Assembly: GCA_024720975.1 (NCBI GenBank)
Contig: JANJXX010000001.1
Span: forward strand, 63,408 to 127,407
DNA length: 64,000 nucleotides
Source: Thermoproteota archaeon
GTDB taxonomy: Archaea > Asgardarchaeota > Njordarchaeia > Njordarchaeales > Panguiarchaeaceae
Reading direction: 5' to 3'
In this document: positions 1-64,000 of the stretch, piece by piece
How positions within the stretch are numbered: the first letter of the stretch is position 1
How the letters are laid out: the number at the start of each line of letters is the position of its first letter
Made by a program: the position numbers and the translations under genes
The notes under the pieces: generated by a model
The model's database searches: none
Told to the model about the DNA's origin: nothing
Seen by the model: the letters and a program-made list of their open reading frames with translations, nothing else

Positions 1-1
1 T

Positions 2-490
2 ACGGATGCTATACAATGGTTACTCGACAACGGGTACAAGATACACTATGATATTATTAAGGGTTGGTGGAAAGATACCGGAAAACCCGAGGATCTTCTT
101 GAAGCACTGTACTTGATACTGGACAACATTGATAGAAACGTTAAGGGGACTATGGAGGAGGGCGCTGAGGTACTTGGTCGTGTTCACATAGGTGAGGGTA
201 CGATTATAAAATCAGGTGCTAGCATTCGCGGGCCCGCTTACATTGGTAGGAATTGTATCATTGGTTCAAACACGTTTATAGGACCATATACCTCAATTGA
301 AGACAATACAAAGATACTTGGTGGTGAAATTTCAAGCTCTCTAATACTTGATGACTGTTACATCGAACTCCATGAGGATGATAAGATAATTGATAGCATT
401 ATAGGTAGGGGTACTAAGATCACTAGGAGAATACATAAGAGGAGAGGATTCAAACTCATAATTGGAGAAACGAGCACGGTGGAGGTTTAG
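2..490 (+). CDS. rfbA: Glucose-1-phosphate thymidylyltransferase (long form with LbH domain), 5'-truncated by window edge
   Basis: Frame is open from base 2: TDAIQWLLDNGY...GWWKDTGKPEDLLEA, then hexapeptide repeats (IRGPAYIGRNCIIG...IGPYTSI). Confidence 0.85.
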   Translation, partial: TDAIQWLLDNGYKIHYDIIKGWWKDTGKPEDLLEALYLILDNIDRNVKGTMEEGAEVLGRVHIGEGTIIKSGASIRGPAYIGRNCIIGSNTFIGPYTSIEDNTKILGGEISSSLILDDCYIELHEDDKIIDSIIGRGTKITRRIHKRRGFKLIIGETSTVEV

Positions 491-569
491 AAACGCTATC
501 TCAGCTAATATTGAATAAGCACTCGTGCGGAAAGCCGAGAGTTACGAGAATTATCTTAGTACTCCAAAG

Positions 570-1292
570 CTAGACTATGCCTAGTGCTGATAGAATACGA
601 TACTTTATAATGAATAATACTATTCTTAGACCGTCTCTCAGATACCTTATCTTGCTTTTACCGGATCTTCGTTGAAAGTATCTTATAGGAATTTCAATAA
701 ATCTGAGCTTTCTTAGAGCCTCTAACTTTATCTCTGTCGAAAATTCCATGCCAAAACTGCTGAGTACAAGCTCGCTAAGAGACTTTCTCTTAAAACACCA
801 CATACCCGACTGCGTATCTCTTATCCTGAATCTAAATAACAGGAAGACGAATAAATTAATGAGCCTGTTTCCCAACATACGCGCACTACTGAATGCATAC
901 TTTTCAGTTTTTGCAAACCGATTTGAAGAAACAAAGTCCGCACCCCCCTTCTCAAGAGCTAAAAGCATTTTCGGGATTTCACTGGGAGGATACGTCATGT
1001 CAGCATCTAATGTTGCGATGACATCACCTTTAGCATACCTAAAACCGATCAAATATGCCAATCCATAGCCTCTTCTCCTAACCACTATAACCCTCGCCCC
1101 TTTATGCAGGGCAATATTAACAGTTCTATCTGTAGAACCTCCATCAACAACTATTACCTCAAATTCATAGCCCATTCTGCCGAGAATTTCTCTTGGAATG
1201 GCCTCTATTACCTTCCCGATCGTACTTTCCTCATTGAGAGTTGGAATTATTATTGATAGGAGAGGCATACTTTTGTTACCTCGTCTTCGCAA
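570..1292 (-). CDS. GT2 glycosyltransferase (DPM1-like polyprenol-phosphate glycosyltransferase)
   Basis: LSIIIPTLNEE, VVDGGSTDRT, GYGLA, LDADMTY, DTQSG, EIPI motifs. Confidence 0.9.
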   Translation of the reverse strand: MRRRGNKSMPLLSIIIPTLNEESTIGKVIEAIPREILGRMGYEFEVIVVDGGSTDRTVNIALHKGARVIVVRRRGYGLAYLIGFRYAKGDVIATLDADMTYPPSEIPKMLLALEKGGADFVSSNRFAKTEKYAFSSARMLGNRLINLFVFLLFRFRIRDTQSGMWCFKRKSLSELVLSSFGMEFSTEIKLEALRKLRFIEIPIRYFQRRSGKSKIRYLRDGLRIVLFIIKYRILSALGIV

Positions 1293-1473
1293 CGGTAAGT
1301 GTCAACATTTTAAGATGATAAAGGCTTTTAATTGACTATCTCCATTTAGCCAATCAATACTTGACAGTTAATAGAAACACAGACCGGTAGGAACACAACG
1401 AACGAAGCACTAAATTTCTAAACTAAAGCATATGTCGCAAAGTTCTACACACTAAAGAGAGTACGTTATCAAT

Positions 1474-3420
1474 TTAGTATATGCGCTTTATAGCTAAGAG
1501 GATATAAATTGGAGCTATGATGAATCTCGATTGTCTTTTCGTCTCTGGACCTACCCTAATTATATCATACTCTGAGCTGGACAACAGGTATTTATAAAAG
1601 CTGCTGTAGTTTTCCTGCGATGGGGAAAAACTGTGTCCATCTATTTCAGGCCAGCCTGCCAAGTAGAATACTAGGTAGTTTTCGGCTAAGTATGAGCTCA
1701 TTTCATCTAGCAGATACCTTATCGTATCATTATATATTCCCTTCTTTGAAAAGAATTCATACACGAAGAATATTGAGAAATCTGCTCTTAGTTTGTATTT
1801 ATAAAACGTAGCCGCCGCCTCGTAAGAAGTAAAAACGATTTTCTTTCCATGGAACTGGTTTATGTAAGTAAATACTTCCTCAAACTCTCTTGCCATGAGC
1901 TGGTCTGAATTATCCACTCTAACGCTTTCAGATTGCCAACTGGTAGCAGTTATAGCTGAATTCGATGCTGCTAGCATTACCATCAAAGTGAAGCTAATGA
2001 TAAACATTCGAGTGTACCTACTCAAACCATATTTAGATCTATGAGTTTGTTCTGTATTGTTGTATTTGCCAGAAGGAGCAAACACCATTGCATACATTGC
2101 TTTCGTTATGACAAATAGTTCTAGCAGAATTGATATGCAGAGGTATCGGGCTTGCCAGCCTTCATATGATGTAAAGAACAAGACATTGCTAAGCATGAGT
2201 AAAATAACATACATTCCAAAGAATCTTAAATCTTTCTTTCGCAGGAGGTCGATAATTCCCGTTACTAATATGCGAAATATAATCACGCCTAGTATTATGT
2301 TCATTGCAGATATCTTAAGTAATTCGAAAAGGAGAAATCTAAATGCGGTTCTACTTGGCGGGGAGTTTATTGCTGATGTTAGTATATAAAGCGTACCTGG
2401 AAGGTTTTCTATGAAGTATCGCCAACTAAATAATACTGCAACATTTGAACCCTGCCGAGCCCATTCAGGAAGTAATGTAATAGCTAAAACCAAAGAGGAA
2501 ATCCCCATGAGAGCTAGGTATGTAAATGCTATGACGAATCCCTTCAGATTTTTCGCACTAATGATGTAGCTCCATGTAAAGTATAAAAACAAAACTAGTA
2601 ATGTCGGCCCAACTATAACTACTATGTAATTAACTCTAAGAGTGATTACATACACAAGCAATATCCAAACAAGGAGAAAATCAGAGAGCCTGTGCTTTCC
2701 TGTGGTGATGTTATAAACTTTCAAGAGTAGAAGCGACAATACCAAAAGAAGAATCGGCTCATAACTAATTGTTCTAGATATTGCAACGAACATGGGATTC
2801 GCTATTACCAGCAGTCCAAACAGATAGAAGTATTTGGATTCCTTCTTCTCATAAACATTGACTTTATACCAGGTGTAAATTATTGCCACATATGCCAGAG
2901 CGCTATAAATGATTATCGCAATTTGCGAAGCTAGTTCGGTTGGCTGAAGTAGCATAAAAGGTATTAAAGCCAAACTTCCACCTGGAGCCGCTTTATGAAG
3001 AAAGGAGTATTTTTGATCATGAATAATTTCCAGAGCACCTGCCATCAGTTCATAGCTATCCATAATTGAAAAGTGCGAGTCGTCGATGTTTAGAACGTAA
3101 AGGATAATAAACAGAATTGATAGAACCGATATGGAGAAAGCTTTATCAGCGCTTTTGATGATTTTCCTCAGGTACCCAAAGAGGTCATTTAGGTATGAGA
3201 GCCTCATGAATGCAGCTAGTAAGAGAGCGGCCAACCCAACAACGATTATGTATAATACGAATTGGATAATATCTCTCGGTAATATCACTACTCGATCGTA
3301 GTCAAATGGGTATACGCCAGCTACCAAATAGTTTATTGCACCTAATGCCAAGAGGACATGAAGCATGATGAACAAGAAAAGTGCTGTTATGAAGTACTTC
3401 ACGTCGGTTTGCATTCTCAT
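1474..3420 (-). CDS. Polytopic membrane protein, probable GT-C fold (PMT/ArnT-like) glycosyltransferase
   Basis: Many TM segments, early luminal DS-Y motif, late RY motif, C-terminal soluble domain; lies between GT2 genes. Confidence 0.6.
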   Translation of the reverse strand: MRMQTDVKYFITALFLFIMLHVLLALGAINYLVAGVYPFDYDRVVILPRDIIQFVLYIIVVGLAALLLAAFMRLSYLNDLFGYLRKIIKSADKAFSISVLSILFIILYVLNIDDSHFSIMDSYELMAGALEIIHDQKYSFLHKAAPGGSLALIPFMLLQPTELASQIAIIIYSALAYVAIIYTWYKVNVYEKKESKYFYLFGLLVIANPMFVAISRTISYEPILLLVLSLLLLKVYNITTGKHRLSDFLLVWILLVYVITLRVNYIVVIVGPTLLVLFLYFTWSYIISAKNLKGFVIAFTYLALMGISSLVLAITLLPEWARQGSNVAVLFSWRYFIENLPGTLYILTSAINSPPSRTAFRFLLFELLKISAMNIILGVIIFRILVTGIIDLLRKKDLRFFGMYVILLMLSNVLFFTSYEGWQARYLCISILLELFVITKAMYAMVFAPSGKYNNTEQTHRSKYGLSRYTRMFIISFTLMVMLAASNSAITATSWQSESVRVDNSDQLMAREFEEVFTYINQFHGKKIVFTSYEAAATFYKYKLRADFSIFFVYEFFSKKGIYNDTIRYLLDEMSSYLAENYLVFYLAGWPEIDGHSFSPSQENYSSFYKYLLSSSEYDIIRVGPETKRQSRFIIAPIYILLAIKRIY

Positions 3421-3570
3421 GGACTAAACCACACAGAAGCATTTCGAAGGGCACGCTTATGGTTCATTTTCAAAAAGATTTTACTATTAAAAATTCTGAG
3501 CTAAAACGGAGTCCAATCTAACATGGTAAAAATAAAAGAAGCTTAGCTTGTTGAAATTCATAGAGAACTT

Positions 3571-4524
3571 ATGCAGGGAACTTCTATGGATGCGATAGAT
3601 ATAAGTATAGTTATACCCACACTCAATGAGGAGCGAAACATATCTGAAACTTTAAGTGGAGTGTTGAATCAGGTTAGAAACGTAGAGCTGGCGAATGGAA
3701 GGAAGCTCTCGGTGAATCTTGAGATAATTGTTATTGATTCAGGATCTACTGATAGAACCGTAGAGATTGTTAGAGAGTTTCAAAGGAGATATTCTAATAT
3801 CAAGCTGGTTACTCTAAATTTCTTCCATCACAGTTTAACTAGAAATCTCGGTGCTAAATTATCTGGGGGCGAAATTATAGTGTTTCTTAATGCTGATGCA
3901 AGACCTGCTAATAACATGTGGCTGGCGAACTTAGTGAAACCAGTACTATCTGTGGCCGAGGCCAGCTTTTCAAGACAAGTTCCTAAGGATAAATTATTCC
4001 ATTTCGAGTATTTCAGAATTCTAGCCAGCTATCCTCATGAGTCATCTATTATCAACAGGAAAAATTACGCCAGTTTTGTTATGAAGCATGGAGTATTGTT
4101 CTCGACAGTCTCTTGTGCGATAAGGCGAGATATATTCTTTGAGCTAGGCGGCTTTGATCCGAAGGTGCCCATAAATGAGGATCTAGAATTCGCAATAAAG
4201 CTCCTTAAGAGAAATCTTAAAATAGCTTATGTTGCCGAGTCTACTGTGGAACACAGCCATTTTCTAGGCAGACTAGATGTAACTAAGAGGTATTTTAAGT
4301 TCGGCCTGGGCCAGAGCGTCATTCGTAGGATCCATAAAGATTTTCCATTAAAAAGTGGCATCAAGCTACTAGTGAGGATATTAAGATTACTTCCTCATCA
4401 AATTCAATCAGGAGCTTTAAAGTATCGAAGACACCTTCTGGTAGAATTTGTTGATTTGTTACTTTTACTCTTTATGGCATCATTAGCCTTTATACTTGGT
4501 TCCAAACTCGTAAGGACAAGATAG
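3571..4524 (+). CDS. GT2 glycosyltransferase (rhamnosyltransferase-like)
   Basis: ISIVIPTLNEE, IDSGSTDRT, TRNLGA, FLNADA, GGFD...EDLE, VEHSH. Confidence 0.88.
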   Translation: MQGTSMDAIDISIVIPTLNEERNISETLSGVLNQVRNVELANGRKLSVNLEIIVIDSGSTDRTVEIVREFQRRYSNIKLVTLNFFHHSLTRNLGAKLSGGEIIVFLNADARPANNMWLANLVKPVLSVAEASFSRQVPKDKLFHFEYFRILASYPHESSIINRKNYASFVMKHGVLFSTVSCAIRRDIFFELGGFDPKVPINEDLEFAIKLLKRNLKIAYVAESTVEHSHFLGRLDVTKRYFKFGLGQSVIRRIHKDFPLKSGIKLLVRILRLLPHQIQSGALKYRRHLLVEFVDLLLLLFMASLAFILGSKLVRTR

Positions 4525-4646
4525 CCAGAAGCATTTGCATGCTCGCCACAATGGTACTCGTAGCTTTGTTGCTAGTTGGAAATAAAATGAGAGAACTTCA
4601 CAAACCTCATCTGGCTATTATAAATCCTCTAGTCAGCTGAACCAAA

Positions 4647-5117
4647 TCAATCTATTGGACCTACGTCTGGATATCCTTGTCTGAGACCCTTGCCGGACCA
4701 TTTCGTAAGATATGTTGGGTCCTTTATAACGTGGATTAGATTTCTAGCGTGCTTTCTAGCTCTGTCAATGGCGATCTTCTTTAATTCTTTAGGATCTTCA
4801 CTCTCTTCTTCATGAACTGTAACGTCAATTATAGGCTTACTAGTCAATATTCCAACAAGCATTATGCCTACACTATATGCGACATAACTTAGCTTATCAA
4901 CAAACTCCTTGCCAACCCATCCCAGAACTATTAGTCCATCACAATTATGGAAGTCTATAATTCTCTTTGCAGCTCCAGGAATATCTTTAATACCAGGAAC
5001 AGTCCATCTAATTATCTCCGCTTGTGGTTCTAATTTTCTTATCTCTTCAATAACCACGCTAGCCATATCAACTCTAGCAAATGTCGTATCAATTATGCCT
5101 ATTTTTAACCTACTCAC
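4647..5117 (-). CDS. ribC: Archaeal riboflavin synthase
   Basis: KIGIIDTTFARVDM, TVPGIKDIP, DVTVHEEE, GKGLRQG. Confidence 0.95.
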   Translation of the reverse strand: MSRLKIGIIDTTFARVDMASVVIEEIRKLEPQAEIIRWTVPGIKDIPGAAKRIIDFHNCDGLIVLGWVGKEFVDKLSYVAYSVGIMLVGILTSKPIIDVTVHEEESEDPKELKKIAIDRARKHARNLIHVIKDPTYLTKWSGKGLRQGYPDVGPID

Positions 5118-5826
5118 TTGAGAACCTCCTCCTGTAGGCGTTAACTATTTCCTCCCCTGTCAGAAGAACTAGATCATGTCTCCTCGCATATTCCTTTGCG
5201 TCTTCAAGTCTAAGTGAATTACCATCATCTCCCAACATCTCAGCAATAACAGTGCATGGAGTTAAGTCTCCAAGGCGAGCTAATGCTATGGACAGCTCTG
5301 TATGACCGACTCTCTCGAGAACGAGACCATTTGCTGCGCGCAAAAGAAAAACATGACCAGGTGATCGAAATTCATTCATAAAACTCTCTCGGAGTTTCTT
5401 AGCATCGATTTTTCCAGACCAAAAGTCTCTGCATAGTCGACCAAATGAGGAAATTGTAAGTGCTCTATCTCTATCAGAAATGCCAGTGAATGTATTCACA
5501 TGATTTATACTTATTGAGAATGAGGATTTTTCGTCGTAAGGCAGAGGCTTTGTATAAATTGCTTCCAAATTATTTGCATGAAGTTTAAGTAGATCGCGCA
5601 GAAATGGTAACCCAAGCGCATTAGCTATCTCATCACAAACAGCAACGCATATTAGCCCTCCAGCATCCTTTCGAAGAATCTGGACACTTTTGTAATCAAC
5701 AACTTCTGCTAAAAAGACGATATCCGTTTCTCTTTCTCTATTCTCAAAATCGAAGATTAGAACCGGGCGCCCATTTTTTAAATCTTTAATCGCACGGAAA
5801 ATTTTATCATGCATCCCAACCAACAC
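5110..5826 (-). CDS. ribB: 3,4-dihydroxy-2-butanone-4-phosphate synthase
   Basis: RERETD, DAGGLIC, TFTGISDRDRALTI, FRSPGHV, GHTE. Confidence 0.95.
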   Translation of the reverse strand: MLVGMHDKIFRAIKDLKNGRPVLIFDFENRERETDIVFLAEVVDYKSVQILRKDAGGLICVAVCDEIANALGLPFLRDLLKLHANNLEAIYTKPLPYDEKSSFSISINHVNTFTGISDRDRALTISSFGRLCRDFWSGKIDAKKLRESFMNEFRSPGHVFLLRAANGLVLERVGHTELSIALARLGDLTPCTVIAEMLGDDGNSLRLEDAKEYARRHDLVLLTGEEIVNAYRRRFSSE

Positions 5827-5875
5827 TAAAAAATGATGAAGCTAAATGCACATCAAAAATTACATGTTTGCTAGT

Positions 5876-6109
5876 TTACTCTATTCTAATAGCTTGCACT
5901 GGGCAGTTCTCTGCGGCAGTTTTAGCGCAGTCAAGTAAATCAGCAGGTATTTCCCCTTTGGCCATGTCATTTCCTACTCTGAATCGCTCTATGACGGCGC
6001 TTTTGCTATCTGTGGGATCAAGCATGAATACGTCTGCGCACAAGGCTGCGCATACGCCACATGAGATGCAGGCATCGCGATCTATCCTTACCACTGGCAT
6101 TTGTATCAA
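5876..6109 (-). CDS. fdx: Monocluster ferredoxin
   Basis: CISCGVCAALC...AAENCPVQAI. Confidence 0.93.
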   Translation of the reverse strand: MIQMPVVRIDRDACISCGVCAALCADVFMLDPTDSKSAVIERFRVGNDMAKGEIPADLLDCAKTAAENCPVQAIRIE

Positions 6110-6397
6110 CTCCTTAGTAATTTGACTATAAGAGATGAACAGTTACGAAATATTTTTAATAAGACCTGGTTAATACATGCTGCATAACCAGGTGGTCCGC
6201 TAGACCAAAATTCTAGGCAGCCGCCGCTGCGATTAGGCTCGATGGATCCTGCATTGAGACGCATTACATACCTCAGAACGGCAGTCCTAAGCTTCGAGTG
6301 CATATGAGTGCTGTTGAATCCACACTTATAGTTATTGTGTATAAAATCAGTAAAAAGCAGAGATTATAATGAGCTCATATTCTCGAGGGTATCTTGA

Positions 6398-7360
6398 TTG
6401 ATTGGCATTTTAGGCGTCGGAAGATGGGGACAAAATCATATAAAGGCTCTAGCTAAGTTAAGAGTAGAGGGCGTCATTGATGATTTCATTATAATAGATG
6501 TCAACAAGGAAACGCTAGAGAACTTCTCAAAAAAATATAACTGTGCAGGTTATGAATCAATGAGCGAAGCTCTTAAGGCTGAGGAATTAGATGGTCTAAT
6601 CATTGCAACACCAACACGATTGCATTATAAACATGCAAAAGAAGCTCTAGAACAGGGATTGCATGTACTGGTAGAAAAGCCAATTGCCACAACAAGTGAG
6701 GAGGCATTGGAATTAATCAATATCGCTAAGGAGAACAATAGAGTGCTTATGACGGGCTTTTTACTTAGGTATAGTCCGGCTGTCCAATACATTAAAGACA
6801 CCCTCATGAAAGAACCAAATTATTTCGGTAACATATTGGCCATTCTAGCTAAAAGAATAAATCCCCGGCAGGCTAGAGAATATGATGTTGGCGTGATTAA
6901 AGATCTTGTGATACATGATATTGATCTTGTATCGTATATGTTCGAAGCAACACCACGAAGCGCTTATGCTTATACAAGAAAGCAGGAGTCTACATTCGAA
7001 ACCTTCGCAACCGGGTTTGTTGAATATGAAAGCACATATGACAAGCTAGTCTTAATATTCGAGGCAAGTTTCCTATCACCACAAAAGTTTCGAGATTGGA
7101 TGATTTTAGGGGTTGAGAAAGCAGCGCAGTTGGATTTAATGGAACACAAAGTTAAAATATATACACGAACGGATACCTTGAACCCGAGCATACCAACGGA
7201 AGCGGATGTATTATACAGACAAGACAGAAATTTTGTGGAGGCAATTCAAGGCAAGGCTGCACCTTTGGTTACTGGTCTAGACGGGTACAGGGCACTAAAA
7301 GTATGCGAGGCATTGCTTCAGTCAGCAGAAAAAGCATGCACAATCAGAATCACATTTTAA
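6398..7360 (+). CDS. Gfo/Idh/MocA family oxidoreductase
   Basis: GVGRWG, ATPTRLH, HVLVEKP, DLVIHDID. Confidence 0.93.
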   Translation: MIGILGVGRWGQNHIKALAKLRVEGVIDDFIIIDVNKETLENFSKKYNCAGYESMSEALKAEELDGLIIATPTRLHYKHAKEALEQGLHVLVEKPIATTSEEALELINIAKENNRVLMTGFLLRYSPAVQYIKDTLMKEPNYFGNILAILAKRINPRQAREYDVGVIKDLVIHDIDLVSYMFEATPRSAYAYTRKQESTFETFATGFVEYESTYDKLVLIFEASFLSPQKFRDWMILGVEKAAQLDLMEHKVKIYTRTDTLNPSIPTEADVLYRQDRNFVEAIQGKAAPLVTGLDGYRALKVCEALLQSAEKACTIRITF

Positions 7361-7422
7361 TCCTCCCCAGATTACCGGAATGGTTTTCCTCTTGCTATTG
7401 ATAAAATCTTCGGGAGATAATA

Positions 7423-8145
7423 ATGCTGCCGGACAGTATTATTGAATACGTTCATTTGCTTAAACTCATTCGAGGTGTTCTTCTCGCAAGCTCGGGTATT
7501 AATCGCGAGGAGAAAGACTGGCTGCGAAGAGCCATTCGCTGGAGGCCGGTTGGCGCTGGTAGTGAAACCGGAAAAATTTTAAAGAGGTCCGGGTTTAGCT
7601 CGAAGAAGGTGTTATCTCTAGTATATGCCTTCCAAAGCCACAAGAAACTTGGGTCACTTCTTGAAGAATGTGGAATCAGTAAGGAAATCTCTGAGGCTCT
7701 TATCCTCTCTTCTACGTACATAGCTCCATTGATTATTCTAGATCAAGAGTCCCTGAGTAATCTTTCTAGAAGGGGGCTGATAATCTCTGACGTTAAGTCT
7801 GATACTAGAATTAAGGATAAGACTATTAAACTCCACTTACGCATCGCAGAGTATTCAATGAAAGATGAGTTCCTAAGCCTTATACATCGTGCTAGAAGTG
7901 CCATTATAAAAAATCAAATTGACGATGAACTTGTATATAGAAGAAACTTCTGTGAGAAAGACGTAAGAAGATACTGGAGAATTAACCGCTCGCGGGGGAA
8001 GCCTATTGTAATTTATGTAGATCCTTTAAGAGCATTAAGTACTAAGGCTGATGAGCTAAGAGAGATCATTTCTACAAGTGAAGAGGCCGTCCTCGGACTT
8101 GGTATTTGTGTTGGTATTTGCTTGCCAAACATGATAAAACAGTGA
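7423..8145 (+). CDS. Hypothetical protein
   Basis: 240-aa ORF with SD-like GGGAG upstream; no recognised motif. Confidence 0.7.
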   Translation: MLPDSIIEYVHLLKLIRGVLLASSGINREEKDWLRRAIRWRPVGAGSETGKILKRSGFSSKKVLSLVYAFQSHKKLGSLLEECGISKEISEALILSSTYIAPLIILDQESLSNLSRRGLIISDVKSDTRIKDKTIKLHLRIAEYSMKDEFLSLIHRARSAIIKNQIDDELVYRRNFCEKDVRRYWRINRSRGKPIVIYVDPLRALSTKADELREIISTSEEAVLGLGICVGICLPNMIKQ

Positions 8146-8163
8146 TAGTAAAAAATAACAATC

Positions 8164-9453
8164 TTACTTCGAAAGCTCGTTCCTAAGCTCTAGTGCCGGC
8201 CTGAATTCTGGATCTAAGCTCAATGCTTTTTCTATGTACTTTAATGCATCTTTTGTTTTTCCAATTTTAGCCATAAACTTTGCCCTCATATACCAGGACT
8301 TAGGATCGCTAGGCAGTAACTTAGTTATCATCTCGTAACATTGTGAAGCCATCACGTGCTCTCCTCTTTTCTCGTAGATCTCAGCCATCTTCAACCATGC
8401 ATCCAACTGAGTCATGTCAACCTTAATGACTTTCTCGAGCAATTGTAATGCCTCGTCTTCCTTACCTTGTTTTAGTAAAATTTCAGCTTCAAGGAGACGA
8501 TACAATGGTTGTTCGGGATCGCTTTCAATAGCTCTACTAAGGACGCGAACCGCCTCATCAAGTTTATTAAGTTTGCTAATAAGTGTCCTGATATACTTTG
8601 AGAATACCTTTCTGTTTTCTGGTTCTAGCTCAAGTATTTGTCTATATATGGCAGCTTCTCCCTCGTAATCGCCTCTCATCCCAAGGAGCTCAGCTTTATA
8701 TTCCAGTGCACATGTGTCTTTGGGATCCATTTCTAGGACTTTATCATAACATTTAATGGCTTCATCAATCATCTTAGCTTCTTCTGCCGCCTTTGCTTTC
8801 CAGATCCAAAACATTTTTCGAGTCGGATCTATCTCTATAAGAACATCATAAGATTCTACTGCTTCGCTATATCTTCCAATCTTTTTAAGTACACCTACCC
8901 TCTTGTTCCACGCAAAAATATCCTCGGGAGACAGTCTAATAACTTTGTCGAATGTTTTCAATGCATTTTCAAAATCATTTAGCTTCTCATACATATGAGC
9001 CAGTGCGTACCAAGCTGATGGAAAGGATTCATCGGCTTCTGTTGCTTCGATATATTTCTTTTTAGCCTCTTCGAATTTTTTCTCAGCCTCTAGCTCCCCG
9101 CCAATTCTAACGAGGTCATCAGCTCTCCTAGACATTTCTCTTGCCTTAATTGTTAATTCTACTCCTTTTTCTCTATCACCCAACCTCTCATATATATCTC
9201 CTAACAATGCCCAGGCCCTTGAGAAGCTAGGGTGTTCCCTTGTAATTTCATTTAGGAGTTCAACAGCTTCCTTTAATCTATTCGACTCTACATAGAAGCG
9301 ACTTAAATAATACTTTGCCTCATAGTAATCATTGTCAAGTCTAATAGCTTCTACAATACTCTCTATAGCCTTCGCTAGATCTCCTTTATTTGCACTTGAA
9401 AGCCCTTTTAGGACTAATTTTATAGATTCTGCAGATATTCCTCCTATCTCCAA
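8164..9453 (-). CDS. Tetratricopeptide repeat protein
   Basis: About 11-12 TPR-like units (AW..LA..Y..L..FE.AL..FDKVI.L.P). Confidence 0.93.
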   Translation of the reverse strand: MEIGGISAESIKLVLKGLSSANKGDLAKAIESIVEAIRLDNDYYEAKYYLSRFYVESNRLKEAVELLNEITREHPSFSRAWALLGDIYERLGDREKGVELTIKAREMSRRADDLVRIGGELEAEKKFEEAKKKYIEATEADESFPSAWYALAHMYEKLNDFENALKTFDKVIRLSPEDIFAWNKRVGVLKKIGRYSEAVESYDVLIEIDPTRKMFWIWKAKAAEEAKMIDEAIKCYDKVLEMDPKDTCALEYKAELLGMRGDYEGEAAIYRQILELEPENRKVFSKYIRTLISKLNKLDEAVRVLSRAIESDPEQPLYRLLEAEILLKQGKEDEALQLLEKVIKVDMTQLDAWLKMAEIYEKRGEHVMASQCYEMITKLLPSDPKSWYMRAKFMAKIGKTKDALKYIEKALSLDPEFRPALELRNELSK

Positions 9454-9530
9454 CTGAAGTCACCCAATAATTCACGCCAATTTTTATTCTTTTATTAGAT
9501 AAAGTATGGGACTTCTACTATTGTTAATAT

Positions 9531-11216
9531 TTAACCTTGAGCCGCCAGTTTCATATTTCTAATGAATTCAGCTATTCTCCTTAAATATACCTTGTACTCC
9601 AGCTGATGCTTCATTATATAATTATAACTTAGTTCTGATTCTGCATGAAGCCGCCTAACAAACTCCGCTATCGTTTTAACGGCTCGAATAACCTTGAGAT
9701 CACGCTCATTTACCTTTGCATTAGTTGATAATAAGATTGCAAATTCCTTATCAATTGGATAGATCAAGAATTTCTCTGTGACTATGCTCCAAGCAAGAGG
9801 AAGATGTTCCCTTGAGAACCAACTTGCGGGGCGCAATAATTCCATATTCCTTATTAACGCAATTAACGATGGATAAATTTTATCGACTTCACTCATAGTG
9901 AATTCTTTTCTCTTGGTAAAATCGTGCATCCCCAGTAACACTCCACGTCCAAGTACTCCTACGCATTTAATGCGGAATGGAGCTCTACTAACTGGTTTAA
10001 TTCTTCTTGTTGTCGCACGAGCTGGTAGGTAGCCGATAAGTCCAGCTATCAAAGCTACGGCTAGTAATGGTATTATTGGAATATATCCCCTCTCAATGAT
10101 TATACCTGTAGTAATCACTGTAATCACTATTTCTACTGATACATTTTCCATGACAACATTTTCGCAGAAGGCTACTAGCCGCAGAACATACGAATCATTT
10201 TTCCAGGTCCCATTTGGTGCTGGTACGGAACCTATTAAACTCTCAGTCATCGTACTTCGTATAGTTAATGTTGCTACGTGAGCACTGGAGACAACATAAT
10301 TTGGACCATTTTTTTGATATACAAAGGCTACTATATCCACTACACGCTTATAGACTAGAGGATCCTCATTAGCTACTGCGAATTTGAAGATTAAATTGTC
10401 TTGCTGACTTCTTGGTTGAGAGATGACTTTTATGTCATATATACGAATCAGTGAGAATTGGAGGACTAAAGTCAAGTTTTGAGCAATGTATAACGTTTCC
10501 TCGGCTCTCTTTCTTCCGTTAAACCATGCTTCAATGCGATATTTACCTTCAACAACAAAAAATGTTATGTCATATCCATAGCCTCGATAGATGTAATTTT
10601 CTGTTCCATTGAATATTTGTACGACATTTATCTCACTATAAACAGAGGCACCATCTGGTTGACTAGTAATTACTCGAAGACTATAAGCTTTCCCGCTAAC
10701 GTAAATGTCTAATGTATACACTTGAGAGTAAGATATCGGATTCTGGGCAGCTGGCGGATAGGACTGCGCCGTCGCAATTATTGACAGAGAATACTTTCCT
10801 GCGATTGTTCTCGGTTTTACCGATATGTTAACAAAAGTCTCTACGACATCGTCTGGAGATAGGACAAAATTATTAGATGAAAACTCAACTGTTATGTTCG
10901 GATTAGGGGGTGTGACTTTGTACTTGAATTCAATGTAAGCAGACACATTACCCACATTTCGTGCAACTATACTATCCTTCATGTTATTTGTATAACCTGT
11001 CTCATTTGATACATTAATGATAACGATAGGTATCTTAAATTCAAACCTTACGCTGAATCCTCTTCCTTGTGTCTCCATTGTATCTAGAGTCGGCTTGGAC
11101 GACATTTGTGGAGGATAAGTCAGTAAAAACAATAGTAAAAGCAACGAGATCGCTTTGTGCAAGTTTACTCCCGTGAGACTTTCTTTTGTTCTTAAGTGCT
11201 GGTTAAAAAAGTTCAA
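9531..11216 (-). CDS. Single-pass membrane protein with beta-sandwich ectodomain and cytoplasmic domain (likely start TTG 11162)
   Basis: Signal-like N-terminus, beta-rich ectodomain with N-x-S/T sequons, TM helix IPIIPLLAVALIAGLIGYL, ~160-aa cytoplasmic tail. Confidence 0.75.
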   Translation of the reverse strand: MNFFNQHLRTKESLTGVNLHKAISLLLLLFLLTYPPQMSSKPTLDTMETQGRGFSVRFEFKIPIVIINVSNETGYTNNMKDSIVARNVGNVSAYIEFKYKVTPPNPNITVEFSSNNFVLSPDDVVETFVNISVKPRTIAGKYSLSIIATAQSYPPAAQNPISYSQVYTLDIYVSGKAYSLRVITSQPDGASVYSEINVVQIFNGTENYIYRGYGYDITFFVVEGKYRIEAWFNGRKRAEETLYIAQNLTLVLQFSLIRIYDIKVISQPRSQQDNLIFKFAVANEDPLVYKRVVDIVAFVYQKNGPNYVVSSAHVATLTIRSTMTESLIGSVPAPNGTWKNDSYVLRLVAFCENVVMENVSVEIVITVITTGIIIERGYIPIIPLLAVALIAGLIGYLPARATTRRIKPVSRAPFRIKCVGVLGRGVLLGMHDFTKRKEFTMSEVDKIYPSLIALIRNMELLRPASWFSREHLPLAWSIVTEKFLIYPIDKEFAILLSTNAKVNERDLKVIRAVKTIAEFVRRLHAESELSYNYIMKHQLEYKVYLRRIAEFIRNMKLAAQG

Positions 11217-11339
11217 AAGCTGTTAGCTCTAGATAAAATATTTCAAAAATGCTAGGTAATTATAATTTACTAAGATAAATGCTGTAAGACTCTGCCCTTC
11301 ACTATGAGAGAAATTAATTAGTATATTGGTGCATTTAAG

Positions 11340-11597
11340 ATGAACCCACGTAAAAAGAGAAAGGCGCGTATCACACCCGAGAGTGTAAAAGCAGCATTTG
11401 AAAGGTTAAATAAGAGATTAACAGAATTATCGCTCGAGGTTGCAGATATAGCTAAATTCGTTCAAGAGTCCGTAAGTTTATTCGCATCCGATGCTAGGTT
11501 TGTAGCAGATGAACTAGCGCTTCTAGCCGAACGCATAGGCGAATTGGAGAGAATGTTATTAGAAAAGAAGGAAGAAGAGCAGCCAACTACATCTTAG
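11340..11597 (+). CDS. Small coiled-coil protein with basic N-terminus
   Basis: GGTG SD; heptad Leu pattern; PRKKRKAR N-terminus. Confidence 0.7.
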   Translation: MNPRKKRKARITPESVKAAFERLNKRLTELSLEVADIAKFVQESVSLFASDARFVADELALLAERIGELERMLLEKKEEEQPTTS

Positions 11598-11632
11598 TTG
11601 TCGACGTCAGGCAGCCAACTGGATGATGATAA

Positions 11633-12235
11633 ATGAAAAAGCGACTCTGGTTGGGAAGGCATCTGATGCTGAAGAAATCATTTGTGGAAAAAATTTTAAG
11701 TGGTGATAAAACAACCACAATACGACTGGGGCGGATTGAAATTCGCTCTAGGGAATTTTATATACATTCTGGCGGAAAGATCGTAGCTGAGGCTCTTGTG
11801 GAAGATGTCATATATAAGCGTGTGAAGGATTTAACTGACGCTGATGCTAAAGCTGACGGATTCTCTTCCGTTGGCGAGCTTAAACAGGCATTAAGGAGGT
11901 TTTATCCAGAGTTAAAGGAGCACGACTGGGTCACAATTATAAAGTTTAGGTTACTACGGAGACTGGACCAAGAGGAAACCCGCGTTTATGGGGGCTTACC
12001 TGCATATGAAGTAGCAGAAATTGCACTTAAAAATTTAGAGAAGCTCCACCTAGGGAACGATGAGCTGAAAATTCTTGAAGCTATCGCCAGGACTAAAAGC
12101 ATAAGGGCCGCCTCTAGAGAGATTTTCGGGAGTCCCTTCCGGCGTAGGTTTATCAGGAGAACTCTTCACACTGTTGCAAAAAAGCTAGTTGAGGTTGGAC
12201 TTCTAAATAGAAAAGATCTTCAAGGACTATCATAA
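11633..12235 (+). CDS. ASCH domain protein with C-terminal HTH
   Basis: ILSGDKTTTIR, DAKADGF, C-terminal SIRAASREIFG. Confidence 0.85.
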   Translation: MKKRLWLGRHLMLKKSFVEKILSGDKTTTIRLGRIEIRSREFYIHSGGKIVAEALVEDVIYKRVKDLTDADAKADGFSSVGELKQALRRFYPELKEHDWVTIIKFRLLRRLDQEETRVYGGLPAYEVAEIALKNLEKLHLGNDELKILEAIARTKSIRAASREIFGSPFRRRFIRRTLHTVAKKLVEVGLLNRKDLQGLS

Positions 12236-12254
12236 CTAGCCCACATCGAGGAAA

Positions 12255-13334
12255 ATGTTGTGGTTCATAATAACCACTTGGCGCTGCAATTTGAATTGCA
12301 AATATTGCGGGAATGAACCGCGTCCCTATGGCGAGCCGAGTAGAATAAGTTATGATTTGCAAGAATTGAAGACTTTTATCTCGCAAGATCCTGAACCTAT
12401 AATAGCATTCTATGGAGGAGAGCCCCTGCTGTCGGCGGAAATCATTGAGTGGATTCTTGATAACATCCCAGCCAAGCATTATGTTCTGCAAACGAATGGT
12501 CTTTTAATTCGAAAGTTGCGTCCAAGTTATCTTAACAGGCTTGATACAATTCTTGTAAGTATCGATGGTAGGCAGAGTGTTACTGACTATTACAGGGGAA
12601 AGGGAGTATACAAAGCTGTTGTCTCCAACGTAAAGTACCTCAGAGAAATAGGCTATCGTGGTGATATAATTGCTCGAATGACGGTTTCTGGCAAGAGTGA
12701 CATTTATGCTGATGTTAGACATCTTATTGATCTTGGATTATTTGACCACATCCACTGGCAACTTGACGTATTCTTTGATGCTCCACCACATCAACGATAT
12801 GCTGATTTTCAATCCTGGCTTGAAAAATATGTAAGAGGATTGGACATGCTCATTAATTTCTGGTTGCAGGAATTAAGTAAGGGGCGCTTGATAGGTATTG
12901 TCCCCTTCCAGGGGTTACTTAAAATACTGGTCCTTGGAGACACACCAAAACCACCTTGTGGAGCTGGACAAAGTGCTTTTGCTATATCCACTTCAGGGAA
13001 AATCTTCGCGTGTCCAGTGAGTCCATCCGACGATTTTCTGGTTGGGCATATCAAGTGGTCAAAACCGGCCGATCTAGCAGGAAAGATGACTATAGGATCT
13101 CCATGCACAGAATGTGAATTCTACACAAGCTGCGGTGGGAGATGCCTATACGCTAAAACTACCATGCTCTGGGGTGAAGATCTATTCTTCAGAGTTTGTA
13201 GTGTTACAAAATATTTAATAAGTAGGCTAAGGGGGCTCATTCCACGCATTCAGGAGCTCGTTTCTAGTGGTGTAATATCCTGGGACAGCTTGCTCTATCC
13301 ACCTTTTAACAACACTACTGAGATAATCCCCTAA
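12255..13334 (+). CDS. Radical SAM/SPASM protein (AF0577/TIGR04084-like)
   Basis: CNLNCKYC, YGGEPL, SPASM cysteines, C-terminal EIIP. Confidence 0.88.
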   Translation: MLWFIITTWRCNLNCKYCGNEPRPYGEPSRISYDLQELKTFISQDPEPIIAFYGGEPLLSAEIIEWILDNIPAKHYVLQTNGLLIRKLRPSYLNRLDTILVSIDGRQSVTDYYRGKGVYKAVVSNVKYLREIGYRGDIIARMTVSGKSDIYADVRHLIDLGLFDHIHWQLDVFFDAPPHQRYADFQSWLEKYVRGLDMLINFWLQELSKGRLIGIVPFQGLLKILVLGDTPKPPCGAGQSAFAISTSGKIFACPVSPSDDFLVGHIKWSKPADLAGKMTIGSPCTECEFYTSCGGRCLYAKTTMLWGEDLFFRVCSVTKYLISRLRGLIPRIQELVSSGVISWDSLLYPPFNNTTEIIP

Positions 13335-13344
13335 AAAACTTGGG

Positions 13345-14631
13345 CTAAACTAAAGTTTTTCTTCTGGCGAGTCTGGGAAATGGAATGGACTCTCGAATAT
13401 GATCCAACTTGAGTAACCATGTGAGTGTCCTCTCTATTCCTAGACCGAAGCCACTGTGAGGAACGGATCCATACTTCCTGAGATCTAGATACCAGAAGTA
13501 GTCTTGAGGATTCCAGCCTTCTTTCTTTAGTCTGTCGATAAGAACATCTATGCGATCCTCACGTTCTCCCCCAGTTGTTATTTCTCCATAACCTTCAGGC
13601 GCCATCATATCAGCTGACTTGCATTTTTTCTCATCTCCTTCGTAGGCCTTTACATAGAATGCTTTTATCTGAGTTGGATATAAAGTTATAAAGAAAGGCG
13701 TATCGAGCTCACTACTAATAATCTGTTCTTCATCAGCCCCTAAGTCCTGGCCCCATTCTATCTGCACTCCTTTCGCCTGAAGCCTTTGTATCACCTCATC
13801 GTAGGTGAGCCGCGGGAAGGGTGTTCTTATGCCGTCTAGTATCTCCATGTTTCCCCTAAATTCTTTTATCCACTCATAGAACCTCTCATCCTCTAGAATT
13901 TTCCTTAAAGCATAAGCTAGCGACTCTTCTTCAACTACTAGTATATCTTCAAACCTGCACATAGCTGCTTCAGCTTCAAAGTGCCAAAACTCTGCGAGAT
14001 GTCTTCTTGTTCTCGATTTTTCAGCGCGAAAACTGGGAGTGAGGCTAAAGACTTTTCCAAGCGAATATATTAACACCTCTAGATATAATTGCGCTGATTG
14101 GGAGAGATATCCTTTTTGTCCAAAGTAATCAAGAGCAAAAAGCGTTGCTCCTCCCTCGCAAGCTGTAAATGTAAGTATTGGTGGGTAGACTTCCACCCAG
14201 CCATTCTTCTTATACCACTCTCTTAGATAATCTACAAAAGCCTCACGAATCAGCCACATTCTCTGATAACGAGGCGACCTTATTGTGAGATGTCGCACAT
14301 CAAGCAAAAATTCCGGTGAATGCCTCTTCTTTGCTAGGGGGTATGGCTTCTCTGCGGGATAATACGTCAAAAGCTTGTGAGCATGTAATTCAATGCCACC
14401 AGGCGCTCTAGGGTTGTTAACAAATTCGCCCTCTACTGATATGAAACTCTCCTGCCCGAGACTCTTTATCAGGTCAAAATCTTTCTGATTTATTGCTGCC
14501 GCATCAAAAACTATTTGAATAATCCTGCCAAGATAGTCTTTGCTGTTCTGCGGCCTCAAATCAACAAATAATTTTCTGCCAAATTCTCTCTTCCGGTATA
14601 TCCAACCAGATAATATTGCCATCATACACAC
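13345..14631 (-). CDS. asnS: Asparagine--tRNA ligase
   Basis: LSQSAQLYLE, FRAEKSRTRRHLAEF, APEGYGEI, PHSGFGLGIER. Confidence 0.93.
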   Translation of the reverse strand: MCMMAILSGWIYRKREFGRKLFVDLRPQNSKDYLGRIIQIVFDAAAINQKDFDLIKSLGQESFISVEGEFVNNPRAPGGIELHAHKLLTYYPAEKPYPLAKKRHSPEFLLDVRHLTIRSPRYQRMWLIREAFVDYLREWYKKNGWVEVYPPILTFTACEGGATLFALDYFGQKGYLSQSAQLYLEVLIYSLGKVFSLTPSFRAEKSRTRRHLAEFWHFEAEAAMCRFEDILVVEEESLAYALRKILEDERFYEWIKEFRGNMEILDGIRTPFPRLTYDEVIQRLQAKGVQIEWGQDLGADEEQIISSELDTPFFITLYPTQIKAFYVKAYEGDEKKCKSADMMAPEGYGEITTGGEREDRIDVLIDRLKKEGWNPQDYFWYLDLRKYGSVPHSGFGLGIERTLTWLLKLDHIRESIPFPRLARRKTLV

Positions 14632-14784
14632 CAGAAAGACTTAATTATAAATCCGTTGATTTATGAAAAAAGTAACGCATAATATAATATCGTTAAAGTG
14701 TTGATCCAATAGCCCCATGAGAACTTAATAAAATGAAAAAAAAGAAAGAGGAAGATAATACCTCACTTGTTTGCGATTAAAACT

Positions 14785-14982
14785 TTATACATGACGTGGT
14801 AGGAGTGTCTTCCTCTGCTCCATCTCAGCTCTCTTTATTGCTTTCTCAAGCAATTCTCGAACTGCTTTGTCAAAGGCAATTATGAACTCTCCACTTACTC
14901 TGAAGCCTTTCTCCTTAGCGATTGTCTTTATTCTTGTCTTGTAAATTGTTAGCTCTTCTTCTTTGGGTTTTTGAGCCTTCAT
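14785..14982 (-). CDS. Histone-fold protein, face-to-face (HTkC/DUF1931-like) type
   Basis: RVSGEF...LLEKAIKRAEMEQRKTLLPRHV; GGTGA SD places the start at ATG 14982 (65 aa). Confidence 0.85.
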   Translation of the reverse strand: MKAQKPKEEELTIYKTRIKTIAKEKGFRVSGEFIIAFDKAVRELLEKAIKRAEMEQRKTLLPRHV

Positions 14983-15398
14983 TATTCTCACCAAGATTAG
15001 TTATATAGGTTGCTTTCTGATAATAAATATCGCTTTATTATTTAGTATTTAAAACTTTCGATTTGAAATACGCGTTAATTAACGTGAAGTGTTCTATCAA
15101 TTATTAACAATAACTTTCGAAGTTGTAGAGCGTTTACATTGATTATAATCAATAAATTTTGGTTAATGGAATATTTATTCTTTCAAGAGATATGATATAG
15201 AAATCATCATGCGATCTTCAGAGAATTTTTGAACAATACACAGCTATGGACATTTTTTGTATAGAGGTCGTTGTTTATGCTATCCTTTAGTTACGGGCTA
15301 TAGATCTTTGATAAAAAGTCTTCTCCAAGTATTAAAAAAGCAGACTAAATTTTTAAAATCCTAGTGCTTACAGCCTCTGAGAAAACTTCTAGTTATAG

Positions 15399-17390
15399 TT
15401 AAGGGAAGTTTAAGAGCCAGTTTGCAACGGCGTATGATGCATATCCAAGGATTAAAGCTACTGTAAGACTTACTAATACGGCCTTTGCAGCAACTTTATA
15501 GCTTCCACTTTCAACCTTTATCGCAACCAATGTTGCTAGGCATGGTGTATAGTAGGCATAAATCGTTAGGAATGCCAACAGAGAAGCTAAGGAAATTGTT
15601 GACATAAATACATCATAACCCCCATATAGAAGACCTATCACACCAATCGTCACTTCTTTGGCAACAAATCCTGCGATTAATGAGACTACCTCCTTCCATC
15701 CAAGACCTATTGGTCGGAATACCACCGCTAATACATTGCCTGCTACCTCTAGCAGAGAGCCTGAATTCAACGGTATGTTGAGCAAGAGCCAAAACGCTAC
15801 ATTTGCAGCTGCTATAATGACACCAGCACGCTTGATGAAAATTAGAGATCTGTTCCATGTCATCTTTGCGATGACCTTCATTGACGGCAGCCGATATGGA
15901 GGAAGCTCTATTGGTGTCTCTATTCTAGCTTTTCCCTCGAACGTTTTAAGTATTCTAGAGACCAGCAGCGCTAGAATAAAGCCAAATGTTATGTACATGA
16001 TCAAGGCCGCACTCGCAATCAAGGGTGGAAAAGCAAGTCCTAATAATATTGCTAAAGTGATTTGTCTCGGTGGGCATTGCACAAACTGAGAGGTCACAAT
16101 TATTCTTAACCTTTCCTTGTAGGATGGAATTATCCTGGTCGTAACCACTCCAACAACATTACATGCCAAGCTTGATATCATTGGAAAAGAAGCTTTACCT
16201 GACATGTCAAACCTGGAGAATAATTTATCTAAGGCCAATGCCATCCTTGCTAGAAATCCTACGTTTTCAATAAGAGCAAAAACAAACGTGAAGATAAATA
16301 TCAATGGAATAAATGAAATGACTACCACCAAGCCACGTAGAACGCCATCAACTAGAAGCCCGCAGAGAAACTCATTGGCAGTAACTCTTAGCAGCAAGTC
16401 AGTAGCGAAAGCTAAGAGATACTCTCCTAGTATGTATCCGATATTTTCAGCAACTACTCCTCCTATATTAAAAGCTATGTAGAATCCCCCGAGGAGTATA
16501 GCTATGGATGCTAAGATGTCAAAACCCCTGCGAAGGATTATTTGATCCAGTTTTTCTGTGAACCTATCAGCTATGCTAACCTTCTTAAAAATCCGTAGCA
16601 GAATATTGTCTATCATCTTATACCTTATTGATGCCACGACAATGCTAGGATCCCTGCGATACCTCAAGCGAATGTCCTCAAGAACCTTAGTTACTTCAAT
16701 TTTCACATCTTCTGGTAGTGTTTTAGATACTTCCTCATAGTTTTCCATTAATTGCAATGCTAGAAAACGCGAAGGCAGCATTGTTTTTTCACTCATTAGT
16801 TCAACTAATCTTGAAATATACTCCTCGAGCTCACCATAGCTCAGCCTTCTAGACTTAGACGAGCTTTCAGTTAGAGCAATTGCAGCTTTTATTATATCCT
16901 TGACTCCTATACCTTTTATCGCTATTGTTCCAATGACTGGTATATTAATTATTCTTGAGAGCGCATCAAGATCAACTTTAATGCCCCATCTGTGTGCCTC
17001 GTCAAGCATATTTACAACTAGTATGACTTTATCTGTCAACTCTAAAGCTTGGAGGAGTGGGTATAAGTTTCTTGCTAATGCACTTACATCTGCAATCACT
17101 ACGATAACATCAGGCTTCTCTTCAACTATGAACCTTACGGCTACTTCCTCCTCCTCGGTGAATCCAGATAGTGAGTACGTCCCTGGTAAATCAACGAGTA
17201 TTACTTGCTTTGAATCCACTTTTATTTTAGACCATGCTATTTCTACAGTCTTTCCAGGCCAATTACCTATGCGTTGATGCGCCCCAGTGAGCCTATTATA
17301 AATTGTCGATTTTCCAACGTTAGGTTGACCTAATAATGCTATAACAACAGAGTTCTCCCGCTCTTCTGCAGGTATAATTTTACCAACCAC
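15399..17390 (-). CDS. feoB: Ferrous iron transporter B
   Basis: GQPNVGKS, GNWPGKTVE, DLPGTYSL, NMLD, gate domains, YTPC. Confidence 0.96.
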   Translation of the reverse strand: MVGKIIPAEERENSVVIALLGQPNVGKSTIYNRLTGAHQRIGNWPGKTVEIAWSKIKVDSKQVILVDLPGTYSLSGFTEEEEVAVRFIVEEKPDVIVVIADVSALARNLYPLLQALELTDKVILVVNMLDEAHRWGIKVDLDALSRIINIPVIGTIAIKGIGVKDIIKAAIALTESSSKSRRLSYGELEEYISRLVELMSEKTMLPSRFLALQLMENYEEVSKTLPEDVKIEVTKVLEDIRLRYRRDPSIVVASIRYKMIDNILLRIFKKVSIADRFTEKLDQIILRRGFDILASIAILLGGFYIAFNIGGVVAENIGYILGEYLLAFATDLLLRVTANEFLCGLLVDGVLRGLVVVISFIPLIFIFTFVFALIENVGFLARMALALDKLFSRFDMSGKASFPMISSLACNVVGVVTTRIIPSYKERLRIIVTSQFVQCPPRQITLAILLGLAFPPLIASAALIMYITFGFILALLVSRILKTFEGKARIETPIELPPYRLPSMKVIAKMTWNRSLIFIKRAGVIIAAANVAFWLLLNIPLNSGSLLEVAGNVLAVVFRPIGLGWKEVVSLIAGFVAKEVTIGVIGLLYGGYDVFMSTISLASLLAFLTIYAYYTPCLATLVAIKVESGSYKVAAKAVLVSLTVALILGYASYAVANWLLNFP

Positions 17391-17696
17391 TTACAATCGC
17401 CAAAAACTTCGTCTTCGCCTCCTATGCCGGTGCCGGATTCTATTTAGACTAAGACTCAGCGAAGTTGTAGAGATTTCCCTAACCAAAATCTTCTCAGCTA
17501 CCTCCTTAGGAAAACCAAAACGTCCTCTATAAGACTCAACTACAATATAACTACCACGGTTATTTATCAACACATAAACTCTCTCTCCTGGCACAAATCC
17601 AAGCTCAGCTAATCTTTTCATTAACTCAACGTTACCCTCAATATCCACAACTTCAACCCAAGACTTGGGATCTATTTCTGCCAGATTTCTATGCAT
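17391..17696 (-). CDS. feoA: Ferrous iron transport protein A
   Basis: KRLAELGFVPG motif; GGTGG SD before ATG 17696; abuts feoB. Confidence 0.9.
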   Translation of the reverse strand: MHRNLAEIDPKSWVEVVDIEGNVELMKRLAELGFVPGERVYVLINNRGSYIVVESYRGRFGFPKEVAEKILVREISTTSLSLSLNRIRHRHRRRRRSFWRL

Positions 17697-17888
17697 TTTC
17701 CCACCATAATATTTTCTATATATAAAAAATTTTAGGCCCATTATAAATAATTAGAAATGCCAAGGAAACATTTGTGTTGAGAAATTACAGCTTAATGCTA
17801 GCAGAGTGCGAGCGCGAAAATAGGATCTACTATAAGCAATACACAGAACGAATTAAAGCAAAAAAATATGATTACTTATAAATGCTCT

Positions 17889-18857
17889 CTATGAGAGCAG
17901 TCTGAGTGCTTCTATAATGGTTTTCTTAATACATATCTTCGGCGGAATGCCATGCGTTATTTCATACCAATCCTTGGCAAAGGTCTCTTCCAGTATTCGA
18001 ACTAACGAAGCTGCTGGTCTTTTGGTCTTTAGTGAATATGTTGCTCCATCAATGCATATGAACTCACCTTCTTCGCTCCCTATTTCTGCTATCATGGGTA
18101 TTGTCCTTAGCGTTGCTATCTCTGGATGTGTAATTAGCAATGCCTTCGCTATTGGTATTATTGCTACTTCCCTCTCGTATTTGGATGCTATAGCTCTAAG
18201 TTCTGTTGACTTTTCCTCTAGTTGCTTCTTTAAATCCTCTAACTCTCCAATTTTAGTCTTGAGGTTATCCTCCAACTCTTTTATCTTAGCCTTAAGATCG
18301 CTCGTATCAACTTCGTATTGCTGCTTAAGTAAGTCAAAGGATCTTCTGAGTTCCTCCAACTCAAGTCCGCGCTTATTAATAATTTCGTCTTTCTCACTTA
18401 TTAGCCTATCCTTTGCTAGTAGCTCAGCTTCGTAAGTTCTTTTAAGTTCCTCTAGCCTCCCGACTTTATCGTTCAGTTCATTAATTCTCGCTTCCTGTTC
18501 TCTTAACACCCTCTCCTTTTCCTCAAGATTTTTTATTAGCTCATTCCTTTCGGACTGCATACTGTTTAGAGCATCCTCAAGTTCCTTAACTCTGGATTCT
18601 AACTTGAATTTCTCGGATTCTAGCGCACCTAATTTAGCCTCAACATCTAACCTGGTGGCTTCAAACTTCTCCTTAAATCTTTCTAGAGCCATCTTCTGCT
18701 CTTTAATTGCATTCTCAACGTTTCTAAGTCTAGTAGCTACATCTTTTAGGCCCATATTCTCAAGCTGCGAAGACAAACCAGCCAAAATAGCTAGAAAGCT
18801 ATCAACATTTACTATTAAAACATCTAACTCATCAACCAAAGCACTATCAAATGACAA
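17889..18857 (-). CDS. Long coiled-coil protein with C-terminal globular domain
   Basis: About 200 aa of E/K/L heptads; GGTGA SD. Confidence 0.8.
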   Translation of the reverse strand: MSFDSALVDELDVLIVNVDSFLAILAGLSSQLENMGLKDVATRLRNVENAIKEQKMALERFKEKFEATRLDVEAKLGALESEKFKLESRVKELEDALNSMQSERNELIKNLEEKERVLREQEARINELNDKVGRLEELKRTYEAELLAKDRLISEKDEIINKRGLELEELRRSFDLLKQQYEVDTSDLKAKIKELEDNLKTKIGELEDLKKQLEEKSTELRAIASKYEREVAIIPIAKALLITHPEIATLRTIPMIAEIGSEEGEFICIDGATYSLKTKRPAASLVRILEETFAKDWYEITHGIPPKICIKKTIIEALRLLS

Positions 18858-18997
18858 ATTTTCTCACCAAAACTTATAAACCAGTGCAGTGAAATATATA
18901 ATTTTTTTAAAAAAGCAGTACCATCTGAACTTCCGAGAGGTAATAATAAAGTAAATAACGCCTCTATTTGAAACCAGCAAAGTGCGAAGTAGCTTTA

Positions 18998-19783
18998 CTA
19001 CAGTGAGCCCCAATCTTCTTCGAGCACTGAAATGCTATTTGCTATGAGCTTAGAAATCCTACGCATACTTTTAGTTTTTCTAATTGCGAATACAAAATCT
19101 TTTTCTCGATCTTTTTCTGCATTGACAACATCTAGAAATAACCTACTTATCACTACCTTCTCTTTTTTTGTATCGATAAGCACGAAGTCACCAATATAAC
19201 CGTAACCGCAGTTTATTGTGACCGACTTCATGCGTTTTTCGACTGCTAACACATGAGTATGTCCGCTGATCCAAAATTTCGGTTCACACAGGTCCATTAA
19301 TGTCAATAACTGTTCTAAACCACCACGCCCTCCTTTCGGTAGAAAATCTGCGCAATATCGAGGTGGTACGTGAGAAACAATTATATCGGCTTTAGTGCAA
19401 CTTTCCTGAATTTTAGATACTAGTCGTATTAGGTGTTTATCTTCGAAGTACAGAGGCGATACTTTTTCTTTTCCATAGATTCCACTGACTCCTAGTATTG
19501 TGAGCTCTTCTCCATCGATCTCTAAGTTCACCCAACCTTGCCTGATGTAGTGGACAAATCTTAGTTTCTTTGCGATTTTGCCTAGGCACAAATGACAGTC
19601 GTGATTTCCATGAATCATGACAACGTGCTTTTGAATTCGGCTAATTACCCGAAAGAACTCCAATGCCTTTAGCTCCAATATGTCGCCCGCTAGGACCATC
19701 ATGTCAAAGTTTACCATGTATAAGATGTCTCTAAGCGCATCGATATTGTCGTGAATATCGGAGATCGCAAGTATCCTTGCCAG
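18998..19783 (-). CDS. Calcineurin-like metallophosphoesterase (probable CTG start)
   Basis: Motif I (ILAISDIH) lies upstream of the ORF-track ATG; GD, GNHD, SHVPP and GHTH motifs follow. Confidence 0.88.
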   Translation of the reverse strand: MARILAISDIHDNIDALRDILYMVNFDMMVLAGDILELKALEFFRVISRIQKHVVMIHGNHDCHLCLGKIAKKLRFVHYIRQGWVNLEIDGEELTILGVSGIYGKEKVSPLYFEDKHLIRLVSKIQESCTKADIIVSHVPPRYCADFLPKGGRGGLEQLLTLMDLCEPKFWISGHTHVLAVEKRMKSVTINCGYGYIGDFVLIDTKKEKVVISRLFLDVVNAEKDREKDFVFAIRKTKSMRRISKLIANSISVLEEDWGSL

Positions 19784-19893
19784 CTTTATCTCACCATAAG
19801 GAAGGTTTAAACTTCACAACCATGCTATCTACTCTGTCATTAAACTCTTGCTTTTCAGAACTTGACAGTTTCTAGTTCTTTCATTAAATTATA

Positions 19894-20604
19894 TTGCTTT
19901 TTTACAAATTCCATCCAGTATTCACTCAAATCGAGGCGCTGTCTATGAGCAAAATAAGAGAATTTCTTAATAAACTGGAAAAGGCAAGCACAAAGGAGTA
20001 CAACGATGTACTCAGACAAATTTCTAACGAGGTTTTAAAGGACGAGTTCAAGATTGAGCTTGAACACGCAACCTTTAGTGACATTGTTGATCTCATTATT
20101 GCCATACCTGATGATACCTTTAACGCGCTCGCTGAAAAATTCTCCAATGTTCTCTCTGATAGAATCAATGAGGGTAAACCTGAGGATTTCGGGAGACTTT
20201 TTGAGGGTCTATCAAAAGAGAAGCGAAAAACAATCTCGATGAAGTTTAGGCCTCAAGTTATTAGGAAACTGTCTGAATTCTCACTTCAAGATGTAATTAA
20301 AATGATATACTCGGTTGCGCCAGCATCGAGAGAAATTATTCTAAACCAATATAAGGAGATAATGATGCAACCTAACTTTACTAAATTGATTCTTGAAGCC
20401 ACGGTAGATAACATCGCTGAATTTCTTTCCGTGCTTCCTGAATCAATCCGAACTTCGTTTATCAATAGGCATAAGAAGTTTTTCGAAAGTGACGAATTTA
20501 TCAACAAGATCAAGGATGCCACCGAGGATTCTCGAGCAACACTATTACGCTGGCTACCTGTTGATTTATCCTCAAAAATCAGGGGACTCGTCCAACGAGG
20601 GTGA
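19894..20604 (+). CDS. Alpha-helical repeat protein (likely start at the internal MSKIR ATG)
   Basis: 35-40 aa helical repeats, MgtE-N/FliG-like appearance. Confidence 0.7.
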   Translation: MLFYKFHPVFTQIEALSMSKIREFLNKLEKASTKEYNDVLRQISNEVLKDEFKIELEHATFSDIVDLIIAIPDDTFNALAEKFSNVLSDRINEGKPEDFGRLFEGLSKEKRKTISMKFRPQVIRKLSEFSLQDVIKMIYSVAPASREIILNQYKEIMMQPNFTKLILEATVDNIAEFLSVLPESIRTSFINRHKKFFESDEFINKIKDATEDSRATLLRWLPVDLSSKIRGLVQRG

Positions 20605-20610
20605 AGTCAT

Positions 20611-21054
20611 ATGGACACTAATTTGACATTTACTGAAGCGTCTAGTGACTCGGATTTTGTCTTAGTACTTGAAAAGGGCGATGACGTTACAGAAAGCCTA
20701 AAAAAGCTCGCTAAGGAGGAAAATTTAAGTGGCTTTTTCATGGGAATTGGTGCTGTTGCTGACCCTACAATCGGCTACTTTGATGTTGAGAAGAAACAAT
20801 ATTTAAAAATGGAGTTGAAGGGTTCATATGAAGTACTTGGCCTCACAGGTAATATAAGTTTCCTGCCCGACGGAGAGCCATTTGTTCATGCACACATAAT
20901 TCTAGGAGATAGCAATCATAAGGTTCTCGGTGGACATTTATTTAGCGCTAAGGTTTCAATTACTTTGGAGCTTCTCATATTAAGAACGCAAAAGTTGCTC
21001 AGAGAGAAGAATCCAGAATTCGACTTATGGCTTATAAGCGGCGCCGAAGAATAG
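20611..21054 (+). CDS. PPC domain (DUF296) protein
   Basis: GIGAV, EVLGLTGNI, HAHIILG, GGHL. Confidence 0.92.
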   Translation: MDTNLTFTEASSDSDFVLVLEKGDDVTESLKKLAKEENLSGFFMGIGAVADPTIGYFDVEKKQYLKMELKGSYEVLGLTGNISFLPDGEPFVHAHIILGDSNHKVLGGHLFSAKVSITLELLILRTQKLLREKNPEFDLWLISGAEE

Positions 21055-21079
21055 TGTTTTAGGACTAGATGAGCGGAAA

Positions 21080-21628
21080 ATGAGTAACAATCTCGTGGAG
21101 AAAAAGCTTAATGCTATTTTTTCAACTCTAAGAAAGATAGAAAAAATGCTCGAATACTTCCTAGGCGTGCGATCTAAATATGTGGGAATAGCAGCTGAGA
21201 AAATCACCGAAGCAGCTCTTAATGAACTATCTAGAAGAGGTGGACTTCAGCTAGGAGATGAGATCATACCACCAATAAAGATCATCGGAAGGAACATCAA
21301 GGGAAAGAATTATGAGATCGACATATTAGGTGAAGATGCTTCTTCCCGCAAGTGGATTATTGAGGTAACAACCTACCCAATATTTACCATATCACACGCT
21401 GAAAAATTTTATAGACGCGTTGAAAAGTGGCTCGCTGACAATGATGAGAGACCTTGTTTCTTATTGATAGCTTATGAGGGTATAGATCACGGTTTGTATT
21501 ATTTCCTGAAAGACCGCTTGTCAAAATTTTGCGAGGAAGTTATAATTTTAGATAAATTGAGGAGTGAAGAATTCCTACAAACTTGCTTAGACAAATCCAA
21601 ATATCGCCTAGATAAGGCACCGTGGTGA
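21080..21628 (+). CDS. PD-(D/E)xK-like restriction-endonuclease-fold protein
   Basis: GIAAE...EIDILG...WIIEVT pattern after an N-terminal coiled coil. Confidence 0.65.
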   Translation: MSNNLVEKKLNAIFSTLRKIEKMLEYFLGVRSKYVGIAAEKITEAALNELSRRGGLQLGDEIIPPIKIIGRNIKGKNYEIDILGEDASSRKWIIEVTTYPIFTISHAEKFYRRVEKWLADNDERPCFLLIAYEGIDHGLYYFLKDRLSKFCEEVIILDKLRSEEFLQTCLDKSKYRLDKAPW

Positions 21629-21719
21629 TATGCTTTATCCCTCAAGAAATATCCCTGCAAATAATAACTCCAAAACTCAAAATATTACCGGGGCTCTAAC
21701 AATTTGCTGGTGCATACCA

Positions 21720-22409
21720 ATGAACAGCGTGCGCATAGGACTTTTCTCTATAGACTTCGTACCTAAGACTAGCTGGCACAGAAGCATCGCAAGACTTGCC
21801 TGTGGACACATTTGGTTCGGGCGTAAAAGGATTAATATCCCTTTGATTTATAGAAGTACTTTCAACCGAGTTTGGCGGCGGATTCGACAGAGGGAACTCT
21901 TAAGGGTTAGCTACAAATGCGAAATATGTGGTTCCTCAAATCGTCTCCAAGTTCACGAAATTTGGGAATATGTCAAGGACCAGAGAAGACAAAGACTTAG
22001 AGGATATCGAGTCCTTTGCTCAAATTGTCATAGGGTACATCACTCTAGCTATCTAATTAGAAAGGGCGATGTAAGCTGGCTCGTCGATTACATTATAAGC
22101 GTGAATAGAATGAGGGAGATCCAATTGAGCCGAGTAAAAGTATTAGGAGATCTTCAGAGGGCTTACCGAATCTGGATCGAACGGTCAAATTTCCTGTGGT
22201 ATATTGATATTAGTTCTGAGAGGTATCTCCATGGTCTTCATTCAATTGCCGATATACTACTAAATTACTGGATCTATGTCTATAGAAGAAATTCATTGAT
22301 CAACTGGTTTGAAAGAAAACCTAATTTCGCAAACTTTAATTCCACGATGCACTGTCTGGAGCATCTCAAATTGAATTTTTTTGAAAAACTTTTTGTAAGA
22401 AGCTATTAG
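21720..22409 (+). CDS. HNH-type Zn-binding endonuclease
   Basis: IDFVPKTSW; CEICG...LQVHEIWEY...LCSNCHRVHH; likely start ATG 21720. Confidence 0.8.
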   Translation: MNSVRIGLFSIDFVPKTSWHRSIARLACGHIWFGRKRINIPLIYRSTFNRVWRRIRQRELLRVSYKCEICGSSNRLQVHEIWEYVKDQRRQRLRGYRVLCSNCHRVHHSSYLIRKGDVSWLVDYIISVNRMREIQLSRVKVLGDLQRAYRIWIERSNFLWYIDISSERYLHGLHSIADILLNYWIYVYRRNSLINWFERKPNFANFNSTMHCLEHLKLNFFEKLFVRSY

Positions 22410-24003
22410 TTCTTATGCCTGCCACAAGGGCTCCTTCTACTATTATGTTAGCAAAATTAATCACTGGGAACGATAGTATTGTTTCTTTCATAATTTCATA
22501 ATCAGCTTTTTTGATGACACCAATTGATGCAAGCACAAATAGGTATACAATTCCTATCCAGAATGCTGCCAACACTATTAGTAGCACGTAACTTAACAGT
22601 GAATCTCCAAGAATTTTCAACACTACTTTTGTCCCTAGCCCATGTTCTCTAGTTAGATAGAACAAAAAAATCGATACAGCAAACATCTTAATTGTACTAG
22701 GCCCAGCTGGTTTAGCTTTGTATCGCTTGTAAAGATAAATAAATCCAACTAATGTGTAGACAAGATATAAGGAGAACAAAGCATAGGGAATAAGCCATAA
22801 GGTTTCTACAAATCCTAATCTCTGACAGGTAGTAAATACCACAAGACTAATTCCAGTGCCTGAAAGACTCATTGTTGCTATTGTTTTGGTTTTTTTAAGC
22901 GCCAGGAGAAGGGATGAAATCACATCCCAGCCTATTATACTTAGCAAAAATACTGACATGAGGTATGATAAAATATCCCCTGCAAGTGCATATGCGTTGC
23001 CATAAACAATACTAACACATATATTTGAAAAACCACCTAGGATAAGCCAGAAGTAAACCAAAATCGTTGCCGAAAATTTTGCAGCTGGACCATAGAATAT
23101 ATCTATGTTCTTGCTAATCATTTCGAATGATTCGGAAAAACTTGGAAGGAACGATATGCTGAGTGCATTCGGTATTACTGAAGCTGCAGAAAATATTAAC
23201 CAGGCTGCACTAAAGTTTCCATACATTTCATTGTCTAAAATTGAAGCTGCGATTATGTTGTAGAATTGAAAACTAATCGTTATCATAAGCATTCCAATGG
23301 CATATGGAATACCATATTTTAACATTGGCAACGCAAGTTTAAGGTTTATGCCGACTCCCCTTAAAGATCTCAGAGCTTGCGCAAGATATATGACTGCTAT
23401 TAGACTATACCCTAAAGCTTGTCCAACCAAAGCCATTATCGTCTTCCCGGAATTTATGTAGAAAGTAATTGCCAGGAAGTTTCTTACTATAGAAGCCGCT
23501 ATCATAAATAGTGCTACCATTTTCTGCTTTTCAAAACTGAGGAAACCGCCATTTATCACACTGCTGACAATTGCATAAAATACGATTAGGCTTGCTACCT
23601 GCAAGTAAGGGGTCAAGTATTCCCTATTAAACAAGAGTGCCGAAAGGAAACTGGATGAGGCTATTATGAATGCTACGAAGAATGCAGACTGAAGACAAAC
23701 AACTAACAATGCCGATTTAAAGTATTCCAATGCTCTTCTTGGGTCACTACTTCGCAGCGATGCTGTGTAAAATGTTACAGCACGACCTACCCCAAGATCT
23801 CCTATAGCTGATATTATTGACGGAATAATTAATGCTGCTGCATAAAGTCCATAGTTTTCGGGGCCCATCAGTCTTGCTAGCCATATTGTAGCCAAGACGG
23901 AGATCAGTATATTTAGCATCGATCCCAGCGCCAGCCATTCGAATCTTTGATATGTCTTGTATACAGTTCTTCTATAGATATCTTCGTACATTGGATGCAC
24001 CAC
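22366..24003 (-). CDS. Oligosaccharide flippase (Wzx/RfbX-like MOP family)
   Basis: ARLMGPENYGLY, DLGV, 12-14 TM helices. Confidence 0.88.
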   Translation of the reverse strand: MVHPMYEDIYRRTVYKTYQRFEWLALGSMLNILISVLATIWLARLMGPENYGLYAAALIIPSIISAIGDLGVGRAVTFYTASLRSSDPRRALEYFKSALLVVCLQSAFFVAFIIASSSFLSALLFNREYLTPYLQVASLIVFYAIVSSVINGGFLSFEKQKMVALFMIAASIVRNFLAITFYINSGKTIMALVGQALGYSLIAVIYLAQALRSLRGVGINLKLALPMLKYGIPYAIGMLMITISFQFYNIIAASILDNEMYGNFSAAWLIFSAASVIPNALSISFLPSFSESFEMISKNIDIFYGPAAKFSATILVYFWLILGGFSNICVSIVYGNAYALAGDILSYLMSVFLLSIIGWDVISSLLLALKKTKTIATMSLSGTGISLVVFTTCQRLGFVETLWLIPYALFSLYLVYTLVGFIYLYKRYKAKPAGPSTIKMFAVSIFLFYLTREHGLGTKVVLKILGDSLLSYVLLIVLAAFWIGIVYLFVLASIGVIKKADYEIMKETILSFPVINFANIIVEGALVAGIRTNSFLQKVFQKNSI

Positions 24004-24103
24004 CTCAATAACTTAGATCTTGCAGGCTCTGATTTGCTTAGGAATTCCCCAGACTTTAGGCGTTTACTAAAAAACGAATAAAAGTCATTTAAGAAATGCT
24101 AAG

Positions 24104-24925
24104 TTGGAGTTTCAAATGACCTCCTCAATTAAATTCAAGAATGAGGAAGCAGCACTGTTCTACGAAATACTACGAGAGAGCAAATCGCAGATTCTCAGAT
24201 TCTTGAAAGATAAGAAAGTTGTGGGAACGAATCCACATGGTGAAGCTACTAGATTTTTTGACAAAGCAATAGAAAGTACGATCATAAGTAAACTCAGGAA
24301 GAAGGGTTTTGAGGGTACAATTATTGGTGAAGAACTTGGAGAATTTAGATGCAAAGACCGTGGGTTAGTTTATATCGATCCTCTGGATGGAAGTCTAAAT
24401 TTAGTCCGTGGCATCGATTTTTACTGTCTAAGTTTAGCATATGCCGCAGGACCAAATATAAAGGAGCTCAAGGTTGGATTCATATGGGATATACCAAGAG
24501 ATACTATATACTTTGCCGAGAGGGATCACGGTGCTTTCAAACTTAAGGACAAGAAAATAGTTCGATTAGTTGCCCCACAGGAGGTGGACGAAATCATCAT
24601 AGACGTAGGTTTCACAACAAACGAACACTGCTTAAGAGAAATTCGAAGTAGAGGGACTCTTAGACGCATGGGTTCAATTGCATTATCCGCAGCGTTTGTA
24701 GCGGATGGCAGGTTTGATGGTGTATTCGATATGGGGGACCTCAAGGTCACGGATGCGATAGCGGCATACCTGATAGTTAAGGAAGCTGGTGGATATGCCT
24801 TTTTGAGTACCTCAGATATAAGCAGAAATTCTAGAGTTAAATTCATAGCCGCGCGCAATAAAGCACTTTTTGACTGGCTCCTCGAACTGTACAACAGACA
24901 TATTAAAGTGTTAACGAATGAATAA
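24104..24925 (+). CDS. suhB: Inositol monophosphatase / FBPase (archaeal bifunctional type)
   Basis: GEE, IDPLDGSLN, RRMGSIAL, DAIAAYLIVKEAGG. Confidence 0.9.
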   Translation: MEFQMTSSIKFKNEEAALFYEILRESKSQILRFLKDKKVVGTNPHGEATRFFDKAIESTIISKLRKKGFEGTIIGEELGEFRCKDRGLVYIDPLDGSLNLVRGIDFYCLSLAYAAGPNIKELKVGFIWDIPRDTIYFAERDHGAFKLKDKKIVRLVAPQEVDEIIIDVGFTTNEHCLREIRSRGTLRRMGSIALSAAFVADGRFDGVFDMGDLKVTDAIAAYLIVKEAGGYAFLSTSDISRNSRVKFIAARNKALFDWLLELYNRHIKVLTNE

Positions 24926-25853
24926 GAACATAAAGGAGACCGTACTGGACTTGTGCGAAGAGGGAGATTTAAGGAGGGTGCTGCTATTCTTAGAATCCCT
25001 CCCCGAGAAACACAAAGTTGGCGCTATAATGCTATGTGCGCAAAGAGCTCTAGCTAAGAATCCGCAGATCTTCTGGGAGATTGCAAAGCTACTATTTCCG
25101 AGCTATTGGTTTGTTAAGCTGATGTGCTTATCTATATACGGTAATAGACATCTTTGGAGAAAATTCTATGAAGCAGCTCTCTCGGCAATTGATCAAATTA
25201 GCTTAGGCTATAGAAGCATCTCATATGCAACTTTGTCACAACCAATAGCAGACTTAAGTAGCCTGGAAGCCATCAAGATTATTAATAAAGCCCTAAACTT
25301 GCTTCCTTTTTCATACGAAGACCTAGCGGGAGGTGCTGCCATTATACTGTGTGATGTTTTACCCAAGATAAACTCAAAGGCTTACCAATATACGCTTACA
25401 TTAGCGAATATTGTAAGCAGTTTACCAGCGATAAATGTTGTATCTAAAATTGATATACTCTCACGCCTAGCAATAATAGCAAACAACATCAACATTAAAC
25501 TTGCCGATGAACTCGTAGAGAGGATACTAAAATTAATCCCTAGGGTTGATCCTCTAGAACTTATCGAGGTTGAAATTGTAGCCGTAAACTTATTATCAAA
25601 ACTATACAAAAATCGTGAGAATGAACTACTAGAACTTGCGAAAAATAGCGATTCAGAAAAACTGAGTAAGATAGTGAGAATGACTCTTATGAGAATGATA
25701 AAGGACCTACCAGACAGTGGGCAAGATCGCGACATATGGAGAGAGCATGATGATGTTTTGAATGAACTTCAGGACGTGCTAAAAAGAAGAGCTGAGTTGA
25801 AGAAAAGGCTTTCGAGAGAACTCGACAAAATATTGAAGCGACGCAGTTTATAA
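24918..25853 (+). CDS. Hypothetical alpha-helical protein
   Basis: 311-aa ORF overlapping the suhB stop; amphipathic helices. Confidence 0.7.
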   Translation: MNKNIKETVLDLCEEGDLRRVLLFLESLPEKHKVGAIMLCAQRALAKNPQIFWEIAKLLFPSYWFVKLMCLSIYGNRHLWRKFYEAALSAIDQISLGYRSISYATLSQPIADLSSLEAIKIINKALNLLPFSYEDLAGGAAIILCDVLPKINSKAYQYTLTLANIVSSLPAINVVSKIDILSRLAIIANNINIKLADELVERILKLIPRVDPLELIEVEIVAVNLLSKLYKNRENELLELAKNSDSEKLSKIVRMTLMRMIKDLPDSGQDRDIWREHDDVLNELQDVLKRRAELKKRLSRELDKILKRRSL

Positions 25854-26012
25854 CCGTTTTATCTCACAATCAAACTCCCGCTAAAATCTCATATGTTTTA
25901 TGACACTACAAAGATAACTTCACTAGAAAGAAGAGTGCTACAAACAACAATGCACAGTTTTAATATTTGCATAGATATAAGATATATACTCTAAGGCTAA
26001 TCGCATTGCCCT

Positions 26013-26063
26013 GTGATGAGAAAGTTCCAACTCTGAACTGATGAAGAATCCGCGAGGCTCTGA
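26013..26063 (+). ncRNA. Box C/D methylation-guide sRNA
   Basis: C box GTGATGA 26013-19, D' CTGA 26033-36, C' TGATGA 26039-44, D CTGA 26060-63; guides of 13 and 15 nt; TATA-like GATATATA ~25 nt upstream; intergenic. Confidence 0.85.
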
Positions 26064-26585
26064 TTAAATTCCGGCTAATTTTTGACTTAGAATTGAGGTA
26101 GCCTTTATTATAACACAAAAAGATTCGGGGGTGCCAAATTTGAATACTTTTTTAAGCCTTGAAACAATTCGCATAGCATCCCTCTTTGAGCTCACCGGAT
26201 TTTCGAACAGACTCCTTATAAAAAGAACAGTGGCCCTGTATATCGATTCAGAAACACTATCGGTATGATCAGCTTCTATTGCATTAAGCTCTTCTTGGAG
26301 AGCATACAAAAGCTTCCGCAATGATTCTACTTTGTAACCTCTAATGCTTCTTAAACTTTCCTCGGCATCTCCTACTTTCTTAATGTAGTCCGCAAATAGT
26401 TTCGTTACTCTTGCACTGTAGTGTATATTCATAGACCTATATAAGGTGTAGAAAACCCTATGTTTTTCGTCAGTTTGAGCCATCATATTTAGGTGATTTT
26501 CAAGCTCTTTTATGTGTGTAAATGTATTGCTACAAACCGGACACTCCACATTAATGGCCTCTTCCGGTTGCGTCAATCTAAACAC
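26064..26585 (-). CDS. C2H2-like zinc-finger protein
   Basis: CPVC..F.....L..H........EKH, followed by a helical domain. Confidence 0.7.
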   Translation of the reverse strand: MFRLTQPEEAINVECPVCSNTFTHIKELENHLNMMAQTDEKHRVFYTLYRSMNIHYSARVTKLFADYIKKVGDAEESLRSIRGYKVESLRKLLYALQEELNAIEADHTDSVSESIYRATVLFIRSLFENPVSSKRDAMRIVSRLKKVFKFGTPESFCVIIKATSILSQKLAGI

Positions 26586-26681
26586 CAGTGTCTCTATAGA
26601 GAAGTCTAGACATTGAAAGGCCTCCGATTAATTCATTTTAGTGCATTTGAGGAGATATAATGCAATCATTTTTGCAGTTAC

Positions 26682-26902
26682 GACTGAAAGCCTCGCCTCC
26701 TAGGGCTTAGGATAATGTAGTGAGTTTTTTAATCGTATCTTCAGCGTGTTCTATTAATTTGGATTGTATCCCCTGAGTCCTGCATTATGCAGGATAGAAG
26801 TAATGCGCTTAAACCGAGCACAGGGCTGAACCTGCGGGAGCCAGGAATGTAGCTCCAAACCTCCCCAGAACCCTCGCTCTTCAGAATGGGCGAGGAAGTC
26901 AG
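26682..26902 (+). mobile_element. Non-autonomous IS200/IS605-family element (PATE/MITE-like) with omega-RNA-like right end
   Basis: TTAC immediately left; AAAG plus degenerate hairpin at left end; GAAC plus CCTCGCTC/GGGCGAGG hairpin and terminal TCAG at right end; no tnpA/tnpB ORF. Confidence 0.78.
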
Positions 26903-27284
26903 TGTTTTGCAACCGAGAAGGAATGCTTTCTAAACAGAAAGGTCATAAAAATAATGCGAGCAGAATTTGTGGGTACCTTGTTGATTATTTCAATCCAAAC
27001 CCTGAGGATATCAAGGCCTTAAATATAGGTGCCCAAGAAGTTGAGGGTCCAGCTTCCTCAAAAGTCATCCTATCAATAGATTAAGGTTCGTATATCAAAC
27101 TGCGCAACAAAGTATACCTAAATTGAGGATAGATGCCATAATTCTTTGGCAGGCCTAAGAGAAAGAATTCAGTCAGAATTACTTCTGGGAGAAAACTAGA
27201 AATATGAAATATTTAGCATTTAATTCAGATAAAACCAAAAAGCGTTGCAGGCCTTTTGATTTGTGCTGATTAACGGTGCTTTAG

Positions 27285-28568
27285 ATGCGACTGAGAGTTT
27301 GCAAGGGGCGCAATATCTTTCTTGTGGGTTACCTTAAGATAAGGGTTCTCTCTGGTACTATTGACATTTTTGGAAAAAAATTCAAGGAGAACGAAACTGC
27401 CGAGATCAAGCGATTAACCTCAGCACCCCTTGTTGCTTTAGAAGATTCTGATATTGAGATAGAATTCGGTCCTGATGGCTATATTGCTGGAGTTAACTTT
27501 GAGTTATTACCCCAGCAATGGAGAGAATGCGTCAATGAAATACTAGGATTAAAAGTCCCTGCAAAGGTCTTAGTTATAGCTGATGTCGATTCTGGAAAAT
27601 CTGGATTTATTTGTTATGCTGCAAATTCAATTCTTGAGGCAGGCAAAAAAGTTGTGATAATTAACACTGACACTGGTCAGAGTGAAATGAACCCACCCAC
27701 AACAATAGGCTTAGCATGCGTCGAGAATCAAATAATACATCTCTCCGAGCTTAAGCACGCGAAGGCTTTCTTCGTCGGTTCAACATCACCAGCAGGCCTA
27801 TTCAACAGGTCTATAACTGGTGTCATAAAAATGTTACTAGAGGCACAAAAATTGAGTCCTGATTTCATATTGATTAATACAACGGGTTGGGTTCATGGCC
27901 CAGGAGGTCGAGAGCTTAAAGAAACTAAATTGTTGGCTATAGACCCCGACTATATAGTATTCATAGAGAAAGTGCCTGGAGAGTTGGAATATCTAACGAC
28001 CATATCTAGTAAGCTAGGTAAAAGATTCAAGGTTATACCCGCTGCTCCGAGGCTAAGAACCCGAGGTCGAGAAGAAAGAAGAGATCTTCGTAAGCAATAT
28101 TATACAAAAGAATTTGAAGGCGCTAGAGAGATATACATATCGACTGACGATGTAGCTTTTATGTACTCGTACTTTGGCACTGGACTTCCGTTAGATGCCG
28201 AGGAGCTTATGATAATAGCACAAACACTCGGCTTCGTTCCGGAGTATTCAGAAAAGACACCGGATTTAATATTAATCATTACGGAGAGAAACATCCCTCA
28301 GGAGAAAACTGAGCTACTCTCAAAAAAACTTGGCAGGCAGGTAAGAATCTTACAACCATCCGCATTTGAGAATCTTCTAGTCGGCTTATTAGATGAAAAT
28401 GCTAACTTGTTGGCATCAGGCATAATAAGAAGATTCGATCCTGCATCTAGAACACTTAGTATATTAACCAAAGTGGATCCAGAGAAAGTTCGCATAATTG
28501 CTCTTGGTAGAATAAAAGTCACGCAAGAAATGGAAGAAGTCGAGTGGTTAGAGCCCTGGTATATATAA
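27285..28568 (+). CDS. clp1: Clp1/Nol9/Grc3 family polynucleotide 5'-OH kinase
   Basis: DVDSGKS, DTGQSE..PPTTIG, INTTGW, R..ERR..R, LLVGL. Confidence 0.9.
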   Translation: MRLRVCKGRNIFLVGYLKIRVLSGTIDIFGKKFKENETAEIKRLTSAPLVALEDSDIEIEFGPDGYIAGVNFELLPQQWRECVNEILGLKVPAKVLVIADVDSGKSGFICYAANSILEAGKKVVIINTDTGQSEMNPPTTIGLACVENQIIHLSELKHAKAFFVGSTSPAGLFNRSITGVIKMLLEAQKLSPDFILINTTGWVHGPGGRELKETKLLAIDPDYIVFIEKVPGELEYLTTISSKLGKRFKVIPAAPRLRTRGREERRDLRKQYYTKEFEGAREIYISTDDVAFMYSYFGTGLPLDAEELMIIAQTLGFVPEYSEKTPDLILIITERNIPQEKTELLSKKLGRQVRILQPSAFENLLVGLLDENANLLASGIIRRFDPASRTLSILTKVDPEKVRIIALGRIKVTQEMEEVEWLEPWYI

Positions 28569-28667
28569 CATTAGAGTAATACATTAAATGTCTTCCCTTA
28601 AAAACCTAATTGAAATTTTATAATAGAAGTATTAAAATATGCTTGCGACGGCGAAGGGAGAAACGGG

Positions 28668-29132
28668 ATGGGCATTATTAGCGTCCCCAAGAAAGTTTAC
28701 ATAGCAACAGTTTCAGCTGAGGGTGATACTCCTCTCAATGCCTTCGACAACTGCTTGGTCAAAGCTGGACTAGGAAACGTTAGCTTAATCAAGGTAACTT
28801 CAGTACTTCCACCAAAGATAAAAATCCTAGAAAAACCTCCCAAGTACCCTCCAGGTTCAAATGTTCCATCAATTTACGCATATACAATTTCAAGCGAACC
28901 TGGGTCTATAATTTCGGCTGCAGTAGCATTGGCTCCGACTGAAAATTTAACTCTCGTAGCCGAACACACGGCTATAGGCAAAGAAGAGAAACAAGTCCAG
29001 GAGGAAGTAATAGAGATAGTCAAAGAAATGGCCCGCTCTAGGAACTTGAAGATTGAAAACATAATCGTAAAGTCTGTTGCTCATAAAGTTGAGAAGGTTG
29101 GTTGTGCTCTGGTAGTTGTTGCTCAGATGTAG
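28668..29132 (+). CDS. pdaD: Pyruvoyl-dependent arginine decarboxylase
   Basis: EGDTPLNAFDNCL..AGLGNVSLIKVTSVLPP. Confidence 0.92.
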   Translation: MGIISVPKKVYIATVSAEGDTPLNAFDNCLVKAGLGNVSLIKVTSVLPPKIKILEKPPKYPPGSNVPSIYAYTISSEPGSIISAAVALAPTENLTLVAEHTAIGKEEKQVQEEVIEIVKEMARSRNLKIENIIVKSVAHKVEKVGCALVVVAQM

Positions 29133-29202
29133 AATCGAAAGAATTCATCTATTCAATTATTTTTTATTTTGCTTACCTTTATTGTCTATCCATTATGTCT
29201 TC

Positions 29203-29808
29203 TTAGAATAAAAACTTAGCAAGCTCATACGCTAGAAGCGCGTCCTCCTTTCTTGGAAAGCGCGCTTCTAGCATAGACATAAGCTCTTTCTGTTTTTTCT
29301 TAACACTTTCTGCTAGTTCTTTCTTTTTCTTCGGGTCCGTCTCCGTCATCTCCATTTCTATTAACTCTCTTAGGTGTCTATAGTGCTCCTTTATTACATC
29401 AAGCGCAAGTAGTACATCAGCTATATGTACGGCAATTCTTTTGACGGGATCTCTCGCACGCACTCTCCACATGGATTCTATGAACACTGTAAGCATATCC
29501 AAGACAGGTGAGCGAAGGTTACGATCTTGCTTAACGAAAATGAGCCTCCTACCCGAATATTCCTCCCAATTCATGTAGTAGCTATCTGCTGGTACTACTT
29601 TAAAGTCCTTTAATTTAATTGTTGACGATGCACATCTGCGCAATTCGTACTGATCTTTAAGTTCAAGTAGTACTTCAGTTAAAGCTTCTTTCTCCTCTTC
29701 ACTATCGACTATTAAATAGACGATATCAGTATTCTCAATTATCAGGGATAGTATTGCATAGCTGATGCCGCGAGGATGGAGCTCACCGATAACTTCAAAC
29801 AACGCCAT
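29203..29808 (-). CDS. Hypothetical protein directly downstream of the Roadblock gene
   Basis: 201-aa ORF, 12 bp downstream of the Roadblock gene, GGTG SD. Confidence 0.75.
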   Translation of the reverse strand: MALFEVIGELHPRGISYAILSLIIENTDIVYLIVDSEEEKEALTEVLLELKDQYELRRCASSTIKLKDFKVVPADSYYMNWEEYSGRRLIFVKQDRNLRSPVLDMLTVFIESMWRVRARDPVKRIAVHIADVLLALDVIKEHYRHLRELIEMEMTETDPKKKKELAESVKKKQKELMSMLEARFPRKEDALLAYELAKFLF

Positions 29809-29820
29809 TGCGGAACACCG

Positions 29821-30726
29821 TTATGTAGAGAGTATCTCCACGATCTCATTTCTCATACTCATAAAGTCGCGTATCATGAGACCTACGGGTACCTCCGCTG
29901 AGAATATGGCCACGATTACTGTTTCTCTTGGAAGTTCTGATAGAACTAAATAGCCCAAATCTGAATTGATAATTATCTCCTTTAGTTGTTCGAGAGCCAT
30001 ACTGGATACTACGTGCAGCGCGTGCTTCACGATAACAGTCGATGCTGCAGCAATTTCAACATCGGCTAGGGCTATGTCACGATACATCGAGAGCAGTGTC
30101 ACGTTGCCCTCACGAGAGAGCACAGCGGCAGCTTTCAAGTACTCATTTATTGCAAAATATCGCTCGAGTATCCTTGATTCTTTAACTATGTTAATTTTTT
30201 CCTGGAGCTCCTGGGGAACTAATGCCACAAAAGCCGCTCCAGCAATTTCAGCGTGGACCCCTGCTGTTATTGGTACTTCTGGCACTGGGATTTCAATAGA
30301 TTTTCCTTCAATTTCAAGGGATATTGGGGCACTCTCAAGTGGAGGTCGCTCTCTCGGAGTAACAGTCTCTATAGTTGGCGTCATTACCTTAGTTTCAACT
30401 GCAACTGTGATAGCTTCAGGCGGCTTAGTCGTTATAACCCTTAAATATCCTTCCGCTCTCAGTCTCTCCAGTATTGACCACATGTCGTATGACGATATGG
30501 GAATACCTTTATCCCTCATTTTTTTAGTTATTTCATCTACGCTTGACTTTCCTAGCATCCCCACTAATTCTTCAGCGTCACTGGGGAGAATTCTAAGGCG
30601 CCTTACAGTTTTTAGTATCCTATCTATCAATTCATCACGACTTACCCAGGGACTCGAGTCGTAAACTTGATGTGTCCTTTGTTCGTGTTTCTTGCGAGTT
30701 ACTATTGAGGTTTCACTTGCACTCAC
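29821..30726 (-). CDS. Roadblock/LC7-domain protein with N-terminal winged-helix-like region and P/T/E linker
   Basis: C-terminal AAAVLSREGNV...AAAS...LKEIIINSDLGYLVL...VPVGLMIRDF. Confidence 0.8.
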   Translation of the reverse strand: MSASETSIVTRKKHEQRTHQVYDSSPWVSRDELIDRILKTVRRLRILPSDAEELVGMLGKSSVDEITKKMRDKGIPISSYDMWSILERLRAEGYLRVITTKPPEAITVAVETKVMTPTIETVTPRERPPLESAPISLEIEGKSIEIPVPEVPITAGVHAEIAGAAFVALVPQELQEKINIVKESRILERYFAINEYLKAAAVLSREGNVTLLSMYRDIALADVEIAAASTVIVKHALHVVSSMALEQLKEIIINSDLGYLVLSELPRETVIVAIFSAEVPVGLMIRDFMSMRNEIVEILST

Positions 30727-31206
30727 AGAGTTCCCCCAGGAATTACTCTTATATAGCTATCAGTCATCTATTAATACCTGACTTAAAAGAATATTTAAAG
30801 GCTGAGGTTCAGAGTCTGCCCCCATTCTAGGAAAACCAAACAACAAGAGTTGCTCCTTTTTACACCAAAGATCGTAAAATGAGAGTCTTATCATTGACCT
30901 AGTTGCTTAAGACGAATAACTGCTCATGAGATTTTAGGTCTTTATTACCTTGAATAATTAAAACTGGAGAAGAATGCAATAATGAAAACGGAGCAATATT
31001 CGCAATATACTGACATAGTTAAAATCTCACGAAGCGAATTGGTAAAGTCTCACTAATCAAGTTAGTTATGCAAAATTGGGCCACCGTCATCCTGTATTGG
31101 ATGACTTGAGCATAGTCTATTCCTAAATGTCGTGTGTCAAGGCGCATTTTTATTCAAAACTTAGAATTTTCTAAAGAGTATTAAAGGCTGCCGTTGGTGA
31201 AGCATT

Positions 31207-31350
31207 ATGGCAGAAGAAAGGTTAAAGAGAATACTGGATAGACTTGAGGAGCTCTCTGAGGAAATCGCCGACCTTAAAGAAAGAGTAGAGCTCTTGGAAG
31301 ATACCTTGAAGAAATTGCAGGAACTTATAGAAAAAGGAGCTAAAGGGTGA
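31207..31350 (+). CDS. 47-aa coiled-coil microprotein (not in ORF track)
   Basis: GGTGA SD at 31196-31200, ATG 31207: MAEERLKRILDRLEELSEEIADLKERVELLEDTLKKLQELIEKGAKG. Confidence 0.8.
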   Translation: MAEERLKRILDRLEELSEEIADLKERVELLEDTLKKLQELIEKGAKG

Positions 31351-31356
31351 ACGGCA

Positions 31357-32400
31357 CTGTCCATCAATATTGACATTATTAGAAGGTTAAGTGAGGCCTT
31401 TGGACCGAGCGGCTACGAAGATGATGTAAGAGAGATACTAATAGAGGAGCTTTCTAAGGCTGACGTTCAATATGAAATCGATAGTGTAGGTAACTTAATA
31501 GCGAAGAAATTCTACGCTGAAAACAAGCCAACTGTAATTCTAGATGCCCACATTGATGAGGTAGGACTTTTAATAATGCACATTGACGATAATGGCTTCC
31601 TGAGATTTGAGCCACTCGGAGGAATTGATGATAGAGTTTTACCTTCTCAGAGCGTAGTCATTAAGGGTACGAAAGGTTTTGTCTATGGAATAATAGGAGC
31701 AAAGCCACCACATCTGCTCGAGAGGGAGGAAATGGAGAGGGTACTACCATACAAATCACTTTTTATTGATATTGGTGTATCATCCCGCGAGGAAGCTGCT
31801 AAAATCGGCGTAGAGGAAGGTTCCCCAGTAACATTCAACACACCGTTCATCAGACAGGGTAATAGTATACTTGGAAAAGCATTTGATGATCGCTTGGGAG
31901 TATACGTTGTTCTGGAAGTTCTAAAATCGTCTTATGACATACCTGTGAATATAATTGGAGTCTTTAGCACACAGGAAGAATTTGGCCTCAGAGGCGCACA
32001 AGTTGCCTCATTCAAACTTAAGGCGGACTATGCACTTGCACTAGAGTGTACAGCAGCTGCTGATACTCCTGGAACGCCACCACATGAGATGTCTACGCGC
32101 TTAAGAAAGGGTCCTGCTATCACGATTGCTGATCGAGCATCAATTTCGAGTCCAACTTTAGTTAGAATGCTTATTGATATTGCAAAGAATAATGGAATCC
32201 CGTACCAATTTAAGGGCAGAAAGGTTGGAGGAACAGATGCATGCATGTACAGGTATTCTCCTTTAGGAATTCATGCCGCAACGGTAAGTATTCCTGCCAG
32301 ATACATTCACTCGAGCCTAGCTGTTGCAGATATTTCTGATATTGAGAACACACTAAAGCTAGTTATGAGATTCTTAGAACACATTTCAGGGACAAGGTGA
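31357..32400 (+). CDS. M42 family (TET) aminopeptidase (probable CTG start)
   Basis: GPSGYE and LDAHIDEVG lie upstream of the ORF-track ATG; KAFDDR, QEEFGLRGA, GGTDA, RYIHS. Confidence 0.92.
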   Translation: MSINIDIIRRLSEAFGPSGYEDDVREILIEELSKADVQYEIDSVGNLIAKKFYAENKPTVILDAHIDEVGLLIMHIDDNGFLRFEPLGGIDDRVLPSQSVVIKGTKGFVYGIIGAKPPHLLEREEMERVLPYKSLFIDIGVSSREEAAKIGVEEGSPVTFNTPFIRQGNSILGKAFDDRLGVYVVLEVLKSSYDIPVNIIGVFSTQEEFGLRGAQVASFKLKADYALALECTAAADTPGTPPHEMSTRLRKGPAITIADRASISSPTLVRMLIDIAKNNGIPYQFKGRKVGGTDACMYRYSPLGIHAATVSIPARYIHSSLAVADISDIENTLKLVMRFLEHISGTR

Positions 32401-32439
32401 TACTATTCTCCATTTATTGATACCGGGTGCGTCTAAAGG

Positions 32440-33195
32440 ATGCGCGCATGGATAATAAGCATTGGAGATGAAATTCTTGCTGGCAAAGTGATTGACTGGA
32501 ATGCTTACTGGATTGCAAAGCGTCTGACAAGCATAGGCATTCAAGTGAGAAGAATCGTTAGCATTCCGGACGACCCAGAAATACTTGCAGAGGTGATAAG
32601 AGAAGCGACAAATAATGCGGAATTAATAATAACAACTGGGGGATTAGGTCCAACTCCTGGCGATATAACTGTCGAAGGACTATGCAAGGCAACTGGTAGA
32701 GAAATTGTGCTGGATCCTAAAGCCCTTGAATTCGTTAAGAGAAGATATCAGGAGCTACATAGTTTAGGTTTAGTAGACTCTCCTAACATAAACAAGGCAA
32801 GGGAAAAAATGGCTTGGATACCAAAAGGCGCTGAAATCGAGTACAATGATGTTGGAGTCGCCCCAGCAATAATTTTGAATACAGGATTAACAACAATAAT
32901 AGCACTACCTGGTCCTCCACCAGAGTGTATGTACTTATTCGAAAAGATAGTTCCACGTATACGACCTCCAAAGGAACTTTTCACAATCGAGAAGCTCATC
33001 GAAATATCAGATGAAAGCGAAGTTGCAGAACTCTTGCTTAAGGTAAGGCAGATATACCCGGATGTGCATATAAAAACGTATCCGATTGGTTTTGGTCAGA
33101 ATAAAATGCAAATCATCGTTATGGCTGACACTAAAGAGAAAGCTAGCGGTGCTCTAGAGATGCTCACTAAGCTTCTTAAAACCCAGTTGAATTGA
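32440..33195 (+). CDS. CinA-like molybdopterin-binding domain protein
   Basis: SIGDEILAG..IDWNA, TTGGLGPT.GDIT, LPGPP. Confidence 0.9.
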   Translation: MRAWIISIGDEILAGKVIDWNAYWIAKRLTSIGIQVRRIVSIPDDPEILAEVIREATNNAELIITTGGLGPTPGDITVEGLCKATGREIVLDPKALEFVKRRYQELHSLGLVDSPNINKAREKMAWIPKGAEIEYNDVGVAPAIILNTGLTTIIALPGPPPECMYLFEKIVPRIRPPKELFTIEKLIEISDESEVAELLLKVRQIYPDVHIKTYPIGFGQNKMQIIVMADTKEKASGALEMLTKLLKTQLN

Positions 33196-33258
33196 TGAGT
33201 AATTACTCTGTCTAACGGGAAAGTGATAAACAATTAGTATTAGTTCACTCATCTATCA

Positions 33259-35337
33259 CTACAAAGTTAACTCGTCTATTATATTTCTTGCTAGAACCGG
33301 ATCTATATTCTTAATGGCTCTTAGAAAGTCGCCTGACAGATCCTCTCTCTGTATTTTCTTCTCATCAACCAACACATTGATTACATTCATCAGAAGCTTT
33401 CTGGCTATAATTCTGCTACGTATTTTACTGAGAGCGTTAGTGAGAAGCTTTGTATATCTTCCATGCTCTATGTACTCACTAAGATCTACGATGATTTTGC
33501 TTAGCGTGTCCCTCAGAGAACCGCCCACTTTAAAGCAAACTTCAACAAGAGATCCGATCACATCACCAATGAGTTCAGTTAGAGAGCCATTTTTTGCCAA
33601 TCGCTCCAGTAACTTTTCATCTTTAAAACGCCACATGTTTTTATCATAGATGAACAGTTTATCAATAACGCCCTTAGCAATGCTTGCAGCTTTTGAGGGA
33701 TCTCCTTTAGATATCCCATGAGCGAATGATGCGTAGATTAGTGCATCGTAAATCCGGTTTATGAGGCTTTCGGTTTTAAGTGCCTTACCTAATTCTTGAA
33801 GAAGCCTATACGAGGTTTCGCTTAAGGCCTCATAAAATGCTGGAATTGGCTTGACAGATGCAAGTGCTTTTCCTAGATTTCTGCTAAGTGTTTTAATATG
33901 CACGGACTTGTACGTGCCCTTCCCCTTGATACCAATCATACAAGTTCTAAATATCATCTCAATAATGCTTTCAGCTTTAGAGATGATCTTTCTTGATTCG
34001 TGTGGAAGAACATATGCCGCTTCCAATAATGCGGGAATGCATCCCAGGATACTGTCTATATGAGAGATATTCTCGCTAATAAGAGTGCGACTATACTGCG
34101 TTAGAGTACTGTCTTCAATAACATTCCTGATTGTGAGTATTGATTCTCCAGCTAGAGTGCTCGCCCAGTTCGTTGATATTGGCAGTGCTATATGACTACA
34201 AGTTGCCAGGAGTCTGGCCTTTGAACAAGAGCTCTGAATCTTACTTGTCATCGGTAGAATCCAATCTTTTATGATTTCATAAGCAACGTAATAATATCGT
34301 GCTTTAATAATGAGCCTAAGAATGTCCCTGATCGTTGATATCCCTTTTTCCACGCCGAGGGTTTCAATGAGAATTGCTACACTCTCATAGAATAGTTTGT
34401 CACTATCGATATAAAATTTCGTGAAGGCTTTGTCATATGCAATTCTACCAATTACATATGCGGCTTTTTTTGGATTATCAGATATGTGCTTGAATGCCAG
34501 TTCAGCAGCTTCATTGAATTTCTCATTAGCTAAGTTTACGGTGTCTTCGCCAGTTATTGCAAGCACTGTTGATGAGTCTGCTAGTAGTAAAGCCTTCTCG
34601 TACCAATTACTGGTTTTTTCGGCTTCATTTAAACTATCAAGAGCTAGTCTCTGAGCTTGATTTACATCAAACCACTCTGCTATTGTTCCACGATTTACAA
34701 TTGTATGAAACATTGTAGCTCCAAAACCTAAGTTCGCATATATTATTCCGCGCGTAAAGGAGTTTTGTATAAGGTCTGCTTCGGATAGATTTTTCCCTAC
34801 GACTTGAGCAAAAGCACTTGCTATTTGACCTACGACTTCATCGGGCAGGTTTACGAATTCTCTCCTGATCAGTCTATTTATTGAACCTAAGTTGCTTAAA
34901 ACCATTCGTATAGCAACGCTTCTAGATACCGGATCTTTAATAAGATCTATTAGTTCGGTTGTCTTTCTCACGATAGATAATGCATTCTTATAGTCTCCTA
35001 ACGCCAAATTAGCTGCTGTTATCACTGACAAACTTTCTGCCTTAAGCTCATTTGGAGCCTTTGAGCTCTCAATATACACTTTCATTTCGTTCAAAGTCTG
35101 GCTTATGGTAGAAACAACCTCTTCATCTACAACACTAGAATCTTCTAATCTGTAGAGTAGACTAACCTTATTTATCGCAGAGTTTACACTTAGGCTAAGC
35201 ATGTTAGGGAAAAAGCGCGAGAAAGTTCTAAGAAAGGTAACCTGCTCAGATAGCATACTTGTTAATGGCTTAAGATCCTTCAATATAAGCTTCCTAAAAT
35301 GTTGTACTAGGTCAACATCTTTTTTTTCATTAACCAT
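33259..35337 (-). CDS. Large alpha-solenoid hypothetical protein
   Basis: 692 aa, Ala/Leu-rich helical pairs. Confidence 0.7.
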   Translation of the reverse strand: MVNEKKDVDLVQHFRKLILKDLKPLTSMLSEQVTFLRTFSRFFPNMLSLSVNSAINKVSLLYRLEDSSVVDEEVVSTISQTLNEMKVYIESSKAPNELKAESLSVITAANLALGDYKNALSIVRKTTELIDLIKDPVSRSVAIRMVLSNLGSINRLIRREFVNLPDEVVGQIASAFAQVVGKNLSEADLIQNSFTRGIIYANLGFGATMFHTIVNRGTIAEWFDVNQAQRLALDSLNEAEKTSNWYEKALLLADSSTVLAITGEDTVNLANEKFNEAAELAFKHISDNPKKAAYVIGRIAYDKAFTKFYIDSDKLFYESVAILIETLGVEKGISTIRDILRLIIKARYYYVAYEIIKDWILPMTSKIQSSCSKARLLATCSHIALPISTNWASTLAGESILTIRNVIEDSTLTQYSRTLISENISHIDSILGCIPALLEAAYVLPHESRKIISKAESIIEMIFRTCMIGIKGKGTYKSVHIKTLSRNLGKALASVKPIPAFYEALSETSYRLLQELGKALKTESLINRIYDALIYASFAHGISKGDPSKAASIAKGVIDKLFIYDKNMWRFKDEKLLERLAKNGSLTELIGDVIGSLVEVCFKVGGSLRDTLSKIIVDLSEYIEHGRYTKLLTNALSKIRSRIIARKLLMNVINVLVDEKKIQREDLSGDFLRAIKNIDPVLARNIIDELTL

Positions 35338-35489
35338 GAATAGAGCACCTAATCTGATTTTACTCTATTGTTAAATGAATATAAAGAGCACTGGAATGTA
35401 TTTTCGAGACCGTCACGTTGGTCAGTGAGAAGTCGCAGTGCATTTAAAAAAGAAGTATGCCTTGCTAATTATAACGCTTTACTTACTTC

Positions 35490-36326
35490 CTACTGGACAG
35501 TAACATAGTTTCTAACATAGAAGCTCAGTATTGATGCTGTTAACATAATCAAGCCAAATAGCTCTAGAAATTTTGCGTAATTTAATTTTCCAGCGAGTTT
35601 GATTAGGTATTTCATTGTAATTATTGAGATGAGAAAGCAAATGGTAATGGCTAGAGTTATATTCAGCGCAAAAATTTGCCATTGGATCTCTTCAACTAAA
35701 ACCGAAAACAAAAATGCAAGAATTGATATTGGACCGGCTAGTAGGAAAGTCCCCCTTAAGCTCTCAGACTTATCAAACTTCCTGTATAGAAAGGATGCTA
35801 ATGTCACCCCGGATCTTGTCACGCCTGGCAATACAGCAAATCCTTGAAGAACTCCTATGAATATGCTGTCTCTTTTATTAACTTCAGCAAGAAGACGAGT
35901 TCCAATATTCTTTTGACCCTTTAATAATGAACCAACTAGTGTCATTAAAGCTCCAATAATAATCATAACGAGTATTGAAGCACTTTCTATATGTTCTTCA
36001 AATACAATGAAAAGTGTCTTAAGCATCAGATAAAGGGACACTGCTACGATGCCTGAGACCAGTGTAGTTATGACTATTAGGCGCAGTCTAAAGGTAATAA
36101 CTCCTTCAGTGACATCCCTCAATGCTTGCAAGTACTCTTTTCGGAAGTACGCTATTGATGCAAGCGCCGTAGGTAGGTGAAAAATTACGCTGAGTACTAA
36201 GGCTTGTGATGGTGAAACACCGAAAGCAAGGAAAATTAGAATAAGGAAGGCCTGACTCGAGACCGGTAACCATTCAAGAATTCCTTGAATGACTGCTGCG
36301 ATAATAAAAATGAGAATTTCATTCAA
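35490..36326 (-). CDS. uppP: BacA/UppP family polyprenyl-diphosphate phosphatase
   Basis: QGILEWLPVSS, QGFAVLPGVTRSG. Confidence 0.92.
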   Translation of the reverse strand: MNEILIFIIAAVIQGILEWLPVSSQAFLILIFLAFGVSPSQALVLSVIFHLPTALASIAYFRKEYLQALRDVTEGVITFRLRLIVITTLVSGIVAVSLYLMLKTLFIVFEEHIESASILVMIIIGALMTLVGSLLKGQKNIGTRLLAEVNKRDSIFIGVLQGFAVLPGVTRSGVTLASFLYRKFDKSESLRGTFLLAGPISILAFLFSVLVEEIQWQIFALNITLAITICFLISIITMKYLIKLAGKLNYAKFLELFGLIMLTASILSFYVRNYVTVQ

Positions 36327-37320
36327 CAGGACTTCCCTCTATTATCGCACGCGATAGTACCTCAATGTAGTCGTAAATGTTGATATCTACCTCAGAGATT
36401 TCAGCTGCCACACGCAAAATCGAAGCTGTAGACGTTCTTAGTGTTATTATTGCATCGAGATCGCTGAGATCACTTAGGATACTAGCGGCTACATTAACAG
36501 ATACTAGAGGATTTAGGAGCCATACTTGCTCATAGCTAAAGGGACAATCACGCACCCTGTCGACTTTTACTGTCAGATTCTTGATGCGCTTAAGCGCCAC
36601 CTTAATGCGATCTATATTCGCTAAGATTGTTTCACGGATGCTTAAGGGAAGCGTCTCGATTGGAGCCTCATATGGCTCTAGGAGGGCGACTTCTAGCATA
36701 TCTGGCATAGCGGGAGTGCCTTTAAATGCTTCAAAAAGATCTGGAAGAAACTCTAGCTGAATGTTTTGAATCCCATGCTGAGGAAGGAAGCGATTTTTAT
36801 ACATAGCATATTCGAAGGGAGAAACTACTAGTATTTTGCTAATGCCCTCGCTCAGCCATGTGTTTATTCTTTGACTAACGTGCGGCCTTAAAAGTTCTGT
36901 TCTTCCTAGTAGGTAGATATCGATACCATCAGTTCTCTCACTAATCAGGAAACGCAACTTGTAGCCGAGCTTGCGCAAAGCATTGCCGAGAGAATTTGCT
37001 TCATCTATATAGCGTTTTGTACTATTCAGAATTTCACTCTCAAACTTTTTAATGTTTTCAGAGAAGTTGAGATATGCCAAGTTGACATTCCTTTCATCCA
37101 AATGAAGTTCTTGCCTAATCAGGCTCCTTAAGAATGTCTCAATAAATCCTCCCAACGTAATATATGGATCTAAATCCACCAACAAGCTGGGTTCATCATC
37201 ATTAATAAGACTCTCCCCAAAGTAAACTTGCAGAACTTTTCTATCTATTCCGAAGACGTTGCCCTTGTTAACTATAGTTTCTGCTAGTGATAGCACCTGT
37301 TGGGTCACCATAAAAAACAC
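36319..37320 (-). CDS. Degenerate CCG-domain (GlcF/GlpC/HdrD C-terminal-like) protein lacking most Cys ligands
   Basis: GISKILVVSPFEY resembles GVKKIVTxCPxC; LLEP resembles YHDPC; NPLVS..VA..IL and DAIIT patterns. Confidence 0.55.
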   Translation of the reverse strand: MFFMVTQQVLSLAETIVNKGNVFGIDRKVLQVYFGESLINDDEPSLLVDLDPYITLGGFIETFLRSLIRQELHLDERNVNLAYLNFSENIKKFESEILNSTKRYIDEANSLGNALRKLGYKLRFLISERTDGIDIYLLGRTELLRPHVSQRINTWLSEGISKILVVSPFEYAMYKNRFLPQHGIQNIQLEFLPDLFEAFKGTPAMPDMLEVALLEPYEAPIETLPLSIRETILANIDRIKVALKRIKNLTVKVDRVRDCPFSYEQVWLLNPLVSVNVAASILSDLSDLDAIITLRTSTASILRVAAEISEVDINIYDYIEVLSRAIIEGSPVE

Positions 37321-37816
37321 CAGATGCTTAATAAAACATTGATATAATGGAGTATTAATACATAACGCTTATGTAACTATTAAAGTGCTATTTAAAGATC
37401 CAACATAGCAAACCTCGATATTTCGTTTCGTAAATTTGTTAATAGAGCTTGCAATTTTGGATTGTACCGCTAGAGGTAAACTATTTAACGGACGCTGTTA
37501 AGAAACTCACGAAACTGAAAAGTTTATTGGAAAGTCATATGACTATAAATGTTTCTTAGCTCGCCTATTAAAGGCAAACACTAACTCTAAAAGATATAGA
37601 ACCTAAAGTCACTTACGGGCGGTAGGAGTTGTATGAATGCGCTTCTTAGCAGTATCTAAACTAACCTACTGCAATCACAAAGAATGCGATCTCGTATTTT
37701 CTCGCCACCTTTAAGCTGAACGTTATTAAAGTCCAAGGGGGAGATTTATTAACTATTTTTAACAGTTTTTTCGTGAAGTGCTTGCCATTACACTAACAAT
37801 ATATCAGGTGTTATGA

Positions 37817-38896
37817 ATGGGCAAAATCAGAGTTGCTATAGTTGGAATAGGAAATTGTGCATCGAGTATAGTTCAGGGAGTTTATTACTATTACAATGCT
37901 AGCGAAGATAAAGAAGTCCCCGGATTAATGCATGTTCGATTTGGTCCTTATCATGTTAGCGATATAGAATTTGTGGCTGCGTTTGAGGTAGATAGACGGA
38001 AGATAGGTAAAGACCTATCTGAGGCTATATTTGCCGGAAATAACTGCGTCCCAAAATTCGCGGACGTACCAAAGTTAGGAGTAGAGGTTCTTCCCGGACC
38101 TATACTCGATGGCGTGGCACCGCATATGAGAGAAGCATTTGCACCATACGATGAAAATGAGATTAAGCCGGTAAATGTGGCCGATGTTTTGAAAGAAACT
38201 AGAGCTGATATGTTAATCAATTTCCTACCTGTAGGCTCCTATCATGCAACAAGGTACTATGCAAACGCATGTCTGGAAGCGCGATGCGGTTTCGTTAACT
38301 GTATACCTGAATTTATAGCAAGCGATCTTGAATGGGGTAAAAAATTTGAGAAAGCCGGTGTTCCTGTGGCTGGGGATGATATAAAGTCTCAATTAGGTGC
38401 AACAATCCTGCATAGAACTCTTGTACAATTGATGACCGATCGAGGTGTAAAGGTAAAGAAAACATATCAACTAAACATCGGTGGAAACACTGATTTTCTG
38501 AATATGACAGTTGAAGAAAGGCTCAAGTACAAAAGGATATCCAAAACAGAGGCTGTAACTAGTATTCTCAACGAAAAAATTCCAACTAGAATTGGACCCA
38601 GTGACTACGTAGAATTCCTAGGAGATACTAAAATAGCATACATATACATTGAGGGCGAGAAATTTGGAGGTTTCCCCGTCACGATCGAAGCAAAACTAGT
38701 GGTTGCAGACTCCCCAAACTCTGCAGGAGTTGTTATTGATGTGATTCGCGCAACCAAAATTGCTTTAGATAGAGGCATAAGCGGACCATTGATTTCCATA
38801 TCGGCATACGCATTTAAGCATCCACCTGTTCAGGTTCCAGACCACATCGCGCGCACATGGGTAGAAGACTTCATAGCAGGTAAACGCGACAGGTGA
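37817..38896 (+). CDS. ino1: myo-inositol-1-phosphate synthase
   Basis: GIGNCASSIVQG, GDDIKSQLGATI, QLNIGGNTDF, DSPNSAG. Confidence 0.97.
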   Translation: MGKIRVAIVGIGNCASSIVQGVYYYYNASEDKEVPGLMHVRFGPYHVSDIEFVAAFEVDRRKIGKDLSEAIFAGNNCVPKFADVPKLGVEVLPGPILDGVAPHMREAFAPYDENEIKPVNVADVLKETRADMLINFLPVGSYHATRYYANACLEARCGFVNCIPEFIASDLEWGKKFEKAGVPVAGDDIKSQLGATILHRTLVQLMTDRGVKVKKTYQLNIGGNTDFLNMTVEERLKYKRISKTEAVTSILNEKIPTRIGPSDYVEFLGDTKIAYIYIEGEKFGGFPVTIEAKLVVADSPNSAGVVIDVIRATKIALDRGISGPLISISAYAFKHPPVQVPDHIARTWVEDFIAGKRDR

Positions 38897-38918
38897 GATA
38901 ACTCTTACGCTACTGAAA

Positions 38919-40325
38919 CTAAACTCTCCAAAAGTCCTCCCAGTATTCCCTTGGGAATAATTTTCCTGGGTTGAGGATGCCATTTGGGTCAAAAAGTTTC
39001 TTCATCTCCCACATTAAGTCTAATTTTTCTTTTCCCGCTTCCACCTTAAATACATCTACTTTTTCAAGACCAATTCCGTGTTCGCCTGATACTGTTCCGC
39101 CAAGCTTTATTGTTTCTATAGATATCTCCTTAGCAGCCTTAAGCACCTTCTCAAATTCGTCCTTATTCAACGGGTCGTATAATATGTTAGGATGAAGGTT
39201 ACCATCCCCTGCATGCCCAAATGTTGCTATTATGAGATCATATTTGGCAGCAACTCTTTTACAAATATCTACGAGCTCTGGAAGCTTTGATATAGGTACT
39301 GTAGGATCTAGGACTAAATACTTGGGCTTTATATTACTCAACGATGGAGCAGCAGCTTTTCTTGCCATCCAAATCTTTTGATACTCTTCTTCAGTTTTGC
39401 TCCAGGTTATATCTATTGCACCCTCATTTCTTAACATATCCAAAATCATGTCCAGTCTTTTCTCAATATCTTCTTTCACATTACCGGTAAGTTCTATTAG
39501 TAGCATAGCATTTCCTTTATATTCAAGTCCACTATAGCGCTTAACTGCTTCTAATGTGTCACGATCTAAAAATTCGATGGCCGTAGGATCAAGACCTGTT
39601 TTCAGTAGTTTTACCACGAACTCAGCCGCCTCTCTTTCATGACTAAAGTATGCACGAATAACAACTGCACGTTTTGGTTTTGCAACTAGCTTAAGAGTTG
39701 CTTTGGTTATCACCCCGAGTGTGCCTTCGGAACCTATAAAGAGCCCAGTTAGGTTATAACCCGCCGCCGCTTTAAATGTCCGTGTTCCGGTCTCAATAAT
39801 AGATCCTCTTGGTAACACAACTTCTAATGAGAGAACCCACCCATCCCTCATACATCCGTATTTCACGGCCTTTATCCCTCCAGCATTACCTGCTATTGCC
39901 CCGCCAATGGTCGCAGCTGCAGAGCTACCCGGATCTATTGGAAAGATCAGATCGAATTTGTTTAAATTTATATTCAACTCATCAATTGCTATCCCAGCTT
40001 CCACGCGGGCTTGCAGATCCTGTGGGACTACGTCTATGATTCTATTCATTCTGTACATGGAGATGACTACAGCATTTTCAATTAAAGGAATGGCTCCCCC
40101 GCTAAGGGAGGTTCCACCCCCCCTCACATACGTTGGTATTTTATGCTTTGATGCGTATATCAAATACTCTCTTATCTGATCCGCGTTTTGGGGAAATACT
40201 ACAGCTAATGGAATTTCGCCTTTTATTGGTTGTGCATCATACGCATAGTACTCTAAGATCTCCTTTTCTGTTAATATGTTTGAAGAACCAAAAACGTCGG
40301 ATAAGAATTTGATTATGTTATCCAA
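38919..40325 (-). CDS. glcD: FAD-linked 2-hydroxyacid oxidoreductase (GlcD/D-lactate dehydrogenase family)
   Basis: RGGGTSLSGG, DPGS...TIGG, GSEGTLG, GHAGDGNLH, GEHGIG, DPNGILNPGK. Confidence 0.9.
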   Translation of the reverse strand: MDNIIKFLSDVFGSSNILTEKEILEYYAYDAQPIKGEIPLAVVFPQNADQIREYLIYASKHKIPTYVRGGGTSLSGGAIPLIENAVVISMYRMNRIIDVVPQDLQARVEAGIAIDELNINLNKFDLIFPIDPGSSAAATIGGAIAGNAGGIKAVKYGCMRDGWVLSLEVVLPRGSIIETGTRTFKAAAGYNLTGLFIGSEGTLGVITKATLKLVAKPKRAVVIRAYFSHEREAAEFVVKLLKTGLDPTAIEFLDRDTLEAVKRYSGLEYKGNAMLLIELTGNVKEDIEKRLDMILDMLRNEGAIDITWSKTEEEYQKIWMARKAAAPSLSNIKPKYLVLDPTVPISKLPELVDICKRVAAKYDLIIATFGHAGDGNLHPNILYDPLNKDEFEKVLKAAKEISIETIKLGGTVSGEHGIGLEKVDVFKVEAGKEKLDLMWEMKKLFDPNGILNPGKLFPREYWEDFWRV

Positions 40326-40370
40326 TACAAAGCACCAAGGTCCACTGAAGAAAGTAGTAATGAAAAGAGA

Positions 40371-41387
40371 CTATATTAACCCGGCATGTATTAAGAGAGA
40401 CGTTAATGTTGCGAGTAATCCTGAAGATAAGAACATTAAATAGTATAGCACAATTAGCTGCTTTTCTGTCAATCCACCTTTTATTGTTAACAACCGCGTC
40501 AGGTTAAGTGCAGCATTGGGGTCTTTATTTGCCTCCAGGCGCCCATTAATAAACAGCACAGCCTTCTTCTCCCGCGACAGCCTTGCACGAGGAGCAAATC
40601 TAGTACTAAAAACGTACACAAAGCCGTTATATACTGCTGGTAAGAAGCCAATTATAGCCACAAATTCCGCCCCAGTAAGACCCGTGGCAGCGGAGAGAAT
40701 TATTATAGCCGAAAGCAGAGAACCGAGCCCATAAGCCCCCACATTAGCATGAAATACTTTCGCAGGATATCTATTCCAATATAAAAATGCAAGCACATAA
40801 CCAAGCCCAATTGCTATTAGAATTAGGGGTACTTTAGCACCAACGAGAATTGCAAATAGCATCAACGGCAAGAGCACAGCTAAGGCTTGACCTACGAGAA
40901 CGCCATTGAATATATCTATCATATTGCATGCATCCGCAAATATGCTAAAGAAAGCCAACACTACCAATGGATATAACAATGTCATCCTTACGTTTCCTAT
41001 CATTGGTATGTAGGGTTTAGGTATATATACCTCAAACAAGATTATCGGCAAGCCAGCTAGGGCAACAAACAACGCTTTTATCAAACCAAGGTCTCGCATA
41101 TCGTCAATCAAACCTATAGTAAGCCCAATCACAGTTGATAAAACCAGAGCTAAATAAACCTTCTCGCCCGCTGTAGAAAGGAGCGGCAATGCAAGAACGG
41201 GAATAGAATATAGAACTATCCCTCCTAAGTTTGCTACCAGGGGCTTTGGAGTTTTATGTGCATCCTCTGCCAGAATCTGCCTTCTCCAGGCTAACTTTAT
41301 ATGAACATACAATAAAAGAAGCGACAGCAAAAATGCCCAAACAAAGCTTATCATTGCGGATACTATTACTTCACTTATATACATCAT
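40371..41387 (-). CDS. MraY/GPT family polyprenyl-phosphate HexNAc-1-P transferase (AglH/Alg7-like)
   Basis: DAHK, GGI, GLIDD, NMIDIFNG, NRYPAKVF. Confidence 0.85.
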   Translation of the reverse strand: MMYISEVIVSAMISFVWAFLLSLLLLYVHIKLAWRRQILAEDAHKTPKPLVANLGGIVLYSIPVLALPLLSTAGEKVYLALVLSTVIGLTIGLIDDMRDLGLIKALFVALAGLPIILFEVYIPKPYIPMIGNVRMTLLYPLVVLAFFSIFADACNMIDIFNGVLVGQALAVLLPLMLFAILVGAKVPLILIAIGLGYVLAFLYWNRYPAKVFHANVGAYGLGSLLSAIIILSAATGLTGAEFVAIIGFLPAVYNGFVYVFSTRFAPRARLSREKKAVLFINGRLEANKDPNAALNLTRLLTIKGGLTEKQLIVLYYLMFLSSGLLATLTSLLIHAGLI

Positions 41388-41440
41388 GAAGACCCTGTGG
41401 GATCAAAAATCTGAGAAACATAATTTTGAGATCATAAGTT

Positions 41441-41794
41441 TCATGATGTTACAGTTTCTATTTCAATGTCAAAATCTTTCGTTCCAAGAAGATCTGAAAA
41501 TATTTTCTCCACAAGTTCTGGTGCGCTCTCACCAGTTATCTCCACAGTCTGCTGAACTACATCTCCCTGTAGTCCCTCCACGATTGAACTGACTTTAGCC
41601 AACTGCTCGTCAGTAAGTTCCCCTTCAATTTTAAGAAGTACTTTGCCTGCCTCGCCAGTGGCTTCCAAGACAATTTCGATTTTCCCAGTTTTCTTCTCGT
41701 AGATACTGCAAAATGATCCTAAGCCCGCCGATAGAACCTCTAGCACCGCATTCTTAATCAAAGCTTTCCTTGTTTCTGGATCCAAGAGGCTCAC
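41441..41794 (-). CDS. Hypothetical acidic protein
   Basis: 117-aa ORF co-oriented with neighbours. Confidence 0.7.
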   Translation of the reverse strand: MSLLDPETRKALIKNAVLEVLSAGLGSFCSIYEKKTGKIEIVLEATGEAGKVLLKIEGELTDEQLAKVSSIVEGLQGDVVQQTVEITGESAPELVEKIFSDLLGTKDFDIEIETVTS

Positions 41795-41838
41795 CTGGCA
41801 CCATTACAATTTAGTTAAACTTACTTTTAATGTCCTGA

Positions 41839-42153
41839 TTAAACGACTGCTGCTGAGGCGTCTTGCGCAAGTACCTGGTTGCGCAGTACTTTTATGGTCT
41901 CAGTTATTTTTATCTTGGCTGGGCAGCGAACATCACAACTTCCGCAAAGATTGCAGATGAATATTAGGTATTTGAGAAAACTTGGAAGTTCGGTGTTCTT
42001 TAGTAGCGCCTCTCGCGAGAGTATTATTACTGATCTGGGAGAGAAGTGATCATAGCGAGTACTTCCAATGAACATTGGACAGCCAGATATGCATAGGTTA
42101 CACTGAGAACATCTTAGCATTTCGCGGAGTAGAGAATCTTTCCGCTTTACCAC
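41839..42153 (-). CDS. Stand-alone 4Fe-4S dicluster protein (GlcF/HdrC N-terminal-like)
   Basis: CSQCNLCISGCP, SPR, CNLCGSCDVRCP. Confidence 0.9.
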   Translation of the reverse strand: MVKRKDSLLREMLRCSQCNLCISGCPMFIGSTRYDHFSPRSVIILSREALLKNTELPSFLKYLIFICNLCGSCDVRCPAKIKITETIKVLRNQVLAQDASAAVV

Positions 42154-42936
42154 TCAATACACCAAGCATTCTAGTTCAAAATCAAATTTAAGCGAAGATC
42201 TTATCTGCTGCTGCACATTTTTATCCTTGCAAACTATGGACATGAATTTTTTTCGTTCACTTTCAGAAGATCTGTTGATTATTTCTAGTAAAGGATCTCT
42301 AAGTCTATTGACGACCTGATTAAGAAAATCATTGTCTACTTTGCTAAGAGTCCTAAGAAGCCATGCTAACTTCACTGAATCGACACCTTGATTTATAAAG
42401 GTATCGACCAAGCCATCAAAGATTTGCCAGGCCAATTTTCTGTAGCCAAGTTTAGCTATGTAGAGTACAACTTGACTTAGATGCGATATTCCCTCGTTCT
42501 TGCTTAAGTTGAGGAATACTTTTGAATAGTTCCTTACAAATATTACTCCAAGCTCCTCATTCACTCTTGCGATCTCTATTGCCAGTTGTATTACATCATT
42601 AAAGTGTCTCTTGATGAGTCTACTACTCAATGGTTCCCTAAATAAATCTATGAACTTCGTAAAGCACTCGGGACAAATGTAGGCTAGATGTAGTAATAGT
42701 AACTTGAGCCTGTTATAACCAGCTTGAAGTATTACATCATTGATTTTACTTGCGAGCTGACTGGTTAATATATTGAAACCTTCGGCTCCAATTGAGGCCA
42801 TTTCAAAGATTAATTCTACTTTGCTGCTTACAGGTATTGGTTTACTTAGGATACTGCGAAACAAAATCAGGAGTTTGTTTACAGGTAATTCTTTTCGACT
42901 CGCTTTATGCAGCGCAATACTTAGCAGGGTATTCAT
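42154..42936 (-). CDS. Alpha-helical repeat protein
   Basis: About 38-aa helical repeats. Confidence 0.7.
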   Translation of the reverse strand: MNTLLSIALHKASRKELPVNKLLILFRSILSKPIPVSSKVELIFEMASIGAEGFNILTSQLASKINDVILQAGYNRLKLLLLHLAYICPECFTKFIDLFREPLSSRLIKRHFNDVIQLAIEIARVNEELGVIFVRNYSKVFLNLSKNEGISHLSQVVLYIAKLGYRKLAWQIFDGLVDTFINQGVDSVKLAWLLRTLSKVDNDFLNQVVNRLRDPLLEIINRSSESERKKFMSIVCKDKNVQQQIRSSLKFDFELECLVY

Positions 42937-43034
42937 TACAGTGCCCCTTCGGTTTTTGAGTTAAAGCCTATCAAAAGGCTAACACATGAAGACGTAGTTA
43001 ATTAAAGACAGCTATTGAAATTTAATTAAAATGT

Positions 43035-43676
43035 TTGAAAACCGTAGGGGGCTCTCCTTTGAATAAGATAAAGCATTTTACCTTCAAAGTAGTGGTAATT
43101 GGCGATGAAAAAGTAGGCAAAACGACTCTGTGCAAGAACTTCCTTTGGGGAATATCTCAACATGAGTACAAAAGCGCGATGGGAGCAGATTTTTATATGT
43201 ACCCCTGGTATTCCTACCTCGATGAGCTCAAAACGAAATTGCATGTAAGATGGTTACTATTTGACTTAACTGGTCAATTTTTTGAGTTCCAGACAATTCG
43301 ACCACTGTTTTATAGAGGTGCGCATGCAGCCATTATTGTCTTCGATATCTCAAGACCAGAAACATTCAAATCTATCCCAGTGTGGATATATGAATTTTGG
43401 CGAGACTCTTCTCCAGGTGCTGTTGAAAAAAGGCCATTTATAATTGCTGGCAACAAGGCTGATCTACGGGGGACGGTAGAGAATTGCCTACCTCGAGAAC
43501 TTGCGGAGGATTATGTTAAACGAGTAGCAAAGGGTTTGAATTTCGAGCCTGCCTATGTTGAAGTATCAGTTTTGCATGGCTGGAACACTGAAGACTTACT
43601 CAAAAAGCTTCTGATAGCTATATTAAAGTATTATGGATACACAGATATGCTATTGAAGACCAGCGGGGAGAAGTAA
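43035..43676 (+). CDS. Rab/Ras-like small GTPase
   Basis: G1 GDEKVGKT, GADF, G3 DLTGQ, FYRGAHAAIIVFD, G4 NKAD, G5 EVSV. Confidence 0.93.
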   Translation: MKTVGGSPLNKIKHFTFKVVVIGDEKVGKTTLCKNFLWGISQHEYKSAMGADFYMYPWYSYLDELKTKLHVRWLLFDLTGQFFEFQTIRPLFYRGAHAAIIVFDISRPETFKSIPVWIYEFWRDSSPGAVEKRPFIIAGNKADLRGTVENCLPRELAEDYVKRVAKGLNFEPAYVEVSVLHGWNTEDLLKKLLIAILKYYGYTDMLLKTSGEK

Positions 43677-44950
43677 TGACTAAAGTTTCTATTCCATACG
43701 GAAGCCAAGTAATTCAGTTAGAAATCCCAGATGATAATTTTCTAATGAATGCCATACCGAAAGAAATTCCTGGAATACCAAATCCCTCAATCGAACTCGA
43801 GAAATCCCTCGAGAAACCGATAAAAACCCGGCCTCTCCGAGAGTTAGCAAAAGGAAAAAGAAAAGTTGTCATCGTTGTTGACGATGCAACTAGGCCTCTT
43901 CCCTCTCACCTCTTACTCCCAACGATTCTCAATGAATTACAAAACGCAGGGGTTCGCCAAGATGGCATTACAATACTCTTTGCAACTGGGCTCCATAGAC
44001 CTGTTACTGAGGAGGAGGCAAAACGCTTACTTGGTGAGGACATAGCTGAAAGGTATAGGTGGTTAAGCCATAACGCTGATGCTGAGGATTTAGTATACTA
44101 TGGAGAGACAAAGAGAGGAACACCCATATATATTAATCGATTGTATGCTGAAGCTGATCTGAGGATACTTGTGGGAGATGTTACATTACATTATTATGCT
44201 GGATTCGGCGGCGGTGGGAAATCCATTTTGCCAGGGATATCTGGTCGTGAGACAATAATTAGAAATCATTCAATGTTGTTCCAACCAAATGCAAGACCGG
44301 GAATATGCGAAGGAAATCCTGTTTGTGAAGATATCTCTGAAGCAGCTAAGAAAGTTGGGGCGGATTTTGTTATTAATGTCGTCCTAAATACGCGTAAGGA
44401 GATTGTTAGGATTTTTGCTGGTGAATTGGAAGATGTCTTCAAAAAAGGCATAGAACTTGTTAGACGCATGTACATTGTCGATGTACCACAAAAAGCCGAC
44501 ATTACAATAGTCAGTCCCGGAGGGCATCCATTCGACATAAATCTCTATCAATCGCATAAGGGACTTTTCTTTGCCGAACAAGCTACGAGGGACAATGGAT
44601 CAATTATTTTGCTTGCAGCTTGCCCAGAGGGTGCTGGTAATAAATTGTTCGAGGATAGTATGCGAGCAACTAAGAACCTAGCTCCTGATGCTGCCATGAA
44701 GATGCTAATGGATGAGCTCTGCAGAAGCTTTTCTGTGGGGATACATAAGGCTTATTATTTGATAAGAGCTACGAGCAGGTATAGCATTTTCATAAAGACT
44801 GAGATGGATTCGAGGGAGATCTCTGAGATATATAGAATGACCCCTATTAGCGACCCACAGGCAACTTTAGATGAACTACTTCGAAGAAACCCAGAGGCGA
44901 AAGTACTGGTATTGCCGTATGGAAATGAAACGTTGCCTATAGTTAAGTGA
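43676..44950 (+). CDS. larA: Nickel-pincer-dependent lactate racemase / 2-hydroxyacid epimerase family
   Basis: DDATRP, ATGLHR, HYYAGFGGG.KSILPG, DINLYQ..K, CPEG. Confidence 0.92.
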   Translation: MTKVSIPYGSQVIQLEIPDDNFLMNAIPKEIPGIPNPSIELEKSLEKPIKTRPLRELAKGKRKVVIVVDDATRPLPSHLLLPTILNELQNAGVRQDGITILFATGLHRPVTEEEAKRLLGEDIAERYRWLSHNADAEDLVYYGETKRGTPIYINRLYAEADLRILVGDVTLHYYAGFGGGGKSILPGISGRETIIRNHSMLFQPNARPGICEGNPVCEDISEAAKKVGADFVINVVLNTRKEIVRIFAGELEDVFKKGIELVRRMYIVDVPQKADITIVSPGGHPFDINLYQSHKGLFFAEQATRDNGSIILLAACPEGAGNKLFEDSMRATKNLAPDAAMKMLMDELCRSFSVGIHKAYYLIRATSRYSIFIKTEMDSREISEIYRMTPISDPQATLDELLRRNPEAKVLVLPYGNETLPIVK

Positions 44951-44953
44951 TTT

Positions 44954-45952
44954 CTATAAGTAGTCGCTACGATCTACCACATTTTTCGGCTTCTCCCCTC
45001 TAATGTACTTGATAATGTTTTCTAAGGCTGCTATTAGGACCCTATCTCTTATTTCGGGTGCAAAGCCAGCTATATGAGGGGTCATTATAACATTAGGAAG
45101 CTCATGAAATGGGTAATCTTGATACGCTGGCTCTAAGTCCTTTGACGGATACCGCCACCAAACATCAAGACATGCAACGAAATTCGGATTATCTCTTAAA
45201 TGCTCGTATAAAGCTTTTTGATCTATTACCTCGCCGCGACTTACATTAACTAGGATTGCAGTTGACTTCATCAAATTAAGTTCCCTCTTTCCAATCATAC
45301 CGCGTGTGTACTTTGTTAAGGGAACGGCTACAACGACAACATCTGAATTCTGGAGCACTATGTCTAATTTGTCTGGAGTACCAATGAAATCTACATTCAC
45401 GTCAGCCACTCCAGAGCGATTGATTGCAAAGACGCGCATTCCAAAAGCTTTAGCTATTCTCGCCACACTTTGCCCAACATTTCCGAGTCCAATAATACCC
45501 ATAGTCTTATTCTGCAAGACAAATCCGTAATCTCTGCGTTTCCAAATGCCCTTTCTCATATTTTGGTCGTGATAAATGATCTTTTTAGCAGCAGCCAATA
45601 TCATAGCCCAAACATGCTCAGCGACAGCAATAGCATTTGCACCTGCATTTGTGCATACCAAAACTTTTTCCGGCAAGCTGTGAAACGGTATATAATCTGC
45701 TCCTGCAGACAATGTTTGTATGAGCTTGAGATTTCTTGTATCTCTCAATATTTCCTGTGTCAGATCTAAGCCACTTCCGGTGAGAATTACGTCTACCTCT
45801 GGTAGCAATCTTTCTAATTGCTCTGCACTTAATTCATCGATAAAGTGCACTTCGGCATGCTTACTCAGAATTGAGGTGATGATCTCCTTATCTTCAGGTC
45901 TAGCCTTAAACGTTACTAATACTCTCAAGTTAACCTCCTGATTAGAGTCCAT
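44954..45952 (-). CDS. D-isomer specific 2-hydroxyacid dehydrogenase
   Basis: AVAEH, GLGNVG, VNVSRG, DVWW, MTPHIAG. Confidence 0.93.
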   Translation of the reverse strand: MDSNQEVNLRVLVTFKARPEDKEIITSILSKHAEVHFIDELSAEQLERLLPEVDVILTGSGLDLTQEILRDTRNLKLIQTLSAGADYIPFHSLPEKVLVCTNAGANAIAVAEHVWAMILAAAKKIIYHDQNMRKGIWKRRDYGFVLQNKTMGIIGLGNVGQSVARIAKAFGMRVFAINRSGVADVNVDFIGTPDKLDIVLQNSDVVVVAVPLTKYTRGMIGKRELNLMKSTAILVNVSRGEVIDQKALYEHLRDNPNFVACLDVWWRYPSKDLEPAYQDYPFHELPNVIMTPHIAGFAPEIRDRVLIAALENIIKYIRGEKPKNVVDRSDYL

Positions 45953-45994
45953 TTTAATAATCTGTTAATCTCTTGAAAACATGCGAGGATAAGA

Positions 45995-46801
45995 ATGAAC
46001 CCAGAAATTACCATAAAAGTTGAGCAATACTTAAAGCATGTGGAAAAACTAGTGAAGACAATTCTTGGGGAAAACTTAGTAAGTTTAGTTGTATTCGGCT
46101 CATTTGTGAGAGGTGAGTTATCTAAGTCATCTGATATTGATATTTTAATTGCTGTTAAGGACCGTATTCATCCGAGCGTAGCCGAGTTAATGAGAAAGTT
46201 ATATGCTCTCGAGCAAAAGTATGGATTCTCATTCTGTCCTAAGGGCTTCTTTGGTAGACTCTTCTATTCACTAAGCAGAGCGACTGGCATGTTTAGATCC
46301 ATATTCATAGCCGAAGCGAAAGCAATAAAGAACTGGGAATTCTCGAAAGTCTTCAACACGAGTGTATTTATGACTCGTTTGCTAGCGCCAAAAGAAGCTG
46401 TTAAGTTCACGATTTTGAGCGCATATAAAGTTATCTACGGATCAGATCCATTTAAGGACTTGAGTATAAAGGAACCAAATCATGTAGAGATTATTAAGAG
46501 TCTCCTAATGAATCTACTGCTGGCGTTGGCATCGTTTGTGCTTCTCCCACTACATAGGGAGACATACAAGTTTATTTATGAGGCAGTGAAATGGTCTTTG
46601 TTTTGCTATGCATATTCAACTCAACGAAAGCCAGTGATCAATGAACTCTTAAAGACTTTTTACAAAAAGTCGAAAAGAGATGTTGAAGGTTTTATTGCAA
46701 CCCGTAAGAATAATAAACTCGACTCTAGTTTGCTCTTGTATGGTATACCTATGATTATTAAAATCCATATTCAATCTCTTAAGGAACTAAAGCAGAGATA
46801 A
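45995..46801 (+). CDS. Nucleotidyltransferase (MNT/pol-beta fold) with C-terminal helical domain
   Basis: FGSFVRG...SDIDIL. Confidence 0.85.
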   Translation: MNPEITIKVEQYLKHVEKLVKTILGENLVSLVVFGSFVRGELSKSSDIDILIAVKDRIHPSVAELMRKLYALEQKYGFSFCPKGFFGRLFYSLSRATGMFRSIFIAEAKAIKNWEFSKVFNTSVFMTRLLAPKEAVKFTILSAYKVIYGSDPFKDLSIKEPNHVEIIKSLLMNLLLALASFVLLPLHRETYKFIYEAVKWSLFCYAYSTQRKPVINELLKTFYKKSKRDVEGFIATRKNNKLDSSLLLYGIPMIIKIHIQSLKELKQR

Positions 46802-46827
46802 AAAATCACCGAGACATTTTAAGACAT

Positions 46828-47916
46828 TTAAAAGATAAACCAGGAGCGACTGGATTTCCGCCAAGCATTATCGTCAGAGTACTTTATATTTATCTCTGCC
46901 CCGCAAAACATACAACGACCATCTTTAAGGTGCCACTCTAGAATTGAAAAACCATATCGCGCTATAAGAAGTTTTCCACACCCTGGACAGTATGTATTGT
47001 CATATGCATGACCAGGTACATTTCCTAGATAAACGTACTTCATGCCAATCTCCTTGGCTAACTTATAATGCTTCTCAAGTGTTCTTACTGGCGTTGGAGG
47101 TAAATTTGCTAGCTTATACTGAGGGAAGAATCTGATAAAATGTATGGGAACGTCTGGCCCAAGATTGTCGTAGATCCACCTCATTAATTTTTGGGCATCC
47201 TCAATTCTATCGCCTATTTCTGGTACTATCAAGTCCGTTATTTCAACATGGATTTTCTTGTCTTTAAGCATTAACAATGTGTCGAATATTGGCTGTGGAT
47301 CATGAACTCCTGCGTATTTTCCCATGAATTCAGGGTTTGCATTGCCTTTTATATCAACTGCTGCCGCGTCGAGAAACTTAGCTAGGTACTCGACTGCCTC
47401 TTCAGTCATATAGCCATTAGTGACAAAAACATTGAACAACCCCTTTTTCTTAGCCTGAACTCCAACATCGTGTGCGTACTCCATAAATATTGTTGGCTCA
47501 TTATAAGTATATGCAAGCCCGTCTGAGTTATATTCTATTGCTAGAGAGACCATTACGTCTGGGGGAATATCCTCCCCCTCAACACGCCTTCTCTGGGACA
47601 TATGATAATTGCAGCAATAAGCGCAAAGAAAGTTACATCCAGTAGTACCAAAGCTCAGGACCCAGCTACCAGGGTGAAAATGATAGAGTGGTTTTTTCTC
47701 TATGGGATCCAAGTTGACGGCGTATGCTTTTCCGTAGACGAGTAAATATAATCTTCCATCCAAATTCTTTCGCACACCGCATACTCCAATCTGTCCAGGC
47801 TTGAGCTTGCACCTTCGACCACAAGCGGTACATTCAACAATATTATCGATTCTCTTGTATAAAGTCGCCTCTTTCATAGAACACGCCATGATAGCAGACA
47901 TCTTGTTAAGAACCAT
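46828..47916 (-). CDS. amrS: AmmeMemoRadiSam system radical SAM enzyme
   Basis: CTACGRRC, DPIEKKPLYHF.PG, GCNFLCAYC.N, YTYNEP, YVYLGNVPG. Confidence 0.93.
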   Translation of the reverse strand: MVLNKMSAIMACSMKEATLYKRIDNIVECTACGRRCKLKPGQIGVCGVRKNLDGRLYLLVYGKAYAVNLDPIEKKPLYHFHPGSWVLSFGTTGCNFLCAYCCNYHMSQRRRVEGEDIPPDVMVSLAIEYNSDGLAYTYNEPTIFMEYAHDVGVQAKKKGLFNVFVTNGYMTEEAVEYLAKFLDAAAVDIKGNANPEFMGKYAGVHDPQPIFDTLLMLKDKKIHVEITDLIVPEIGDRIEDAQKLMRWIYDNLGPDVPIHFIRFFPQYKLANLPPTPVRTLEKHYKLAKEIGMKYVYLGNVPGHAYDNTYCPGCGKLLIARYGFSILEWHLKDGRCMFCGAEINIKYSDDNAWRKSSRSWFIF

Positions 47917-47988
47917 ACAAATGCTATAATGAAAAGTATTATGTTGTTGCAGTGCATTTAATTGGACTATAATTTGCTCGGTTGCCAG

Positions 47989-49659
47989 TCATTCTTCAGT
48001 GTGAAACTCTAAGTGTTTTGCAACAATTTTGAGAGCCCTCCGTGGTAGATCTTCCAGGCTTCGTATTCTGACTAGGAACCCTCCTTCCCTCTTTATGCTT
48101 TCTAGGTCAAGCATTTTGCCACTCGCACCTTCAGCTTCTATATGAAGAAAATACAAAGTTTGCCTTCTCGAGAGTCTTCGCAATAATTCTTCAGCTTCCT
48201 TCTTGTTGTATATTGCCGCGTCACTAAGAACTATAATCAGTACGCGTCCCCTGCCCTTGAGAACCCTAAGAATCTCTTCGGTGGGTAGGTGAGTTCCACC
48301 GTTTTGGTGAATCATTAAAGTGTCCTCTATTTTTTCCCTGTTGCGTGTAAACGGGCATACATAACCTCTATTAGAGAAGTTTACGACACCAATAGAACTG
48401 CCCATGCTCAGGGCGCATTCAGTAATTCCAAATGCAGCTACTAATGCTATATCGAATTTTGAACCTATTGGATATTTTATTCCTAGCTTCTTATTCAGTG
48501 CTTCCTGCTCTTTTAGACTCTCCCTGGATGTTCCAGGAATTTGACTCATCGAGCCTGAAGAGTCTATCACTATCAAAATGTCTGGAACTATCCCTCGCAC
48601 AATATATGGTGATGTTTCTATGCGCTCCCATTTCTTTGTTGTGTACCCAGGAATCATTGCGGGAGATATGCTTGTTGATACGTACGGGTCCAGCTTTTCG
48701 ATAGGATCATATACATCCCAAGTTGCTGGATAGTCCACCTCGTAACGTTTACTGATGTTCTGAGAGCCAATAATTACTTTTACGAGCTTCCTGGATCGCT
48801 CACGATACCAAAATCTAAGAATTTCACTCGGGATGGCAGCAACAGTACTAAATAGAGCCGGAGCTGCTGTAACTGTGTCACCTTCGAATGTCTTATAGAT
48901 CATTTTTATAATTCTCTCGAAAATAAACGGTCCTGCGTCGATTTGAACTGCAAGAATTGGTATGAATTCTCTCAGATAGTCGTATGTGAACTGAGAGGTT
49001 ATCGGAGCTAACTCTATAGGCTTAAAAAAGTTTGCTATGTATGCAGCTAAATCACCTGCTATTTTCGGCCAAGATGTTGGACTTGTTACGTTCTTAGTGA
49101 ATATAATCTCATATAACCTTCCACCAATCTCCCTTGACTTTTCATCAGTTATGTGAAATATTTCCTCGCCTAGCATCAGGTTGTATGCGTGCATAACTGG
49201 TTTTGATAGAATACCAAGCCCCGAAAACGATTTTTTCAGAAGCTTTAAGCCGCGGACTACTGCCTCTGGACTAATATGAGAGACATGGAAGTCGGCTAAG
49301 AGTTCTATGAGTATCGTAGCTGCTGCTAAGCCAGTTACAACATCTGAGTTATTGATTGCAGAGAGAATTATTTGTAATGCTCTGGCTTCATTAGCAGGAC
49401 AGAAAGTTCTGTACGCAAAAACCTTTAGTATAGCATATCTAAGTAGTGCTTCTGCATTCCCCTCCTTTAACAGTTTCAATCTATTAGCGATAAATATCAA
49501 CTTACGGTTTCTCCTATCAAAGACAAATTTTGGACCGCGAAAGATAGATAATTTTATCGTGAGCGGAATTTTAGGATTCGTACCTAAGTCACTTAGTATG
49601 CTTTCGTTAACCTTTTTTACTAGCCTCTCTAGCCTTTTTCTCGTTAGGAGACTTCGCAT
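47989..49659 (-). CDS. vWA (MIDAS) domain protein, partner of MoxR ATPase
   Basis: IVIDSSGSM, NFS, GGT, VLSD. Confidence 0.85.
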   Translation of the reverse strand: MRSLLTRKRLERLVKKVNESILSDLGTNPKIPLTIKLSIFRGPKFVFDRRNRKLIFIANRLKLLKEGNAEALLRYAILKVFAYRTFCPANEARALQIILSAINNSDVVTGLAAATILIELLADFHVSHISPEAVVRGLKLLKKSFSGLGILSKPVMHAYNLMLGEEIFHITDEKSREIGGRLYEIIFTKNVTSPTSWPKIAGDLAAYIANFFKPIELAPITSQFTYDYLREFIPILAVQIDAGPFIFERIIKMIYKTFEGDTVTAAPALFSTVAAIPSEILRFWYRERSRKLVKVIIGSQNISKRYEVDYPATWDVYDPIEKLDPYVSTSISPAMIPGYTTKKWERIETSPYIVRGIVPDILIVIDSSGSMSQIPGTSRESLKEQEALNKKLGIKYPIGSKFDIALVAAFGITECALSMGSSIGVVNFSNRGYVCPFTRNREKIEDTLMIHQNGGTHLPTEEILRVLKGRGRVLIIVLSDAAIYNKKEAEELLRRLSRRQTLYFLHIEAEGASGKMLDLESIKREGGFLVRIRSLEDLPRRALKIVAKHLEFHTEE

Positions 49660-51305
49660 TGTCCTCCCAATGCATCAACAATTGCATCCAAAGTATCGTG
49701 CCACAAAGTGAATGCTTTTAGTATTACTGGCGCATTGTCTCTATCATCCACTACAATGATCTCAAAAATCTCTGACCCCTTATCTATTCTTATCGAGGCG
49801 GGCGGGTTTAAAGTGCTAGATATATCTCTGCCGAGTATTTGCGATAGCTGAGCTATGTTTTGTTTCCATGTTTTAAATTCGGTCAATACCTTCTTTCCAT
49901 TTTCACGTAGTTGTGACGTATAGAATCTTACTAGGGCTGAGTATTGAATTGGATTTAGCTTTCCCTTGGCTTTCTCCAAAATTTCGTTTATTCTAGCTTT
50001 TTCGCGCAATTCTATGCTAGATTTTAACTCATTAACAGTGTTAATATATTTGTCCTCGAGGAAATAGTCTATGAATGGTTCAAGCTCAAACTTCACCACT
50101 ATGTCGTCTTCTCGCACGTTCTTTATCGTTTTAATCATTCGCGGATCAACTTTTCCTGCCTTCAGATTCTCATAAGCCTGTATTATTGGGAGCCTTTGCA
50201 GGAAGTTTCTGAGGACAGATTCAACTATATGTTTCGCAAATCTGAATCTGTCGAAACCAAATTCTTCTAGATGTTTGTCGGAGAATCTCAGACGATGCCA
50301 TATGACGTATGGAGCTACTGTAACAACAACACTTAGTGGGACAGTTCTAAGACCCATAAGCCAAGCGAGAGCTTTTGCATATCTAGCTAGGTCCCTCTGA
50401 GCCCTAACACTCAACGGTGTGTAAACATACTTGCATACAGTATCAAGGTTCTCAAATTGACAACCTACACATATTTTTGAGCCCATCTCCACGAATATTC
50501 CTGTTTCCTTGTCTACACGGTCACATAAGGATATTTCTTTTGATAAGATGCTTATGAACATCTGTGCTGCTGGCTCTAAAGGCATTGCTTCGACGTATGC
50601 CCAAGCATCTACTAATTCATTTATTGACAACACCGCTGGAACATCTTTCCTCAATACTCTGTCGTCCGGCAACAAAACTATCTCGTTCATATCATCTAGA
50701 AGTGGCGATTTTACAACAACAGCTATCCCGAATCTGTCTAGGAGTGGCATGCTTAGAGGGAAAGTACCTACATCACGTGGGTTTAATGTCGCGTAGAGAA
50801 CAAATTTTCTCGAAGCAAATACGGCATCAAAATATTTTACTAGACCCTCACCGAGAAGGCTTAAAACGACATCTTGAGCGCCTGGAGATAGTCTATTTAT
50901 TTCATCTATTATCTTCCAGAATGACCTGATAAAGCGCCTCCATATGACCTCCTCCTCACCCTCCTTGACAAGCTTGCCTAGGTGGAGTCGTCCAACAATT
51001 TTCTCCTCTATTAGTTGCGGATTGGCCCTAAGGATTGATGCCTCGACTTCTTCTAGTGACATACCAGTTAACAGCCTGCCAAGGTACTTTATTAGAGCAG
51101 TCTTTCCGTAACCATAACCACCCCATAAGAGCATTGCTCCGTTTCCAACGATGGCATTCAGTACTGCTAACCCAGCGATTAGAGGTGCTCTAAATACCCC
51201 ATTCGGAGAATCTATTTCTAGGTACTTTGTATGAACGAAAAGTCTCTCTTTCTCTAGAATTTTGAGGGCTAGAAGTATTTTGTCTCTGAGTTCTTCGTGA
51301 TTCAA
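49644..51305 (-). CDS. MoxR-like AAA+ ATPase with Cys-rich insertion
   Basis: GGYGYGKT, IIDEINR, ATLNP, LLDRF, SVR. Confidence 0.88.
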   Translation of the reverse strand: MNHEELRDKILLALKILEKERLFVHTKYLEIDSPNGVFRAPLIAGLAVLNAIVGNGAMLLWGGYGYGKTALIKYLGRLLTGMSLEEVEASILRANPQLIEEKIVGRLHLGKLVKEGEEEVIWRRFIRSFWKIIDEINRLSPGAQDVVLSLLGEGLVKYFDAVFASRKFVLYATLNPRDVGTFPLSMPLLDRFGIAVVVKSPLLDDMNEIVLLPDDRVLRKDVPAVLSINELVDAWAYVEAMPLEPAAQMFISILSKEISLCDRVDKETGIFVEMGSKICVGCQFENLDTVCKYVYTPLSVRAQRDLARYAKALAWLMGLRTVPLSVVVTVAPYVIWHRLRFSDKHLEEFGFDRFRFAKHIVESVLRNFLQRLPIIQAYENLKAGKVDPRMIKTIKNVREDDIVVKFELEPFIDYFLEDKYINTVNELKSSIELREKARINEILEKAKGKLNPIQYSALVRFYTSQLRENGKKVLTEFKTWKQNIAQLSQILGRDISSTLNPPASIRIDKGSEIFEIIVVDDRDNAPVILKAFTLWHDTLDAIVDALGGQCEVS

Positions 51306-51368
51306 AAATGCACACCAACGAATTCTAGATATTAGAACTTTTTAGTTGTATATATTGATTAAGTAACA

Positions 51369-52691
51369 TCAAACTATGCCCAGATACCTGATTGTTTTCG
51401 CATCAAGCAGTTGCCTCCAATCAGGCAAAGTCCTATCGAGAAACTCAAGAAGTTCTGAGCGCTCGATCTTCTCTAGTTCCGTGGGGGCGTAGGTGGTTAT
51501 CAGCCTATTTAATGCTATTATAAGCAACCTTGAGGGCAGTTTTCTTATGAATTCTATTAGTAAATTCTTACCATAAATGGATTCCAGAAATTGTCTTATC
51601 GCTGCTGGAGGGGCTTCATAAGCGATCTTTATTATTAGGTTAAATATTTGCTTTTCGAACTCTTTCCTGCTTGCTAGCTTCTCACTTACCTTTAGAATAA
51701 ATTCGATTATTTGTTCTATGCTTTGAGCCGAGGCCGTCGCAAACGATGTGTTTAAGAGGAGCATTATCGCATTTTCAGCCTGCAATTCATCGTTTAGTAT
51801 GGCATCTATGACTTTAAAAATAGGCCCTTTGTAGTATAATGCGACAACCTTGTTCAGGATCAAGTTTAATAACGATGAACTATTTCCGGAGTATGCCCTC
51901 TCATAAACTGCTAGCATCTCGGCTGGATCCATCCTTAGCGTTGTAAGAAGCACGCTGATCGCAGGCATCGCTTCGCTTCTAAGTATGTATGATATTATTG
52001 AATGCGCAGTTGCTATTGAGAAGCCAAGCAATCCGTTGAAGTTTTCACTTAGACTCCTAAGAATTGCTTCGAATAACTCACTCTTAACAGACTTAATATA
52101 AAATATCGGCCTCACAGCAATAACAACTTTCTCTAAGGATAGCTTATTACTTACGTTATTGAAGCACTGCAAATACAGGGTAAGAAACTCCGGGTGTTCT
52201 AACACGCCCACTCCACTTAGAAAGCGCCAGAACAGCTCTGATAGGAGGAGTTCATTGGCGTGTCTACTATCATCAAACACGGGTAAGCTCTCTATTTTGA
52301 TGCCATACTTTTTCAATGCACTTTCTAGGTCTCTCTTGAGCGTGGTTAGCGGGACGTTTACATCGAGAACTTCGCTAATAATGCTTGAAACTCCTACACC
52401 AAAAGTGCTTATGAATTCTGGTGTTACTGGACTTCCATATGCTAGTAGACGTGCACGTAGTGTTTGTTTAAATTTCGCTGCGTAAAGTTTTCCACAATGT
52501 TTTGATATTAGTTCTAGTATTAAACCTACCCGCTCGTCAAATAGTTCAATGAGTCCCCCTAGATCTATCAATTGATCGCAGACTTTCTTCTGGCCATATT
52601 TCGCTAGATAATCATCAAAGTTTTGAATAATTTCATCAATGCTTAGTGCCTCCTCACTCAATGAAATCAACCAATATTCATTGCATGTCAT
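51369..52691 (-). CDS. Hypothetical alpha-helical protein upstream of MoxR
   Basis: 440-aa Leu/Ile-rich helical ORF, co-oriented with moxR-vWA. Confidence 0.7.
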   Translation of the reverse strand: MTCNEYWLISLSEEALSIDEIIQNFDDYLAKYGQKKVCDQLIDLGGLIELFDERVGLILELISKHCGKLYAAKFKQTLRARLLAYGSPVTPEFISTFGVGVSSIISEVLDVNVPLTTLKRDLESALKKYGIKIESLPVFDDSRHANELLLSELFWRFLSGVGVLEHPEFLTLYLQCFNNVSNKLSLEKVVIAVRPIFYIKSVKSELFEAILRSLSENFNGLLGFSIATAHSIISYILRSEAMPAISVLLTTLRMDPAEMLAVYERAYSGNSSSLLNLILNKVVALYYKGPIFKVIDAILNDELQAENAIMLLLNTSFATASAQSIEQIIEFILKVSEKLASRKEFEKQIFNLIIKIAYEAPPAAIRQFLESIYGKNLLIEFIRKLPSRLLIIALNRLITTYAPTELEKIERSELLEFLDRTLPDWRQLLDAKTIRYLGIV

Positions 52692-52872
52692 GTATACTCA
52701 ATTCCCAACTTGTACATCTGACTTAGAATGTTATCTATTAAAGATGTTCCTTTCATCGTTATGTTCGCAGAATGCTAACACCCGTCATTTGATCGACATC
52801 AAAACAACACACTTTTGCTTCGAAATAAAAGAATTTTTTTGATATTGCCATTTTGCTTGCAGGGTGCAATAA

Positions 52873-53790
52873 TTGAGAGATTTTCCAAGTATCATAAATG
52901 AGCTGCTAAATGCATTCAGAGAAAACTTTGAGAGATCTGGAAATGTTTGGGGATTTGAAGTTGAAATTCCCTATATTCAAGAACAAAAGTTCATATCCAA
53001 TGGAAGAATGCTGGCTCTATCCACAAACGAAATTTTGATAAGAGCAATAAAGGAGGCAATTTTTGAATTCTTAATTCACGAGAACGCTAAATATCTTGAT
53101 GCTAAACTACTTAAATCAGTAGAACTCAAAAGATTCGTGGAAAATAATGTCGCAAAAAACATGGAGAAGTATCTGAGTATACTTAGGAGACTTAACCACT
53201 TAGCACAAGCCAAGAATATAAGCTTTGTACACCTTGCTGCCTCAGTTGCTCCTGAGATTATGCACTTCAATCCTAGTGCTCATATATCAGTGATTTCACC
53301 TGTCCTCGAAAAACTGAGCTCAATTCCATGTGAGGAGATTTTAGTTTATGATCCGATCGAATACCTCATACTTAAAGCATACGAAGCCCGTATAGGCAAG
53401 AAAGTTTATCACATTCTAGAAAAACTCAGTTTTGAAAAGCGTTCACTAAGCGAGAGGTTTATCATCAAAGATCCTTGCATATTGACTAGAAAAGCTAACA
53501 TAAACTTGCGCAACTATGTCAACAATATTCTGGAGAATCTCATACACCACCCACTATCCGGCAGTTTGACTATCTGCTGCGGGGAATTCATGTGGATAAC
53601 CGCACCAAAAATCGCATTGAATAACGCTGGAGAGGTTTTGAGGGCATTGTCAAGCTATTCGCCAAGGATTCTGACTCTTTGTCCTAGCGCAACTTTCTTA
53701 TTTAGCGTTGCGAAGCGGTTCTTTACTGACCTTCAAAATGTTAAAATTGTTGATCTAACAGAAGTCATTACGACTGGAGAATCACTATGA
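52873..53790 (+). CDS. CCG-domain (Fe-S)-binding protein, first CCG repeat degenerate
   Basis: KDPCILTR, CCG, TLCPSA; N-terminal GNVWG. Confidence 0.7.
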   Translation: MRDFPSIINELLNAFRENFERSGNVWGFEVEIPYIQEQKFISNGRMLALSTNEILIRAIKEAIFEFLIHENAKYLDAKLLKSVELKRFVENNVAKNMEKYLSILRRLNHLAQAKNISFVHLAASVAPEIMHFNPSAHISVISPVLEKLSSIPCEEILVYDPIEYLILKAYEARIGKKVYHILEKLSFEKRSLSERFIIKDPCILTRKANINLRNYVNNILENLIHHPLSGSLTICCGEFMWITAPKIALNNAGEVLRALSSYSPRILTLCPSATFLFSVAKRFFTDLQNVKIVDLTEVITTGESL

Positions 53791-54560
53791 ACGCTATGGA
53801 GGTTATTGAGAAACTCAAGAAGTTGTTAGTTGAAGCTGGTCCGAATGATGCATTAACTCAACTCGCAAATGAACTTAAACTCAATAAGCAAGATGCTTTT
53901 GCACTTGCGCAGAAAAGTATTGAGATAATAATCAAAACTAAGTTATTGCAAGCTCTTACAGCCCAACTTGAGGAAGCCAAACCCCCTCTCGAGAAAATCA
54001 ATGTGACAGATTTAGCATTTCCTTGCTTGAAGCATGCATTCTACTCAAAGAAGTTCGTGAACGAGAGGAGAGGAAAATTTAGCGAGCTTGTGACGCTCTG
54101 GGTCGGCACAAAACTACATGAAGTTAAGATACTTAACCAACATGAAGTCGAGGTTGAATATAATGATATCTATGGTAGGGTTGATGGGTATGGCGATGGC
54201 GTTATACTTGAGCTAAAGACGACAAGAAAAATTCCACCGCAACCATTTCCTCACCACTTAAAGCAAGTTAACTACTATCGCGTCCTCCTAGAGAGAAACA
54301 ATTACCCGGTGGCATTTGCTGTGATACTTTACGTTAACATAGCCAATTCCACAGCAAAGGCATTTTTGATCCTCTTTGAACAAAGTCTTGAAGACACTGA
54401 GAGAGAAATGATCGAGAGAAAGGAGAGGCTGGTGAACGCGCTGAAATCTGATACACCTCCACCATCTATACCCGAAGAGCCCTGGGCATGCGACTACTGT
54501 GACTTTGCATACCTATGTGGGCTACAGAGAGAAACACCACCGAGGAAAGATCTGCTCTAG
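53787..54560 (+). CDS. cas4: Solo Cas4-like RecB nuclease
   Basis: VTDL..C, G..LH, GRVD, ELKT, Q...Y, C..C.F...C; no CRISPR array or cas1 in window. Confidence 0.85.
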   Translation: MNAMEVIEKLKKLLVEAGPNDALTQLANELKLNKQDAFALAQKSIEIIIKTKLLQALTAQLEEAKPPLEKINVTDLAFPCLKHAFYSKKFVNERRGKFSELVTLWVGTKLHEVKILNQHEVEVEYNDIYGRVDGYGDGVILELKTTRKIPPQPFPHHLKQVNYYRVLLERNNYPVAFAVILYVNIANSTAKAFLILFEQSLEDTEREMIERKERLVNALKSDTPPPSIPEEPWACDYCDFAYLCGLQRETPPRKDLL

Positions 54561-54570
54561 ACACCTTATG

Positions 54571-55395
54571 CTAGAAAAACAAACTAACCTTGAAATTTCT
54601 CTCGGTCGCTTTCTTGATGAACCGCACCTTAACCTCATTCCAATATCTGGGATCCTTGGCTCTTCTCCAGAAGTCTCTTCTACTTATTCCAATTTCATCT
54701 AATGCTCTGTTTATTGTTATCCAGTTCTGGGACTTGATGTTTAATTTATCGATGAAAATGCTCTTTACACCCAAGTTGTAGAGATCATCCAAAATACCAT
54801 CAAGTGATTTCTCGGATACTATCGGCAGAAAAGGAGCTAGAAAAACTGAAACTCTTTCCTCGCCAAGTAAATTGACCATCTCCTTAAGAACTGCAAGCCT
54901 GCGCTCATAGCTACTTGCATTTGGCTCAAAGATTTCATAAGCTTCGTTGATTGAAATTGAGACTCCCAAGTGGATATCGTTGAACTTCACAAATAGATCT
55001 CTATCCCTCAGAGCTAAATCGCTCTTTGTCAATATTGCAATGGGCCAACCATTGCTAAGCAGAATCTCCAGGAGTTTTCTAGTTATTCCATATACAACCT
55101 CTATCGGCTGATATGGATCAGTTGCGGAGGATAAGTAGACTCTACCCCTCTCCTTCCAACGAATCTCATCTTTCAATCTACTTATTGCATTCGATTTAAC
55201 ATATACAACTCGACCCCAATCTTCGGCTTTATATCCACGTCTAAGCAATAAGTATCGAGCATAACAGTAAACGCAACCGTGGACACATCCAATATAGGGG
55301 TTCAGTGAATACTTCGCGGACTCAAAGCCACAAGGCGTGAGAATTTGATCTACTAGTGTGTATTTTATCTTAGCGGATGGTGCGTACTGTTGCAT
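54571..55395 (-). CDS. SplB/Rv2578c-like radical SAM protein
   Basis: LNPYIGCVHGCVYCYA, SSATDPYQP.E, TKS. Confidence 0.9.
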   Translation of the reverse strand: MQQYAPSAKIKYTLVDQILTPCGFESAKYSLNPYIGCVHGCVYCYARYLLLRRGYKAEDWGRVVYVKSNAISRLKDEIRWKERGRVYLSSATDPYQPIEVVYGITRKLLEILLSNGWPIAILTKSDLALRDRDLFVKFNDIHLGVSISINEAYEIFEPNASSYERRLAVLKEMVNLLGEERVSVFLAPFLPIVSEKSLDGILDDLYNLGVKSIFIDKLNIKSQNWITINRALDEIGISRRDFWRRAKDPRYWNEVKVRFIKKATERNFKVSLFF

Positions 55396-55492
55396 CCTGA
55401 TCAGATCGTTAGATTGCTAGTAATTCTCTAATGATTTTATTAATAACTACCCAAGATTATTTTTACCTCTAAACATAAGATTGGTGTAAATA

Positions 55493-56113
55493 TTGAGCAT
55501 TGAAGATGATTGGTTTGAGGATGATTGGCTGGCTTCTCGTATGCAAATTATCCTTAGGGAGCTGAAAAATAAGTATCCCGATGCAGACATAAGTCCATTT
55601 CTCAATCGCGCAGCGGAGGGATTCGTTCCTAATCCTCTGCAACTAGAGAGCAGTGGAAAGAAGGAGAATATTGTACTCGCAGGGTTAATACACAGAGAAT
55701 ATGCATTAAGCATTACTGCTGGAATAATCAATGCGAGCTTTGAGTCGGGAAAGGCCACTATCGAACATGAAGGCAATAAAATTGATATAACTAATGAGTT
55801 GATAGAACTACTTCCTGATTTAGCGATTGCATGCTGCCTTTCTATTAGAGACTTATCCGTGGACGATGTTCTTTGGTCAGAGGATATTGACGAGTTAATT
55901 GGAATAGTATCTTTTGTTATATATGCAGGAGTTTTGCTGCGAAACGTTAATTTGATGGAGAATTTGTTGACTATATTAATTTCCACAGCCTCTAGCATTA
56001 AGAACAGCAAAGTGAGACAGAAATTCAGTGAGCAAATATACAAGGATTTAACTGAGTTGGGATTAAGCAGGCTAGGACAGATATTTATGGATATTTCCAC
56101 GCAATCTAGCTAA
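55493..56113 (+). CDS. Hypothetical protein
   Basis: 206 aa, GGTG SD, acidic N-terminus; preferred over the antisense ORF 55447-56100. Confidence 0.7.
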   Translation: MSIEDDWFEDDWLASRMQIILRELKNKYPDADISPFLNRAAEGFVPNPLQLESSGKKENIVLAGLIHREYALSITAGIINASFESGKATIEHEGNKIDITNELIELLPDLAIACCLSIRDLSVDDVLWSEDIDELIGIVSFVIYAGVLLRNVNLMENLLTILISTASSIKNSKVRQKFSEQIYKDLTELGLSRLGQIFMDISTQSS

Positions 56114-57804
56114 TCCAACCTTAATTTTGCTTTGCGTTTAAACTGTTCTCTGTATATTCTTTTTACTTCCTCAAGCGTATCAGCGTCCTCTGGACTTTTA
56201 TCCCAGCGTATCTTGTTAATTCTAGCAAAACGTAATGCAAAGCCTGACTTATATTTAGGCGATCTTTGAATTTCATCATATATCACCTCGACCACAACTT
56301 TGGGCTTCACATAAACTATCCGTCCGCTCTCATAAATCCTTGCTTTTAGAAGTTCTTTGGTTATTTCCTCGAATTCCTCATCCGTGAGTCCCTTAAAAGT
56401 TTTACCTATGATCGCCCACTCGCTAGTTTTCTCATCTTTAACAGCAAGGTAGTAATCGGATAACCACTTCCTTCTCCTTCCATATCCCCATTCAGCCGCA
56501 ATTATCACGCAATCCAAAGGCTCTAAGGATCTCTTTATCTTCAGCCAACTTTTTCCTCGAACTCCAGGCTCATATTTTGAATCCAATTTCTTGGCAATGA
56601 GCCCCTCATGGCCTTCTGATATTGCTCTTTCAAGGAATTTTTGAGCCTCCTCTTGATCTTTTGTAATTAGTCTTGGAGCTAGTTTTATTCCATTAGCTAT
56701 TTTCTCGAGAATTCTTCGCCGCTCTTCATAGGGCTTATCTATCAGCATTTCCCCGTCTAGGTATAGTATGTCGAATAAGTATATATCCACAGGAATTAAC
56801 CTCCTGTATTTACTGGCTTCATCTAACCTTCTCACTCTTCGCATGAGAATCTGAAACGGCAGGGGTTTATTATCTATAATTCCTACAATCTCTCCCTCCA
56901 AAACGGCCTCACGAGCGTTAATGTTCTTACTAATTAATTCCACTACTTCAGGGAAGCTATCAGTGACATCTTTAAGCCTCCTACTAAATATTCTGATTTC
57001 ATCTCCCCGCTTATGTATCTGTGCTCTAAGACCGTCAAACTTATACTCAAACGCAGTTTCCCAGTTGTGTTCCTTTAATGCCTCTGCAACGTCCTCGGCT
57101 TTCTGCGCTAACAAGGGGCGAACCGGTCTAAATGGGATAATTTTTACTTCTCTTATCGCCCGATAGCCCTCTATAAGTGCTTTTTCGGCAACTTCTCCTA
57201 TGTCTCCTAGTATCATATGCGCCCGTGATATGAGCTCCACTGGTATCGCTGATGCTTTAGCTATTGCTTCTTCCATTACACCAACACTGATACCATGTCT
57301 CATGTCTCTGAAAATTATCTTGATGAAATACTTCAGCTCATTTGGGGACATTCTGCTGATAAGCGTAGACAGGATACTTTCCTTTTTGACCCTAGCATCT
57401 GTACCCTTTATCTCAACCATCTGGCTCAGAAAGTTGTATATATCGGCTATTGACAAGTCCTGCGAGGTCAACTCAGTTAAAGTTAGTTGCTTCTTTAGCT
57501 TTTTTCTCTCGGCTATGGCTCTAACAGCTTCGCCCAAATCTCCGTGAGCTTTTATTTGGTCCACGAGCTCTTTTTTAGAAACTGAGAAAATATTTACTAT
57601 TACATGCGATACTGTACCCCAAGAGATATCAAGTTGCTTTTGGGCAGATTCTGGAGCAAAATGCCCTATCATAAGGAGAACGAAAGGTCTTATATAGTTC
57701 GCTTCTAATCTACGTAAAACCTCCGCAAGGATTCGAATCTTACGTGATCTTTCGGGAGTCTTTGCTAAGTTATCACAAAGCTCGGCGAATTCTTTGAACA
57801 GCAT
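56110..57804 (-). CDS. lig: ATP-dependent DNA ligase
   Basis: EYKFDGLRAQIH, LEGE, FDILY, EGLIAK, WLKIK, LRFAR. Confidence 0.97.
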   Translation of the reverse strand: MLFKEFAELCDNLAKTPERSRKIRILAEVLRRLEANYIRPFVLLMIGHFAPESAQKQLDISWGTVSHVIVNIFSVSKKELVDQIKAHGDLGEAVRAIAERKKLKKQLTLTELTSQDLSIADIYNFLSQMVEIKGTDARVKKESILSTLISRMSPNELKYFIKIIFRDMRHGISVGVMEEAIAKASAIPVELISRAHMILGDIGEVAEKALIEGYRAIREVKIIPFRPVRPLLAQKAEDVAEALKEHNWETAFEYKFDGLRAQIHKRGDEIRIFSRRLKDVTDSFPEVVELISKNINAREAVLEGEIVGIIDNKPLPFQILMRRVRRLDEASKYRRLIPVDIYLFDILYLDGEMLIDKPYEERRRILEKIANGIKLAPRLITKDQEEAQKFLERAISEGHEGLIAKKLDSKYEPGVRGKSWLKIKRSLEPLDCVIIAAEWGYGRRRKWLSDYYLAVKDEKTSEWAIIGKTFKGLTDEEFEEITKELLKARIYESGRIVYVKPKVVVEVIYDEIQRSPKYKSGFALRFARINKIRWDKSPEDADTLEEVKRIYREQFKRKAKLRLD

Positions 57805-57818
57805 TTAGGATGACCACA

Positions 57819-58199
57819 TTATTTTTTAAGCCAAAATACTACAGCAGGTTCATTATAGAGTTTCTTTTTCGAACACTTATAGAGTTCTCGCACTTCCTCC
57901 AAAGCCTGTTTGTATGTTGAAGCTTTTAATCCAAGCTCTTTCCATCGCATATTTTTCAGAGCACGCCTGAGAGTTGGGTATATTTCTATTCGCTCGATTT
58001 TATAAACAGCGGTCTTTCGACCTGATTTAAATACTGCAACAGGTTGATACTCTCCGCTCATAATTTTTCTAGCCAGGTCAACCCAACGCTTGCCAATACG
58101 TATTTCAGCCTTTTTATCTCCGTGCTCTAGGACTCTAAAGTACTTTCTTCTAACGTAAAAAAAGGCATGAGAACACCTGCAGTGATATTTCTGGTGCAT
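57819..58199 (-). CDS. ASCH/PUA-like domain protein
   Basis: YF..LEHGDKKAEIR and VVFWL motifs; ATG 58199 overlaps the maf stop (TAATG). Confidence 0.7.
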   Translation of the reverse strand: MHQKYHCRCSHAFFYVRRKYFRVLEHGDKKAEIRIGKRWVDLARKIMSGEYQPVAVFKSGRKTAVYKIERIEIYPTLRRALKNMRWKELGLKASTYKQALEEVRELYKCSKKKLYNEPAVVFWLKK

Positions 58200-58801
58200 T
58201 ATATGAGAGAGCACATGGTTCTTAGTTCCGTGAGGATATTGTATCCGAAATGCTCCTTCAGAAGTCGGTACAGGAGAGCCAGAGGTAACCCGACAACGTT
58301 CCAAAAGTCTCCCTCGATTCTATCAATGAACAGTGCTGCTAGTCCTTGTATAGCATACCCACCGGCCTTGTCAAGAGGTTCTATTGTTCGAGCGTAGAGT
58401 TCTATCTCCTCGTCAGAGAGCTCTCTGAACCTCACTTTTGTTAATTCACTACTAACAACTTCTTTCATACTTGATGCATCTATTATTGCAATTCCAGTAA
58501 CCACGAAATGCTCCCTTCCGCTAAGTTTTCTGAGGAATTCCTTTATCTCGTCTACATTTTTGGGTTTTTCCAGGACTTCATTGTCTACAAATACTACGGT
58601 ATCAGCAGCTATGACTAGTCCCCTGTCAAATAGGCGCGCTACACATCTGGCTTTCTCTAGCGCTTTTAGTTCAGCAAGTTCAACTGGGTCGTTGGACTTT
58701 ACCTCTACTTCATACGTCGGCGGGAAAACTCTAAAATTTAATCCAAGCTTCTGAAGTAATGTAATTCTACGGGGAGATGATGATGCTAGAATAATCTCCA
58801 A
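58199..58801 (-). CDS. maf: Maf family nucleoside triphosphate pyrophosphatase
   Basis: ILASSSPRR, AADTVV, LEKP, DKAGGYAIQG, NVVGLP. Confidence 0.95.
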   Translation of the reverse strand: MEIILASSSPRRITLLQKLGLNFRVFPPTYEVEVKSNDPVELAELKALEKARCVARLFDRGLVIAADTVVFVDNEVLEKPKNVDEIKEFLRKLSGREHFVVTGIAIIDASSMKEVVSSELTKVRFRELSDEEIELYARTIEPLDKAGGYAIQGLAALFIDRIEGDFWNVVGLPLALLYRLLKEHFGYNILTELRTMCSLI

Positions 58802-58811
58802 TGTCTTACCC

Positions 58812-60650
58812 CTATGACGTCATTCGGATTCTTATGCTTAACCTATCTGGAAAACACTGAGCTTTCTTCGGGTAATTGTCTTGTTTCATATCAAGAATCT
58901 TTATGAACTCTTCCAAGGACATAACACTCTGTTTGTTTGCTGCCCTACACCTCACCGATAAAAGCCTTTGTTCTTTCTCTTTTTCGCCGATAATGACGAC
59001 ATAAGGAACCCATTCCTTTTCGGCGTCGAGTATTTTTCTGGATAGCGTACGATTTGTATCATCTATATCGACTCGATAGCCTCTAGAAGCTATTTCGTTC
59101 TTCACATCCTCAGCATAGCTAAGTACATTTTCGTTAACTGGTATAATTCTGACTTGCACTGGTGATATCCAAAATGGTAGCATTGGTTTCTTTCCCTTAT
59201 TCTTCATCTTCATAGCAGAATCAAAAAGCATGTATATGTACCTCTCAATAGTTCCCAGTATCGCTGTATGAATAATTACTGGAAATCTCTTCTTTTCCTC
59301 TTCGTCTATGTAATTTATATTGAATCTTCTTGCATTGCCTACGTCTATTTGAACTGTGCCGATTTCACGCGGTCTGCCTATGTAGTCTACTATGTGATAC
59401 TCAATGTTTATCGTCCAGTAGTATGCCCCCTCGGTTTGATATACAGCCACTAAGACAGGTCTGCCTAAGTTCTTAGCAATATCTTTTATGAACTCTTTAT
59501 ATCGCCTATACTCTTCCTCAGAAACGACATTAACAAGTAGGTCGTACGTCTCTCCAAGTTTTTTCGCTTCCTCAATAATTATGTCATGAACTTTAAGTAA
59601 ATACACTTTAGCCTCTTCTTCACTTCTGGTTAATATGTGCAGGTCTGGCATCCAGAATCTTCTTACGCGAAAGCTTAACTCTATTTCTCCGCTTTGTTCG
59701 TATCTGTAAGAGTCCGCGACTTCGAATATTCCAAACGGCATTTGCTTGTAGGTTATGTACCAGTCACTAAGCATGGAAAATTGTTGATGACATGCCGCAT
59801 ATCTAAGGACAAATGTCCCCCTGTCTGTGGAAATTTTGTATAATCTATCTCCATATAGATCTGCATGCTCCTTAACAGCTCTGTCCTTCATATTGAAGAA
59901 TGCAGTACCCTTCACCTCATAGATAGGTATACCTAGCTTTTTTATCACATTCCTCGAGTACTCTGTGGCTATTTCGAAAATCAGAGCCGCGTATGGAGCA
60001 AGTCTCTGGTGACCAAAATCTGAGCGCTCTTCCCATTCAAATCCAAATCTTTTTAAATACTCCAGCATTTCATGCTTTACTTCACCTAGTGGCTTACTTA
60101 AAGCCTCTTTTTCTACAAGAATCCTAAACTCTTCCGGTAGCTTGCTAAGGAGATCCTCGCTCGGGGGTAATTCTTCACCGTCTGGGGTTATTATTATATA
60201 TCTCTTTCTTACAGCCTTCCTGCGCACTTCAGCAACGTCATCCTTTGTGATTATTCTTAATCTTTCAGCTATCGGGTGGCCCTTTACTTCAGCTTTGAAT
60301 TCTTTATAATGTCCAAATGGTGCTAGGTACGTCTCCAAATTGTTCTCTTTGAGAGCGTCGTATAATCTACTCAATAATTCCTTTGCCATGTCAGGAGGTG
60401 CTAATTCTCTCGATAAATGAGCGTAGGGGTATAACAAAATTTTGTTTACCTTCACTTCATTAGCCATGTTTATGATCTCTTCCTTAGCATATTCAACAAC
60501 ATCTATGTTGTCGTCCATCTCAACCGTTACTAGAATCACAAGGATTTCACTAAATTCTCTCCAGGATTTGTCAACTTCTTCTGCGGTCTCCATAGCTTTA
60601 GAGGTAGGTCTATATGCAAACTTAGAGCAGTGCCAAGCGAGCATCCTCAA
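58812..60650 (-). CDS. thrS: Threonine--tRNA ligase (archaeal type with N-terminal editing domain)
   Basis: YPYAHLS, APFG.YK.F, LRYAAC, SYRYEQSGE, MPDLH, GTIER. Confidence 0.96.
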   Translation of the reverse strand: MRMLAWHCSKFAYRPTSKAMETAEEVDKSWREFSEILVILVTVEMDDNIDVVEYAKEEIINMANEVKVNKILLYPYAHLSRELAPPDMAKELLSRLYDALKENNLETYLAPFGHYKEFKAEVKGHPIAERLRIITKDDVAEVRRKAVRKRYIIITPDGEELPPSEDLLSKLPEEFRILVEKEALSKPLGEVKHEMLEYLKRFGFEWEERSDFGHQRLAPYAALIFEIATEYSRNVIKKLGIPIYEVKGTAFFNMKDRAVKEHADLYGDRLYKISTDRGTFVLRYAACHQQFSMLSDWYITYKQMPFGIFEVADSYRYEQSGEIELSFRVRRFWMPDLHILTRSEEEAKVYLLKVHDIIIEEAKKLGETYDLLVNVVSEEEYRRYKEFIKDIAKNLGRPVLVAVYQTEGAYYWTINIEYHIVDYIGRPREIGTVQIDVGNARRFNINYIDEEEKKRFPVIIHTAILGTIERYIYMLFDSAMKMKNKGKKPMLPFWISPVQVRIIPVNENVLSYAEDVKNEIASRGYRVDIDDTNRTLSRKILDAEKEWVPYVVIIGEKEKEQRLLSVRCRAANKQSVMSLEEFIKILDMKQDNYPKKAQCFPDRLSIRIRMTS

Positions 60651-60713
60651 ATCAGTTCACCACGCTATGTTGTTTAGTATATCAATTTCTTCTAAGTTAA
60701 TGTAATGCTAGTT

Positions 60714-61664
60714 TCAAATGAAGGTAAGAAAAACTCTTTGAGTTATAGGTTTGACGTTTGGAGGCCCTATATCCTCCTCGTACGTGTAGTATAGCTTCCA
60801 AAAGATGTTAAACAGCATACTTAAGCGGTCGTAGATATCTTTTCTCACGCTAGCGGAAGGAATTCTTTTATTTAATACGTAGTATACATATAAAATTGCT
60901 GTAGAAGCAAAATTTATGCTAACAATAGAGCCCCAGGAGAATTCACTGATTATCGGAAAAAATATATTAGACAATCTTTCCGCTTTCTTACTTCTTTTAA
61001 GAACCCCTGGCATGTACCTACGGAGAGCGTTAAAGGCAGCATAATAGCAGAGGCCCTCCTCATCTTTAGAGTTCAGTATAGAGTACTTCATCTTGTAAAG
61101 AAAGCGCCCTGCTTTGCATATACACTCAATAGAATAGCTTATGTCTTCAAGAATTCTGTGAGCAACTGAATGAGCATATAGAAAAACTATGAACTCTATG
61201 AATAGCGAGTTAACCAAACTTTTTAAGTTCTTTCTAATGCCCAATAACCGTAATGTTAGAGCTTCGGAGCCTCCACTGAGCGCTCTGATAAACTTAGTAG
61301 TCTTGAGCACTTCTTGGAATATGCTTGCGATCTCAACGAAATCCTCTAATAACTTCATAGCCCTAAAGTATATGCCGTGGTTTTCATTATCAAAGTGGTA
61401 TGGTACATAAAAAGTGAGTCTATCAACGATTATCGTTTTACTAGAGTACCTTGCTGGGGGCTCCTTATTTGCCCAGGCGGAAAACTCCTTCAGGTTTACT
61501 ATAAAGTATGAACCCTTCCTCATAAATGAGTCTGTATCGCTTATAAATCTTTTTATGTCCTCGTTAACGAATCCTTTATGTTCCCTGAAGAAATCTGTCA
61601 GTTCATGTAAGACTTCCTCAGGAATATCAGGACGGTATTCAATCCAAGCTTGTTGGGCGCTCAT
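60714..61664 (-). CDS. Hypothetical protein with zincin-like signature (HSxxH)
   Basis: FY.PYH...GIY, YAHSVAH..LE, EEGLC. Confidence 0.55.
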   Translation of the reverse strand: MSAQQAWIEYRPDIPEEVLHELTDFFREHKGFVNEDIKRFISDTDSFMRKGSYFIVNLKEFSAWANKEPPARYSSKTIIVDRLTFYVPYHFDNENHGIYFRAMKLLEDFVEIASIFQEVLKTTKFIRALSGGSEALTLRLLGIRKNLKSLVNSLFIEFIVFLYAHSVAHRILEDISYSIECICKAGRFLYKMKYSILNSKDEEGLCYYAAFNALRRYMPGVLKRSKKAERLSNIFFPIISEFSWGSIVSINFASTAILYVYYVLNKRIPSASVRKDIYDRLSMLFNIFWKLYYTYEEDIGPPNVKPITQRVFLTFI

Positions 61665-61730
61665 GCTGGTGTCTCCTAGGGACCGTTGAGTATCTTAAAA
61701 TCGCCGATATAAAATAACATTTAAGGGAGG

Positions 61731-62852
61731 GTGAACTTATTGTTTGACCCTGTTGAATTAGCATTCTATCACAATGAAACCTTAAAAAAATACGAAGAAA
61801 AACTATCCGAGGAACAAAAGCAAAAGGCTCTGAAAGACCCACATGCTCGAAGATATCCTCGTCCCTGTGGTTTCACTGTACATCTTGTTGTTGGCTGTCC
61901 ATTTGATTGTACCTACTGCTATATTTACGATATGAACTTTGACAGAACTCCCAAGCCAGTTCAGCTTAAACCAGATGAGCTCGTTTACTCGCTCCTCAAG
62001 AACCCAAATTTTATCTCCGGCAGGTGGGGATCTCTAATAGCAATAGGTTCTATATCCGAACCATTCATCTTCCCTGAGCTGGCTCTCGATTATCTTCGAG
62101 AACTATCGATGCTTGGCAACCCAATGCAGTTCTCAACTAAAAGCTATTTAAGTCGAAGTTACTCGGAAACGCTTTCCCACATCAAAACTACCCTGAACCC
62201 CCTGGTTACAATAGTCACGATTGAGCTTACCGATATTCTTGAACCTAAAGCTCCAAGCGTAGATAAGAGACTAGAAACAATTAGAAATCTGTCCTCCGCT
62301 GGATTTAAAGTATCACTATTCTTGCGACCGATTATTGCTGGTGTGAATTATGAGGAAGCTGAAACAATTTTGAAGTTAGCGCATGAAGCTGGGGCAAATG
62401 CTGTTATTATTGGCTCTTTCCGCATAACTTATAGAATTTACATGAGGCTTAAGGAATTGGGACTCAACCTTCGGGAGCTAGAAGGAAGAGTTAACATGAG
62501 AAAGCTAAGAAAAATGCCGAGTAAACAATTCACAGTTCCTCTAACACAGAAAGAAAGAAGCAAACTTATTCTCTTAGCCCGTGAGATTGGCCTTACTCCC
62601 TTCAAATCAGCGTGTTGTAGTAATTCCAGTAATGCCGGTGTGACTTGCCCATCTATTTGCTTCGAAACAGGATTCTGCACGAAGTGCCCTAACATGTGCC
62701 AGGAGCGTCCACGCCCTGCAGTTGCCCGTGTAAAAGAAGCGCTGAGAATCTTAGGATTAACAGTCTGTATTGAAAATTCTAATGATATGATACTTATTAG
62801 TGACAGAAAATATAGATCGCTGGTCCAGGTTCTTTCTAGACGACTCCTATAG
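61731..62852 (+). CDS. Radical SAM protein (SPL-like archaeal family)
   Basis: HARR.PRPCG, GCPFDCTYCY, GSISEP, FLRPII.G, CC. Confidence 0.88.
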   Translation: MNLLFDPVELAFYHNETLKKYEEKLSEEQKQKALKDPHARRYPRPCGFTVHLVVGCPFDCTYCYIYDMNFDRTPKPVQLKPDELVYSLLKNPNFISGRWGSLIAIGSISEPFIFPELALDYLRELSMLGNPMQFSTKSYLSRSYSETLSHIKTTLNPLVTIVTIELTDILEPKAPSVDKRLETIRNLSSAGFKVSLFLRPIIAGVNYEEAETILKLAHEAGANAVIIGSFRITYRIYMRLKELGLNLRELEGRVNMRKLRKMPSKQFTVPLTQKERSKLILLAREIGLTPFKSACCSNSSNAGVTCPSICFETGFCTKCPNMCQERPRPAVARVKEALRILGLTVCIENSNDMILISDRKYRSLVQVLSRRLL

Positions 62853-63998
62853 TTTGACTTTCTGCAGTACCCTTTGGAGTAATTTTACAAGGTCTTCCTT
62901 ACTGTCTATAGGACCGCTCTCTATTACCACTTCTTTCATCGGAATCTTTATTTGTGGTTTCGATCCTGACAGAATTATAAATTTAATATTCTCAAACAAC
63001 CTTAGAACCTCGCTGGTACCTTCTGGTAAACCGCCCTCTGACATTAAAATTACTCCTTGTGCTTTTTGGAGAAGCTCTTTCTTGCGGCTTGGTGGAAGAC
63101 TTTTCACTAATGCTTGCACGGTTACCCTTAGATTTATATCGTCTGTGGTTTCAGTGAATTCCCATCGGAACGGTTCGATCTTGTAGTTTAGCAAGATGCT
63201 GGCTGCCTTCTTGAGTGATTCCGCATCACCTAGTAGCGAAACTAGGAGCTTAACATCTCTAGGTTTAGGTTTGGTGAGCATGGGGGGCAACGGAGGCGGG
63301 GGTGCAGTTACTGGAGGTCTCTCCGGCACAGTTTTTGTTGAGGGTATTATCGGTGGAACTTCCCGCGGAGGAATTTCTCTCGCTTTTGCCTCCTCAGGTC
63401 CTGTTTTTGTGGGTAATTGCAGCGGGGTAAGATCTCTCCGTTCACCTTCGGCGATGCTTATTGGGATTTCAACTTGTGGATGCACTTCTGGAGGTGCTGA
63501 AATTTCGAAACCAATTAATTTTGCAGCCTCTTCAAGTGCCCTTACAACCTCTAATTTTAATTCGCTTGTCCGAGTTTCGGGTTTTGTTTCAGGCTGTTGG
63601 GTGCTTGTTCTCAATGATTCAATGCTGTCTTTAATATTTTGGATCTCTAGACTGATCTCATCTACTTTCTTCTTTAGAAGGTTTATGGAAGCTTCAACAG
63701 GTTCAAGCGCGCCAGAGAGTTCTTTTACCATTTTTGTGAGCTCATCAATTTTATTTCCGAGAGTTGAGTCCACTATATCAATTAGTGCAGCCTTGAGATC
63801 TTCTAATTTCATGGGAGGACTAGGTGCATAATCTCCTGATATAGAAACAGTTTGTGTCGGGGCTGGATACTGCACTTTTTGCTCCGGTTGCTGCGCTGGA
63901 TATTGTGGTGCTGATGGAGGCGTTGGTGTTGAGATCTCTTCAATACGCGGAGCAATTTGTTCTTGAGTTTTTGGAATTGGCATGGCTCCCGCTCTCAT
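62847..63998 (-). CDS. Pro-rich/coiled-coil protein with C-terminal degenerate small-GTPase-like domain (may be 5'-truncated by window edge)
   Basis: Low-complexity P/E/T regions, coiled coil, C-terminal alpha/beta domain. Confidence 0.7.
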   Translation of the reverse strand: MRAGAMPIPKTQEQIAPRIEEISTPTPPSAPQYPAQQPEQKVQYPAPTQTVSISGDYAPSPPMKLEDLKAALIDIVDSTLGNKIDELTKMVKELSGALEPVEASINLLKKKVDEISLEIQNIKDSIESLRTSTQQPETKPETRTSELKLEVVRALEEAAKLIGFEISAPPEVHPQVEIPISIAEGERRDLTPLQLPTKTGPEEAKAREIPPREVPPIIPSTKTVPERPPVTAPPPPLPPMLTKPKPRDVKLLVSLLGDAESLKKAASILLNYKIEPFRWEFTETTDDINLRVTVQALVKSLPPSRKKELLQKAQGVILMSEGGLPEGTSEVLRLFENIKFIILSGSKPQIKIPMKEVVIESGPIDSKEDLVKLLQRVLQKVKL

Positions 63999-64000
63999 TT

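Follow-up and report, generated by a model that had tools for sequence, protein, structure and literature searches.

Described Gene-Less Elements and Their Relatives

Gene-less derivatives of IS200/IS605 elements are known as palindrome-associated transposable elements, or PATEs (Dyall-Smith et al. 2011, PMC3119063; Meers et al. 2023, PMC10055086). They often encode omega RNAs that require TnpB in trans, and the idea of stand-alone omega-RNA elements has already been published (Meers et al. 2023, PMC10055086). IS608 of Helicobacter pylori transposes by the peel-and-paste mechanism of its TnpA: insertion takes place 3′ of TTAC, the tetranucleotide immediately 5′ of each hairpin foot acts as guide for the cleavage site, and a distance of 10 nt separates the right hairpin from the right cleavage site on its 3′ side (PMC3201880). 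In the TnpB omega RNAs, or reRNAs, the transposon boundary marks the end of the scaffold, and the flanking DNA becomes the guide (PMC8612924, PMC11043419).

The stretch described here is 221 nt long and spans positions 26682–26902 of the window, which is the whole stretch of 64,000 nt that was analysed. It possesses parent-derived ends and a covarying guide-RNA scaffold but no gene, and it is therefore a PATE, an element of a known kind (Meers et al. 2023). Most probably (roughly 0.85), it is a degenerate one, a deletion derivative of an IS608-like IS200/IS605 insertion sequence that is widespread in thermophilic archaea, here likely an immobile and non-functional relic. Like the PATEs, it contains no protein gene, keeps both ends, occurs in multiple copies and retains the omega-RNA-encoding right part; unlike the PATEs described, it belongs to a hot-spring archaeal family with TTAC/TCAG ends, is degenerate, lacks partner genes in the assembly and carries the former tnpA promoter in its left part. 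As in ISDra2 (PMC8612924) and the reRNA of the IS605-type TnpB7 of Sulfolobus islandicus (PMC11043419), the region of interest spans the 3′ coding part of tnpB up to the right end, and the TAM equals the insertion motif, which is presumed for the family found in the window. The element differs from those two systems in its TAM, which would be TTAC in place of TTGAT or TTTAA, in a scaffold of unrelated sequence and in having no tnpB in cis.

Setting and Ends of the Element

The assembly is a 1.36-Mb hot-spring archaeal MAG that is 81% complete, with the window on its contig C11, and the public runs that contain the window DNA are hot-spring metagenomes. The element is located in a 700-nt divergent intergenic spacer, with a zinc-finger-like gene on one side and the gene of a Clp1-type polynucleotide kinase on the other (Table 1). 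It is preceded by TTAC, terminates in TCAG, is dense in hairpins and has a G+C content above that of its surroundings. Neither a transposase gene nor a tnpB gene is present within it; the sole frame of at least 40 aa encodes 52 aa on the minus strand (26754–26912) and extends beyond the right end. Rfam scans of the region, conducted with gathering and E-value thresholds, matched no family and gave nothing meaningful, and a tRNA scan of the same region found none; a sigma-70 style promoter scan was set aside as having no relevance to an archaeon.

Two further features of the spacer and its neighbourhood deserve mention. A TATA-containing block, TTTGAGGAGATATAATGCAATCATTTT, at 26646–26675, immediately 5′ of the element, is kept in the congener G003, where about 170 nt separate its counterpart from the kinase start downstream; this block could be a host promoter for either of the divergent genes. 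A candidate box C/D sRNA at 26014–26064 of the window shows 88% identity over 51 nt to the syntenic site in G003 (C248:4188–4238), being better conserved than the adjacent spacer.

Table 1. Positions of the element, its parts, neighbouring genes and related loci. Positions given without a handle are those of the window; (-) denotes the minus strand.
Feature	Position	Strand	Remark
TTAC	26678–26681	+	Insertion target, left cleavage site, presumed TAM of a cognate TnpB
Left-end-derived part	26682–26765	+	Aligned to left ends of parents and own paralogues
Left guide tetranucleotide AAAG	26687–26690	+	Foot of left hairpin
Left hairpin, degenerate	26691–26711	+	About 3 + 3 pairs
TATA-like box TTTTTTAAT	26725–26733	+	Counterpart of the parent's tnpA promoter
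Core of omega-RNA-like scaffold	26766–26867	+	Homologous to tnpB 3′ end in L130, L151, L157
Hairpin TCCTGCAT-T-ATGCAGGA	26778–26794	+	In covariation-supported structure
Helix GCGCTT / GAGCAC	26805–26810 / 26816–26821	+	Conserved helix
Helix AGGGCT / AGCTCC	26822–26827 / 26851–26856	+	Conserved; encloses CCTG/CAGG helix
Helix CCTG / CAGG	26831–26834 / 26842–26845	+	Conserved; enclosed by 26822–26827 / 26851–26856
AAACCTCCCC	26857–26866	+	3′ of scaffold helices
Right end	26868–26902	+	Guide, hairpin, 3-nt spacer, cleavage site
Right guide GAAC	26868–26871	+	Foot of right hairpin
Right hairpin CCTCGCTC / GGGCGAGG	26872–26879 / 26888–26895	+	Read from the sequence
Right cleavage site TCAG	26899–26902	+	Boundary; model R2 ends at 26902
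Would-be guide TGTTTTGCAACCGAGAAGGA	26903–26922	+	Flanking DNA; putative, after TnpB biology (PMC8612924, PMC10055086, PMC11043419)
Small zinc-finger-like gene		-	Flanks the spacer
Clp1-like polynucleotide kinase gene	27285–28568		Other side of the spacer, divergent from zinc-finger gene
Long copy	C26:46748–46953		BLAST / model R1
Long copy	C26:35278–35505		BLAST / model R1
Long copy	C17:587–817		BLAST / model R1
Mini elements, own genome	C5:12590, C24:45847, C24:80955, C26:7077(-), C26:50985(-), C26:54829, C28:1525		
Mini elements elsewhere, examples	L119:7461–7506, L129:6572–6617, L215:6587–6632		About 46 nt
L130 complete element	tnpA 1206–1652; tnpB 1628–2911		
L151 complete element	tnpA 197–658; tnpB 634–1947		
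L157 complete element	tnpA 6168–6620; tnpB 6553–7878		
Second cassette family	C25:41394–41624, C25:38707–38880, C11:200462–200590(-), C8:2295–2471(-)		
Second cassette family, further copies	C25:53683–53838(-), C23:98980–99060, C24:36489–36587		

The initial annotation had read the ends by the logic of IS608, pairing TTAC with AAAG and TCAG with GAAC; on re-reading of the sequence, all of its motifs were located where it had placed them, and the true tnpA–tnpB elements of relatives show like ends. As in IS608, the family inserts 3′ of TTAC, AAAG is located 5′ of the left hairpin foot, and the right cleavage tetranucleotide of the family consensus follows the right hairpin at a distance of 10 nt. 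Compared with the TCAA/GAAT of IS608, the right guide of which is reportedly GAAT, the TCAG/GAAC pair of the family has a changed fourth base in both tetranucleotides, the two changes matching each other. Unlike in IS608, TTAC is 9 nt from the left hairpin foot rather than 19, the right site is TCAG and the right spacer of the window copy is 7 nt; the sequence similarity is limited to these motifs. The left and right hairpins of the element are related to each other.

Parents and Copies

The contigs of four metagenomes, aligned to the window, gave a very high summed depth over 26833–26885 only, and this peak came from contigs of other organisms, which read ...TTTAGGGCGGGGAGGAGGTCAG and diverged directly after GGTCAG. 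A tail-pattern scan that took one genome per species, with the tail derived from these other organisms' contigs in the four hot-spring metagenomes, found the right-end tail in over 120 stretches of genomes from thermophilic archaea, including Desulfurococcales, Sulfolobales, Thermoproteales, Archaeoglobi, Thermococci, Nitrososphaeria, Methanomethylicota and others. In 125 occurrences, the flanks after TCAG are unrelated to each other, and the right-end consensus of the family is GGAAC-hairpin-AGGAGG-TCAG.

The parent tnpA/tnpB element that had been sought was found in the form of three complete elements, L130, L151 and L157, in other thermophilic archaea. A Pfam scan of the L130 and L151 genes assigned Y1_Tnp to tnpA and the OrfB_IS605 and TNB domains to tnpB. 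All three elements start with TTAC / AACTGAAAG-hairpin, after which a TTTATAAA box precedes tnpA, and their right ends have the form ...GTAGCCCCAAACCTCCCC...GGAAC-hairpin-AGGAGG-TCAG. The left end of the window element, TTAC / GACTG-AAAG-hairpin, aligns with the left ends of these tnpA- and tnpB-bearing elements. The covariance model R1 matches the parent loci twice, at the left end and within the last ~110 nt of tnpB (model positions 100–217 only); in L130 and L151, its partial matches fall inside the 3′ end of tnpB. Since the window element aligns with both the left end and the tnpB-3′ region of the parents, it represents a fusion of two parent parts, the left ~85 nt (26682–26765) and the last ~137 nt (26766–26902). 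The view of the initial annotation that this is a protein-less IS200/IS605 derivative was thus borne out, the right ~137 nt being homologous to the tnpB-3′/right-end region of autonomous relatives. An alternative derivation of 26712–26755 from the RuvC-III coding region of tnpB (alignment A5) was dropped because this segment matches the left end of the parents far better. PATEs built alike occur in other archaea, e.g., L148, L186 and L203.

A BLAST search of the element against 60 relatives returned short chance matches only; model R1 found nothing long in the class and order and nothing in the TnpB loci of the order, and a blastx search of the copies against the TnpB ORFs of the order revealed no significant coding remnant. 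In the tnpA–tnpB elements of the same phylum, 11–15 nt separate TTAC from AAAG, which stands at the foot of a closely similar hairpin, and their other end reads GAAT-hairpin-TAGTTCAA, followed by unrelated flank; as for the cleavage/guide pairs of relatives, G016 and G001/G002 use TCAA with GAAT/GATT. A sister IS subfamily is present in the congeners, with six copies in G001 and three in G002 (L229–L237). Its right end is ...GGATTCCCCGC-loop-GCGGGGAGGAGGTCAA, with TCAA and GATT as cleavage site and guide; most of its copies are found 90–160 nt from contig ends, and one is linked to tnpB.

The host genome contains four long copies of about 205–230 nt, including the window copy, as found by BLAST and model R1, and the left-end profile detected about a dozen further places, most of them mini copies of ~46 nt with a single hairpin; the search for copies proposed in the initial annotation was thus rewarded with three more long copies and about a dozen short ones that share the ends. 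Identity among the long copies is roughly 46–69% in the right-hand part, and that between the window copy and the copies in L169 (Sulfolobales) and L123 (Ignisphaera) is 69–71%; the copies of this genome are as distant from one another as the window copy is from those two, which indicates that they are old or were acquired separately. The paralogues are located in unrelated contexts, TTAC or TTAT abuts the conserved left end in most of the genome's own copies, with unrelated DNA farther upstream, and the hairpin stems vary among copies through compensatory changes. The TATA-like box is retained in all four long paralogues, the window copy being the best preserved of its kind in the genome.

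The mini copies have the form TTAC / AACTGAAAG - 6–7 bp hairpin - (A)GGAGGTCAG, and in this genome they cluster on C26 and C24. Elsewhere, mini elements make up roughly 20–30 of the 125 right-tail occurrences (12 by a strict pattern) in several phyla of thermophilic archaea. In their two boundaries, the left border and the right tail, these REP-like mini copies (TTAC / AACTGAAAG-hairpin-AGGAGGTCAG) agree with the long element. The element in the window represents that long form and has two hairpins separated by the RNA scaffold.

The Scaffold and Its Decay

Judging by homology, the right ~137 nt correspond to the part of the parent that encodes TnpB guide (omega/re) RNAs. A covariance model, R2, was trained on six foreign sequences and on none of the copies of this genome; the training set comprised the tnpB-linked L130, L151 and L157 and, without an intact tnpB, L169, L123 and L148. 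R2 matched the window at 26708–26902 with 74.8 bits (E 1e-15), the match ending exactly at TCAG, and the C26 copy with 52.4 bits. The comparison with a covariance model, which had been suggested as a check, therefore has a clear outcome: a model built on foreign sequences recovers the element, and the right region has a covarying secondary structure. In a covariation test of a 23-sequence alignment, 23 of the 44 pairs showed double-sided changes, 91.5% of cells were paired, compared with 40–58% when partners were slid by 1–3 columns, and none of 500 shuffles reached the observed covariation values; the test leans towards structure, as the alignment was fitted to the model, yet each of helices 2–5 contains several different pair types. 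The element itself folds somewhat better than its shuffles (z −2.8). Among the internal stems read earlier from the single sequence, TCCTGCAT/ATGCAGGA is supported by covariation, while CCCTG/CAGGG and GGAGC/GCTCC are unsupported by the family. The first closing helix proposed by RNAalifold, CUGAA/UUCAG, was rejected because UUCAG forms the right hairpin's loop.

The window copy keeps 34 of the 44 consensus scaffold pairs, compared with 37–43 in the tnpB-linked copies. The outer part of helix 2 and one pair of helix 3 are broken, and helices 4–6 are intact. The GAAC guide, the right hairpin and TCAG are all present, with TCAG 7 nt from the hairpin as against 10 in the family: the spacer between them is AAG instead of AGGAGG, and the loss of 3 nt removes most of the ACCUCC/GGAGGU pairing beside the guide. 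With a right spacer of 7 nt rather than the 10 nt of the family, cleavage competence is doubtful.

The partner genes also appear to be missing. The assembly contains no intact Y1 transposase gene (tnpA), and the only trace of one, at C23:26730–26885 (L222), has an in-frame TGA and is 46% identical to residues 88–139 of the parent TnpA. A search of the 81%-complete assembly for a TnpB of the parent type returned no match; the only full TnpB in the genome (C26:52139–53452, which is L004:559–1872) belongs to another lineage, with ~29% identity to the parent TnpB over ~100 aa, and the 3′ region of its gene recurs as a separate family, with seven or more solo copies, that R2 does not recognise. The element had been called mobilisable and a source of guides for a TnpB acting in trans. 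The first description is not supported, as no intact tnpA was found, the left hairpin is degenerate and the right cleavage site lies at 7 and not 10 nt, and the second found no support, since no cognate TnpB was found and R2 ignores the scaffold of the other lineage. Multi-copy IS elements evidently break these assemblies, so that little can be concluded from an absence in a MAG that is 81% complete, and the position of the sister subfamily at contig ends in G001 and G002 suggests that a cognate tnpB or tnpA could be unassembled.

As a separate observation, the C26 TnpB keeps the RuvC-I Asp and the RuvC-II Glu and has His in place of the third RuvC acidic residue (Asp); three full-length orthologues in the order (44–57% identity) have Gln at this third site. 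The lineage may be nuclease-dead or rewired.

Origin and Present State of the Element

The origin of the element can be outlined as follows. The parent IS encodes tnpA (a Y1 transposase) and tnpB, inserts 3′ of TTAC and terminates in TCAG, and cleavage by its TnpA is guided by AAAG and GAAC at the 5′ feet of the two subterminal hairpins. The deletion derivative joins the left ~85 nt, with the TATA box formerly used by tnpA, to the last ~137 nt of the parent, which encode the TnpB guide-RNA scaffold up to its precise end at the transposon boundary. The analysis shows this homology, the ends and the covarying structure. In an active system, the transcription and activity of which we infer, a transcript from the internal promoter would cross the right end, the flanking 16–20 nt would become the guide, and this guide would direct TnpB to cut the empty TTAC-flanked site, so that retention of the element would be favoured. 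The window copy is most likely a relic of such a system: it has lost 10 of 44 scaffold pairs, part of the left hairpin and 3 nt of the spacer, and no cognate TnpA or TnpB was found. Some residual function is possible, considering that this is the best-preserved copy, with helices 4–6 intact, the TATA-like box kept and a z of −2.8; since the copy is degraded and has no detectable partners, a present function as a stand-alone guide is unlikely.

The most serious alternative is that the element is a live guide-RNA gene that stands alone and is equipped with its own promoter: the former tnpA promoter would drive an omega RNA, the flank would provide the guide, and TnpB would act in trans, being either a cognate protein from the unassembled 19% of the genome or the C26 TnpB. 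Published work has proposed that omega RNAs of PATEs act in trans, and paralogues and parents alike keep the TATA-like box. The scaffold is mostly kept, and the congeners have related tnpB-linked elements at contig ends. Against this alternative, the 3-nt deletion truncates the helix adjacent to the guide, the assembly itself yielded no cognate TnpB, and the C26 protein is a distant one with an unrelated scaffold of its own. A run of TTTT at 26905–26908 occupies guide positions 3–6, two bases past the boundary, and could serve as an archaeal terminator. The guide 16-mer had four matches in viral contigs, none of them directly after TTAC and in a number not above chance, and the own genome contained no near match, so the expectation of targets next to TTAC came to nothing beyond chance in either the genome or the viral contigs. 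The only logical target of the guide would be the vacant site of the element itself, in line with the homing model put forward by Meers et al. A working guide gene is accordingly improbable, and we would give a promoter-driven one fed by an unassembled TnpB little credence. If the gene were live, this small genome would maintain a scattered set of stand-alone guides that belong to no fewer than two or three TnpB lineages.

A considerably less probable alternative to the degenerate PATE is that the host has exapted it as a leader or regulatory RNA of the Clp1-like kinase gene or the divergent zinc-finger gene. Its position in the 700-nt divergent intergenic region, directly 3′ of the G003-conserved TATA block (26646–26675), would suit such a role, but the paralogues are found in unrelated contexts, and no sign of selection goes beyond what a mobile family explains. 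The insertion is identical in samples of different studies, which fits exaptation, while the orthologous spacer of G003 is ~450 nt shorter and does not contain the element. No precise empty site is discernible in that spacer, the alignment being too diverged; no read or contig skipping the element gave an empty-site joint in four metagenome runs, and the exact empty site was also missing from the metagenome contigs, which is weak evidence. The empty-site allele anticipated in the initial annotation was thus encountered in none of these sources.

An unrelated cellular structured RNA, e.g., one like RNase P, or a chance cluster of hairpins, which the hairpin density and raised G+C content might suggest, can practically be dismissed in view of the lack of an Rfam match and the clear homology to IS ends and tnpB 3′ regions, and RNase P itself is ruled out by the RNase P RNA gene found at C11:270119–270445 (137.6 bits).

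Taken as a degenerate PATE, the locus reveals no new mechanism, and the hairpin-rich intergenic patch is annotated as a transposon relic and not as a new cellular RNA. The analysis defines a TTAC ... TCAG family of IS200/IS605 elements across several phyla of thermophilic archaea and gives its ends, a guide-RNA scaffold supported by covariation and a presumed TAM; this definition may help in the annotation of MAGs and in the mining of thermostable TnpB systems.

Other Cassettes and Repeats

The genome also harbours a second family of gene-less cassettes, in which the C26 tnpB is represented by its 3′ end, a GC-rich region of ~200 nt that terminates in ...GGCAACCACT and is followed by unrelated flanks; they share a common left end of ~55 nt with a TTTTTAAG box (Table 1). 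A third cassette with a TnpB 3′ end and RNA region is found at C27:300–660, where it is duplicated in tandem (96% over 123 nt) and a stretch of N breaks the duplication, and the identity of the first 110 nt of C27 to C24:39743–39852 suggests an assembly break in a repeat. A CRISPR array is located at C3:~16790–17880, with repeats ending in ATTGAAAG, and a lone copy of its repeat at C23:~1635–1662 adjoins a C-terminal fragment of TnpB near the start of C23.
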